Shown here: one piece after another, positions 1 through 34,080 of the stretch
How the letters are laid out: the number at the start of each line of letters is the position of its first letter
Position numbering within the stretch: the first letter of the stretch is position 1
Assembly: GCA_013362195.1 (NCBI GenBank)
Contig: JABFWM010000098.1
Span: 1-34,080 of the forward strand
Direction: 5' to 3'
Length of the DNA stretch: 34,080 nt
Source: Acidobacteriota bacterium
GTDB taxonomy: Bacteria > Acidobacteriota > Vicinamibacteria > Vicinamibacterales > 2-12-FULL-66-21
The notes under the pieces: model-generated
Databases searched by the model: none
What the model was told of the DNA's origin: nothing
What the model saw: only the letters and a program-made list of their open reading frames with translations
Translations under genes and position numbers: made by a program

Positions 1-429
1 GGCGCGCTCTACAACATGGCCGCGCGGCAGCGGCCGTTGGCCGAGGCGATGGCACGGGCCATCGCCGCGTTCGATCGGTCGTTGATCATGTTCGGCCTCC
101 CGAACTCGCCGATGATCGACGCGGCGCGCGAGGCCGGACTGTTCGTCGCCGCGGAAGGCTTTGCCGATCGCGCCTATCGGCCGGACGGGTCGTTGCTGCC
201 GCGAACGGAGGCCGGCGCGGTGATCCACGACCCTGACGTCGTCGTCCAGCGTGCGTTGCGAATGGTGCGCGACGGGGTCGTGCTGACGGCGGACGGACGC
301 GAGGTGTCGCTGAAGATCGACACGATCTGCGTACACGGCGACACGCCGGGCGCCGCCGACCTCACCGCACGGATCCGCGCGGCGCTCGTCCGCGCCGGTG
401 TCCACGTGCAGCCGGTGGGCGCGCGCTGA
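1..429 (+). CDS. pxpA: LamB/YcsF family protein (5-oxoprolinase subunit A), 5'-truncated by the window edge
   Basis: Frame open from base 1 (GALYNMAA...); motifs EGFADRAY..DGSL.PR and DTICVHGDTPGA are typical of LamB/YcsF. Confidence 0.9.
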   Translation, partial: GALYNMAARQRPLAEAMARAIAAFDRSLIMFGLPNSPMIDAAREAGLFVAAEGFADRAYRPDGSLLPRTEAGAVIHDPDVVVQRALRMVRDGVVLTADGREVSLKIDTICVHGDTPGAADLTARIRAALVRAGVHVQPVGAR

Positions 430-1646
430 TGCAGTGGTGGCGCGGCGCCGATCGCGAGGCGCGGCGCGCGCTCGTCGCGGGCACGGTGGGGTGGATGCTC
501 GATGCGTTCGACGTCATGTTGTTCGCGCTCGTGCTCCCCGCAGTCATCGTCGATCTTGGGTTGAGCAGAGCGCAGGGCGGATTGCTCGGCTCGATCACCC
601 TGGTCGCCGCGGCCGCCGGCGGGATTGCGTTCGGCTGGATCGCCGATCGCTTCGGACGGACCCGCGCGATGATGCTGAGCGTCGCGCTCTATTCGATCTT
701 CACCGCCGCGTGCGGTCTTGCCGGATCGTTCAGCGCGTTCGCCTGGTGCCGGATCGGGCTCGGCATCGGCATGGGCGGCGAGTGGGCGAGCGGCGCCGCG
801 CTCGTCAGCGAGTCGTGGCCGGCGGAGCATCGCGGCAAGGCGCTCGGGCTCATGCAGAGCGGCTGGGCGATCGGCTACGCGCTCGCCGCGATCGTCAGCG
901 GCGTGGTGCAGCCCCGCTTCGGATGGCGGGCGGTGTTCTTCGTCGGCATCCTGCCCGGCTTCTTCGCCATCTGGATCCGCCGTCGTGTCAAGGAGCCGGA
1001 GATCTGGCGTACGCGCGGCGCAGCCGCGCACGCGCGCGGGCGGATCCCCGCCGTGTTTCAGCGGCGCCTCGCGCCGCTGACGATCGTGCTCACGCTCATG
1101 AACGCCTGCACGCTGTTTGCGTGGTGGGGATTCAACCTGTGGCTGCCAAGCTACCTCAAAGCTGCGCCTTCGCAGGGCGGCATCGGGCTTGGCGGCGGCG
1201 CCGCATCGGCGTTCGTCGCGATCATGCAGGTCGGGATGTGGATCGGCTACGTGACGTTCGGGTTCGTCTCCGATCGGTTCGGACGCAAGCGTGCGTACGT
1301 GGCGTATCTGATCGCCGCCGCCGCGCTGCTGGCGATCTACGTCACGATTCGCGTGCCGGCGGTCCTCTTGATGCTGGGTCCGGCGGTGGCGTTCGCCGCC
1401 ACCGGCTACTTCAGCGGCTTCGGCGCGGTCACCGCGGAGATCTACCCGACCGCGATCCGCGCCACCGCGCAGGGGTTCACCTACAACACGGGACGGCTGG
1501 TCAGCGCGTTCGCGCCGTATACGGTCGGAACGCTCGCGCAGACGCACGGCTTCGGCGCCGCGCTCCTCGTCTGTTCCGCCGCGTTCCTGCTGGCGGCCGT
1601 GTTCTGGATCTGGATTCCGGAGACGCGCGGTCGAGCGCTGACGTGA
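429..1646 (+). CDS. MFS transporter (aromatic/organic acid:H+ symporter-like)
   Basis: About 12 hydrophobic segments, motif A (GWIADRFGR; GFVSDRFGRK), GIGMGGEW, EIYPTAIRAT; TGATG coupling with pxpA. Confidence 0.9.
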   Translation: MQWWRGADREARRALVAGTVGWMLDAFDVMLFALVLPAVIVDLGLSRAQGGLLGSITLVAAAAGGIAFGWIADRFGRTRAMMLSVALYSIFTAACGLAGSFSAFAWCRIGLGIGMGGEWASGAALVSESWPAEHRGKALGLMQSGWAIGYALAAIVSGVVQPRFGWRAVFFVGILPGFFAIWIRRRVKEPEIWRTRGAAAHARGRIPAVFQRRLAPLTIVLTLMNACTLFAWWGFNLWLPSYLKAAPSQGGIGLGGGAASAFVAIMQVGMWIGYVTFGFVSDRFGRKRAYVAYLIAAAALLAIYVTIRVPAVLLMLGPAVAFAATGYFSGFGAVTAEIYPTAIRATAQGFTYNTGRLVSAFAPYTVGTLAQTHGFGAALLVCSAAFLLAAVFWIWIPETRGRALT

Positions 1647-1648
1647 GT

Positions 1649-1670
1649 GCCGGGCCTGAAGACGCGGCCT
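1649..1670 (+). repeat. Degenerate REP-like palindromic element (GCCGGGCCTGAAGACGCGGCCT)
   Basis: Similar CCTGAAG-cored elements at 7606-7627, 20136-20156 and, inverted, 20194-20216; all intergenic. Confidence 0.45.
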
Positions 1671-1712
1671 GCCTGCGCCCGCGATCGCCGCGTCACATAC
1701 AATACGCCTCGC

Positions 1713-2273
1713 ATGCGCCGGGTCCTGACCGCACTGCTCGCGACGCTCGCGCTCGCGACGTCATCCGGGTGCCTCGTCATCTCCCTCCAGCCCGCGTACG
1801 AGGACGACTGGCTCGCGTGGGATCCCGACCTGCTCGGCGCGTGGCGCGATGCGGACGACAATGCCTCGATGAGGATCGACGCAGCGGAATGGCGCTCGTA
1901 CCGCGTCCATTACGAGCATCCGAGCGAGAAGGGTGACGTCTCGGGCTTCCTGACGATCGTCGGCGACGAGCACTACCTCGACCTGATGCCGGCGCGCGGC
2001 GCGGATCGCGGCTCGTTCCTGCTGCCGGCGCACGTCATCCTGCGCGTCGGCCTGAATGGGGATCAACTGGCGCTCACGCCGCTGTCCTACGACTCGTTCG
2101 CGGATCGGTTGCGGGCGCGCCGGGCGCTGCCGGGCGCGCTCTCGACGGTGTTCGATCAGAAGCAGAACGCCCTCATCGTCGCGCCGACCGCGCGGTTGCG
2201 CGCCTGGCTGCGCGCGCAGCCGAGAGACGCCGCCGTCTGGGGCGCGCCGGTCACGTTCACGCGGATGAAATGA
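1713..2273 (+). CDS. Hypothetical lipoprotein
   Basis: MRRVLTALLATLALATSSG-C lipobox-type signal; ATG 1713 is preceded by a TACAAT -10-like hexamer at 1698-1703. Confidence 0.7.
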   Translation: MRRVLTALLATLALATSSGCLVISLQPAYEDDWLAWDPDLLGAWRDADDNASMRIDAAEWRSYRVHYEHPSEKGDVSGFLTIVGDEHYLDLMPARGADRGSFLLPAHVILRVGLNGDQLALTPLSYDSFADRLRARRALPGALSTVFDQKQNALIVAPTARLRAWLRAQPRDAAVWGAPVTFTRMK

Positions 2274-2497
2274 ACATGCTCAAAGGCTCGAAGACGGCCG
2301 TCGTCAAGAAGGTTCAGCCGGTCAGTATCCACGGCCAGCTGTCGCTCGATGTCTACTTCTACGATCCGGACGACCCGCAAGGACAAGTGAGCCTCGCGCG
2401 AGTCGGACAGGAATCAGTACCGCGGCGGCTCGAGCCGGGCGATCGCGTGGAGCTGCACTATGTGCTTGGGGTGGTCACGCACATCACGAAAGCGTGA
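2270..2497 (+). CDS. Small hypothetical protein (75 aa, beta-rich)
   Basis: ATGA overlap with the upstream gene; protein-like composition and GC3-rich codons. Confidence 0.7.
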   Translation: MNMLKGSKTAVVKKVQPVSIHGQLSLDVYFYDPDDPQGQVSLARVGQESVPRRLEPGDRVELHYVLGVVTHITKA

Positions 2498-2603
2498 ACA
2501 GCCTCCGTGAATCCGCGGCGGGCAGGGCCGGGCCGCAGCGCGGGGACCGAGAAGAATTGAGGTACACTTGACGTGTTTCCCGCCTGCTTCAGGAGTTCCT
2601 TCG

Positions 2604-3473
2604 ATGTGTTTCACGGGTTTCAGGGACGGCCGGCCCGTCTCCGTGGTTGCCGTTGTCCTGATCGCGGTCATGGCTGGCGCCGTCGGCATCGGCGCGCAGG
2701 CCGCGGCGCCGGCGCCTTTGCCGAAAGTCGAAACGCCGAAGGGCGCGCCGGCGAATCCTGAGACGTCGAAGAGTGAAGCCGGCAAGCAGGATGGCGAGCT
2801 GCCCGCCGCGCGTTCCATCATCGACCGCCACGTCAAGGCGGTAGGCGGACGCGACGCCATCCTGTCGCACACCTCGCAGCACGCGACCGGTACGTTCTCG
2901 GTGCCCGCGCAGGGGCTCACCGGTAGTGTCGAGATTTTCGGCGCCGCGAATCCGAACCGGACCGCGCTTCGCGTGCAGGTGCCGGGCCTTGGCGAGATCG
3001 CCAGCGGCTACGACGGATCGCACGGCTGGTCGATCTCGCCGCTGCTCGGACCGATGCTGCAGGTCGGCAAGGAGCTGGAGCAGGCGAAGTTCGACGCCGA
3101 TTTCTACGGCGACCTGCGCGATCCCAAACGCTACCGCAGCATGAAGACGGTGGAGAAGACGACCTTCGACAACCGGCCCTGCTACAAGGTCAGCCTCGTT
3201 CGTGAGGACGGCTCCGAAGATTTCGACTTCTACGACGCTTCGACGGGGCTGCGCGCCGGCAGCATGAACACCCGCGAAACCCCAATGGGCTCGGTGAAGA
3301 CGACGAGCATCGAAGGGGACTACAAGAAGTTCGGCAACCTGCTGCTGGCGACCACCGTGGTGCAGCAGATCATGGGCATCGAACAGAAGATCACGCTGGC
3401 GTCCATCGAGTTCGACAAGGTCCCGTCGTCCGCGTTCGACTTGCCCGCGCCGATCAAGGCCCTCATCAAGTGA
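2604..3473 (+). CDS. Secreted protein, LolA-like / outer-membrane lipoprotein-sorting-type fold (tentative)
   Basis: AGGAG RBS at 2591-2595; hydrophobic signal segment; IIDRHVKAVGG...GYDGSHGW...FYDASTGL...DYKKFG pattern. Confidence 0.65.
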   Translation: MCFTGFRDGRPVSVVAVVLIAVMAGAVGIGAQAAAPAPLPKVETPKGAPANPETSKSEAGKQDGELPAARSIIDRHVKAVGGRDAILSHTSQHATGTFSVPAQGLTGSVEIFGAANPNRTALRVQVPGLGEIASGYDGSHGWSISPLLGPMLQVGKELEQAKFDADFYGDLRDPKRYRSMKTVEKTTFDNRPCYKVSLVREDGSEDFDFYDASTGLRAGSMNTRETPMGSVKTTSIEGDYKKFGNLLLATTVVQQIMGIEQKITLASIEFDKVPSSAFDLPAPIKALIK

Positions 3474-4786
3474 GGCGGCGGTGTGCGGCCCTCGTCGCCG
3501 CGGCGGGGCTCACCGGCGCGATGCTGTGCGCCGCGCAGCCGCCGGAAGCGGAAGCGACCTTCGACAAGGTCTGGACCATCGTCCGCAATACGCACTTCGA
3601 TCCATCGTTCGACGTCGCCACGTGGGATCGCGCGCGCGCGGAGCTGCGTCCTAAGGCCATCGGCGCGAAGACGCCCGGCGAGTTGCGGGCCGTCCTTCGC
3701 GAACTGCTCGGCCGGCTCGGGCTCTCGCACTTCGCCGTCATCCCGGCCTCGCCCGATGGTCCCGACGATCACGTGAACCTCGGCGGTCAGCCGGGATTCG
3801 ACGTCCGCCTGATCGACCGGCAGCTCATCGTCAGCGCAGTGGATCCGGATGGCCCTGCCGTCTCAGCGGGTGTGAAGCCGGGATGGGCCGTTGAGCGCGT
3901 CGACGGCGTGCCGCTCCCGGATCGGCTCGCCGCGGTGCTGGACGGCGCGCCCGCGCGCATCGCCCAGCTCGAAGCCTGGCGACTCTCGCTCGGCGAGCTG
4001 CGCGGCGCTCCGGGCTCGACGCTCGAGGCGACGTTCGTCGACGGCAGCGGCGCGTCCATGAGGAAATCGATCCAGCGCATCGCCGAATCCGGCGAGCCCG
4101 TCACGGTCGGCAGTCTTCCGACGATGCACGTGCGCGTGCGTTCGTCGCTGATGCGCACCCCGGAGGGCGGCCGCGCGGGCGTGATTGCGTTCAACGTGTG
4201 GATGGCGGCCGTAGACGTGAAATTCCAGCAGGCCATCGATCGTTTCCGCGACGCGGACGGCGTGGTGATCGATCTGCGCGGCAACCCTGGCGGGCTCGCG
4301 GCGATGATCATGGGACTGGCCGGTCACTTCGTTTCCGAACCGCTGACGCTCGGCGTGATGAACGCACGCGGCGATCACGAACTTCGGTTCCGCGCGAATC
4401 CGCGCCTCGTGAGCGGGTCCGGCGACCGGGTGCAGCCGTTCCGCGGCCCGCTCGCGATCGTCGTGGATGGGCTGTCGGCGAGCGCGTCGGAGTGCTTCAC
4501 CGGCGGCTTGCAGTCGCTCGGCCGCGCGCGCGTGTTCGGCGAGACGACGATGGGGCAGGCCCTGCCGGCGTTGTTCGACACGCTTCCGAACGGCGACGTG
4601 TTCATTCACGCGTGGGGCGATTTCGTCACCGGCACGGGCGTGCGGATCGAAGGACGAGGCGTGGTGCCTGACGAAATCGTGCCCGCGACGCGCGCCGATT
4701 TACTCGCCGGACGCGATCGTCCGCTCGAGGCGGCGCTCGCCTGGATCGATCGCGAGCGGCGGAAAGGCCCGCAATCGGCAGACTAG
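3470..4786 (+). CDS. S41 family peptidase with PDZ-like domain
   Basis: Signal peptide; IDLRGNPGG, SASASE (catalytic Ser), IEGRGVVPD motifs; GTGA overlap. Confidence 0.9.
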   Translation: MRRRCAALVAAAGLTGAMLCAAQPPEAEATFDKVWTIVRNTHFDPSFDVATWDRARAELRPKAIGAKTPGELRAVLRELLGRLGLSHFAVIPASPDGPDDHVNLGGQPGFDVRLIDRQLIVSAVDPDGPAVSAGVKPGWAVERVDGVPLPDRLAAVLDGAPARIAQLEAWRLSLGELRGAPGSTLEATFVDGSGASMRKSIQRIAESGEPVTVGSLPTMHVRVRSSLMRTPEGGRAGVIAFNVWMAAVDVKFQQAIDRFRDADGVVIDLRGNPGGLAAMIMGLAGHFVSEPLTLGVMNARGDHELRFRANPRLVSGSGDRVQPFRGPLAIVVDGLSASASECFTGGLQSLGRARVFGETTMGQALPALFDTLPNGDVFIHAWGDFVTGTGVRIEGRGVVPDEIVPATRADLLAGRDRPLEAALAWIDRERRKGPQSAD

Positions 4787-4797
4787 AGTAACTATTG

Positions 4798-4827
4798 TTG
4801 CGCTTGGGTCGAGGCGTCTGTTAGACT
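4798..4827 (+). promoter_or_regulatory. Putative sigma-70 promoter (TTGCGC-N18-TAGACT, extended TG)
   Basis: Hexamers read directly in an AT-richer intergenic region upstream of 4891. Confidence 0.45.
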
Positions 4828-4890
4828 GGACGTGCCTACTAACGCGGTCTTTTCCCAGCCTATCTTTCAGGACAATTCGGGGGAAATTTG

Positions 4891-5517
4891 ATGGAGCAGC
4901 GCCGGCTGCGTCTCGGTGACATTCTGGACGACTATTGTCCGCGCGAGCGCCGTGTGACCAATCACGCGGTGGTCGCGATGATCGACGAAGACGTCAAGCA
5001 GACGCGGTGTACGACGTGCGACGCCGAGCACGTGTACAAGGGCGGACAAGCGCCGCGCCGCCGCAAGACGACGGCGCCCGCACTGACAGTTCCGGGAACA
5101 CCGATGACCGCACAGAACGAACCGCATCCTCATCACGATCCGGACGTCGCCGACGAACCGGTGGTCGCAGCCGCGGCGCCTGTCGAACCGGCGATGGCGG
5201 AGGCGCCGGAGTCCGAACAGGAACCCGACGCGCAGCCGATCACCTCCGACGAAGGCCCCGTTCATCGTCCGCTGATCCGCGCGACCCTGCCCCGTCCCGA
5301 GGGCATCAAGGTCGAACGCCCGGTGCCGGAATTCACGATCCGGCAGAACATCGGCGGACGCGGCAACGGCAGCTTCCGTGCGCGCGGCGGTCAGGGCAAC
5401 GGCGGCCGTCCCGGCGGCGGCGCGCGGTTCGGCCGCGGCCAGCACGGACAGGGCCGTGGCACGGGACAGGGCTTCGGACGCGGCGCGAGCGGACAGCAGA
5501 AGAAGCGCTCGCGCTGA
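4891..5517 (+). CDS. Hypothetical protein: N-terminal Cys/His (zinc-ribbon-like) domain, acidic/Pro linker, Gly/Arg-rich tail
   Basis: DDYCPRE...NH...CTTCDAEH; C-terminal RGG/GRG low-complexity tail; GGGGA RBS-like sequence. Confidence 0.75.
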   Translation: MEQRRLRLGDILDDYCPRERRVTNHAVVAMIDEDVKQTRCTTCDAEHVYKGGQAPRRRKTTAPALTVPGTPMTAQNEPHPHHDPDVADEPVVAAAAPVEPAMAEAPESEQEPDAQPITSDEGPVHRPLIRATLPRPEGIKVERPVPEFTIRQNIGGRGNGSFRARGGQGNGGRPGGGARFGRGQHGQGRGTGQGFGRGASGQQKKRSR

Positions 5518-5534
5518 TCGGTTCGCTCGCGCGG

Positions 5535-5740
5535 CATCCCGCATCCTCATCGCTCATCCGGGATTCTCCGATCGTCAATCCCGCGTCCCGACATCCCGAA
5601 TCCTCATCGTGCATCACCGATCACGGCGCGCGCGTCTGATTCGGGATTGACGATCACGGATTGAGGATCAAGGATGAAGGATCCCCGATGAGGGATCCTC
5701 GATGTGGGGGTCCCGAATCAGGGACAAGGGATGAGGGATG
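5535..5740. repeat. Degenerate heptamer-periodic region with internal inverted repeats upstream of fabI
   Basis: CATCCCG/CATCCTC-type units followed by GGATTGA/GGATCAA/GGATGAA/GGATGAG units; perfect 14-bp inverted repeat 5570-5583/5642-5655 and 11-bp inverted repeat 5636-5646/5711-5721. Confidence 0.7.
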
Positions 5741-6517
5741 GCAGCGGCAGCATTCGCAAACAAGACGGGGTTGATCGTCGGCGTCGCGAACAAGCGATCG
5801 ATCGCGTGGGCCATCGCGCAGGCGGTGGCCGGCGAAGGTGCGCGCCTGGCGCTGACGTATCAGGGGGAACGGCTCGAGGAGAACGTCCGCGAGCTGGCCG
5901 CGGGCCTCACCGGGGCGCTGGTGCTGCCGTGCGACGTGAGCGACGATGCGCAGGTCGCACGGGTGTTCGAGGAAATCGAGCGCTCGTTCGGCGGCCTCGA
6001 CTTCGTCGTGCATGGTGCGGCGTACGCGCCGCGCGACGAGTTGTCGAACCCCTTCGTGCACACGACGCGCGAGGGATTTCGTCTCGCCCTCGACGTCAGC
6101 GCCTACTCGCTGATCGCGCTCTCGCGCGGGGCGCTGCCCCTGATGGAACGGCGGGGCGGCGGAACGATTCTCACGCTGACCTATCTCGGCAGCGAGCGCG
6201 TCTTTCAGAACTACAACGTCATGGGCGTCGCGAAGGCGGCGCTCGAATCAACGGTGCGCTATCTCGCCGCGGATCTCGGTCCGAAGAACATCCGCGTCAA
6301 TGCGATCTCCGCCGGACCGATCAAGACGCTGGCCGCCGCCGGCATTTCCGGCTTCTCGTCGATCCTGCAGGTGTATCGCGATCGCGCGCCGCTGCGCCGG
6401 ACGGTGGAGACGTCGGAAGTGGCCGACGCCGCGGTGTTTCTGTTGAGCGACGCGGGACGCGCCGTCACCGCCGAAGTGCTGATGGTGGATGCGGGCTATC
6501 ACGCGACGGGCATGTAG
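5738..6517 (+). CDS. fabI: Enoyl-[ACP] reductase
   Basis: GVANKRSIAWAIA, YNVMGVAKAALE (YxxMxxxK), RVNAISAGPIKTLAA. Confidence 0.97.
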   Translation: MAAAAFANKTGLIVGVANKRSIAWAIAQAVAGEGARLALTYQGERLEENVRELAAGLTGALVLPCDVSDDAQVARVFEEIERSFGGLDFVVHGAAYAPRDELSNPFVHTTREGFRLALDVSAYSLIALSRGALPLMERRGGGTILTLTYLGSERVFQNYNVMGVAKAALESTVRYLAADLGPKNIRVNAISAGPIKTLAAAGISGFSSILQVYRDRAPLRRTVETSEVADAAVFLLSDAGRAVTAEVLMVDAGYHATGM

Positions 6518-6545
6518 GCCGGCCGGTTGGAGTACCGTGGCTTCG

Positions 6546-6848
6546 ATGACGCCTGCCAGATCGCTTCTCTTCCTGATCCTGCTCACACCCGCCATTTTCG
6601 CCGCCGGCTGCGGCGCCGGCGCCGCGATCAATCGCACGATCGACGACGCGACGCTGACCACCCAGGTCAAGACGGCGCTCCTGAACGCCCCTGACATCGA
6701 TGCCACGCAGATCGACGTCGAGACCTCCGCCGCGGTCGTGACGCTCAGGGGCCTCGTCCGGAACAAGGACGACGAAGCGAAGGCCATCGACGCCACGCGC
6801 CGCGTCAAGGGCGTTCGCGACGTGCGGTCGGAGTTGAAGGTTCAGTAG
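6546..6848 (+). CDS. BON-domain lipoprotein
   Basis: FAAG-C lipobox; DDATLTTQVKTALL...IDVET..VVTLRG...VKGVRDVRSEL BON pattern. Confidence 0.88.
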   Translation: MTPARSLLFLILLTPAIFAAGCGAGAAINRTIDDATLTTQVKTALLNAPDIDATQIDVETSAAVVTLRGLVRNKDDEAKAIDATRRVKGVRDVRSELKVQ

Positions 6849-6871
6849 GGGCGGGCCGCGGGAGGCGCGCG

Positions 6872-7564
6872 TCAGTATTCCTCGCTGCGAATCCGTGCCG
6901 CGGGCACGCCCAGCGCGCCCAGGATCGTCCGCACTTCGCCGATCATCGACGGCGGTCCACACACGAACGACAGCGTCTCCTCGTCGGCGAGCGGCGTCAG
7001 GATGTCGCTGCCGGCGCGCCCGCGCGAGTGCCGCCACCGATCGGCCATGCCGGTCAGGGTCAGCTTCAGCCTGATGGCGCCGCTCCGCGCCATCGCCCGC
7101 AGCTCCGCCAGGTACGCGAACTCGGACGGCGTTCGCGCCGAGTAGACGAGCGTCTTCTCTCCGGGCACGTTCGCGTCCAGCGCGTGGCGCAGCATCGAGC
7201 GCAGCGGCGCGATGCCGGTGCCGCCGGCGATGAACAGGAACCGTCGCTCCGCTGGCGCATCGGGAAACACGAACGACCCCATCGGACCGAGCAGCAGGAC
7301 CGTCGAACCACGCCGCAGCTCGCGGACGTGGGAGCCGAAGCGGCTCGCCTGATCCGTCTTGACCAGGAACTCGAGCCAGCCGTGACGTGCGGTCTCTGAC
7401 GGAGACGAGGCGATCGAGTACGGCGTCCGCTCGCGCTCGGGAGTGACGCGAAGAAAGGCCGCCTGTCCTGCACGGTAAGTGAAAGGGACGTCGCCGAGGG
7501 CCAGCCGGAGGACACGCGTCGTCGGCGTCGCGCGTCGATTCGACGCGACCTTCACGGGGAGCAC
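6872..7564 (-). CDS. FAD/NAD(P)-binding oxidoreductase (ferredoxin-NADP reductase family)
   Basis: RTPYSIAS, GPMGSF, FIAGGTGIAP, VCGPPSM, C-terminal EEY; GTG start 6 nt after TACACT. Confidence 0.9.
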   Translation of the reverse strand: MLPVKVASNRRATPTTRVLRLALGDVPFTYRAGQAAFLRVTPERERTPYSIASSPSETARHGWLEFLVKTDQASRFGSHVRELRRGSTVLLLGPMGSFVFPDAPAERRFLFIAGGTGIAPLRSMLRHALDANVPGEKTLVYSARTPSEFAYLAELRAMARSGAIRLKLTLTGMADRWRHSRGRAGSDILTPLADEETLSFVCGPPSMIGEVRTILGALGVPAARIRSEEY

Positions 7565-7674
7565 ACTGCGAGTGTAACCGCTTGCGGATTTGCGACCGTG
7601 GCGGCGGCGGACCTGAAGACCTGCGCCGCGGCGGGCACTGGTGAGGCCGGACCGTCGGCCCGGCGCTCGCCGCG

Positions 7675-10170
7675 CTACAGAATGCCGGCCGCCGCGCGCT
7701 GGATGTCGAGGTCGGTGAGCTCGGGATGCGCCGGCGGCACCAGCGTCAACCCGCGCGGACCCTTGTCGCGGCCGGTCAGCCGCTTGCGGCGGGCCTTGTC
7801 CTGATACATGCGGTTGTCCGCCGTCGCGAGCAGCGCCTCGTACGACTCGCCGTCCTGCGGGAACACCGCCGCGCCGATGCTGATTCCGAGCTGCAGGCGC
7901 TTGCCCGGCCGCGCCTCGAAGTAGACGGCGTCGACGCCCTGCTGCAGCTCCTGGCGCTTGTGTTCGGCTTCGTCGGCGCTGCAGCCGGACAGCACGATGA
8001 TGAACTCGTCGCCCGCGTAGCGCACGCAGATGTCATAGGGGCGGATCGCGGCGCGCAGCACCCGCGCGACTTCGCACAGCGCCCGGTCGCCGACGTGGTG
8101 GCCGTGGCTGTCGTTGATGTCCTTGAAGTGGTCGAGGTCCATGACCATGAGCGAGACCTCGCCCTTCAGGCGCTCGGCGCGCGCGAGCTCGCGTGTCAGG
8201 TGCATGAACAGGAAGCGCGTGTTCGGGAGGCCCGTCAGCGGGTCCGTCAGCGAATCCTCCTGCGTCTGCTCGAACAGCATCGAGTTGTTGATGACCGCCG
8301 CCGCCTGCTCCGACACGCGATCGAGCAGACGGCGGTGATCGTCGCGATAGAAGGCGGCGTCGGTGTGATAGACCGACAGCGTGCCGATGAACCGTTCGGC
8401 AAACATCAGCGGGCACACCAGCGCCGACTGCAGCGTCGTCGAGAGACTGGTCAGGCCGGCCGCTTCGAGATCGGCGCTGGGCCGGGCGTTGACGAGCGGA
8501 CGGCGGTTGCGCGCGACCCACCCCGTCAGCCCGTCGCCGCTGTGCACCGAGACCTGCTGAATGACGTCGGCATCCGTCCCGGTCGCGAACCGGCAGCGCA
8601 GCGTTTCGGTCTCCTCGTCATAGAGGAACAGCGCGGCGCACGAGAACGGCACCAGGTTGCTCAACTTCGCCGAGATGAGCGCCATCGTGTCGGACACGCC
8701 GAGGCTGGTGCCCATGGCCTGCGCAATCTCGTAGAGCGCGTAAATCTCGCGGTGCGCCAGCGCGATGTCCTCGAAGACGTTCTTCTTCGACGGTTCGGGC
8801 TGGAGGCCGGTCGCCGGACGCCCCGTCTGCGGCTGGTCCTCCGCGGCGGGACGCCGTACCGCCTGCTCGAGGTGAATCGCTTCCGCCTGCATCCCCGGAA
8901 TCAGCTCGATGAACTTCCCGACGACGGCGGGGTCGAGCCCTTTGCCGGCTTCCTGCTGCAGCAGTCCGATCGCCGCCTCGAAGCTCATCGCCTTGTGGTA
9001 CGGGCGCTCCGCCATCAGCGCGTCGAAGTAATCGACGACCGACAGGATCCGCGCGCCGAGCGGGATGTCTTCTCCCTTCAATCCGGCGGGGTACCCCTTG
9101 CCGTCCCACCGCTCGTGATGGCTGAGGATCAGCGGCGCCACCGGATACGGGAACGGCACCGAGCTGACGATGTCGGCGCCGACCTTCGGATGGGCGCGGA
9201 TTTTCTGGAACTCCTCGGGCGTGAGCGGGCCCGGCTTGGACAGGATGTGCTCGGGCACCGCGAGCTTGCCGATGTCGTGCAGCAGCGCCGCGGTCTTGAC
9301 GCCCTGAATGTCGTTCTCGCTCATGCCGAGCGCGCGCGCGACCGCCGCCGCATACAGCTGCACGCGCCGGATGTGCGACTGCGACGTCTGATCCTTCGCG
9401 TCGATGGCGAGGGCGAGCGCCTCGATGGTGGCGAGGTGCAGGTCGGCCATCTCGCGCACGTGGCGCTGTTCGTCTTCGATGCGTCCCAGATAGACCTTGT
9501 AGGTGCGGTACGTCAGGTAGAGCGGCGCTGCGGCGAGCGGCGCGAGCCAGTGGCCCGAGATGCCGACGATCCAGGTGGCGGCCGCGGCGGCGCCGGCGCC
9601 GACGAAATAGCTCGGCGCGCTCCACAGGAAGTTCTCGTTCCAGACCTTGATGACCGCTTGCCGGGTCGACAGCGCAATCGCGGTGGCGATCGTCAGCGTG
9701 TTGATCATGAAGTACGTCGTCGCGGCGCCGACGAGCGGCTTCGCGAGCGTACCGACGTCCATCACCCCGGGAACGCCGCCGAGCCAGCCGTAGACCGCGC
9801 CGGCCGCCTGCACCGTCAGCACCAGGCACGCCATGCTGAAGAGCGTGCGATGCGTCGGATTGCGTTCCTTGATGCGGAAGGTGCACTGGCTGAACGCGCT
9901 GGCCGCGGCGACGACCATCGTCTCGTTCGGGCCGAGCAGCAGCAGCGCCGCGAAATCGACCGCGTACGACACGGACATCGTCGAGGAGCGCCGCGCCAGC
10001 GGCAGGTTCACCTTGAAGACGGACGTGATCGACGAGAGCAGGAGCAGCACGAAAAAGAGCTCCAGCTCCTTGGCGCTGAACCGCGTCGGGAAAAACAGGA
10101 CGAGCAGCGCCGCGCCAGCCGCGATGACCGAGGTCACGAACAGCCGCGCGGGCAGCGGAAGTCTCTTCAT
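7675..10170 (-). CDS. Multi-TM sensor with HD-GYP, GAF and GGDEF (AGDEF) domains
   Basis: About 6-7 N-terminal TM segments; LLHDIGK..HHERWDGKGYP; GAF (GLTGWVA...SALVCPL...IGTL); TDPLTGLPN..DLDHFKDINDSHGH..RPYD..RYAGDEF. Confidence 0.93.
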   Translation of the reverse strand: MKRLPLPARLFVTSVIAAGAALLVLFFPTRFSAKELELFFVLLLLSSITSVFKVNLPLARRSSTMSVSYAVDFAALLLLGPNETMVVAAASAFSQCTFRIKERNPTHRTLFSMACLVLTVQAAGAVYGWLGGVPGVMDVGTLAKPLVGAATTYFMINTLTIATAIALSTRQAVIKVWNENFLWSAPSYFVGAGAAAAATWIVGISGHWLAPLAAAPLYLTYRTYKVYLGRIEDEQRHVREMADLHLATIEALALAIDAKDQTSQSHIRRVQLYAAAVARALGMSENDIQGVKTAALLHDIGKLAVPEHILSKPGPLTPEEFQKIRAHPKVGADIVSSVPFPYPVAPLILSHHERWDGKGYPAGLKGEDIPLGARILSVVDYFDALMAERPYHKAMSFEAAIGLLQQEAGKGLDPAVVGKFIELIPGMQAEAIHLEQAVRRPAAEDQPQTGRPATGLQPEPSKKNVFEDIALAHREIYALYEIAQAMGTSLGVSDTMALISAKLSNLVPFSCAALFLYDEETETLRCRFATGTDADVIQQVSVHSGDGLTGWVARNRRPLVNARPSADLEAAGLTSLSTTLQSALVCPLMFAERFIGTLSVYHTDAAFYRDDHRRLLDRVSEQAAAVINNSMLFEQTQEDSLTDPLTGLPNTRFLFMHLTRELARAERLKGEVSLMVMDLDHFKDINDSHGHHVGDRALCEVARVLRAAIRPYDICVRYAGDEFIIVLSGCSADEAEHKRQELQQGVDAVYFEARPGKRLQLGISIGAAVFPQDGESYEALLATADNRMYQDKARRKRLTGRDKGPRGLTLVPPAHPELTDLDIQRAAAGIL

Positions 10171-10205
10171 CAGGCGCCCCAGACGGCCTTGTGACGAATC
10201 CTCAC
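10170..10205 (-). CDS. Putative 11-aa mini-ORF MRIRHKAVWGA (or amber read-through extension of the S8 protease)
   Basis: GGAGGT SD 5 nt before GTG; TGA overlaps the next ATG (TGATG); in frame with the S8 ORF; carries the same VWG motif. Confidence 0.5.
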   Translation of the reverse strand: MRIRHKAVWGA

Positions 10206-10208
10206 GCG

Positions 10209-12107
10209 CTACCTCCGTTGCGCCGGCGCTGCGGTATGCGCGCGCCGCCGGGGCGAGGCCCAGATCACGTTGTCGGATGCCTCGAGGACGCTGGCGCCCG
10301 AAGCGATGCCCGGTACGTCACTGGCGGCGGACGTGCCCCAGACCGTGTTCACCGCCGCGTCGGCCGTGCCCCAGACGAGGTCCTCGCCGTCCACGAGCGT
10401 GCCCCACACGACGTTGCGGCAATCCGCGCCGCCGCAGTCGCTGCCCCAGACGACGTTCTCGACGTCGCGGGTCGATCCCCACACCACCCGCTCGCCGTCG
10501 ACCTTCGTGCCCCAGGCGAGGCTCGCCGCGTCGAGCGTGGTTTCTCCCGTGGCGGGTGATTCCGCGGCGGTCCCCCAGACGTAGGTGGCGCAGTTGGCAG
10601 CGGTGCACGCGGCGCCCCAGGCGATGCTGCGGCCGTCGGCCGTGCGCGCGCTGCCCCAGGAAATGTCGGTGCGCCATCCGTTCGCCGCCGGGAGCAGCTG
10701 TCCGTGCGCGAGGCGCTGGTTGCCCCAGATGATCGTCCCGCTCCACGGCGTGGGATCGCCGAGCCGCGATCGCGAGAGGCTGCGGCCCGCGGCCAGCGAT
10801 CGTGCGAGTTCGACCGCGCCGCGCGCGTTGAGGAAGCCGGCGCCCTGCGCGAGCGGCCTCACGTGCTTGTCCTCCGCGGTGTACTGCAGGATCGCCTTGA
10901 CCAGGTTCGGGGTCAGATCGGGATTCGCCTGCAGCATCAACGCAATCGTGCCGGTGACGACCGGCGACGCCATGCTCGTGCCGCTCAACGCGAGGTAGGG
11001 TTCCGCGGCGGTCGCGACGGTGCCCCACAGCCGCGCCGACGGTTTCGTGAGATAGAGCGTGCTGGCCGCGTCGGTCAGCGATTCGATGCCGACGCCCGGC
11101 GCGATGAGATCCGGCTTCGCGGCGAAATCAATGGCGCCCGGTCCGCGCGAGCTGAACGCCGCGACGCTGTCGTCGCGCCGATCGCTCGTGCCCATGTGCG
11201 TCGAGGCGCCCACGGTGATGACCCACGGCGCGTTGCCGGGCGCGCCAATCCCGCCGTATTGCGTCTGACCGGCGGCATTTCGCCCGAGATTGCCCGCGGC
11301 GGTCACGACGGCGATGCCGGCTTCGACCGCGCGCTTTGCCGCAAGGGTCAGCGGATCGGTGGTGTACGACTCGTAGACGCCGGCGGCGACCGACAGGTTG
11401 ATGACCCGGATGTTCAGCGCGTCCTTGTTCGCGATCGCGTAGTCGATCGCCGCGATGACGTTGCTGATGTAGCCCTGCCCCGTCGAGTCGAGCACCTTTT
11501 CGACGAGCAGCGACGCCCCGGGTGCGATGCCGCGGCGGCGCCCGCCCGAGTCGTAGCCGCTGCCCGCGACGATGCCGGCGACGTGCGTGCCGTGCCCGTA
11601 ATCGTCGTACGCGCCCGACTGGAAGTTCACGAAATCCACGAAGCGGACGACGCGGTTGGAGCCGAGATCGTCGTGCCACGAGGCGACGCCCGAATCGATG
11701 AGAGCGATGCCGACGCCCGTGCCATCGAGGCCGAGAGTCTCGCGGACCCAGGTCGCGCCGACCGTGGCGCCGGTCCGCTCGATGGTGCCCTGAACGCCGC
11801 GGTCGAGGCTGATGCCGGCGACCTCCGGGCGCGCCGCCAACGCCTCGAGCGCGGTGTCAGGCACCTCGGCCACCTGCGCGCCCAGCAGGGCGAGACTGCG
11901 GCTGACGATGCCGTGCAGCGCCGTGACCAGCCCGTCTGCGTTGACGCCGGCGGCCAGGCGGACGATGACGCGCGACCGGCCGCGCGGCGCGTGGGCGCGC
12001 GCGCGCAATGCCGCGTCGAGCTTTGCATCGCCGGCGTGCGGCGCACCGAACGCGGGCAGGCCGGCAGCAGCGATCAGCGCGGCGACGAGCAGAAGGCGTC
12101 TGACCAT
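10209..12107 (-). CDS. Secreted subtilisin-like S8 serine protease with C-terminal xxWG repeat tail
   Basis: Signal peptide MVRRLLLVAALIAAAG; triad IDSG / GHGTHVAG / SGTSMASP; oxyanion AAGN; start chosen downstream of the sigma-54 promoter (alternative ATG 12173). Confidence 0.92.
   Translation of the reverse strand: MVRRLLLVAALIAAAGLPAFGAPHAGDAKLDAALRARAHAPRGRSRVIVRLAAGVNADGLVTALHGIVSRSLALLGAQVAEVPDTALEALAARPEVAGISLDRGVQGTIERTGATVGATWVRETLGLDGTGVGIALIDSGVASWHDDLGSNRVVRFVDFVNFQSGAYDDYGHGTHVAGIVAGSGYDSGGRRRGIAPGASLLVEKVLDSTGQGYISNVIAAIDYAIANKDALNIRVINLSVAAGVYESYTTDPLTLAAKRAVEAGIAVVTAAGNLGRNAAGQTQYGGIGAPGNAPWVITVGASTHMGTSDRRDDSVAAFSSRGPGAIDFAAKPDLIAPGVGIESLTDAASTLYLTKPSARLWGTVATAAEPYLALSGTSMASPVVTGTIALMLQANPDLTPNLVKAILQYTAEDKHVRPLAQGAGFLNARGAVELARSLAAGRSLSRSRLGDPTPWSGTIIWGNQRLAHGQLLPAANGWRTDISWGSARTADGRSIAWGAACTAANCATYVWGTAAESPATGETTLDAASLAWGTKVDGERVVWGSTRDVENVVWGSDCGGADCRNVVWGTLVDGEDLVWGTADAAVNTVWGTSAASDVPGIASGASVLEASDNVIWASPRRRAHTAAPAQRR
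10257..10733 (-). repeat. Eleven peptide-level xxWG(/WA) repeats in the S8 C-terminus
   Basis: IIWG, ISWG, IAWG, YVWG, LAWG, VVWG x3, LVWG, TVWG, VIWA; two CxxxxC motifs (CTAANC, CGGADC). Confidence 0.9.
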
Positions 12108-12140
12108 GGTCGCAAGGTGTCGGGGTAACGGCCGAAGACT

Positions 12141-12156
12141 TGCAATCCGCTTGCCC
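12141..12156 (-). promoter_or_regulatory. Sigma-54 (-24/-12) promoter for the S8 protease operon
   Basis: Minus strand GGGCAAGCGGATTGCA = GG-N10-GC with TTGCA, close to the consensus TGGCACG-N4-TTGCW; 33 nt upstream of ATG 12107; a sigma-54 activator gene is adjacent. Confidence 0.75.
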
Positions 12157-12260
12157 TCCACCGTGTGGCTCATCGCAGCACGCAACCCGCTTGTTTGACG
12201 CCTGTTATTGCCGATTTGCCGGGCAAACGCCGGCGCGTCGTCCGCCGCTTTCGGTAATAC

Positions 12261-12279
12261 CTGTCCCGTTTCGTAACAG
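12261..12279. promoter_or_regulatory. Candidate enhancer (UAS) CTGT-N11-ACAG
   Basis: TGT...ACA dyad about 105-120 bp upstream of the -24 element, a usual position for bEBP binding sites. Confidence 0.4.
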
Positions 12280-12394
12280 CAGGCCCCAAACCTCGCGCTA
12301 ACTCCTTCCGCGCCTGCACGATGGCGGAAAGGCCGCGTGGTCAGCAACCGCACAGACTAAAGTCGCTGAAACGCGCGATTTTGCGCGGATTTCA

Positions 12395-13744
12395 CTACGT
12401 GTTGGAAGGGCGTGTCTTGTTGCGGGACGGGCGCGGCTCCGCCTCGAGCCCGTACTCGACGATTTTCCGGTACAGCGTGCCGCGGCTGATCTCGAGGACC
12501 GCCGCCGCCTGCTTCTTGTTCCAGTTCACGCTTTCGAGCACCCGCACGATGTGCGCGCGTTCGGCGTCGGCGAGCGACGGCATCCGCTCGCGCGCCGCTT
12601 CCACGGGCGTTTCGTTCGCGTGAAGAAATTCGATGTCGGTCGGGCGGATGACCCGGCCGGGCGAGGACAACGCGGCGCGGGAGACCGTGCTTTCGAGCTC
12701 GCGGATGTTGCCCGGCCAGTGATACTGCATCAGGAGATCGGCGGCTTCCTTCGCGAAGCTCTTGCCGTCGAGCGGCAGGCCGTTGGCCGCGCAGTAGCGA
12801 GCCAGGAAACGCTGCGCCAGCACCGGAATGTCGCTCGCGCGCTCGCGCAGCGACGGCAGCCGGATGGCGAAGGCGTTGACGCGATAGTAGAGATCCTCGC
12901 GGAAGCGGCTGTCGCGGACGAACTGATCCAGCGGACGATTGGTCGCGGAGATCAGCCGGAAGTTGACTTCGATCGACGTGTTGCCGCCGAGGCGTTCGAA
13001 GCGCCGATCCTCGAGCACGCGCAGCAGCTTCGCCTGCGCGACAATCGAGAGGTCGCCGATCTCGTCGAGGAAGAGCGTGCCGTTGTTGGCCAGCTCGAGG
13101 CGGCCCGGTTTGCGATCGTGCGCGCCGGTGAACGCGCCTTTCTCGTAGCCGAAGATTTCCGATTCGAACAGCGTGTCGGGCAGCGCCGCGCAGTTGACGG
13201 CCTGGAACTTGTGGGTCGCGCGCCGGCTCAGCTCGTGGATCATCCGCGCGACGACTTCCTTGCCCGATCCGGTCGGCCCGAGGATCAGCACCGAGATGTC
13301 GGACTTGGCCGCCGTCCGGATCCACTCGAAGACGACCAGCATCTTCTCGTCACGGCCGATCATCTCGCGGAAGCGCTGGACCGCCGGCGAGCGGTCCTCG
13401 TGGCTCACCGTGGCGCGGCGTTCGAGGAACTGATCGAGCAGCTCGCGGATGACGTCGCTTTCCGGCTGGGTGAAGCCGTACTTGGGCGCGCCCGGCCCGT
13501 TCAACTTGCGGACGACGCCGAACCCGGCCAGTTCGCGCACGCAGTTCTCGACGTCGAGGCGCATGCGCCCGAACGTCGACATCAGCGCTTCGACGTCGAA
13601 CGACTCCTCGGGACGCGCGCACAGGAAGCGCAGAATCGCCGCGCGCAGCGGCGATTGCACGAGCGCCTGGAACCGGACCTCCGTTTCGGTCGGTTCGACG
13701 CGTCGTGTCGCCACGGGAAGATCGTTCATGGGGATGCCAGCCAT
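12395..13744 (-). CDS. Sigma-54-dependent transcriptional activator (bEBP) with atypical N-terminal domain
   Basis: [49 protein letters not shown]-terminal Fis-type HTH ([15 protein letters not shown]). Confidence 0.95.
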
Positions 13745-13747
13745 CTG

Positions 13748-14188
13748 TTACCTGGGTTCCGGCCCCGCGGGTTTCGTTCGCGGGGCGCCGTAGTACGCGG
13801 TCTGAAACTGCTCGATCAACTCTTTCATGCGAATCGCGTCGCGCTTGCGGTGCCCGTGGCACCGCACCGGGCTTGCGCCGCCGCTCGACTCGATCAGCAC
13901 GTTCGAGAAGAACAGGTTCGTTTCGATCAGCACGGACGCGACGTGCGCCATGTGAATCGACTGCTCACGCCGGCCGAACCACTCCGGCGTGTAATGCACG
14001 ACGCTCGTGGGCGTCACCGCGACCTGGGTCGGAAACAGGTGATTACCGCGGCTCCAGCGGCTCGCCCGGAAGACCTGATCTCCGGGTACACGCCGGCCGC
14101 GCACCGCGACCATCGCGATCAGCAACGCACCGACGACTGCGACCCCCGCGCCGGCAATCCACAGTACCAGCGAGTTCGTGTCGCTCAT
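13748..14188 (-). CDS. Single-TM membrane protein with bacterial PH-like domain
   Basis: N-terminal TM (LVLWIAGAGVAVVGALLIAMVAV), then SIHMAHVASVLIETNLFFSNVLIESSGG; stop 3 nt before the activator ATG. Confidence 0.7.
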   Translation of the reverse strand: MSDTNSLVLWIAGAGVAVVGALLIAMVAVRGRRVPGDQVFRASRWSRGNHLFPTQVAVTPTSVVHYTPEWFGRREQSIHMAHVASVLIETNLFFSNVLIESSGGASPVRCHGHRKRDAIRMKELIEQFQTAYYGAPRTKPAGPEPR

Positions 14189-14377
14189 CGTGTCCAAATT
14201 GGCTGGGGCAAAATACGTTCGCTCTGATGAGGCAGGTTTGTCAAGGAAAAACGCTCGTGCTGGAGCGCCGCGCGGCGGAATTGTACGCGCCCGCGACTCG
14301 CCTGCGGGCCCGGATCGCGGCGCACACGGCCGCTCACTCGGGTCGCAGTCGACGGTGCATCTGCTATGCTCGCCGGT

Positions 14378-15535
14378 ATGCCGCATCGAGCACCGGGCTC
14401 GCCGGGCCAGGGCCCTTCGCAGTACCTCCAAGGCAAACAGATTCGCTACTACCGGCCGCGCGGCAGCGCCGAAGTGCGCGAGCTCATCGACGGCGGCTTT
14501 CAGGCCTTCAATGCGGGGCGGCTCGCCGAGGCCTGCCACATCTTCAGCGACAAGATGCTGGCGCCCGACAACGACACCACGATCGGCCTGACCGTGGCCG
14601 GCGCGCTCACGCCCGCCGGACTGGGCGGCTGCGTGATCGAGCTCATGGACCGCGGCCTCGTCGACTTCGTCATCAGCACCGGCGCGAACCTCTATCACGA
14701 TCTGCATTACGCGCTGAATTTCTCGCTGCACCGCGGTTCGCCGTTCCTCGACGACGTGGAGCTCTACGAGCAGGGCGTCATCCGCATCTATGACGTGCTG
14801 TTCCCGGCGACCGTGCTGCTCGAGACCGACGCCTACATCCGCGACTTCCTCGTGCGCGCGCGTCTGGCCGGGCCCATGTCGACGGCGGAGTTCCACTTCC
14901 GCCTCGGCCAGGATCTGATCGAGCGGCAGCCTGGCTGCGTCGAGCACTCCGTGGTCGCCAAGGCCGCGCAGTGCGGCGTGCCCATCTACACCTCGTCGCC
15001 GGGCGACAGCTCGATCGGGATGAACATCGCGTACCACGAATTGATGAACGCCGGCACGCTGATGATCGATCCCAACAAGGACGTCAACGAGGTGTGCGCG
15101 ATCATCCTCGCCGGCACGCACAACGGCTGCGTCATTCTCGGCGGCGGCTCGCCGAAGAACTTCTACCTGCAGGGGCAGCCGACGTTGTGGGAGGTCTACG
15201 GCATCCCCAAAGGCGGCAACGATTTCTTCATTCAGATCACGACCGATCAGGTGGTGTGGGGCGGCTTGTCCGGCGCGACGCCGGCCGAAGCGGTGAGCTG
15301 GGGCAAGGTGAATCCCGGCGTGCTGCCCGACACCGTCGTCGCCTACTGCGATTCGACGATTGCCTTTCCGCTCTTCTGCGAGTACGCCGTCGGATCGCCG
15401 AACGGCCGCCGTACGCGGCGCGAGCTGGTACACACGCGCGACGCGCTGGTCGCGGATCTCCTGCGGCAGGCGAAGGCGGCGCAGGACACCAGGCAGATCA
15501 CCGCGGAACCGGCGGAGATCGATCGTCACCGTTAG
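14378..15535 (+). CDS. Deoxyhypusine synthase-like protein (homospermidine biosynthesis type)
   Basis: ISTGANLYHD, SSPGDSSIG, LGGGSPKN, GGLSGATPAEAVSWGKV (catalytic Lys retained); TGcTATGCT 7 nt before ATG. Confidence 0.9.
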   Translation: MPHRAPGSPGQGPSQYLQGKQIRYYRPRGSAEVRELIDGGFQAFNAGRLAEACHIFSDKMLAPDNDTTIGLTVAGALTPAGLGGCVIELMDRGLVDFVISTGANLYHDLHYALNFSLHRGSPFLDDVELYEQGVIRIYDVLFPATVLLETDAYIRDFLVRARLAGPMSTAEFHFRLGQDLIERQPGCVEHSVVAKAAQCGVPIYTSSPGDSSIGMNIAYHELMNAGTLMIDPNKDVNEVCAIILAGTHNGCVILGGGSPKNFYLQGQPTLWEVYGIPKGGNDFFIQITTDQVVWGGLSGATPAEAVSWGKVNPGVLPDTVVAYCDSTIAFPLFCEYAVGSPNGRRTRRELVHTRDALVADLLRQAKAAQDTRQITAEPAEIDRHR

Positions 15536-15541
15536 ACGAGC

Positions 15542-15982
15542 GTGGGCACACTGTCATCGGAGCTCGGACCGCTGGTCGAGCGCACGAACGGCCAGCCGCG
15601 CGTGTATGCCGACGCCAACATCCCGACCGGCGTCGTCGCCTACATGCGCGCGACGCTCGGGTGGGACGTGCTGTTCGTCCTGGAGCACGACGATCTGCGC
15701 CGCGCCCGCGACATCGAGCACTATCGCCTGGCGAGGCAGTTGGGCCGCACGCTCGTGACGCTGGATCACGACTACCTCGACGATCGCGGTTTTCCGCCGG
15801 ACGAAGGCGCGGGGGTGATGGTGCTCTCCGCTCCGGACGAGCGCTGGCTGCGCCGCCTGCTGAAGAAGATGGACCGCGATCTGTTCCGCGCGGAGGGCGC
15901 GCGCCCGCTGCCGCTCGAACGGCGCAAGGTGGAATGGCACATCGGAGGCATGCACGACAACGATGTTGACGCTGGGTGTTGA
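15542..15982 (+). CDS. PIN-like domain protein (DUF5615/Mut7-C-like)
   Basis: VYADANIP...LGWDVL...DIEHYRLARQLGRTLVTLDHDY acidic-residue pattern. Confidence 0.75.
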   Translation: MGTLSSELGPLVERTNGQPRVYADANIPTGVVAYMRATLGWDVLFVLEHDDLRRARDIEHYRLARQLGRTLVTLDHDYLDDRGFPPDEGAGVMVLSAPDERWLRRLLKKMDRDLFRAEGARPLPLERRKVEWHIGGMHDNDVDAGC

Positions 15983-16787
15983 TCTGAGCGGCCCGCCGCG
16001 CGCCGTGTTCGTGGACGATGCCGGCGTGGTGACGTTCCGCGAGCCGAGCGGAACCGGGCAAGCCATTCAGCAGGCGGCGCAGGACGCGCGTGTCGGCGCC
16101 GTGGGTGTCGCGATTCCAGAAGACGCGACGCCTGCGGTCGCGATCGCCGGCGCGAAGGTGACGCGTTCGGCGCCCGGACCCGCCGCCGTTGCCGCCGAAG
16201 CGTGGGTCGGCTCGGCCCGCGGCGTCCGGCATGCCGTCTGCTTCAGCATCGGCGAGCACGTCTATGCCGGGTTGCTCCTCGACGGCCGCGTCTGGACCGG
16301 CGCGCACAACCGCGCCGGCGCCGCCGCGTGGCTCGCGCTGAATCCCGTCGAGCGTCAGGACTACCGCAAGCTCGGAGGCCTCGCCGCGGAAGTCGGTTTC
16401 AAGGGGATCGCGCGCCGGCTCTCATGGCGCATCCAGGCCGGCGATCAGTCGGCGGTGCTCGAGCGCGCCGGCGATCTCGAGGCGATCACGGCGGCGCACG
16501 TGTTCGACGGCGCGCGCAGCGGTGACGGCGTCGCCATCTCCGTGGTCCGGGACACCGCACGATACATCGGCATGGCGATCGCGAACTTCGTCGCGACGAT
16601 CGATCCGGAAGTGGTCGTCATCGCCGGCGCGATCGCCGCCGCGCACGACGTCCTGCACGATGCCGTGCGCCAGGAATGCACGCGCCGGCTTCCGCTCCAG
16701 GCCATGGACTCCCTGCGCGTCGAATTCTCCACGCTCGGCGACGATGCCGTGGCGATCGGCGCGGCGCGGCTCGCGATGCCCGCATGA
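15963..16787 (+). CDS. ROK family protein (degenerate sugar kinase/repressor-like)
   Basis: LGVDLSG, AAVAAEAWVG, AGLLLDGRVWTG, IDPEVVVIAG, LGDDAVAIGAA. Confidence 0.8.
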   Translation: MLTLGVDLSGPPRAVFVDDAGVVTFREPSGTGQAIQQAAQDARVGAVGVAIPEDATPAVAIAGAKVTRSAPGPAAVAAEAWVGSARGVRHAVCFSIGEHVYAGLLLDGRVWTGAHNRAGAAAWLALNPVERQDYRKLGGLAAEVGFKGIARRLSWRIQAGDQSAVLERAGDLEAITAAHVFDGARSGDGVAISVVRDTARYIGMAIANFVATIDPEVVVIAGAIAAAHDVLHDAVRQECTRRLPLQAMDSLRVEFSTLGDDAVAIGAARLAMPA

Positions 16788-18028
16788 TCGTCCTGTCGGG
16801 TGCCGACCTCGTGCTGCCCGATCGCGTGCTGGCCGGCGGCACCCTCGTCCTCGACGGCGATCGCATCGCGGAGATCGTGCCGGGGCCGCGTCAGGCCTCC
16901 GCTTCGTCATCCGGTCCCGCATCGGCCGTGGCGTTCGATCTCACGGGCCACTACGTCGTGCCCGGCTTCATCGACGTGCACGTGCACGGCGTCGAAGGCC
17001 TCGACACGCTGGAAAGCCGCGGCGCGATTCGCGAGATCGCGGGACGGCTCACCAAGTACGGCGTGACGGGGTTCTGCCCGACCTCGCTCGCGTGCGCCCC
17101 CGACGTCCTGCGCATGATGCTCGAAGCGGTGCGGGACGCGCGTACGACCCGCGCACCCGGCGGCGCCCGCGTCCTGCCGGCGCACCTCGAGAGCAACTTC
17201 ATCAATCCCGAGTTCAAGGGCGCGCAGCCGCTCGAGTGCCTGCGGCTGCCGCCCGGATCGCACCGTGTGCATGCCGGGTCGCCGCAGACCGGCCGGGCCG
17301 ATGGCGAATGGAGCGGCGAGGACATCCTGCGCGAGATTGAAAACGCGCGTCCCGACGTCGGTATCATCACGGTCGCGCCGGAACTCGACGCCGGGATCCC
17401 GCTCATCGAGTCGTTCGTCTCGCACGGGCATCACGTGTCGCTCGGGCACTCGGGCGCGACCTACGAACAAGGCATGCTGGGCATCCGGGCCGGCGCCACA
17501 CAGGCGACGCATCTGTTCAATCGCATGCCGCCCGTCGCGCACCGCGCGCCCGGCCTCGCGGGCGCGGTGCTCGAGTCGGACGACATCATCGCGGAGCTCG
17601 TCTGCGACGGCGTGCACGTGCACCCGGGCATGATGCGCGTCGCGCTCGCCGCCAAGCGCCCGGACCGCATCATGGCGATCACCGACGGCACGGCCGGGTC
17701 CGGCCTCGCGTCCGGGTCCCGGGCCGCGATCGGTGGCCGCGCGATTCGGATCGCCGACGCCGCGTACCTCGACGACGGCACGCTCGCGGGCAGCGTCCTG
17801 ACGATGGATCGGGCCTTTGCGAAATTGACCGCCGAGGTGGGGCTGAGCCTCAGTGACGCGGCCACCGTGTGTTCGACGACGCCGGCGCGGGCGCTCGGGC
17901 TGCAGGGCTTTGGCGTCATTTCGCCCGGCGCGATCGCCGACTTCGCCGTCCTCGACCGCGACCTGCGCGTCGTCCAGACGTGGATCGCGGGAACGCTCGC
18001 GTGGGGCGGCCCGTCTACTTCCGTATGA
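16784..18028 (+). CDS. nagA: N-acetylglucosamine-6-phosphate deacetylase
   Basis: PGFIDVHVHG, HLE, TVAPE, GHS, THLFNRM, DGVHVHP, ITDG, LAGS; ATGA overlap. Confidence 0.92.
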   Translation: MIVLSGADLVLPDRVLAGGTLVLDGDRIAEIVPGPRQASASSSGPASAVAFDLTGHYVVPGFIDVHVHGVEGLDTLESRGAIREIAGRLTKYGVTGFCPTSLACAPDVLRMMLEAVRDARTTRAPGGARVLPAHLESNFINPEFKGAQPLECLRLPPGSHRVHAGSPQTGRADGEWSGEDILREIENARPDVGIITVAPELDAGIPLIESFVSHGHHVSLGHSGATYEQGMLGIRAGATQATHLFNRMPPVAHRAPGLAGAVLESDDIIAELVCDGVHVHPGMMRVALAAKRPDRIMAITDGTAGSGLASGSRAAIGGRAIRIADAAYLDDGTLAGSVLTMDRAFAKLTAEVGLSLSDAATVCSTTPARALGLQGFGVISPGAIADFAVLDRDLRVVQTWIAGTLAWGGPSTSV

Positions 18029-18915
18029 GATCCGTCCTCCCGGCGATTGTGTGCGTGTCCGCCGCGTCGCTCTGCAGCGCCTGCGTCGTCGTCGATTCGC
18101 AGGGGCACATCAGCCGCGAAGAAAAGCGCTTCCAGGTCACCGGCACGCCGGACCTGCGCCTGACGACATTCGACGGCGCGATCGACGTTCGCGCCGGCGA
18201 AGGCCGCGACGTCGTGGTGGAAATCGAGAAGCGCGGCGCCTCGAAGGAGACCGTGGAACGGCTCCAGGTGGACGCGACGCAGGACGGCAATCGCATTCAG
18301 GTCGACGTGAAGCGCCCGGCCGGCGATGCCCCGTTCTTCGGGATCGGCCATCACATCTCGCCGACGGCCCGGCTGATCGTCACGATGCCGAGGCGCGGCA
18401 ACATCGTGGCGCGCAGCGGCGACGGATCCATCCGCATCGATGCGGTGCACGGACGCGTCGAGCTCCGCACCGGCGACGGCAGCATCCGTGCGCACGAAAT
18501 CGGCGGGCAGGTGGTGCTCGACACCAACGATGGCTCCGTGGTGCTCGACGGCGTGGACGGCGACGTCGATCTCACGACCGGCGACGGCAGCGTGACCGTG
18601 TCGGGGAAACCCGGCGCGTTGCGCGTGAAAACGGGTGACGGATCGATCACGCTTCGGGCCGACGCCGGGACGGTGATGAAGGACGACTGGTCGGTCACCA
18701 GCGGCGATGGCGGCGTGACGGTGTACCTGCCGCCCGACTTCGCGGCGGATCTCGATGCGCACACCGGCGACGGCGCCATTCGGAGCGACCTCGACGTCAC
18801 CGGCGGCACCAGCGACGATCGCGAACGCCGCTCGCTGCGCGGGCGCCTGGGCGCCGGCGGCAAGGTGCTGAAGATTCGTACGTCGGATGGCTCGATTCGA
18901 CTGAAGAGCGGCTAG
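18025..18915 (+). CDS. DUF4097 / putative adhesin beta-strand-repeat lipoprotein
   Basis: Lipobox-like CSA-C; repeated (T/S)GDGS(I/V) units; ATGA overlap with nagA. Confidence 0.85.
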   Translation: MRSVLPAIVCVSAASLCSACVVVDSQGHISREEKRFQVTGTPDLRLTTFDGAIDVRAGEGRDVVVEIEKRGASKETVERLQVDATQDGNRIQVDVKRPAGDAPFFGIGHHISPTARLIVTMPRRGNIVARSGDGSIRIDAVHGRVELRTGDGSIRAHEIGGQVVLDTNDGSVVLDGVDGDVDLTTGDGSVTVSGKPGALRVKTGDGSITLRADAGTVMKDDWSVTSGDGGVTVYLPPDFAADLDAHTGDGAIRSDLDVTGGTSDDRERRSLRGRLGAGGKVLKIRTSDGSIRLKSG

Positions 18916-18926
18916 CATTTCAAGAA

Positions 18927-18950
18927 CGGGGCTCCGCCCCCGAACCCCGG
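18927..18950 (+). repeat. GGGGCTCCGCCCC-type small palindromic intergenic element
   Basis: CGGGGCTCCGCCCCCGAACCCCGG between convergent genes; hairpin GGGGC/GCCCC. Confidence 0.4.
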
Positions 18951-18965
18951 CTGCGCGCCCTGGGA

Positions 18966-19700
18966 TTAACGCGGCGGCGCCTCCCGGTACGGCGTTGGAT
19001 CCTCCACGCCGGCTTCCCTGAACGCGTCGCGGCGCTCGCGGCACTTGCTGCAGCGGCCGCAATGCTGCCCGCCCGACGGCTGCATACACGACAGCGTCAG
19101 CTCCAGCGGGACGCGGAGCGCGACCGCTTTCCGAATCACGTCGGCCTTGTGCAGGGACGCGAACGGCGCCTCGATGCCGATCGGATGCGCGAGTCCGAGC
19201 GACAGCGCCCGCGCCATCGCGGCGAAGAACTCCGGCGTCGCGTCGGGAAAGGGATTGCCGGCCAGCGGACCGATGGCGACCCGCGAGATGCCGGCGCGCG
19301 CCATGTACACGGCGGCCTTCGAGAGCAGGATGACGTTGCGCCCGTCGATGAACACGTCCTCGTCGGGGGTGTCGAAGGCGGGCGGCTCACCGCGCACCGC
19401 CCAGTGATGGGAGGGGAACACGTCGCGCATGTCGAAGTGCAGGTGCACGAGCGGCGCGACGCGGTCGCGCATCGGCAGCGCGTCGAGGAACCGGGCCGCC
19501 ATCGCCTGCTCTTCCTTCTCCCACGCGAAGCCGACGCCGACGTAGATCGGCGCGACCTTGCTCGTCCGCGCCGGCGGGCGCTCGGGTGGATCGCCATCCG
19601 TGACGGCGTCGCCGCCGGCAGCGGCGACTGCGACGAGGACGGCGCTGTCGAGCCCACCCGAGAAAAGCACCGCGGTATAATCCGCAGGATCGACGGTCAC
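18966..19700 (-). CDS. queC: 7-cyano-7-deazaguanine (preQ0) synthase
   Basis: PP-loop SGGLDS, GRNVILL, FPDATPEF, Zn motif SC..HCGRCSKCRER. Confidence 0.85.
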   Translation of the reverse strand: MTVDPADYTAVLFSGGLDSAVLVAVAAAGGDAVTDGDPPERPPARTSKVAPIYVGVGFAWEKEEQAMAARFLDALPMRDRVAPLVHLHFDMRDVFPSHHWAVRGEPPAFDTPDEDVFIDGRNVILLSKAAVYMARAGISRVAIGPLAGNPFPDATPEFFAAMARALSLGLAHPIGIEAPFASLHKADVIRKAVALRVPLELTLSCMQPSGGQHCGRCSKCRERRDAFREAGVEDPTPYREAPPR

Positions 19701-19724
19701 ACGTTCACCACATCACGAGCATCC

Positions 19725-20129
19725 ATGTACCTCGTCACGAAACGCATCGAGTTCTGCTACGGCCACCGCCTGCTCGACTACGACGGCGTCTGCAAGCACC
19801 CGCACGGCCACAACGCTTCGGTCGAAGTGGAGGTCCGGACGGATCGCCTGGACAACCGGAACATGGTGGCGGATTTCAGCGACATCAAGCGCGTCGTCAA
19901 AGGGTGGATCGATCGCGAGCTGGATCACAAGATGATCCTGCGGCAGGACGATCCGCTGGTGAAGCCGATGAAGGAGCTCGGCGAGCCGATGTACCTGCTC
20001 GAAAGCAACCCCACGGTCGAGCGGCTCGCGAAACTCATTTACGACAAGGGCCGCGAACTCGGCGTCGACATCGTCGCCGTGCGCATCTGGGAGACACCGA
20101 CATCGTTCGCGTCATACTCCGAGAACTGA
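19725..20129 (+). CDS. queD: 6-carboxy-5,6,7,8-tetrahydropterin synthase
   Basis: FCYGHRL..Y.G.C..PHGHN, DFSDIK, LDHK, NPTVE, IWETPTS; ATG at 19725 (the longer ORF-track frame is antisense to queC). Confidence 0.92.
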   Translation: MYLVTKRIEFCYGHRLLDYDGVCKHPHGHNASVEVEVRTDRLDNRNMVADFSDIKRVVKGWIDRELDHKMILRQDDPLVKPMKELGEPMYLLESNPTVERLAKLIYDKGRELGVDIVAVRIWETPTSFASYSEN

Positions 20130-20257
20130 CGCGACGGCGGGCCTGAAGTCCGGCCCGGCGTGGACACGATGACCCGGACACGACATGTATCGCGGGGCCG
20201 GGGCTTCCAATCCGGCATCGCCGGCCGCTACCGCCTGCTGCTTACCACCGACTCTGC

Positions 20258-21694
20258 CTACTTCTTGAAAGGCGCCTCGTACGAGAAGTAGGCGAGGATG
20301 CCGGCACTCGACGATCCTGCCGTCCACGAGATCGGGACCGCCGCCCCGATGATGATTTGGGTGTCGGCCGCGAGGTTCCACCCGCCGCGCACGCCGGGTG
20401 CGAGGACGAACGTGCGGTCGCGCTCCGTCGCGCGGCGTCCGTCGCGCACGACTTCCTGCTGATCGAACGTCAACACCGACTCCAGCATCACGTGCAGCAT
20501 CGGCGCGGCGCGATAGATCGCGCTTCCGGCAAGCTGCGGCACGACCAGGTTCGGGCGGTTCGACCGGTGCGTCCACGTCATGCCGCCGTTCCAGTGGAAA
20601 TAGAGGTCGTCGCGCTGTTTGCTGAACGGCAGATTGAACTGCAGGCCGGTCGAGCGATCCGTCCGGGCGGTCGGGACAATGGCGCTGAGGCGCGGTGAGA
20701 ACGCCGGCCGTCCGGGCCCTTCTTCCAGCAGCTGCAGGCGGTAGTTGACCAGCGTGTCGCCAAGACCTTCGGCGCCGCCCATCGACGAAAACGGAATCGT
20801 GTAGGACACCTGGTGACGCACACCCGTGACCGGCCATTCCTGCGTGAAGGTCAGGAACCAGTCGCCGTCCTGATGCATCCAGTTGACGATGTTCTGGAAG
20901 GTGCCGGGTTCCTGGTTGAACGCTTCTTCGACCAGGAACGAGTTGTCGGTAATGTCGAATGGCTCCTCGACCGGCGGCGTCTGCGCGCTGGCGCCGACCG
21001 CACTCGCGATCCACAGGCACACCACCCCGATGGCCTGCACGAGCACCTTCGAGGCCGCGCGCGCACCAATCGTGATCTCGCGCCTGCCGCGGCCGCGCAG
21101 CCGGACGCTGTCGGCGGCGGCGTCTCGCTCCTCGACGCTGACGCGCTGCCCCGGCTTGAGATCGTGGCGCTCCACGAAACGCAGGAACTCGCTGTCCTGA
21201 TCGGTGACGCGCCGGATGGTGACCGGCTCGTGCAGCGGGCACGTCATCAACGTGTCGTACTCGGGCCGGGTCACGGTGCCGTCTGCATCGGGAATCGGAT
21301 CGCCATGCGGATCGGCCGACGGCCGCCCGAGCATCTCGTCCATCAGTTCGATCAGCCGATCCGAGACCGCGTGCTCGAGGTGCTCCGCTTCGTCGTGCAC
21401 CTCCGCCCAGCTCATGCCCATCACGTTGACGAGGAAGAGCTCGATGAGCCGATGGCGCCTGAGCACCAGCGCCGCGAGCTTCTCGCCGGCCTTGGTCAGG
21501 CGCACGCCCACGTACGGCTCGTAGCGCACCAGGCCTGACTCGGCCAGGGTCTTGACCATCGTCGTCGCGGTGCCCGGCGTCACGCCCAGCGCGGCGGCGA
21601 GCTGTCCCATCGGCACGAGCGCGGGCGTATCGCCCGCCGTCTGCGCCTGGAGAATGGCCTTCAGGTAGTTCTCGACGGTTGGACTGGCAGCCAT
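20258..21694 (-). CDS. DtxR/MntR-family metalloregulator fused to a signal-peptide-like segment and a putative outer-membrane beta-barrel
   Basis: VENYLKAI, HTH, RRHRLIELFL, HDEAEHLEH, DPHGDPIP, FeoA-like domain; then AIGVVCLWIASAVGASA-Q and about 241 aa of amphipathic beta-strands ending YFSYEAPFKK; no stop between the parts. Confidence 0.85.
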   Translation of the reverse strand: MAASPTVENYLKAILQAQTAGDTPALVPMGQLAAALGVTPGTATTMVKTLAESGLVRYEPYVGVRLTKAGEKLAALVLRRHRLIELFLVNVMGMSWAEVHDEAEHLEHAVSDRLIELMDEMLGRPSADPHGDPIPDADGTVTRPEYDTLMTCPLHEPVTIRRVTDQDSEFLRFVERHDLKPGQRVSVEERDAAADSVRLRGRGRREITIGARAASKVLVQAIGVVCLWIASAVGASAQTPPVEEPFDITDNSFLVEEAFNQEPGTFQNIVNWMHQDGDWFLTFTQEWPVTGVRHQVSYTIPFSSMGGAEGLGDTLVNYRLQLLEEGPGRPAFSPRLSAIVPTARTDRSTGLQFNLPFSKQRDDLYFHWNGGMTWTHRSNRPNLVVPQLAGSAIYRAAPMLHVMLESVLTFDQQEVVRDGRRATERDRTFVLAPGVRGGWNLAADTQIIIGAAVPISWTAGSSSAGILAYFSYEAPFKK

Positions 21695-21719
21695 TTGAAT
21701 TCGATGATAGTCTAAGATT

Positions 21720-21741
21720 TGATTTTGAGTCGTCAAAATCA
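21720..21741. promoter_or_regulatory. Perfect 22-bp AT-rich palindrome, putative DtxR/MntR operator
   Basis: TGATTTTGA-GTCG-TCAAAATCA in the 68-bp divergent gap; overlaps the -35 of a minus-strand TTGACG-N16-TAGACT promoter (21736-21709). Confidence 0.8.
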
Positions 21742-21762
21742 GCTTGGCACCAGGGAGCGTGT

Positions 21763-22827
21763 ATGGCCCCGACAGTTGGTCTCACCCGCCGTGCATGGAT
21801 GCGGCTCGTCGGCGCCGGCGCGGCCGCCGCGGCACCGCTGGCGCGGTCGCCCCACGGCGCCGCCGCGCAGGGGAGCGGTCCCGGCGCGCCGCCGCCGCTG
21901 CCGCACGCCGCCCACGCGATGGGCCCGGTCGGGCGCGTGACATCCGACGCCATCAACCCGACGGCCTTTCTCCGGACCTGGAACTTCGCCGATCTGCCGC
22001 CCGAGAAGCGTGCCGAGTACTACCGCGAAACGCGCCGGCCCGACGGGTCGTTGCTGCGCGAGTACCGGCTCGTGGCCGTCGACCGCGAGATCGAGATCGC
22101 GCCCGGCGTGTTCTTCCCGGCCTGGACGTTCAACGGTCAGGTGCCCGGACCCACGCTGCGCGCGACGGAAGGCGATCGCGTCCGGGTGACGTTCGTGAAC
22201 GAAGCATCGCATCCGCACACCATCCACTTCCACGGCTGGCACCCTCCCGAGATGGACGGCTCGCTGCCGGAGCATCAGGTGGTGCCGGGCGGGCAGTTCG
22301 TCTACGAGTTCGACGCGGACCCGTTCGGGCTGCACTTGTATCACTGCCACGCGGCGCCGCTGAAGCGTCACATTCACAAGGGCCTTTACGGCGCGTTCAT
22401 CGTCGATCCGCGCGGCGGGCGCCCGCCCGCCGATGAACTCGTCATGGTGATGAACGGCTTCGACACGAACTTCGACGCCGATAACGAGGTCTACGCGGTC
22501 AACACCATCGCGCATCACTACACGCACGAGCCCATCGTTGTCGGCGTCGGCGCGCTCGTCCGCCTCTACGTCGTCAACGTCACGGAGTTCGATCTCGTCA
22601 ACAGCCTGCATCTCCACGGGATGTTCTTCACCGTGAACCGCACCGGCACGACCCTGACGGGCGGCGAAGTCACCGACACGGTGATGCTCTGCCAGGGCGA
22701 GCGCGCGATCCTCGAGACGCGTTTTCGATTTCCCGGCCTCTTCATGTTCCACGCCCATCAGAGCGAGTTCGCGGAACTCGGCTGGATGGGCCTGTTCGAA
22801 GCCGTGGGGGTGCGTCGTGATACCTGA
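21763..22827 (+). CDS. Tat-exported two-domain multicopper oxidase
   Basis: LTRRAWMRL twin-arginine signal; HTIHFHG, YHCH..RHIHKGL, LHLHG, MFHAHQ; GGGAG RBS. Confidence 0.9.
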   Translation: MAPTVGLTRRAWMRLVGAGAAAAAPLARSPHGAAAQGSGPGAPPPLPHAAHAMGPVGRVTSDAINPTAFLRTWNFADLPPEKRAEYYRETRRPDGSLLREYRLVAVDREIEIAPGVFFPAWTFNGQVPGPTLRATEGDRVRVTFVNEASHPHTIHFHGWHPPEMDGSLPEHQVVPGGQFVYEFDADPFGLHLYHCHAAPLKRHIHKGLYGAFIVDPRGGRPPADELVMVMNGFDTNFDADNEVYAVNTIAHHYTHEPIVVGVGALVRLYVVNVTEFDLVNSLHLHGMFFTVNRTGTTLTGGEVTDTVMLCQGERAILETRFRFPGLFMFHAHQSEFAELGWMGLFEAVGVRRDT

Positions 22828-24028
22828 AACGACTCGTGACGCGCCGTCGCCGCGCCAGCGACTGTGGGTTGCCGCGGTGATTCCGCTCGCCGCGCTTGCC
22901 GTGCTGCTCGCCGCCCTCGTGTTCGTCCGCCCCGCGGATCGACTGCGCGGCGTCGGTGTGCCGCCGGTCGAACGGCTCACGGTCGAGCGCACCGTCCTCC
23001 GCCCCGGCGGCATCCTGCTGTCGATCCTGAACGATGGGCCGGATCCCGTCACGATCGCTCAGGTTAGCGTAGATGACGCCTACTGGTCGTTCACTGCGGA
23101 TCGGGGCACGACGCTGAAGCATCTCGGGCGTACGCAGCTGACCATTCCTTACCCGTGGGTCGACGGGGAAGCGCACACCATCAAGCTCCTCACCTCCACT
23201 GGCACCGCGTTCGAACACGAGGTAGCGGTTGCGACGCCGACCCCGCAGCCCGACGCGCAGTATTTCGTGACGTTCACCCTCATCGGCCTCTACGTCGGCG
23301 TACTTCCGGTTGCGGCGGGTCTTCTCTGGTTTCCGTTCATGCGACGCCTCGGCCGAACGGGTCTCGACGTGCTGCTCGCGCTGACCGTCGGACTGCTCGT
23401 CTTTCTGCTCGTCGACACGACGCACGAAGGCCTCGATGCCGCCGCTCGCCTGCCCGACTCGTACCAGGGCGTCGCGCTGTTCGCCTCCGGCGCCGCGGCC
23501 GCGTATCTGGTGCTCGAATGGGTCGGAGCCGTGCTTCGCACGCGACGCACGCACGAGCGGACGGCCGGCGCACCGGGCGCGATCCTCGCGCTGCTCGTCG
23601 CCATCGGCATCGGCCTGCACAACCTTGGCGAAGGGCTGGCGATTGGCGCGGCGTTCACGCTGGGCGAGGCGGCACTCGGCACGCTTTTGATTGTCGGCTT
23701 CACACTGCACAACACGACCGAGGGGCTGGCCATCGTCGCGCCGCTCGCACGGGAGCGGCCGCCCTTGGCGATGCTGCTGCGGCTCGGGCTGATTGGCGGC
23801 GTGCCCACGATCGCCGGCGCATGGATTGGAGGGTTGTTCTATTCTGCGGTCCTCGGCGTGCTGTTCCTCGGCCTCGGCGCCGGGGCCATCGCCCAGGTCG
23901 TCCTGCAGATCTCGCGACAGATCGCCGGACCACAGACCATCGGCGAGCGGCTGACGTCCGTCCCGGTCCTCTCCGGCCTCGCAGCGGGGTTCGCGGTGAT
24001 GTATGTCACCGGGATGCTGGTCGGGTAA
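22817..24028 (+). CDS. ZIP family metal transporter with N-terminal extracytoplasmic domain
   Basis: IGLHNLGEGLAIG and LHNTTEGLAI signature motifs; multiple TM segments. Confidence 0.9.
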   Translation: MIPETTRDAPSPRQRLWVAAVIPLAALAVLLAALVFVRPADRLRGVGVPPVERLTVERTVLRPGGILLSILNDGPDPVTIAQVSVDDAYWSFTADRGTTLKHLGRTQLTIPYPWVDGEAHTIKLLTSTGTAFEHEVAVATPTPQPDAQYFVTFTLIGLYVGVLPVAAGLLWFPFMRRLGRTGLDVLLALTVGLLVFLLVDTTHEGLDAAARLPDSYQGVALFASGAAAAYLVLEWVGAVLRTRRTHERTAGAPGAILALLVAIGIGLHNLGEGLAIGAAFTLGEAALGTLLIVGFTLHNTTEGLAIVAPLARERPPLAMLLRLGLIGGVPTIAGAWIGGLFYSAVLGVLFLGLGAGAIAQVVLQISRQIAGPQTIGERLTSVPVLSGLAAGFAVMYVTGMLVG

Positions 24029-24032
24029 CACG

Positions 24033-24425
24033 ATGACGATGGTGAGCAGATCCGTTCGCGGTCTGGCCATTGGCGCTGCCGCCCTCGCCATCGCGGCGAT
24101 GATTCCGATCATGGGGCTGAGCCGCGAAAGCGAACGTGAGCTTCGGATCGCAGTGATCGATCGCGCGTTCTATGTCGATGGACGGAGCGACGCGAACCCG
24201 ACGCTGACCTTGCGCGCCGGCGAGCGGGTGCGTCTGGTGCTCCGCAACAACGACGGCGGGATGAAGCACGACTTCACCATCCGCGCGTGGGGCGTTGCCG
24301 TGCCGCCGATTGACGGGCGCGGCGAGCGCGCGATGACGTTCCGCGTTCCCGAGACACGCGGCGCGGCGGTCTATAACTGCACGCCACATCCGGTCTCGAT
24401 GCGGGGGACGATCATCGTCGAATGA
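24033..24425 (+). CDS. Secreted/membrane-anchored cupredoxin domain protein
   Basis: N-terminal hydrophobic segment; type-1 Cu ligands MKHDF ... YNCTPHPVSMRG. Confidence 0.85.
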   Translation: MTMVSRSVRGLAIGAAALAIAAMIPIMGLSRESERELRIAVIDRAFYVDGRSDANPTLTLRAGERVRLVLRNNDGGMKHDFTIRAWGVAVPPIDGRGERAMTFRVPETRGAAVYNCTPHPVSMRGTIIVE

Positions 24426-25150
24426 TGCGGCCGCGCCTCAGCGCCTCCCTGGCGACACCCGAAGGCAAGGCGCGGTACGTTCGCGGCCTCTTCGCGACGA
24501 TCGCCGATCGCTACGATCTCATCACCCGCGTCCTGTCGTACGGCCTCGACGGTTCGTGGAAGCGGCGGCTTGCGGCGATGACCGATCCCGCGCCGCAGCG
24601 CGCGCTCGACCTGGCGTGCGGGACCGGGGACATCGCGTTCGCGCTTCGCGATCGCGGGCATGCCGTCGTCGCACTCGACATCACGGCCCGCATGATCGAG
24701 CTGGCCGCCGCCCGCGCCCGCCGATTGCAATCCTGTCAGTCGCTGACGTTTCTGATCGGTGACATGACAGCCTTGCCGTTCGCGGGCGCGAGCTTCGATC
24801 TCGTGACCACCGGCTACGGACTGCGCAACGTGCCGCGGCTGCAGCCCGCCATCGACGAGATCCGCCGCGTGCTGCGGCCTGGCGGACTGCTGCTGTCGCT
24901 CGACTTCGATCGGCCGGTGTTTGCGCCCGTCCGCTGGATCTACCTCGCGTATTTGACGCTGGTCGGCAGTGCGCTCGGCGCGCTGTTCCATGCCGATCCC
25001 GATACCTATCGCTATATTCCTGAATCGATCAAGCGCTACCCCGGCGCATCGGAAGTGTCGCGCCTGCTGGAGGACAGCGGGTTCACGTCCTGTGAGGTGG
25101 TGCCCGTGCTGGGCGGTCTGCTGGCGATCAACACCGCACGACGCATTTGA
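24422..25150 (+). CDS. ubiE: UbiE/MenG family SAM methyltransferase
   Basis: FATIADRYD, LDLACGTGD, GDMTALPF, YGLRNV, RVLRPGG, YRYIPESI. Confidence 0.8.
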   Translation: MMRPRLSASLATPEGKARYVRGLFATIADRYDLITRVLSYGLDGSWKRRLAAMTDPAPQRALDLACGTGDIAFALRDRGHAVVALDITARMIELAAARARRLQSCQSLTFLIGDMTALPFAGASFDLVTTGYGLRNVPRLQPAIDEIRRVLRPGGLLLSLDFDRPVFAPVRWIYLAYLTLVGSALGALFHADPDTYRYIPESIKRYPGASEVSRLLEDSGFTSCEVVPVLGGLLAINTARRI

Positions 25151-25463
25151 GTTCGGGCGCACGACCGATCAGACGAGTCGAGCGCGCACGCAGGCGGCAC
25201 ACTTGCATGACCTGTTAGGATCATGGAAGCGCTGCGGGCCGACCCGGGTGGCGCCCTTCACACAACTGCTCATCCATGCCCATGCACGACAGGGGCGGCG
25301 CGGCGGCCGTTCATGTCCGAGGACCGCGTGCGCGCACGAGAGCAGGCGCGCCGTGCGCTCCGATGGCCGCGCGGCTCGAATAAAGGTGGCAACAGTGCGC
25401 AGTTCCGGCGCGGGCAGCTAAAGCGTGAATGTAGCGGATCCGACAGTCTGGTGGGATAACGGC

Positions 25464-28334
25464 GTGAATTTGCTCGATTCATTGCTGGACGCGATCGTCC
25501 GCCTCGATGGCGACGCGCTGGTGATGCACGTCGGCGAGAAGCCGTACGTCGTCACCACGTCCGCGGCCATGAACGAGTTCCGCGGGCCGCTCGCATGGGG
25601 ACAGGTCGAACTGTCGTCGCGTGTGCTGACGTCCGAAGCCGTGCTCGGGATGCTCGGGCAGATCCTGCCGCTCCAACTGCGCCAGACGCTCGAGGAATAC
25701 GGCGCGGTCGAACACGAGGTTGCGGCGTACAACACGGCCGATCGCTTCACCGCCATCGCCGCGCGCGGCGGCGACGACGTGTGGCTCGAGTTGAGCAGGC
25801 ATCGTCCCGAGCCGGTGCAGCCCGCCGTCGAGGAAGGGCCTGCACCGCCGGCGGAGGAGGACGCAGCGGTTGCGGCAGACTCGCCGGGCGCCCCCGCGGT
25901 TCCAGCTGCTGCCGCCGAGGGCCCCGCACTCATCGAGGTCGCGGCTGGCGGTCACGTCCCCGCAGCGATGGACGTTCCAACCGTGCATGTTCCCGAGCCC
26001 GCGGCGATCGAAGTGCCGCCCGTTGCGGAGCCTGCACCGATCGAGAACGCGGCAGACGACGATGCCGCAGCGGTGGAGGGCGAGGTTCCCGCCTTCGCTG
26101 AAGCGCCCGCAACGCTTGACGTTTCGCAAGCGAACGCTCAGGCATCCCCGCCGATGGACGTTGCGCCGTCTCACATCGAGAAACCGGTGGACGTGGCGCC
26201 GGTGCCAAGTGAGCAACCGGTATTCGCTGATATTGCGGTGGAGATCGAGGAGCCCGCCGCCGAGCACGCCCGCGCGGACGCCGAGGAGCCCGTCGCTCGG
26301 CCGCCCGAGCGCCTCGAAGAGCGCGCAGTAATCGAGACCGGTCCAGCACACGGCTTCGAGTCCGAATCCGTCGAGCCCGTCCAGGTACCTCCTCAAGAAC
26401 TGGTGGCCGTTGCCGACGCGTTCTTCCCGGCCACGCCCGCCGCGGCAGATGCCGTCGCGGCGGAGGAAGACGAAGTCGAACTGGCGTTCGGTCAGGTAGT
26501 GCCCGCCGTGCCGCCCTCTGCTGCCGCGGCGGCGGAGCCGGAGGCGCCGTTCGAAATCGTTCAGGAGGTTCGCCAGGACGCGCCGACCGATGACGATGTA
26601 GATGCGCTGCTCGCGGCGAGCGCTGCCGCGTTGCTGCAGAGCGCGCCGGTCTCGCACGCGCCAATCGACTTTGACCATTTGCCGCTGCCTCCCGTCGAGG
26701 AAGCACCCGAAATCGCCCGGGCGTTCGATGTCGAGGCGGCGCTCGCGCCCGCGCCGTTCGTCGCGCCAGCCGACGCGGCGCCGATTGCGCCGCACGAAGC
26801 GCCTGGCCGCGCGGTCACGCAGCCGCACGAAGCCAGGCCGGCGCAGGCGCCCATTCCATCGAGCCCGCTCGGTGATCTAGAATCGCCTGCGATCGCGCAC
26901 GAGGCGATCGATCTCATCCCGCCTCCACAGCCGGAACCCAGGCCGGCCGCCGCTGAAACCGAACCGCAACCGGTTGCGCTCGCCGCCGAGTCCCCGTCGG
27001 CCGCGGTACCGCCGGAAGTCGTTCACGTTGTCGAAAGAGAGACGCACGCCATTCCAGCCGTCACGTTCGATACGCGTGCGCCACAACACGAGCCTGCCCC
27101 CGTTGTGGCGGAAGCCGAACCCCAGCCCGTCACCCTCGCTCAGCAGCCCACGGCCGAGCGCGCGGTGATCCTGCCGCTTTCGCGGCGCCAGATCCGTCAG
27201 GAGCCGTCGATCCCCGCGGCGCCGCATGCGACGCCCGTGCTGTCGATCGACGAGCTGCTCCGTGTGGCCGCGGCCCGCGGCGCGTCCACCGTCTATCTCG
27301 TCGCGCAGTCGCGTCCGATGGTGCGGGCCGACGGCGAGATCAACGTGCTCGAGATCGGCCGCGGCACGCCGCTGGCGGAAGCCGACCTCGATCGGCTGAT
27401 GCTCGACATGGCGCCAGCCGGCGCGCGTGAAGCCTGGCAGCGCGGCCTGACCGCCGAGTGGATGTGCGACGTCGCCGATGTCGGACGCGTCCGCTGCATG
27501 ACGTTCCGCGATCACCGCGGCCCGGGACTCATCTTCCGGATGCTCCCGCCGCAGGCGATCTCGGCGGACCAGCTCGGGCTCACCGCCGAAGTGCAGGCGC
27601 TCTGCGCCCAGTCGGATGGCCTCGTGCTGATCACCGGCCCGCGCGCGAGCGGCAAATCGACGCTGATGGCGTCGTTCGTCGATCTGATCAACCGCACGCG
27701 CAGCGATCACGTGGTCACGATCGAGTCGCAGATCGGGTTCGTGCACGAGAGCCGGCGCTCGTTCATCAGCCAGCGCGAAGTGCGCGAAGGCGAATCCGTC
27801 GCCGCCGGCGTGCGATCGGCGCTCCGCGAGGATCCGGACGTCCTGTTCATCAGCGATCTGCGGTCGCCGGAAACTGCCTCCGCGGCGGTTGACGCGGCCG
27901 AATCCGGGCGGCTCGTCGTCGCGTCGCTGCCGGCCGCATCGACCGTGGCCGCGGTCGATCGCATGCTGGAGCTGCTGCCGGGCGGCCGCCGGGCGCAGGC
28001 GCAGGCGGCGCTCGCCGCTTCCTTGCGCGGCGTTGTCGCACAGGTGCTCGTCCGCCGCGTCCGGGGCGGCCGCGTCGCGGCGCGCGAAGTGCTGCTGAAT
28101 ACCGCGGCGGTGGCCAGCCTGATTCAGGAAGCGAAGACCGCGCAGCTGCCGCTCGCGATCGAGAGCGGACGCCGGCACGGCATGATGCCGCTCAACGATG
28201 CGCTCGCCGGGTTCGTGCGCGACGGCACGGTGCACGTCATCGAGGCGTACCGCAAGGCGTTCGACAAGCAGGCGCTGCTGACGGCGCTTCGCCGCGACGG
28301 CATCGACACGTCGTTCGCCGAGAAGCTCGCCTGA
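25464..28334 (+). CDS. PilT/PilU-like secretion ATPase homologue, degenerate, with an extra N-terminal domain and long acidic Pro/Ala linker
   Basis: GLVLITGPRASGKST, SQREV, ALREDPD, LRGVVAQVL, GRVAAREVL; start GTG 25464 (alternative 25425). Confidence 0.85.
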   Translation: MNLLDSLLDAIVRLDGDALVMHVGEKPYVVTTSAAMNEFRGPLAWGQVELSSRVLTSEAVLGMLGQILPLQLRQTLEEYGAVEHEVAAYNTADRFTAIAARGGDDVWLELSRHRPEPVQPAVEEGPAPPAEEDAAVAADSPGAPAVPAAAAEGPALIEVAAGGHVPAAMDVPTVHVPEPAAIEVPPVAEPAPIENAADDDAAAVEGEVPAFAEAPATLDVSQANAQASPPMDVAPSHIEKPVDVAPVPSEQPVFADIAVEIEEPAAEHARADAEEPVARPPERLEERAVIETGPAHGFESESVEPVQVPPQELVAVADAFFPATPAAADAVAAEEDEVELAFGQVVPAVPPSAAAAAEPEAPFEIVQEVRQDAPTDDDVDALLAASAAALLQSAPVSHAPIDFDHLPLPPVEEAPEIARAFDVEAALAPAPFVAPADAAPIAPHEAPGRAVTQPHEARPAQAPIPSSPLGDLESPAIAHEAIDLIPPPQPEPRPAAAETEPQPVALAAESPSAAVPPEVVHVVERETHAIPAVTFDTRAPQHEPAPVVAEAEPQPVTLAQQPTAERAVILPLSRRQIRQEPSIPAAPHATPVLSIDELLRVAAARGASTVYLVAQSRPMVRADGEINVLEIGRGTPLAEADLDRLMLDMAPAGAREAWQRGLTAEWMCDVADVGRVRCMTFRDHRGPGLIFRMLPPQAISADQLGLTAEVQALCAQSDGLVLITGPRASGKSTLMASFVDLINRTRSDHVVTIESQIGFVHESRRSFISQREVREGESVAAGVRSALREDPDVLFISDLRSPETASAAVDAAESGRLVVASLPAASTVAAVDRMLELLPGGRRAQAQAALAASLRGVVAQVLVRRVRGGRVAAREVLLNTAAVASLIQEAKTAQLPLAIESGRRHGMMPLNDALAGFVRDGTVHVIEAYRKAFDKQALLTALRRDGIDTSFAEKLA

Positions 28335-28756
28335 TGGAAGTGTCCGATGTCCGGCGGCGCCTGCGCGGCGCCATCGAGCAGGCCAAGCGCCGCGCCGTCG
28401 AGCGCCGGACGCGCGCCGATCAGGCGTCGCGCGACTACGAGCCGTTCCTGACCCACATCGCCGTGCCCACGCTGCAAGCGCTGGCTCAGGCGCTCATCGC
28501 CGAAGGCCACCGCTTCAGGATGACGACACCAGGGCAGACGGTGCGCCTCGGCGCGGAGTTCGCGCCAGACGACTACCTGGAGCTGTCGCTGGACACCGAG
28601 CGCGAGGCGCCCGCGGTGCTCTTGCGCACGAGCCGCGGCCGCGGCCGTCGCAACGTCGGAACGGAGCGCGTGCTCGGCGGTCCGATCGGCGACATCACCG
28701 ACGAGCAGCTCCTGTCGGCCGTGCTCGAGGAGCTCATTCCCTTCGTCGAACGCTGA
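28334..28756 (+). CDS. Hypothetical protein
   Basis: TGATG coupling to the PilT-like gene; GC3-rich codons, protein-like composition. Confidence 0.75.
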   Translation: MEVSDVRRRLRGAIEQAKRRAVERRTRADQASRDYEPFLTHIAVPTLQALAQALIAEGHRFRMTTPGQTVRLGAEFAPDDYLELSLDTEREAPAVLLRTSRGRGRRNVGTERVLGGPIGDITDEQLLSAVLEELIPFVER

Positions 28757-28837
28757 ACACGGCTCTGTCGCTTGCGCGGCCCGTGAACGTACGGGCACGG
28801 GGGCGTGGTCCGTCAACGCACTGACGTCGGTGCGCGA

Positions 28838-30034
28838 TTACAGGTGGATGGCCGCCGCCTCGAACAGCGACTGGATCTCCTGGTCGTTCAACCCGACATC
28901 GTCGCGCAGGATCGATCGCGTGTGCTGACCGAGGGTCGGCGGCGCCTGCGTGACATGCGGCGGCGTCGCGGACATCTTGATTGGATTGCCGAGGACGCGA
29001 ACGTTGCCGGCGGTGGCGTGGGGCAGCTCGACGATCATGTCGCGCGCGGCCAGCTGCGGGTCGGCGAGCGCCTCGGAGACGCTGCGGACCGCGCCGCACG
29101 GGATGCCCGCATCGGTGAGCGCGCGCAGCAGCGCGTCGCGCCGCCACCGCCCGAAGGCGTCGAGCAGCACCGGCCGCAGCGCGTCGTAGTTGCTGACGCG
29201 GGCGGCATTGCTTGAAAAGCGCGCCTCGGCGGCCAGCGCGGAGCGCCCCAGCACGTCGCACAGGCGGCGAAACTGCTCGTCGTTGCCCACCGACAGCACG
29301 AACTCGCCGTCCGCGGACGAGAAGGTGTCGTACGGCGCGATCGACGGATGCCTGTTCCCCATCCGCGACGGCGTGCCGCCGGTCGCGAACGCACTTGCCG
29401 CTTGATACGTGAGCAGCGCCGCGACCGAGTCGAGCATGCCGACGTCGACGTATTGGCCGCAGCCGGTGCGCTCGCGCGCGTGGATCGCAGCGAGCACGCC
29501 CTGGGCCGCGAAGAGACCGGTGGCGATATCGGCGATGGCGACGCCGAGACGGAATGGCGGTCCGTCCGCCGCGCCGGTGATGCTCATCAATCCGCCCTCG
29601 GCCTGCATCATCGCGTCGTAGCCCGCTTCCGCGCGGCGCGGGCCGGTCTGACCGAACCCCGAGATCGAGCAGTACACCAGGCGCGGATGACGCCGCGCCA
29701 CGGTCGCGTAATCGAGGCCGAATCGCGCCATCGTGCCGGGACGAAAATTCTCGACCAGGACGTCGGCGCGATCGAGCAGGGCGCTGACGATCCGCTGCGC
29801 CCCGGCGTGCTTCAAGTCGAGCGCCAGGCTTTCCTTGTTGCGGTTGATGCTGAGGAAGTACGCGCTCTCGCCGTCGACGAACGGGGGGCCCCACGCGCGC
29901 GTGTCGTCGCCGCGGCCCGGCTGCTCGATCTTGATCACGCGGGCGCCGAGGTCGGCGAGCTGCATCGTGCAGTAGGGGCCGGACAGCACCCGGGTGAAGT
30001 CGAGCACCAGCACGCCGTCGAGCGGTTGCGCCAT
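28838..30034 (-). CDS. CaiB/BaiF family (class III) CoA transferase
   Basis: PLDGVLVLDFTRVLSGP, DLGARVIKIE, NRNKES, DVLVENFRPG, SISGFGQTGP, catalytic Asp in AIADIATG. Confidence 0.95.
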   Translation of the reverse strand: MAQPLDGVLVLDFTRVLSGPYCTMQLADLGARVIKIEQPGRGDDTRAWGPPFVDGESAYFLSINRNKESLALDLKHAGAQRIVSALLDRADVLVENFRPGTMARFGLDYATVARRHPRLVYCSISGFGQTGPRRAEAGYDAMMQAEGGLMSITGAADGPPFRLGVAIADIATGLFAAQGVLAAIHARERTGCGQYVDVGMLDSVAALLTYQAASAFATGGTPSRMGNRHPSIAPYDTFSSADGEFVLSVGNDEQFRRLCDVLGRSALAAEARFSSNAARVSNYDALRPVLLDAFGRWRRDALLRALTDAGIPCGAVRSVSEALADPQLAARDMIVELPHATAGNVRVLGNPIKMSATPPHVTQAPPTLGQHTRSILRDDVGLNDQEIQSLFEAAAIHL

Positions 30035-30046
30035 AATCGGAGGAGG

Positions 30047-30301
30047 ATGAAGATTACCGTCTACTCCGGCGCGCATTGACGCGCCTGCGACGAGGTGAAG
30101 GAGTTTCTTTCACGCGCAGGCCACAGCTTCGAGACGAAGAACATCGAGGAGGACGACGACGCCTACCGCGAGCTGATCGCGCTCGGCGCCCGCTCGGTGC
30201 CGGTGACCGTCATCGGCGAGCGCATGATTACCGGCTTCGACCAGGCGCAGCTCCGCTCGGCGCTCGCCGATGCCGGCGACCGACCGTCACGAGATCGCTG
30301 A
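30047..30301 (+). CDS. Glutaredoxin/NrdH-like selenoprotein (UxxC; Sec at TGA 30077-30079)
   Basis: MKITVYSGAH-U-RAC-DEVKEFLSRAG...RSVPVTVIG..ITGFD: the UGA occupies the first Cys position of the CxxC motif; downstream hairpin; GGAGG upstream. Confidence 0.85.
30083..30121 (+). promoter_or_regulatory. Bacterial SECIS-like hairpin
   Basis: Lower stem GCCTGCG/CGCAGGC, upper stem GTGAAGGA/TCTTTCAC, G-first loop GTT starting 23 nt after UGA. Confidence 0.7.
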
Positions 30302-31301
30302 GCAGCGCGTAGGCGGTCTGGGTCAGGCTGCCGCCCAGCTGCGTGATCGCGATCTCGCCGAGGAGATCGGTCTGCAGGATCAGCGCGTTCGCCATCCCGC
30401 GCAGCCCCGCCAGCATGTCACTCTCGGGCAGTTCGACGGGGCGCACCGACGTCAGGACACCGGTCGGCGTGCGCGCCGCCGACGCGACCAGCCGCACCCG
30501 CGCGCCGCGGCCCTTGGCGGCCATGGCGAGCCGCGCGGTGGCCTGGCCGATCCCTTCGCGGTCGACCCCGAGCGGGGTGATTTGCGCGCGCATCAGCACG
30601 TTTGCCAGCGCCGCCGCCTTGGCCGCGGCGTCCCACCCGTCGACGTCGAGCGACGGATCCGATTCCGCGATCCCCTCCGCCTGCATCCGCGCGAGCGCCG
30701 TGTCGAAGCTCTCGCCGTCCTCGATCGCGCTGAGGATGTGGTTCGTCGTGCTGTTGATGACGCCGCGAAACCCGAAGATGTCGACCGCCGGCAGGGTTTC
30801 GCGAACCAGATTGAACACCGGCACGCCGTCCATCACCGCGCCTTCGAACAGAAACGACACGCCGCGGTCGGCGGCCAGGGCGCTCAGTTCCTCGTAGGCG
30901 AAGGCGGCGGGACCCTTGTTCGCCGTCACGACATGGCAGCCCGCCTGCAGCGCCGCGCGCACGTGATCGATCGCCGGCTGCCCCGCGCCGATGTCGAGCG
31001 TGGTCGTCTCGACGAGCACGCGGAGCGAACCGTCGCTCCGGGCGAGATGCCGAATGACCTCGAAGCTGTCGTGCGCCGGCACCGCGCCGTTCACCTGGAG
31101 GTCCCCGTTCTCCCGCTGCGCCGCCGCGATGGCATCGAGGCCATGCCCGGCGACGACGCAGCCGTGGCGCGCGGTCGCGATGCCCACGATCCGGCAGTCG
31201 AGGTCGTAATCGAGAGAGAGCCAGTCCCGCCGCTCTTCCAGCAGCGTCGCGAAGCGTCGGCCGACGTGGCCGAATCCGACCAGCGCGAGATCAGCGCGCA
31301 T
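30228..31301 (-). CDS. hom: Homoserine dehydrogenase
   Basis: GFGHVG, HVVTANKGP, FEGAVMDGVP, GVINSTTN, GIAESDPSLDVDGWDAAAK. Confidence 0.92.
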   Translation of the reverse strand: MRADLALVGFGHVGRRFATLLEERRDWLSLDYDLDCRIVGIATARHGCVVAGHGLDAIAAAQRENGDLQVNGAVPAHDSFEVIRHLARSDGSLRVLVETTTLDIGAGQPAIDHVRAALQAGCHVVTANKGPAAFAYEELSALAADRGVSFLFEGAVMDGVPVFNLVRETLPAVDIFGFRGVINSTTNHILSAIEDGESFDTALARMQAEGIAESDPSLDVDGWDAAAKAAALANVLMRAQITPLGVDREGIGQATARLAMAAKGRGARVRLVASAARTPTGVLTSVRPVELPESDMLAGLRGMANALILQTDLLGEIAITQLGGSLTQTAYALLSDLVTVGRRHRRAPSGAAPGRSR

Positions 31302-32430
31302 TCATCATGACGCTGTCGAGGAATGCGCCGGTCACCTCGAGTGCCCGCGACAGGTAGGTCGGTTCGGATCCAAACCCGATGCGCACGTAGCCGTCCATCT
31401 CGAAATGATCGCCGGGCACGATGAGCACACCGGCTTCATCGCGGAGCCTCGTCGTCAGCGTCGTCGAAGAGATCGGATGCGGGTACTTGATGAAGGCGAT
31501 CGCCCCGGCTTCGGGCGGAACGTGCGTCAAGCCGTCGCGCTGATCGATCCATCGCTTCAGGACCGGGTAGTTCGCGCGGATGATGCCGCGGGTCCGCGCG
31601 AGCAGGGTGGCGCGGCGCGACGGCTGCAGCGCCATGCCCGCGAGGCAGTCGTTGATCGCGCCCGGCGCGATGGTGGTGTAGTCGTGAATGCCCCACAGAT
31701 CCGCGATGAGATCCGGCGGTCCGACGACCCATCCGATGCGCAGGCCGGGCAGTCCATAGGCCTTCGACAAGCCGCTGGTCACGACCGCGCGCTCGTAGCG
31801 GCCCCACACGCTCGGGGTCTCGTCCGCCTCGCGTTCGGCGCCGCGATAGATTTCGTCGCTCACCACCCACGCGCCGGCGGTCGCGGCAATCCGGCAGACC
31901 TCGTCGAGCACCGCCGCGTCGAGCCTGGCGCCGGTGGGGTTGTTCGGATTGCACAGAAGGATCGCGCGGGTCCGGCGCGACACCATCCCGCGGAGCGCCT
32001 CGAGGTCGCCAATCCAGCGGATCGAGGAGCCGTCACGCTGTTGCCGGAGCGGCCACTCGCGCACGTTTGCGCCGAGCGCGCGCGCCACTCCCCGCGCCTG
32101 CAGGTAGTTCGGCGTCATGAACACGATCTCGTCCCCGGCCTGGACGAGCCGCGTCAGCAGCACGAAATTGGCTTCCGAGCCGCCGTTCGTGACTTCGACG
32201 TGATCGACGCCGGCGCCTGGATACATCGCCGCGACGAGCGAGCGCAGCTCGATGGTGCCGTTGGTCTGCGGATACCCGAGCTCCCGCTCGAACATCGCCA
32301 CCTGCAGTTCGGGCGTGTCGACCAGATCGGCGACGCGCAGCGGATGGACCCCGCTTTCCGACAGGTTCCACGCGACGCGGTGCTCCCAGATCGACTGGTA
32401 GCGCTCGAGCGCAAACGGTTCGAGCTTCAT
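31291..32430 (-). CDS. PLP-dependent aminotransferase class I/II
   Basis: CNPNNPTG, SDEIY, GLSKAYGLPGLRIGW, YVRIGFG; TACACT 6 nt before ATG. Confidence 0.93.
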   Translation of the reverse strand: MKLEPFALERYQSIWEHRVAWNLSESGVHPLRVADLVDTPELQVAMFERELGYPQTNGTIELRSLVAAMYPGAGVDHVEVTNGGSEANFVLLTRLVQAGDEIVFMTPNYLQARGVARALGANVREWPLRQQRDGSSIRWIGDLEALRGMVSRRTRAILLCNPNNPTGARLDAAVLDEVCRIAATAGAWVVSDEIYRGAEREADETPSVWGRYERAVVTSGLSKAYGLPGLRIGWVVGPPDLIADLWGIHDYTTIAPGAINDCLAGMALQPSRRATLLARTRGIIRANYPVLKRWIDQRDGLTHVPPEAGAIAFIKYPHPISSTTLTTRLRDEAGVLIVPGDHFEMDGYVRIGFGSEPTYLSRALEVTGAFLDSVMMNAR

Positions 32431-32480
32431 GCTGGCAGTGTAGTCGAAATCCCCGCATGCGCTATCCTTTGGATGACTTG

Positions 32481-33278
32481 ATGTCGACCGATCTCCTGCC
32501 GGAAATGGCGTTGATTCCGGGCGGCGAGTTCCTGATGGGCTCTGAAGATGCGGAAGGAGACGAGCGGCCGGTGCACCGCGTGCACCTCGACGACTTCCTC
32601 ATCGCGGTGCAGCCTGTCACGAACGCCGAGTACGCACGCTTCGTGCGCGACACGGGGCATCGTCCGCCAGCGGTGTACGAACTCCCGCTCGTCGTCACTG
32701 CCGGCGGCGCCGAACGCGAGAACGCGTTCCGCCAGACCGGGGCGGCGTACGTGTGGGACGACGTGTCGCCGCCCGACGGACGCGCCGACCATCCGGTCAC
32801 GCTCGTCCGCTATGACGACGCGGTGGCGTATTGCGCGTGGCTCTCGGCATCGACCGGGCGCCTCTGTCGTTTGCCGACCGAAGCAGAGTGGGAGAAGGCC
32901 TCGCGCGGCGGCGTGGAGTCTAAACGGTATCCATGGGGCGATCGCCTCGACCGCAACCTGTCGAACTTCCTCGCCGATCCGGCGCTGAAGGCAAGCCACG
33001 GCACCACGCCGTGCCGCCTCTATCCGCCGAACCCGTACGGCCTGTTCGACATGGCCGGCAACGTCTGGGAGTGGGTCCACGATTGGTACGATCCGGCGTA
33101 TTACGCCACCTCTCCCACCCGCAATCCGAGCGGACCGTCGTCAGGTCACCTGCGCGTCCTGCGCGGCGGGGGCTGGCTCGTCGCCGACGTCCGGATGCTC
33201 TCGTGCAGCCACCGGCACAAGGTGCCGCCCGACACGTACTCGTACGCGATTGGCTTCAGGATCGCGTGCACGCCCTGA
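32481..33278 (+). CDS. Formylglycine-generating-enzyme (SUMF1/EgtB/PvdO) domain protein
   Basis: FLMGS..ERPVHRV, VTNAEY, HPVT.V, RLPTEAEWEKA, NPYGLFDMAGNVWEW, RVLRGG, IGFR. Confidence 0.9.
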   Translation: MSTDLLPEMALIPGGEFLMGSEDAEGDERPVHRVHLDDFLIAVQPVTNAEYARFVRDTGHRPPAVYELPLVVTAGGAERENAFRQTGAAYVWDDVSPPDGRADHPVTLVRYDDAVAYCAWLSASTGRLCRLPTEAEWEKASRGGVESKRYPWGDRLDRNLSNFLADPALKASHGTTPCRLYPPNPYGLFDMAGNVWEWVHDWYDPAYYATSPTRNPSGPSSGHLRVLRGGGWLVADVRMLSCSHRHKVPPDTYSYAIGFRIACTP

Positions 33279-33294
33279 CGAAAGGAGGCTTCGC

Positions 33295-34023
33295 ATGGCT
33301 CGCGTCGCCGTGTCCGTGCTCCTGATGGCGGTGGCCGCAGCGCCGCTTCGCGCGCAGCAGCCGCTCACGCCGCCGCCGGTGCAGCAGCGCACCGACGACT
33401 CCGTCGTGGTGAGCACGGGGGAGGGCGTGGTGCGCCGTGCGCCGGATCGCGCGTGGGTCATGCTTGCCGCCGAAAGCCGCGCGCGGACACCGCAGGACGC
33501 CCAGCGCCAGAACGCCGAGGCCATGGAGGCCGTCACGAACCGCCTCAAATCCGCCGGCGTCGCCGCCGACGCGATCCAGACGACGATGTTCGACCTGCAG
33601 CCGGAGTTCGATTACGCCAACGGGAAGCAGACGCTGCGCGGATACGTCGCGCGCAACCAGCTGCAGGTGCGCGTCGATGCGTTGCCGAGGCTGGGCGAGA
33701 TCATCGCGTCGGCGGTGGGCAGCGGCGCGACGAACGTCAGCGGCGTCCGGTTCGATCTGAAGGACCGCGAGGCCGCGGAGCGGGAGGCGCTGCGGCTGGC
33801 CGTCGCCGACGCGCGGAGCCGCGCCGAAGCGGCCGCCCGCGGCGCGAACATGAGCGTCGATCGTGTGGTCCGGATCGAAGAACAGCGCGAATTCGTCCCG
33901 CCGCCGCGTCCGATGATGACCGCCATGCGTGCGGACGTGGCCGATCGCGCGGTGGCCGTGCCGATCGAGGCGGGCGAGATCGACATCCGCATCCACGTGT
34001 CGATGACGTCCGCGATCAAGTAG
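33295..34023 (+). CDS. SIMPL (DUF541) domain secreted protein
   Basis: AAAGGAGG RBS; signal peptide ending LRA-Q; VSTGEG...PDRA, GYVARN, GATNVSGVRF, AVADARSRAE. Confidence 0.9.
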   Translation: MARVAVSVLLMAVAAAPLRAQQPLTPPPVQQRTDDSVVVSTGEGVVRRAPDRAWVMLAAESRARTPQDAQRQNAEAMEAVTNRLKSAGVAADAIQTTMFDLQPEFDYANGKQTLRGYVARNQLQVRVDALPRLGEIIASAVGSGATNVSGVRFDLKDREAAEREALRLAVADARSRAEAAARGANMSVDRVVRIEEQREFVPPPRPMMTAMRADVADRAVAVPIEAGEIDIRIHVSMTSAIK

Positions 34024-34080
34024 GGCTCAGGGCTCAGGGCTCAGGGCTCAGGGCTCAGGGCTCAGGGCTCAGGGCTCAGG
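34022..34080 (+). repeat. Perfect heptamer tandem repeat (AGGGCTC)n, at least 8 copies, running off the window end
   Basis: Read directly; begins within the TAG stop of the SIMPL gene. Confidence 0.97.

Follow-up and report, generated by a model that had tools for sequence, protein, structure and literature searches.

The window considered here, by which we mean the whole stretch of 34,080 nucleotides of Vicinamibacterales DNA that was analysed, encodes on its minus strand a protease, a very short open reading frame (the mini-ORF) and a large signalling protein, in that order. The S8 (subtilase) protease gene (10209..12107) was recognized from its translation and its match to the Peptidase_S8 profile (E 2.9e-48); its likely start is the ATG at 12107-12105 (MVRRLLL...), picked by eye at the signal peptide, and its product joins that signal peptide to a C-terminal tail in which 11 xxW[G/A] units were counted, before the stop codon TAG at 10211-10209. 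The mini-ORF (10170..10205) runs from a GTG at 10205-10203 through 10 further codons to a TGA at 10172-10170 and encodes MRIRHKAVWGA, with its five invariant codons, those for K-A-V-W-G (AAG GCC GTC TGG GGC), at 10176..10190 and a Shine-Dalgarno (SD)-like GGAGG (10212..10216) 6 nt 5' of the GTG, inside the last two codons of the protease. The main gene follows (7675..10170, ATG at 10170-10168), and its start codon and the TGA of the mini-ORF have one A in common (a 1-nt overlap). Its product is an 831-aa membrane c-di-GMP signalling protein with matches to MASE9 (1.6e-05; 25.3 bits, the cut-off being 24.3), HD-GYP/HD_5 (6.4e-46), GAF_2 (1.2e-15) and GGDEF (1.3e-42), and among 13 orthologues the first 330 aa are 77-91% identical. 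This architecture, MASE9-HD-GYP-GAF-GGDEF, is exactly the one described by Galperin and Chou (bioRxiv 10.1101/2021.11.05.467447), a preprint that, in the part available to us, describes the protein and does not mention an upstream ORF. Between the protease and the main gene, neither a promoter-like nor a terminator-like site was found.

The first-pass annotation of this DNA had reported the minus-strand sequence ...CAA CGG AGG TAG CGC GTG AGG ATT CGT CAC AAG GCC GTC TGG GGC GCC TGA TG and the ORF MRIRHKAVWGA, and on direct re-reading both are as described. Its further statements about the window also held: the protease frame is open across the gap, where it encodes VWG, the site before the GTG is strong (GGAGG, predicted pairing -10.9 kcal/mol), and the start of the signalling gene, which it called the receptor and described as lacking an evident SD, has a weak one (-4.7 kcal/mol before the ATG), where SD strength throughout means predicted pairing to a generic anti-SD core. 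A check of the protease TAG had been proposed, and 4 independent studies bear the stop out: contigs from 4 of their runs match the window base for base over 10158-10300, in 10100-10300 the only differences lie at 10143 and 10268, and the mini-ORF stretch is no assembly slip. A look through sequencing runs for the stretch listed no RNA run that contains it. Nor is the stretch a product of chance, because 31 of the 82 regions examined 5' of orthologues of the signalling gene match the 15-nt KAVWG-coding string with at most 3 mismatches, as against 7 of 1640 shuffles.

Conservation and coding constraint of the mini-ORF

The mini-ORF is real, and its conservation extends through an order of soil Acidobacteria. 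Of 80 Vicinamibacterales loci (the best 80 of 278 relatives, chosen by similarity of the signalling protein alone), 29 have a KAVWG mini-ORF, as do 9 of 14 syntenic loci that were compared; when the tree of the main protein is rooted at its midpoint, the mini-ORF occurs on either side of the root, with at least 14 losses or gains along that tree, and lineages that lost KAVWG retain a short ORF ending at, or a few nt 5' of, the main start (MTLGFFA* in L032 and L050, MEARGF* in L085, and a 12-codon ORF in L007 and L025). Across loci the mini-ORF is 11-34 codons long and its stop codon is variously TGA, TAG or TAA, and in all 37 loci compared, and also in L089, it ends with K-A-V-W-G, 0-3 more residues and the stop. 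The adjacency or overlap of stop and start that is expected of a coupled upstream ORF (uORF) is found in the window and across the 37 loci, the distance from the mini-ORF stop to the main start ranging from -4 (overlap) to +16 nt and being -1 in the window. Similarly, a uORF should have a start of its own with an SD-like site; of 15 loci that were scored, 13 have such a start with a site at -5.5 kcal/mol or stronger, and at 6 of them the site reaches -10.7 to -11.2 kcal/mol. The GGAGGTAG of the window recurs in L002, L005, L021 and L071. At L021 the peptide is identical to that of the window, while the DNA differs by 2 synonymous changes and, immediately 5' of the start, by an indel of 1 nt. 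The mini-ORF belongs to the signalling gene, as a uORF of ancient origin, and is not part of the protease. Gene callers miss it: 10 of its longer forms were looked up exactly in a collection of 15 billion proteins, and none of the 10 was found there as a called protein.

The variation between loci bears the mark of a coding sequence. In a search for the KAVWG-coding string that was blind to position, 54 of the 63 mismatches among the matches fell at the synonymous positions 3, 6, 9 and 15 of the 15-nt string, where about 17 were expected. Outside KAVWG, the Ile codon is ATT, ATC or ATA and the Arg codon CGT, CGA or CGC among loci, and one Ser of the long form alternates between AGT and TCT. 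As judged from these substitutions, the comparison shows the encoded residues I-R-[R/H]-K-A-V-W-G to be under selection, and what the synonymous-site pattern speaks for is selection on residues, not an effect on the ribosome.

The KAVWG residues in other proteins

KAVWG is enriched only in the window's own bacterial family, one of the Vicinamibacterales, where the conserved protein contexts include 18 GNAT tails, 16 lipoproteins, 6 S8 N-termini and 4 other signal peptides. As [R/K]KAVWG it opens the signal peptide both in a secretin-linked lipoprotein and in S8 paralogues, and it forms the end of a GNAT protein encoded upstream of the S8 paralogues. In the 11 lipoprotein orthologues, out of 16, in which the distance was measured by eye, it lies 16-20 (mostly 17) residues before the lipobox Cys, and the MRIRHKAVWGA of the window resembles lipoprotein N-termini such as MRIAHKAVWG (L130) and MKIRRKAVWG (L117). 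A twin-arginine signal was considered and rejected, RR preceding KAVWG in just 7 of the 16 lipoprotein orthologues. Like the KAVWG-type signal peptides, the mini-ORF has basic residues and KAVWG near its N-terminus; it has no hydrophobic core or cleavage site, given that it stops so soon after the motif at every locus compared, and its peptide looks like the basic N-region of a signal peptide that a stop has cut short ahead of the main protein's first membrane helix. A full-text literature search found neither KAVWG nor anything on a uORF of such a diguanylate cyclase gene, and nothing relevant was found in the full-text literature on Vicinamibacter signal peptides and subtilisin.

A putative relay cistron and the alternatives

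The reading that we favour, and hold to be fairly probable, is that the mini-ORF is a translated relay cistron acting by termination-reinitiation, and that its peptide has a further role; we infer its translation, the coupling and the second role of the peptide alike. Ribosomes that end the protease at the TAG, or that are bound to the GGAGG, would start at the GTG 3 nt on, translate the 11 codons of the mini-ORF, terminate at its UGA and reinitiate on the signalling gene, whose AUG overlaps that stop and whose own SD is weak. The first-pass annotation had offered as one option an independent basic VWG peptide by which translation would be coupled to that of the receptor, and this option fits the comparative data, because the ORF, its SD-like start and the stop/start overlap recur, and because the peptide is under codon-phase constraint. 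In close orthologues, too, the protease stop is 1-4 nt 5' of the mini-ORF start or overlaps it (in L010 it is 67 nt away), the mini-ORF stop overlaps the main start, and the gap has neither a promoter-like nor a terminator-like site. Several observations count against a relay. The mini-ORF is evidently dispensable, having been lost or gained at least 14 times; its SD is weak in some orthologues (-3.8 kcal/mol in L003, -1.7 in L044); and the SD at the main start shows no difference in strength between loci with the mini-ORF (median -4.7, n=29) and without it (-5.0, n=47; p 0.32), which lends no support to a dependence on coupling. Moreover, a pure relay needs no conserved peptide, so a relay alone would not account for all of the function. 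Fusion of the mini-ORF to the main ORF by frameshifting was also considered and was rejected on account of spacer lengths in all three phases.

Two alternatives would remove the mini-ORF as a coding unit of its own, the one by assigning it to the protease and the other by making the ORF incidental to a site in the RNA or DNA. For the window, a hidden 12th VWG unit of the protease had been suggested, either added by read-through of the stop or left over from a longer tail that a recent nonsense mutation cut short. The gap is indeed in frame with the protease there and encodes VWG, and the mini-ORF matches the repeat units at 10-15 of 21 nt, as well as the units match one another (mean 12.8). 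We nonetheless regard this as extremely improbable. Programmed amber read-through is contradicted by the frame, which is that of the protease in only 1 of 9 protease-linked loci, the window itself (L001), is displaced by the 1-nt indel in L021, and follows protease stops that are TAG in 6 and TGA in 3 of the 9; a recent nonsense mutation does not agree with a conserved stop, whose position the closest orthologues share (...QRR*, ...QQG*) and which the four studies cited above confirm as TAG; and membership in the protease fails at the 12 loci that carry the mini-ORF with no S8 gene upstream. Conversely, 34 loci have an S8 gene upstream and no mini-ORF; S8 lies upstream of the signalling gene in 50 of 74 loci. 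What may be true is an ancient derivation of the mini-ORF from a protease repeat unit, since at the nucleotide level it is as similar to the repeats as these are to each other; the flanks agree at 3-7 of 12 nt, with a mean of 5.6 among the units. A conserved nucleotide site, for its part, would find some support in the KAVWG motif and stop that also lie within tRNA-Gly/tRNA-Thr spacers of 3 genomes, copies that a coding reading explains poorly (the window's own genome has no copy of this tRNA pair), in a UGGGG 6 nt 5' of the main AUG in the near clade, and in a distant clade where the KAVWG codons are predicted to be able to pair with codons 3-5 of the main ORF and enclose its AUG, so that RNA pairing may add to the constraint there. 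Yet the positions left free are codon third positions, the reading frame is identical in five protein families and the motif lies anywhere from 5 to 22 nt away from the main start, while the near-clade RNA has no consensus fold (-4 kcal/mol), the single-sequence fold of 10121-10260 is no better than shuffles (z 0.71), and Rfam at E up to 1 returned nothing relevant in 9900-10500 of the window or in the leader of L075; we therefore think it very unlikely that the ORF is incidental.

The remaining alternatives concern what the peptide does. KAVWG could be a nascent-chain module that pauses or arrests the ribosome near the stop or early in elongation and so sets the supply of ribosomes to the main start, with further use where exported proteins begin and where the GNAT gene upstream of S8 paralogues ends; the conserved residues adjoin the stop at the end of N-terminal parts that bring the ORF to anything from 11 to 34 codons, one reading frame is kept in every conserved protein context, the ribosome would be the sole reader common to all of these contexts, and there is a precedent in PepNL, 14 aa long and upstream of a peptidase gene, which stalls termination at UGA (PMC11890864). 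Against this stand the residues after the G and the stop codon, which vary, unlike in most termination-arrest peptides, and we take this possibility to be unlikely. Just as unlikely in our estimation is the wider form of the idea, namely that KAVWG is a lineage-specific peptide module read on the ribosome, through pause, arrest or targeting, and defines a translational regulon of envelope genes, which would then consist of the uORF of the MASE9 c-di-GMP gene, the signal peptides of the lipoprotein and of the S8 paralogues, and the end of the GNAT gene. Alternatively, the released 11-aa peptide might itself be the functional product, as ligand or partner of the MASE9 sensor or as substrate or decoy of the S8 protease in the manner of peptide-signal cassettes, a role in keeping with the adjacency of protease, peptide and membrane sensor (S8 being upstream at most loci, as counted above) and with a sequence under selection; we think this quite unlikely, as the peptide has no export signal, its motif is invariant across an order where diversification might be looked for and recurs within unrelated proteins, and none of its 10 longer forms is recorded as a called protein.

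Comparison with known systems, and significance

TnaC is a uORF of similar size with a UGA stop that regulates its downstream gene. Much the same applies to PepNL, a 14-aa arrest peptide of E. coli encoded upstream of pepN, with a UGA stop, which regulates that gene (Ando et al. 2025, PMC11890864). In contrast to these two, the mini-ORF has a stop codon that varies among orthologues, and any stalling on it would be hypothetical. Salmonella mgtQ, the short ORF between mgtC and mgtB, is comparable in being an intergenic mini-ORF within an operon, in promoting translation of the gene that follows, one for a membrane protein, and in that particular residues matter, and it differs in that it is reported to work through alternative stem-loops and ribosome-destabilising acidic residues (Choi et al. 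2021, PMC8092293). The KAVWG peptide, on the other hand, is basic, with Trp-Gly, and its near clade has no conserved fold. Similar in arrangement is a system in which a short ORF with its own RBS and a stop overlapping or abutting the main start is placed so as to deliver or unmask ribosomes (PMC13285730, 2026). Compared with that account, the present mini-ORF lies inside an operon between two long genes, occurs order-wide and has a peptide under selection. As for the protein motif, the YSIRK-G/S motif and the ESPR extension of autotransporters are conserved N-region motifs of signal peptides. They resemble KAVWG as lineage-specific motifs placed where the basic part of a signal peptide meets the hydrophobic part, whereas in the window the motif is a stand-alone ORF that is followed by a stop and has no hydrophobic core.

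To our knowledge, few conserved bacterial uORFs have a peptide, and not merely a position, under selection, and most of these come from model organisms. The mini-ORF described here comes from uncultured soil Acidobacteria, where it precedes a highly conserved c-di-GMP protein that is usually linked to a secreted protease, and the same KAVWG residues also mark the start of several exported proteins in this bacterial family. Should its action be on the ribosome or on targeting, the peptide would represent a new regulatory module common to envelope genes.

A mini-ORF between two long genes

On the minus strand of the window, an S8 subtilase open frame of 714 codons (10209-12353; Peptidase_S8, E 2.9e-48), with its likely start placed at the signal peptide MVRRLLL (ATG at 12107) and 11 xxW[G/A] units in its tail, ends in ...APAQRR-TAG (10211-10209). 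CGC separates this stop from a mini-ORF (uORF) of GTG (10205-10203) and ten further codons, MRIRHKAVWGA, whose TGA (10172-10170) has one A in common with the ATG of the signalling, or main, gene (7675-10170). The domain search gives the 831-aa main protein MASE9, HD-GYP (HD_5), GAF and GGDEF domains, an architecture already described (bioRxiv 10.1101/2021.11.05.467447). Four runs, from as many studies, gave contigs that match every base of 10158-10300, the TAG included, so that neither this stop nor the mini-ORF is an assembly error, and the arrangement reported in the first-pass annotation (TAG, SD, GTG mini-ORF, TGA/ATG overlap) stands. GGAGG lies 6 nt 5' of the GTG, and pairing with a generic anti-SD core gives -10.9 kcal/mol at the mini-ORF GTG versus -4.7 at the main ATG.

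That annotation had also seen here a hidden 12th unit of the protease repeat, had offered programmed amber read-through or a recent nonsense mutation beside an independently translated peptide coupled to the downstream gene, and had proposed an orthologue alignment. Among 14 loci with the same gene order (L001-L013 and L015, L001 being the window; L014 is unreadable), nine have, in the gap between protease and signalling gene, a mini-ORF matching M-x-[IVL]-R-x-K-A-V-W-[G/S]-x(1-2)-stop, and only the window has it in the protease frame; the protease stop is TAG in six of the nine and TGA in three. The closest locus, L021, with a main protein 92% identical, differs at two synonymous positions (AGG>AGA, ATT>ATC) yet encodes the same peptide, and its TAG and GTG lie one base further apart than in the window. 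Of the 14 syntenic loci, L011, L012, L013 and L015 have no mini-ORF, the protease stop overlapping the main start directly, and L007 retains a 12-codon ORF of unrelated sequence. Since the frame is shared in one locus of nine, the stop is kept, L021 carries an indel and the syntenic loci show these patterns, the read-through and recent-nonsense readings both fail, and sequence comparison indicates that the mini-ORF is not part of the protease.

In six orthologues (L002, L003, L005, L006, L008, L009) the protease frame continues into the signalling frame with a single stop between; the 1-nt and 4-nt overlaps probably produce this as a side effect. The orthologous protease in genome G002 (contig C6, 159920-161775, minus strand) is matched in two overlapping parts, perhaps because of a frameshift, and the signalling ORF of L004 (G023) is open for just 177 codons. 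Both cases may reflect gene breakage or a faulty assembly.

Conserved residues upstream of the signalling gene

An alignment (A1) covering residues 1-330 of the signalling protein (77-91% identity), searched against genome contigs, found 278 relatives, and the best 80 of 278 (L021-L100) were taken irrespective of upstream content. In 29 of these 80 an ORF closes with K-A-V-W-G and 0-3 further residues (a count that takes in the single-residue variants KAVWS, EAVWG, KVVWG and NAVWG, with the start unreadable in five of the 80), its stop overlapping the main start by up to 4 nt or preceding it by up to 16 nt; about five more loci carry decayed versions, namely L097 (SKVGRGS-stop), L085 (MEARGF-stop), L032/L050 (MTLGFFA-stop) and L091. 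Across the 74 loci whose upstream sequence reaches 1200 nt or more, S8 and uORF occur together in 16, S8 alone in 34, the uORF alone in 12 and neither in 12, and with these 34 and 12 the idea of a 12th protease repeat falls. The length of the uORF differs by group: the window's clade has 11-14 codons, a middle group 12-22 and the distant clade 32-34. A midpoint-rooted main-protein tree (FastTree, 84 sequences, many weak forks) shows the uORF in both of its halves and requires at least 14 state changes; from the uniformity of the motif we infer an old feature, lost many times. By its distribution, the mini-ORF is assigned to the signalling gene.

A first count of mismatches was partly circular, the loci having been chosen with a codon-aware pattern, and was repeated blind to position as the best Hamming match to the 15-nt KAVWG string within 70 nt before each main start. 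Three mismatches or fewer were found in 31 of 82 regions versus 7 of 1640 shuffles, and of 63 mismatches in the 35 matches with at most four (three of the 35 being protease repeat units), 54 fall at positions 3, 6, 9 and 15, where the K, A, V and G codons can vary synonymously, versus about 17 expected if evenly spread. Codons beyond the motif vary as well (Ile ATT/ATC/ATA, Arg CGT/CGA/CGC), and a conserved Ser of the long form alternates between AGT and TCT. What is conserved is, on this codon evidence, the residues. RNA explanations are weak in the window's clade: Rfam has no match for the window's leader region, the window's fold is no better than shuffles (z 0.71) and the near-clade consensus fold reaches -4 kcal/mol. 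For the distant clade, RNAalifold gives a hairpin within the uORF with some compensatory changes, and a pairing of the KAVWG codons with main-ORF codons 3-5 that encloses the AUG, without two-sided covariation; there, translation of the uORF could also unmask the main start.

The distant-clade AUG sits in a GCGC-ACAU-GCGC hairpin, and the uORF begins just 3' of a conserved promoter-like site, TTG... then TAT(T/G)CT, some 100-135 nt before the main ATG (L075, L079, L082, L086, L087, L093, L095, L098), with a palindrome ATGAC-N6-GTCAT between the boxes. Because its start (GTG or TTG) lies just 8-9 nt past the second box, this 32-34-codon uORF may be nearly leaderless.

KAVWG in other contexts

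The pattern AARGCNGTNTGGGGN has 82 matches in 41 relatives versus 30 for its reversed control, and outside the order (Vicinamibacterales) about 105 versus about 125 controls (139 other Acidobacteriota genomes, hand count, including one match each in the unpublished G063 and G086, on which no claim is built); the enrichment is therefore specific to the window's family and near relatives. Contexts, 81 read from the locus and one by position, comprise the uORF before MASE9 genes (11, one by position only), the C-terminal tail ...DWRQAKAVWGSIIH-stop of a GNAT protein (Acetyltransf_3) immediately 5' of an S8 paralogue (18), the N-terminal region of S8 paralogues (6; ...DRSKAVWG-MRGTASVL... on contig C432 of the window's own genome, G000), the N-terminus of a lipoprotein gene directly 3' of a secretin gene (Secretin; 16), other signal-peptide-like N-termini (4), short ORFs ending KAVWG(S)-stop (5), OmpR/KdpE-like regulators recognised by eye (4) and scattered contexts (18), the last two together about equalling the control count.

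In the S8 paralogues (C432 4388-4402, minus strand; L019, L020, L113, L103, L145) the in-frame motif sits in a long N-terminal extension, 5' of the hydrophobic core of the signal peptide; L019 and L020 have ATT as the next codon, which leaves the upstream ATG, preceded by an AGGGG-like site, as the start. S8 and GNAT genes alternate (protease, GNAT, protease) in L163 (G009:C110, 1-3600), with arrays also at L016, L018, L101-L112, L114, L121, L166, L168 and L169; the GNAT downstream of C432 ends ...ALIRQTSSIVH-stop instead. Lipoproteins begin MKIRRKAVWGSG..., MRIAHKAVWGSG... or, for the 204-aa protein of the window's genome (C24, L161, 1764-2375, minus strand, directly after a secretin gene at 2384-4930, minus strand), MTKAVWGAR...; the sole Pfam match of the latter is below cut-off. 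The motif, invariant in 16 genomes with a varying hydrophobic core, precedes the lipobox Cys by 16-20 residues, mostly 17 (11 orthologues, by eye). Three short ORFs occupy the tRNA-Gly(tcc)/tRNA-Thr(ggt) spacer (L129 in G009, L131 in G005, L133 in G011), where tRNAs are the sole Rfam matches; a second conserved block precedes tRNA-Thr in L129 and L131, and tuf follows in L133. A coding reading accounts poorly for these spacer copies.

A candidate relay cistron

In close orthologues the mini-ORF starts 1-4 nt after the protease stop or overlaps it, and its stop overlaps the main start, which has the geometry of termination-reinitiation; the gap in the window holds no promoter-like or terminator-like site, and lineages that have lost KAVWG often retain a short ORF of some kind that stops on the main start or a little 5' of it. 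From these features we infer that the mini-ORF is most likely a translated relay cistron: ribosomes would end the protease, start the mini-ORF close by, end it and restart at the overlapping main start. The coupling mini-peptide is thus the part of the earlier interpretation that survives, the repeat, read-through and nonsense readings having fallen away. The sole indirect test of coupling, a weaker main SD where the uORF exists, gave no difference (p 0.32), and a relay role leaves the conservation of the peptide unaccounted for. Since every conserved protein context uses the KAVWG frame, the window peptide may be likened to the basic N-terminal part of a signal peptide of local type, in effect stopped just before the main protein's first membrane helix. 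A conserved targeting motif is another reading; the boldest that would fit all contexts, a pause or arrest module read in the ribosome tunnel, with PepNL as precedent, seems improbable.

The mini-ORF is of the same kind as bacterial uORFs and leader cistrons; what appears new is that it sits as a relay with a long gene on either side, is conserved across an order, has a peptide under selection and has this peptide in common with exported proteins. 'KAVWG' has no occurrence in the literature searched in full text, and exact look-up in a 15-billion-protein collection returned none of 10 longer uORF forms. An S8 protease gene lies directly upstream of the MASE9 signalling gene in the window (7675-12107, minus strand) and in 50 of the 74 related loci, stop and start often overlapping, and this conserved pairing suggests a functional link between the secreted protease and c-di-GMP signalling.

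Follow-up and report, generated by a model that had tools for sequence, protein, structure and literature searches.

A glutaredoxin gene with an in-frame UGA in a soil Vicinamibacterales genome probably encodes a selenoprotein whose reading frame carries a SECIS-like hairpin

Does an in-frame UGA near the 5' end of a small glutaredoxin-like gene end translation, or is it read as selenocysteine (Sec)? The question is raised by a window of 34,080 nucleotides, by which we mean the whole stretch of DNA analyzed (contig JABFWM010000098.1, positions 1 to 34,080), from a soil Acidobacteriota MAG (Vicinamibacterales) of 4.73 Mb in 699 contigs, 88.9% complete. The features that bear on the question are as follows.

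28838..30034, minus strand: CoA-transferase family III gene, divergent neighbor (PF02515, E 1.8e-137).
30038..30045, plus strand: Shine-Dalgarno-like GGAGGAGG directly upstream of ATG 30047, as read from the sequence.
30047..30301, plus strand: predicted Sec-glutaredoxin coding sequence of 84 codons, including the putative UGA-Sec at codon 11, followed by the terminal TGA at 30299-30301.
30077..30079, plus strand: in-frame UGA, probably Sec (U11), which opens the U-R-A-C redox motif; TGA in 26 of 26 homologous loci.
30083..30121, plus strand: full hairpin as drawn in the preliminary description of this locus, from the MFE structure; its lower helix is lineage-specific.
30086..30088, plus strand: TGC codon of C14, the putative resolving cysteine of UxxC; an invariant column in alignment A2, aligned with Cys16 of cGrx1.
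30095..30113, plus strand: conserved candidate SECIS core, an 8-bp helix with a GUU apical loop; 96.6% of cells paired in relatives.
30228..31301, minus strand: homoserine-dehydrogenase-like gene, convergent neighbor (PF00742, E 2.5e-42).

When TGA is translated as U, the frame that opens at ATG 30047 reads MKITVYSGAH-U-RAC-DEVKEFLS and continues to a total of 84 residues with zero further stops, which bears out the frame proposed in the preliminary description. The division of this frame by conventional ORF calling, also described there, was reproduced in the standard ORF list, where one plus-strand ORF (29348-30079) ends in MKITVYSGAH and a second (30095-30301) starts from GTG and encodes 68 amino acids. 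The proposed glutaredoxin identity was likewise recovered, as the read-through protein matches Pfam PF00462 (Glutaredoxin) with an E of 5.4e-11 and 43 bits, compared to a cut-off of 22.9, and the match spans residues 3-61 against positions 1-60 of the 60-position profile. The U/C-x-x-C motif after strand beta-1, the cis-Pro (V-P), and the G-[FY]-[DN] motif are all present in the window protein, and the invariant columns in alignment A2 are C11(U), C14, P52, and G63. A thioredoxin-type fold is predicted for the product from its match to the solved structure 7c10 (E 2.7e-23).

Across 24 orthologues, entropies at the three codon positions upstream of the UGA were 0.73, 0.58, and 1.18; this third-position peak argues that the region evolves as coding sequence in the frame of ATG 30047. 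The upstream sequences of the 26 loci place the Shine-Dalgarno-like motif in the host genome but not in the majority of relatives. At the 3' end, the glutaredoxin of several relatives was observed to terminate earlier, after GGS, and the C-terminal tail DRPSRDR of the window protein may represent a lineage-specific read-on into the antisense of the homoserine-dehydrogenase-like neighbor (30228-30301). A survey of the window for other UxxC or CxxU candidates returned seven crude matches, all of which were low-complexity and off-frame-looking and were rejected.

Homologues were recovered by six-frame search in 24 of 41 related genomes, the host included, and all 26 matches carry an in-frame TGA at one identical column within the pattern ..V[YF].G..U..C..VKEFLS. 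An even sample across the phylum yielded 32 matches in 30 of 201 genomes; within the match, TGA was present in 21, no stop in 10, and only a TAG in 1. Among 120 listed database homologues, 118 are 63-69 amino acids long and start at or near (M/V)KEFLS, and therefore appear to have been called from directly after the TGA. A comparison with Cys homologues, suggested in the preliminary description, placed Cys at the U column of P0022 (SGAH-C-RAC), one of the longer two listed homologues, the other being P0009 with Gly. Cys was also prevalent at this column in alignment A3, which consists of 37 hand-picked database proteins and the window protein and whose Sec/Cys tally is valid for this subset: 30 rows cover the U column, with Cys in 28, Gly in 1 (P0009), and Arg in 1 (P0126), and 7 rows are N-truncated. 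In P0009 and P0126 the U column is replaced and the remaining motif is intact; these proteins could be sequencing errors or inactivated variants. A representative search gave as its best match P0122, a protein of 4561 residues with three glutaredoxin-like stretches.

DNA from two other soil studies covers the same site. One contig (X5, study P2) spans 29933-30428, and another (X7, study P3) spans the entire compared stretch; each differs from the window at a single position, 30092 G>C (Glu16 to Gln), and the TGA is unchanged in both. X7 was flagged as a possible source of the window DNA, whereas X5 was not. The TGA at 30077-30079 is not an assembly error. At the RNA level, run X18, for which the RNA label is a guess, provided a single 187-nt contig over 30018-30204, and a true metatranscriptome, X20, covered only 30163-30199, with 3 differing letters; transcription of the glutaredoxin gene is not demonstrated by the contigs of these two runs.

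The preliminary description had drawn a two-tier hairpin with a G-first loop behind the UGA, and both tiers are present in the MFE fold. The lower stem pairs 30083-30089 with 30115-30121, plus 30091 with 30114, and the upper stem pairs 30095-30102 with 30106-30113 around the loop GUU at 30103-30105, which indeed begins with G. The upper stem-loop, the candidate SECIS core, begins 15 nt past the UGA, and the same bases serve as codons V-K-E-F-L-S and the first base of R. Because the single-sequence fold is within chance (MFE -24 kcal/mol, z -1.5, equaled by 15 of 200 shuffles), the reality of the hairpin depends on comparison between loci. This comparison was conducted on a gapless alignment of 26 loci and 75 columns, in which 96.6% of cells were paired in the upper helix compared to 63% in the lower helix, and RNAalifold retained the upper helix only. 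The upper tier is thus conserved, while the lower tier, although present in the MFE fold, is not.

Compensatory changes were seen at pair 32:48, which is U-A in 24 sequences and C-G in 2, and at pair 38:42, which is A-U in 20, C-G in 1, G-C in 1, and unpaired in 4; pair 36:44 switches between G-U (15) and A-U (11). Shuffle controls gave a modest result, as the count of double-change pairs was matched in 15 of 500 and the covariation score in 6 of 500, and slid registers had fewer cells paired than the true register. Since most of the helix is invariant, the covariation amounts to two pairs in four sequences, with L044 and L045 being paralogue-like. These two loci (in genomes G018 and G032, respectively) represent a second, more distant UxxC glutaredoxin paralogue; L044 keeps the hairpin pairing with other bases (GCGAAAGA/UCUUUCGU), and L045 keeps it, as judged by eye, via a shifted 6-bp stem. 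In one further locus, L032, the apical loop is GUG instead of GUU.

Synonymous constraint was evaluated on the 24 orthologues, with L044 and L045 left out as paralogue-like. Mean third-position entropy was 0.47 over codons U+6 to U+12 compared to 1.17 elsewhere. Within the hairpin, GTG, CTT, and TCA are shared by all 24 of the 24 orthologues, and GAG occurs in 22 of 22; outside the hairpin, residues that are invariantly Gly, Pro, or Leu are encoded by as many as 4 codons each. In the host genome (68.3% GC), the shares of TTT among Phe codons, CTT among Leu codons, and TCA among Ser codons are 10.3%, 2.9%, and 3.0%, respectively. The synonymous sites in the hairpin therefore appear to be frozen on rare AT-rich codons, and we consider this a stronger argument for the hairpin than the covariation. 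Together, the conserved helix, the compensatory changes, and the frozen synonymous sites uphold the earlier proposal of a SECIS downstream of the UGA. Bacterial SECIS elements are described, in the available text of PMC1088965, as stem-loops directly 3' of the UGA that have a small apical loop with a G, and the putative hairpin at 30095..30113 fits this published description. An Rfam search of 29800-30500 with E up to 10 produced no relevant match and no bacterial SECIS family among its matches, and a search of the whole window at the gathering score produced no match.

The preliminary description also implied that selA, selB, selC, and selD should lie elsewhere in the genome, and all four were found above curated cut-offs on contigs of the host MAG other than that of the window. 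The tRNA-Sec matches Rfam RF01852 with 59.6 bits against 47 and is called SeC, with anticodon TCA, by ARAGORN. SelA scored 432.7 bits, SelB 350.9 bits against 242.25, and SelD 344.4 bits against 125. TGA is the commonest ordinary stop in this genome, ending 901 of 1516 long high-GC3 ORFs, and the codon is therefore not reassigned genome-wide. The host selD (contig C600 of G000, position 5745, locus L011) was observed to contain an in-frame TGA as well; this codon lies in a U-A-S-K site, and the apical loop of the hairpin behind it is predicted to be GUG. To judge from these features, SelD is itself a UGA-encoded selenoprotein. SelA was strong in 37 of the 41 related genomes searched, whereas the search for it gave no SelA in G005 (84% complete) or G013 (57% complete), both of which have the glutaredoxin gene. 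Co-occurrence of the gene with the Sec trait was considered as a line of evidence and rejected as uninformative, as SelA is near-universal in Vicinamibacterales.

Overall, we hold it to be highly probable that the UGA at 30077-79 encodes Sec, that Sec11 and Cys14 are the redox pair of a small, stand-alone redoxin, that the hairpin is read by SelB, and that thioredoxin reductase is a likelier reductant than glutathione. In this proposal, selenium insertion, expression, substrate, and reductant of the window gene are what we infer. By analogy with the established mechanism of Sec insertion in bacteria, a complex of SelB, GTP, and Sec-tRNA(Sec) would bind the 8-bp GUU-loop hairpin 15 nt past the UGA and would deliver Sec to a ribosome whose A site holds the UGA, with release factor 2 as its competitor. 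The product would be an 84-residue glutaredoxin-fold thiol/selenol-disulfide oxidoreductase, with Sec11 as the attacking residue. Homology with Grx1 of Clostridium oremlandii suggests that Sec11 would attack a substrate disulfide or sulfenate and that Cys14 would resolve the intermediate, leading to an intramolecular selenenylsulfide that a cellular reductant would then recycle. The identity of this reductant is the weakest step, where thioredoxin reductase or a non-glutathione thiol seems more likely than glutathione. The host genome contains a thioredoxin reductase (410.4 bits against 343.45), and, in a search for the glutathione pathway that covered gshB in this 88.9% complete genome, the score for glutathione synthetase was 19.4 bits against a cut-off of 299.

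The breadth of the UGA-plus-hairpin arrangement was assessed by scanning one genome per species with the exact pattern TGA-N6-TGY-N5-G-GTGAARGAGTTTCTTTCAC, which matched at least 111 stretches of other genomes. By record title, the matches fall in Acidobacteriota, Chloroflexota (Anaerolineae, Dehalococcoidia, and Chloroflexia), Bacillota, Planctomycetota, Armatimonadota, Syntrophobacteraceae, and others; among the Bacillota matches are Fonticella tunisiensis DSM 24455 and Alkalihalobacillus sp. YIM B00296, both of which are isolates. All 80 loci extracted from the at least 111 matches encode a UxxC...VKEFLS glutaredoxin, at a GC content of 0.34 to 0.74 in this pattern-selected set; within the same selection, the module of UGA, 15 nt, and GUGAARGAGUUUCUUUCAC, which also encodes V-K-E-F-L-S, is letter-identical across phyla from 34% to 74% GC. 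Among the unselected loci of relatives, 19 of 26 fit the pattern in a count by eye. VKEFLS is exact in 1 of the 28 Cys-form rows of alignment A3, again by eye, and this variation among the Cys forms suggests that it is the RNA rather than the protein that holds those residues constant in the Sec forms.

A more far-reaching interpretation would be that the dual-coded UGA and hairpin module moves between phyla as a self-contained, portable Sec cassette, which we regard as unlikely. If it were true, the cassette would be readable by any SelB, and the RNA would dictate part of helix alpha-1. Two matches in records with other labels, L071 (labeled Bifidobacteriaceae) and L081 (Betaproteobacteria), were observed to have a GC content of 0.70 and a CoA-transferase III gene adjoining the Sec-glutaredoxin, as well as, in L071, a homoserine-dehydrogenase-like gene; given this GC content and these Vicinamibacterales neighbors, they may be, and probably are, mis-binned contigs. 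In L104 (an Acidobacteria MAG), the Sec-glutaredoxin frame enters a GERGERGERGER repeat after the V-T-V-I-G strand, which may reflect the expansion of a tandem repeat or an artefact of the assembly.

The genes on either side of the glutaredoxin are closely packed against it in the window. The likely start of the CoA-transferase gene, ATG 30034 on the minus strand, and the glutaredoxin ATG at 30047 are separated by 12 nt, and tblastn in relatives gave CoA-transferase alignments that start at residues 1-5 when ATG 30034 is taken as the first codon. This 12-nt spacing of divergent starts could reflect overlapping divergent promoters or near-leaderless transcripts. On the other side, the 3' ends of the homoserine-dehydrogenase-like gene and the glutaredoxin overlap by 74 nt. 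Each of the two neighbors was found in 21 of 25 relatives' loci, and a CAT-A-(A/C)-AATC stretch was seen to recur at the position of 30032-30049 in many relatives, mostly without a Shine-Dalgarno motif. A promoter scan of 29800-30500 detected no sigma-70-like site and one terminator-like site, about the level of chance. Were the module indeed to move between phyla, the glutaredoxin of Vicinamibacterales would be locked in a trio with the CoA-transferase III and homoserine-dehydrogenase-like genes, an arrangement that, within that interpretation, might be a sign of transcription that is shared or leaderless, or of a redox connection with that pathway. Around 40 non-Acidobacterial loci, the nearest ORFs (69 proteins) form a heterogeneous set with only sporadic redox neighbors, such as thioredoxin, rubrerythrin with rhodanese, and DsrE with ferredoxin-thioredoxin reductase, and the neighborhood of these 40 loci pointed to no partner.

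Insertion of Sec has to be weighed against other fates of the UGA. The codon might be read through by a near-cognate tRNA (Cys or Trp), with the hairpin acting as a read-through stimulator only. In bacteria, tRNA-Trp and tRNA-Cys are known to read UGA at a low level, and the inserted residue is indistinguishable from sequence alone. Against this stands the complete Sec system of the host, including what appears to be a UGA-encoded SelD; moreover, Cys could be encoded more simply by TGC or TGT, and Cys forms exist. The hairpin has SECIS features published for bacteria (PMC1088965, available text), and the closest characterized homologue, cGrx1, is reported in the available text of PMC7642778 to be a selenoprotein in its native form, its Sec being located at the matching position. 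We therefore judge near-cognate decoding to be very improbable.

Slightly less probable still is the gene as annotated, in which the UGA at 30077 ends a 10-residue peptide or nothing is translated, and the product is the 68 residues from GTG 30095, a residual glutaredoxin that lacks the redox motif. Public gene callers do adopt this truncated version, as in the 118 of 120 listed homologues of 63-69 amino acids, and, to our knowledge, Sec insertion in bacteria is always in competition with termination. The truncated product, however, would be without strand beta-1 and both redox residues, and yet the 8 codons upstream of the UGA and the U..C spacing are kept in frame, with coding-type substitutions, in 26 of 26 loci. 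The GTG at 30095 is also codon V17 within the putative SECIS helix and is preceded by no Shine-Dalgarno-like motif, as judged by eye. The weakest explanation is that a Cys codon (TGC/TGT) was misread, through a fault in sequencing or assembly, or was mutated to TGA in a pseudogene. It might draw on the fragmentation of the MAG (699 contigs, 88.9% complete) but has next to no probability and is for practical purposes refuted by the identical TGA in all 26 loci, which come from 24 genomes, by its presence in contigs of two other soil studies, and by the at least 111 further stretches that match the UGA-plus-hairpin pattern; the frame is also free of other disruptions. The two signs that the preliminary description had associated with this explanation, a genome without Sec machinery and a TGA unconserved in relatives, were not seen.

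Decoding of the UGA as Sec, the reading that we favor, corrects the annotation of this gene. Because the Sec codon resembles a stop, gene callers shorten the gene, and nearly all members of the clade (118 of 120 listed) are public as proteins of about 68 residues without the active site, some of which are named 'glutaredoxin family protein [Vicinamibacterales bacterium]' by NCBI. Vicinamibacterales are an abundant group of soil Acidobacteriota, and Sec use appears to be common among them: of the 41 genomes searched, 37 have a strong SelA match and 24 the Sec-glutaredoxin. The gene would also provide a natural example of an RNA signal that constrains the codon choice and the protein sequence of its own gene, although it reveals no new kind of system.

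Sec-glutaredoxins of this type have been described before. As far as the available text of the respective papers goes, 'Glutaredoxin (Grx)' with PF00462, UxxC, and 1 Sec is an experimentally verified family in a 2026 review (PMC13188914, Table 1), a 2005 study of the Sargasso Sea described ten Grx sequences with UXXC (PMC1088965), and a 2006 survey found Sec-Grx in Geobacter, Alkaliphilus, and Moorella and credited Acidobacteria with 3 selenoprotein families, the names of which are not given there (PMC1794560). The window gene shares with this prokaryotic Sec-Grx family (Zhang and Gladyshev 2005/2006; PMC13188914), as characterized in the same portions of text, PF00462, UxxC, one Sec, a SECIS candidate directly downstream, and widespread Cys homologues. 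Vicinamibacterales are not named in the available selenoproteome survey text on Sec-Grx, and, in the papers searched, none was found that mentions Vicinamibacter along with both selenocysteine and selenoprotein; the supplementary tables of the selenoproteome papers may list Sec-glutaredoxins of Acidobacteriota. Since the UxxC Sec-glutaredoxin is already published, the finding is less novel than the preliminary description implied.

Related redoxin families were compared as well. The best NCBIfam matches were the YruB type TIGR02196 (66.8 bits against 88.55) and the NrdH type TIGR02194 (51.7 bits against 85.75); with scores under the curated cut-offs, the window protein is not a YruB or NrdH member by NCBI's rule. 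NrdH-redoxin and YruB-type proteins share with it their size and a C-terminal motif of the G-F-D type, and NrdH entries in the PDB match the family profile with E values of 1e-11 to 1e-12; these are Cys proteins, whereas the window gene is predicted to use Sec and has no adjoining ribonucleotide reductase genes. The UXX-star families (NF041212, NF041114, and NF041211) also combine a glutaredoxin-like fold with Sec use, but their Sec, by family name, lies in a C-terminal U-x-x-stop, while that of the window protein would lie in an N-terminal UxxC. They scored at most 38.2 bits, all under cut-off (38.2 against 66 at best), and this identity was ruled out.

The closest solved structure to the family profile is 7c10 (E 2.7e-23, positions 1-67), with a chain sequence that contains C-P-H-C followed by VKEFLS. 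According to the available text of PMC7642778, 7c10 is Grx1 (cGrx1) of Clostridium oremlandii OhILAs, which is natively a selenoprotein; its active site is U(C)PXC, its catalytic Sec was exchanged for Cys13 in the crystallized form, and it is proposed to be the reductant of a selenoprotein MsrA. A Sec-MsrA partner of this kind was considered for the window protein and rejected; the MsrA of the host genome has no in-frame stop, and the pairing of Sec-Grx with Sec-MsrA in C. oremlandii is therefore not transferable as such. The hosts differ, being a high-GC soil Acidobacteriota MAG in one case and a Clostridium in the other, as do the active sites, U-R-A-C in the window protein and U-P-H-C in cGrx1. 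Both proteins, however, have a small single-domain glutaredoxin fold of about 84 residues (7c10, 7c12, and 7c13 for cGrx1), predicted in the case of the window protein, in which Sec comes first in U-x-x-C, right behind strand beta-1, and VKEFLS follows. U11 and C14 of the window protein align with Cys13 and Cys16 of 7c10, and this match, together with the native Sec of cGrx1, argues that the window gene is a homologue of a verified Sec-glutaredoxin in which Sec occupies the equivalent position. On the strength of these sequence comparisons, we conclude that the window gene is, in all likelihood, a genuine further Sec-glutaredoxin, of a kind that has already been published and experimentally verified.
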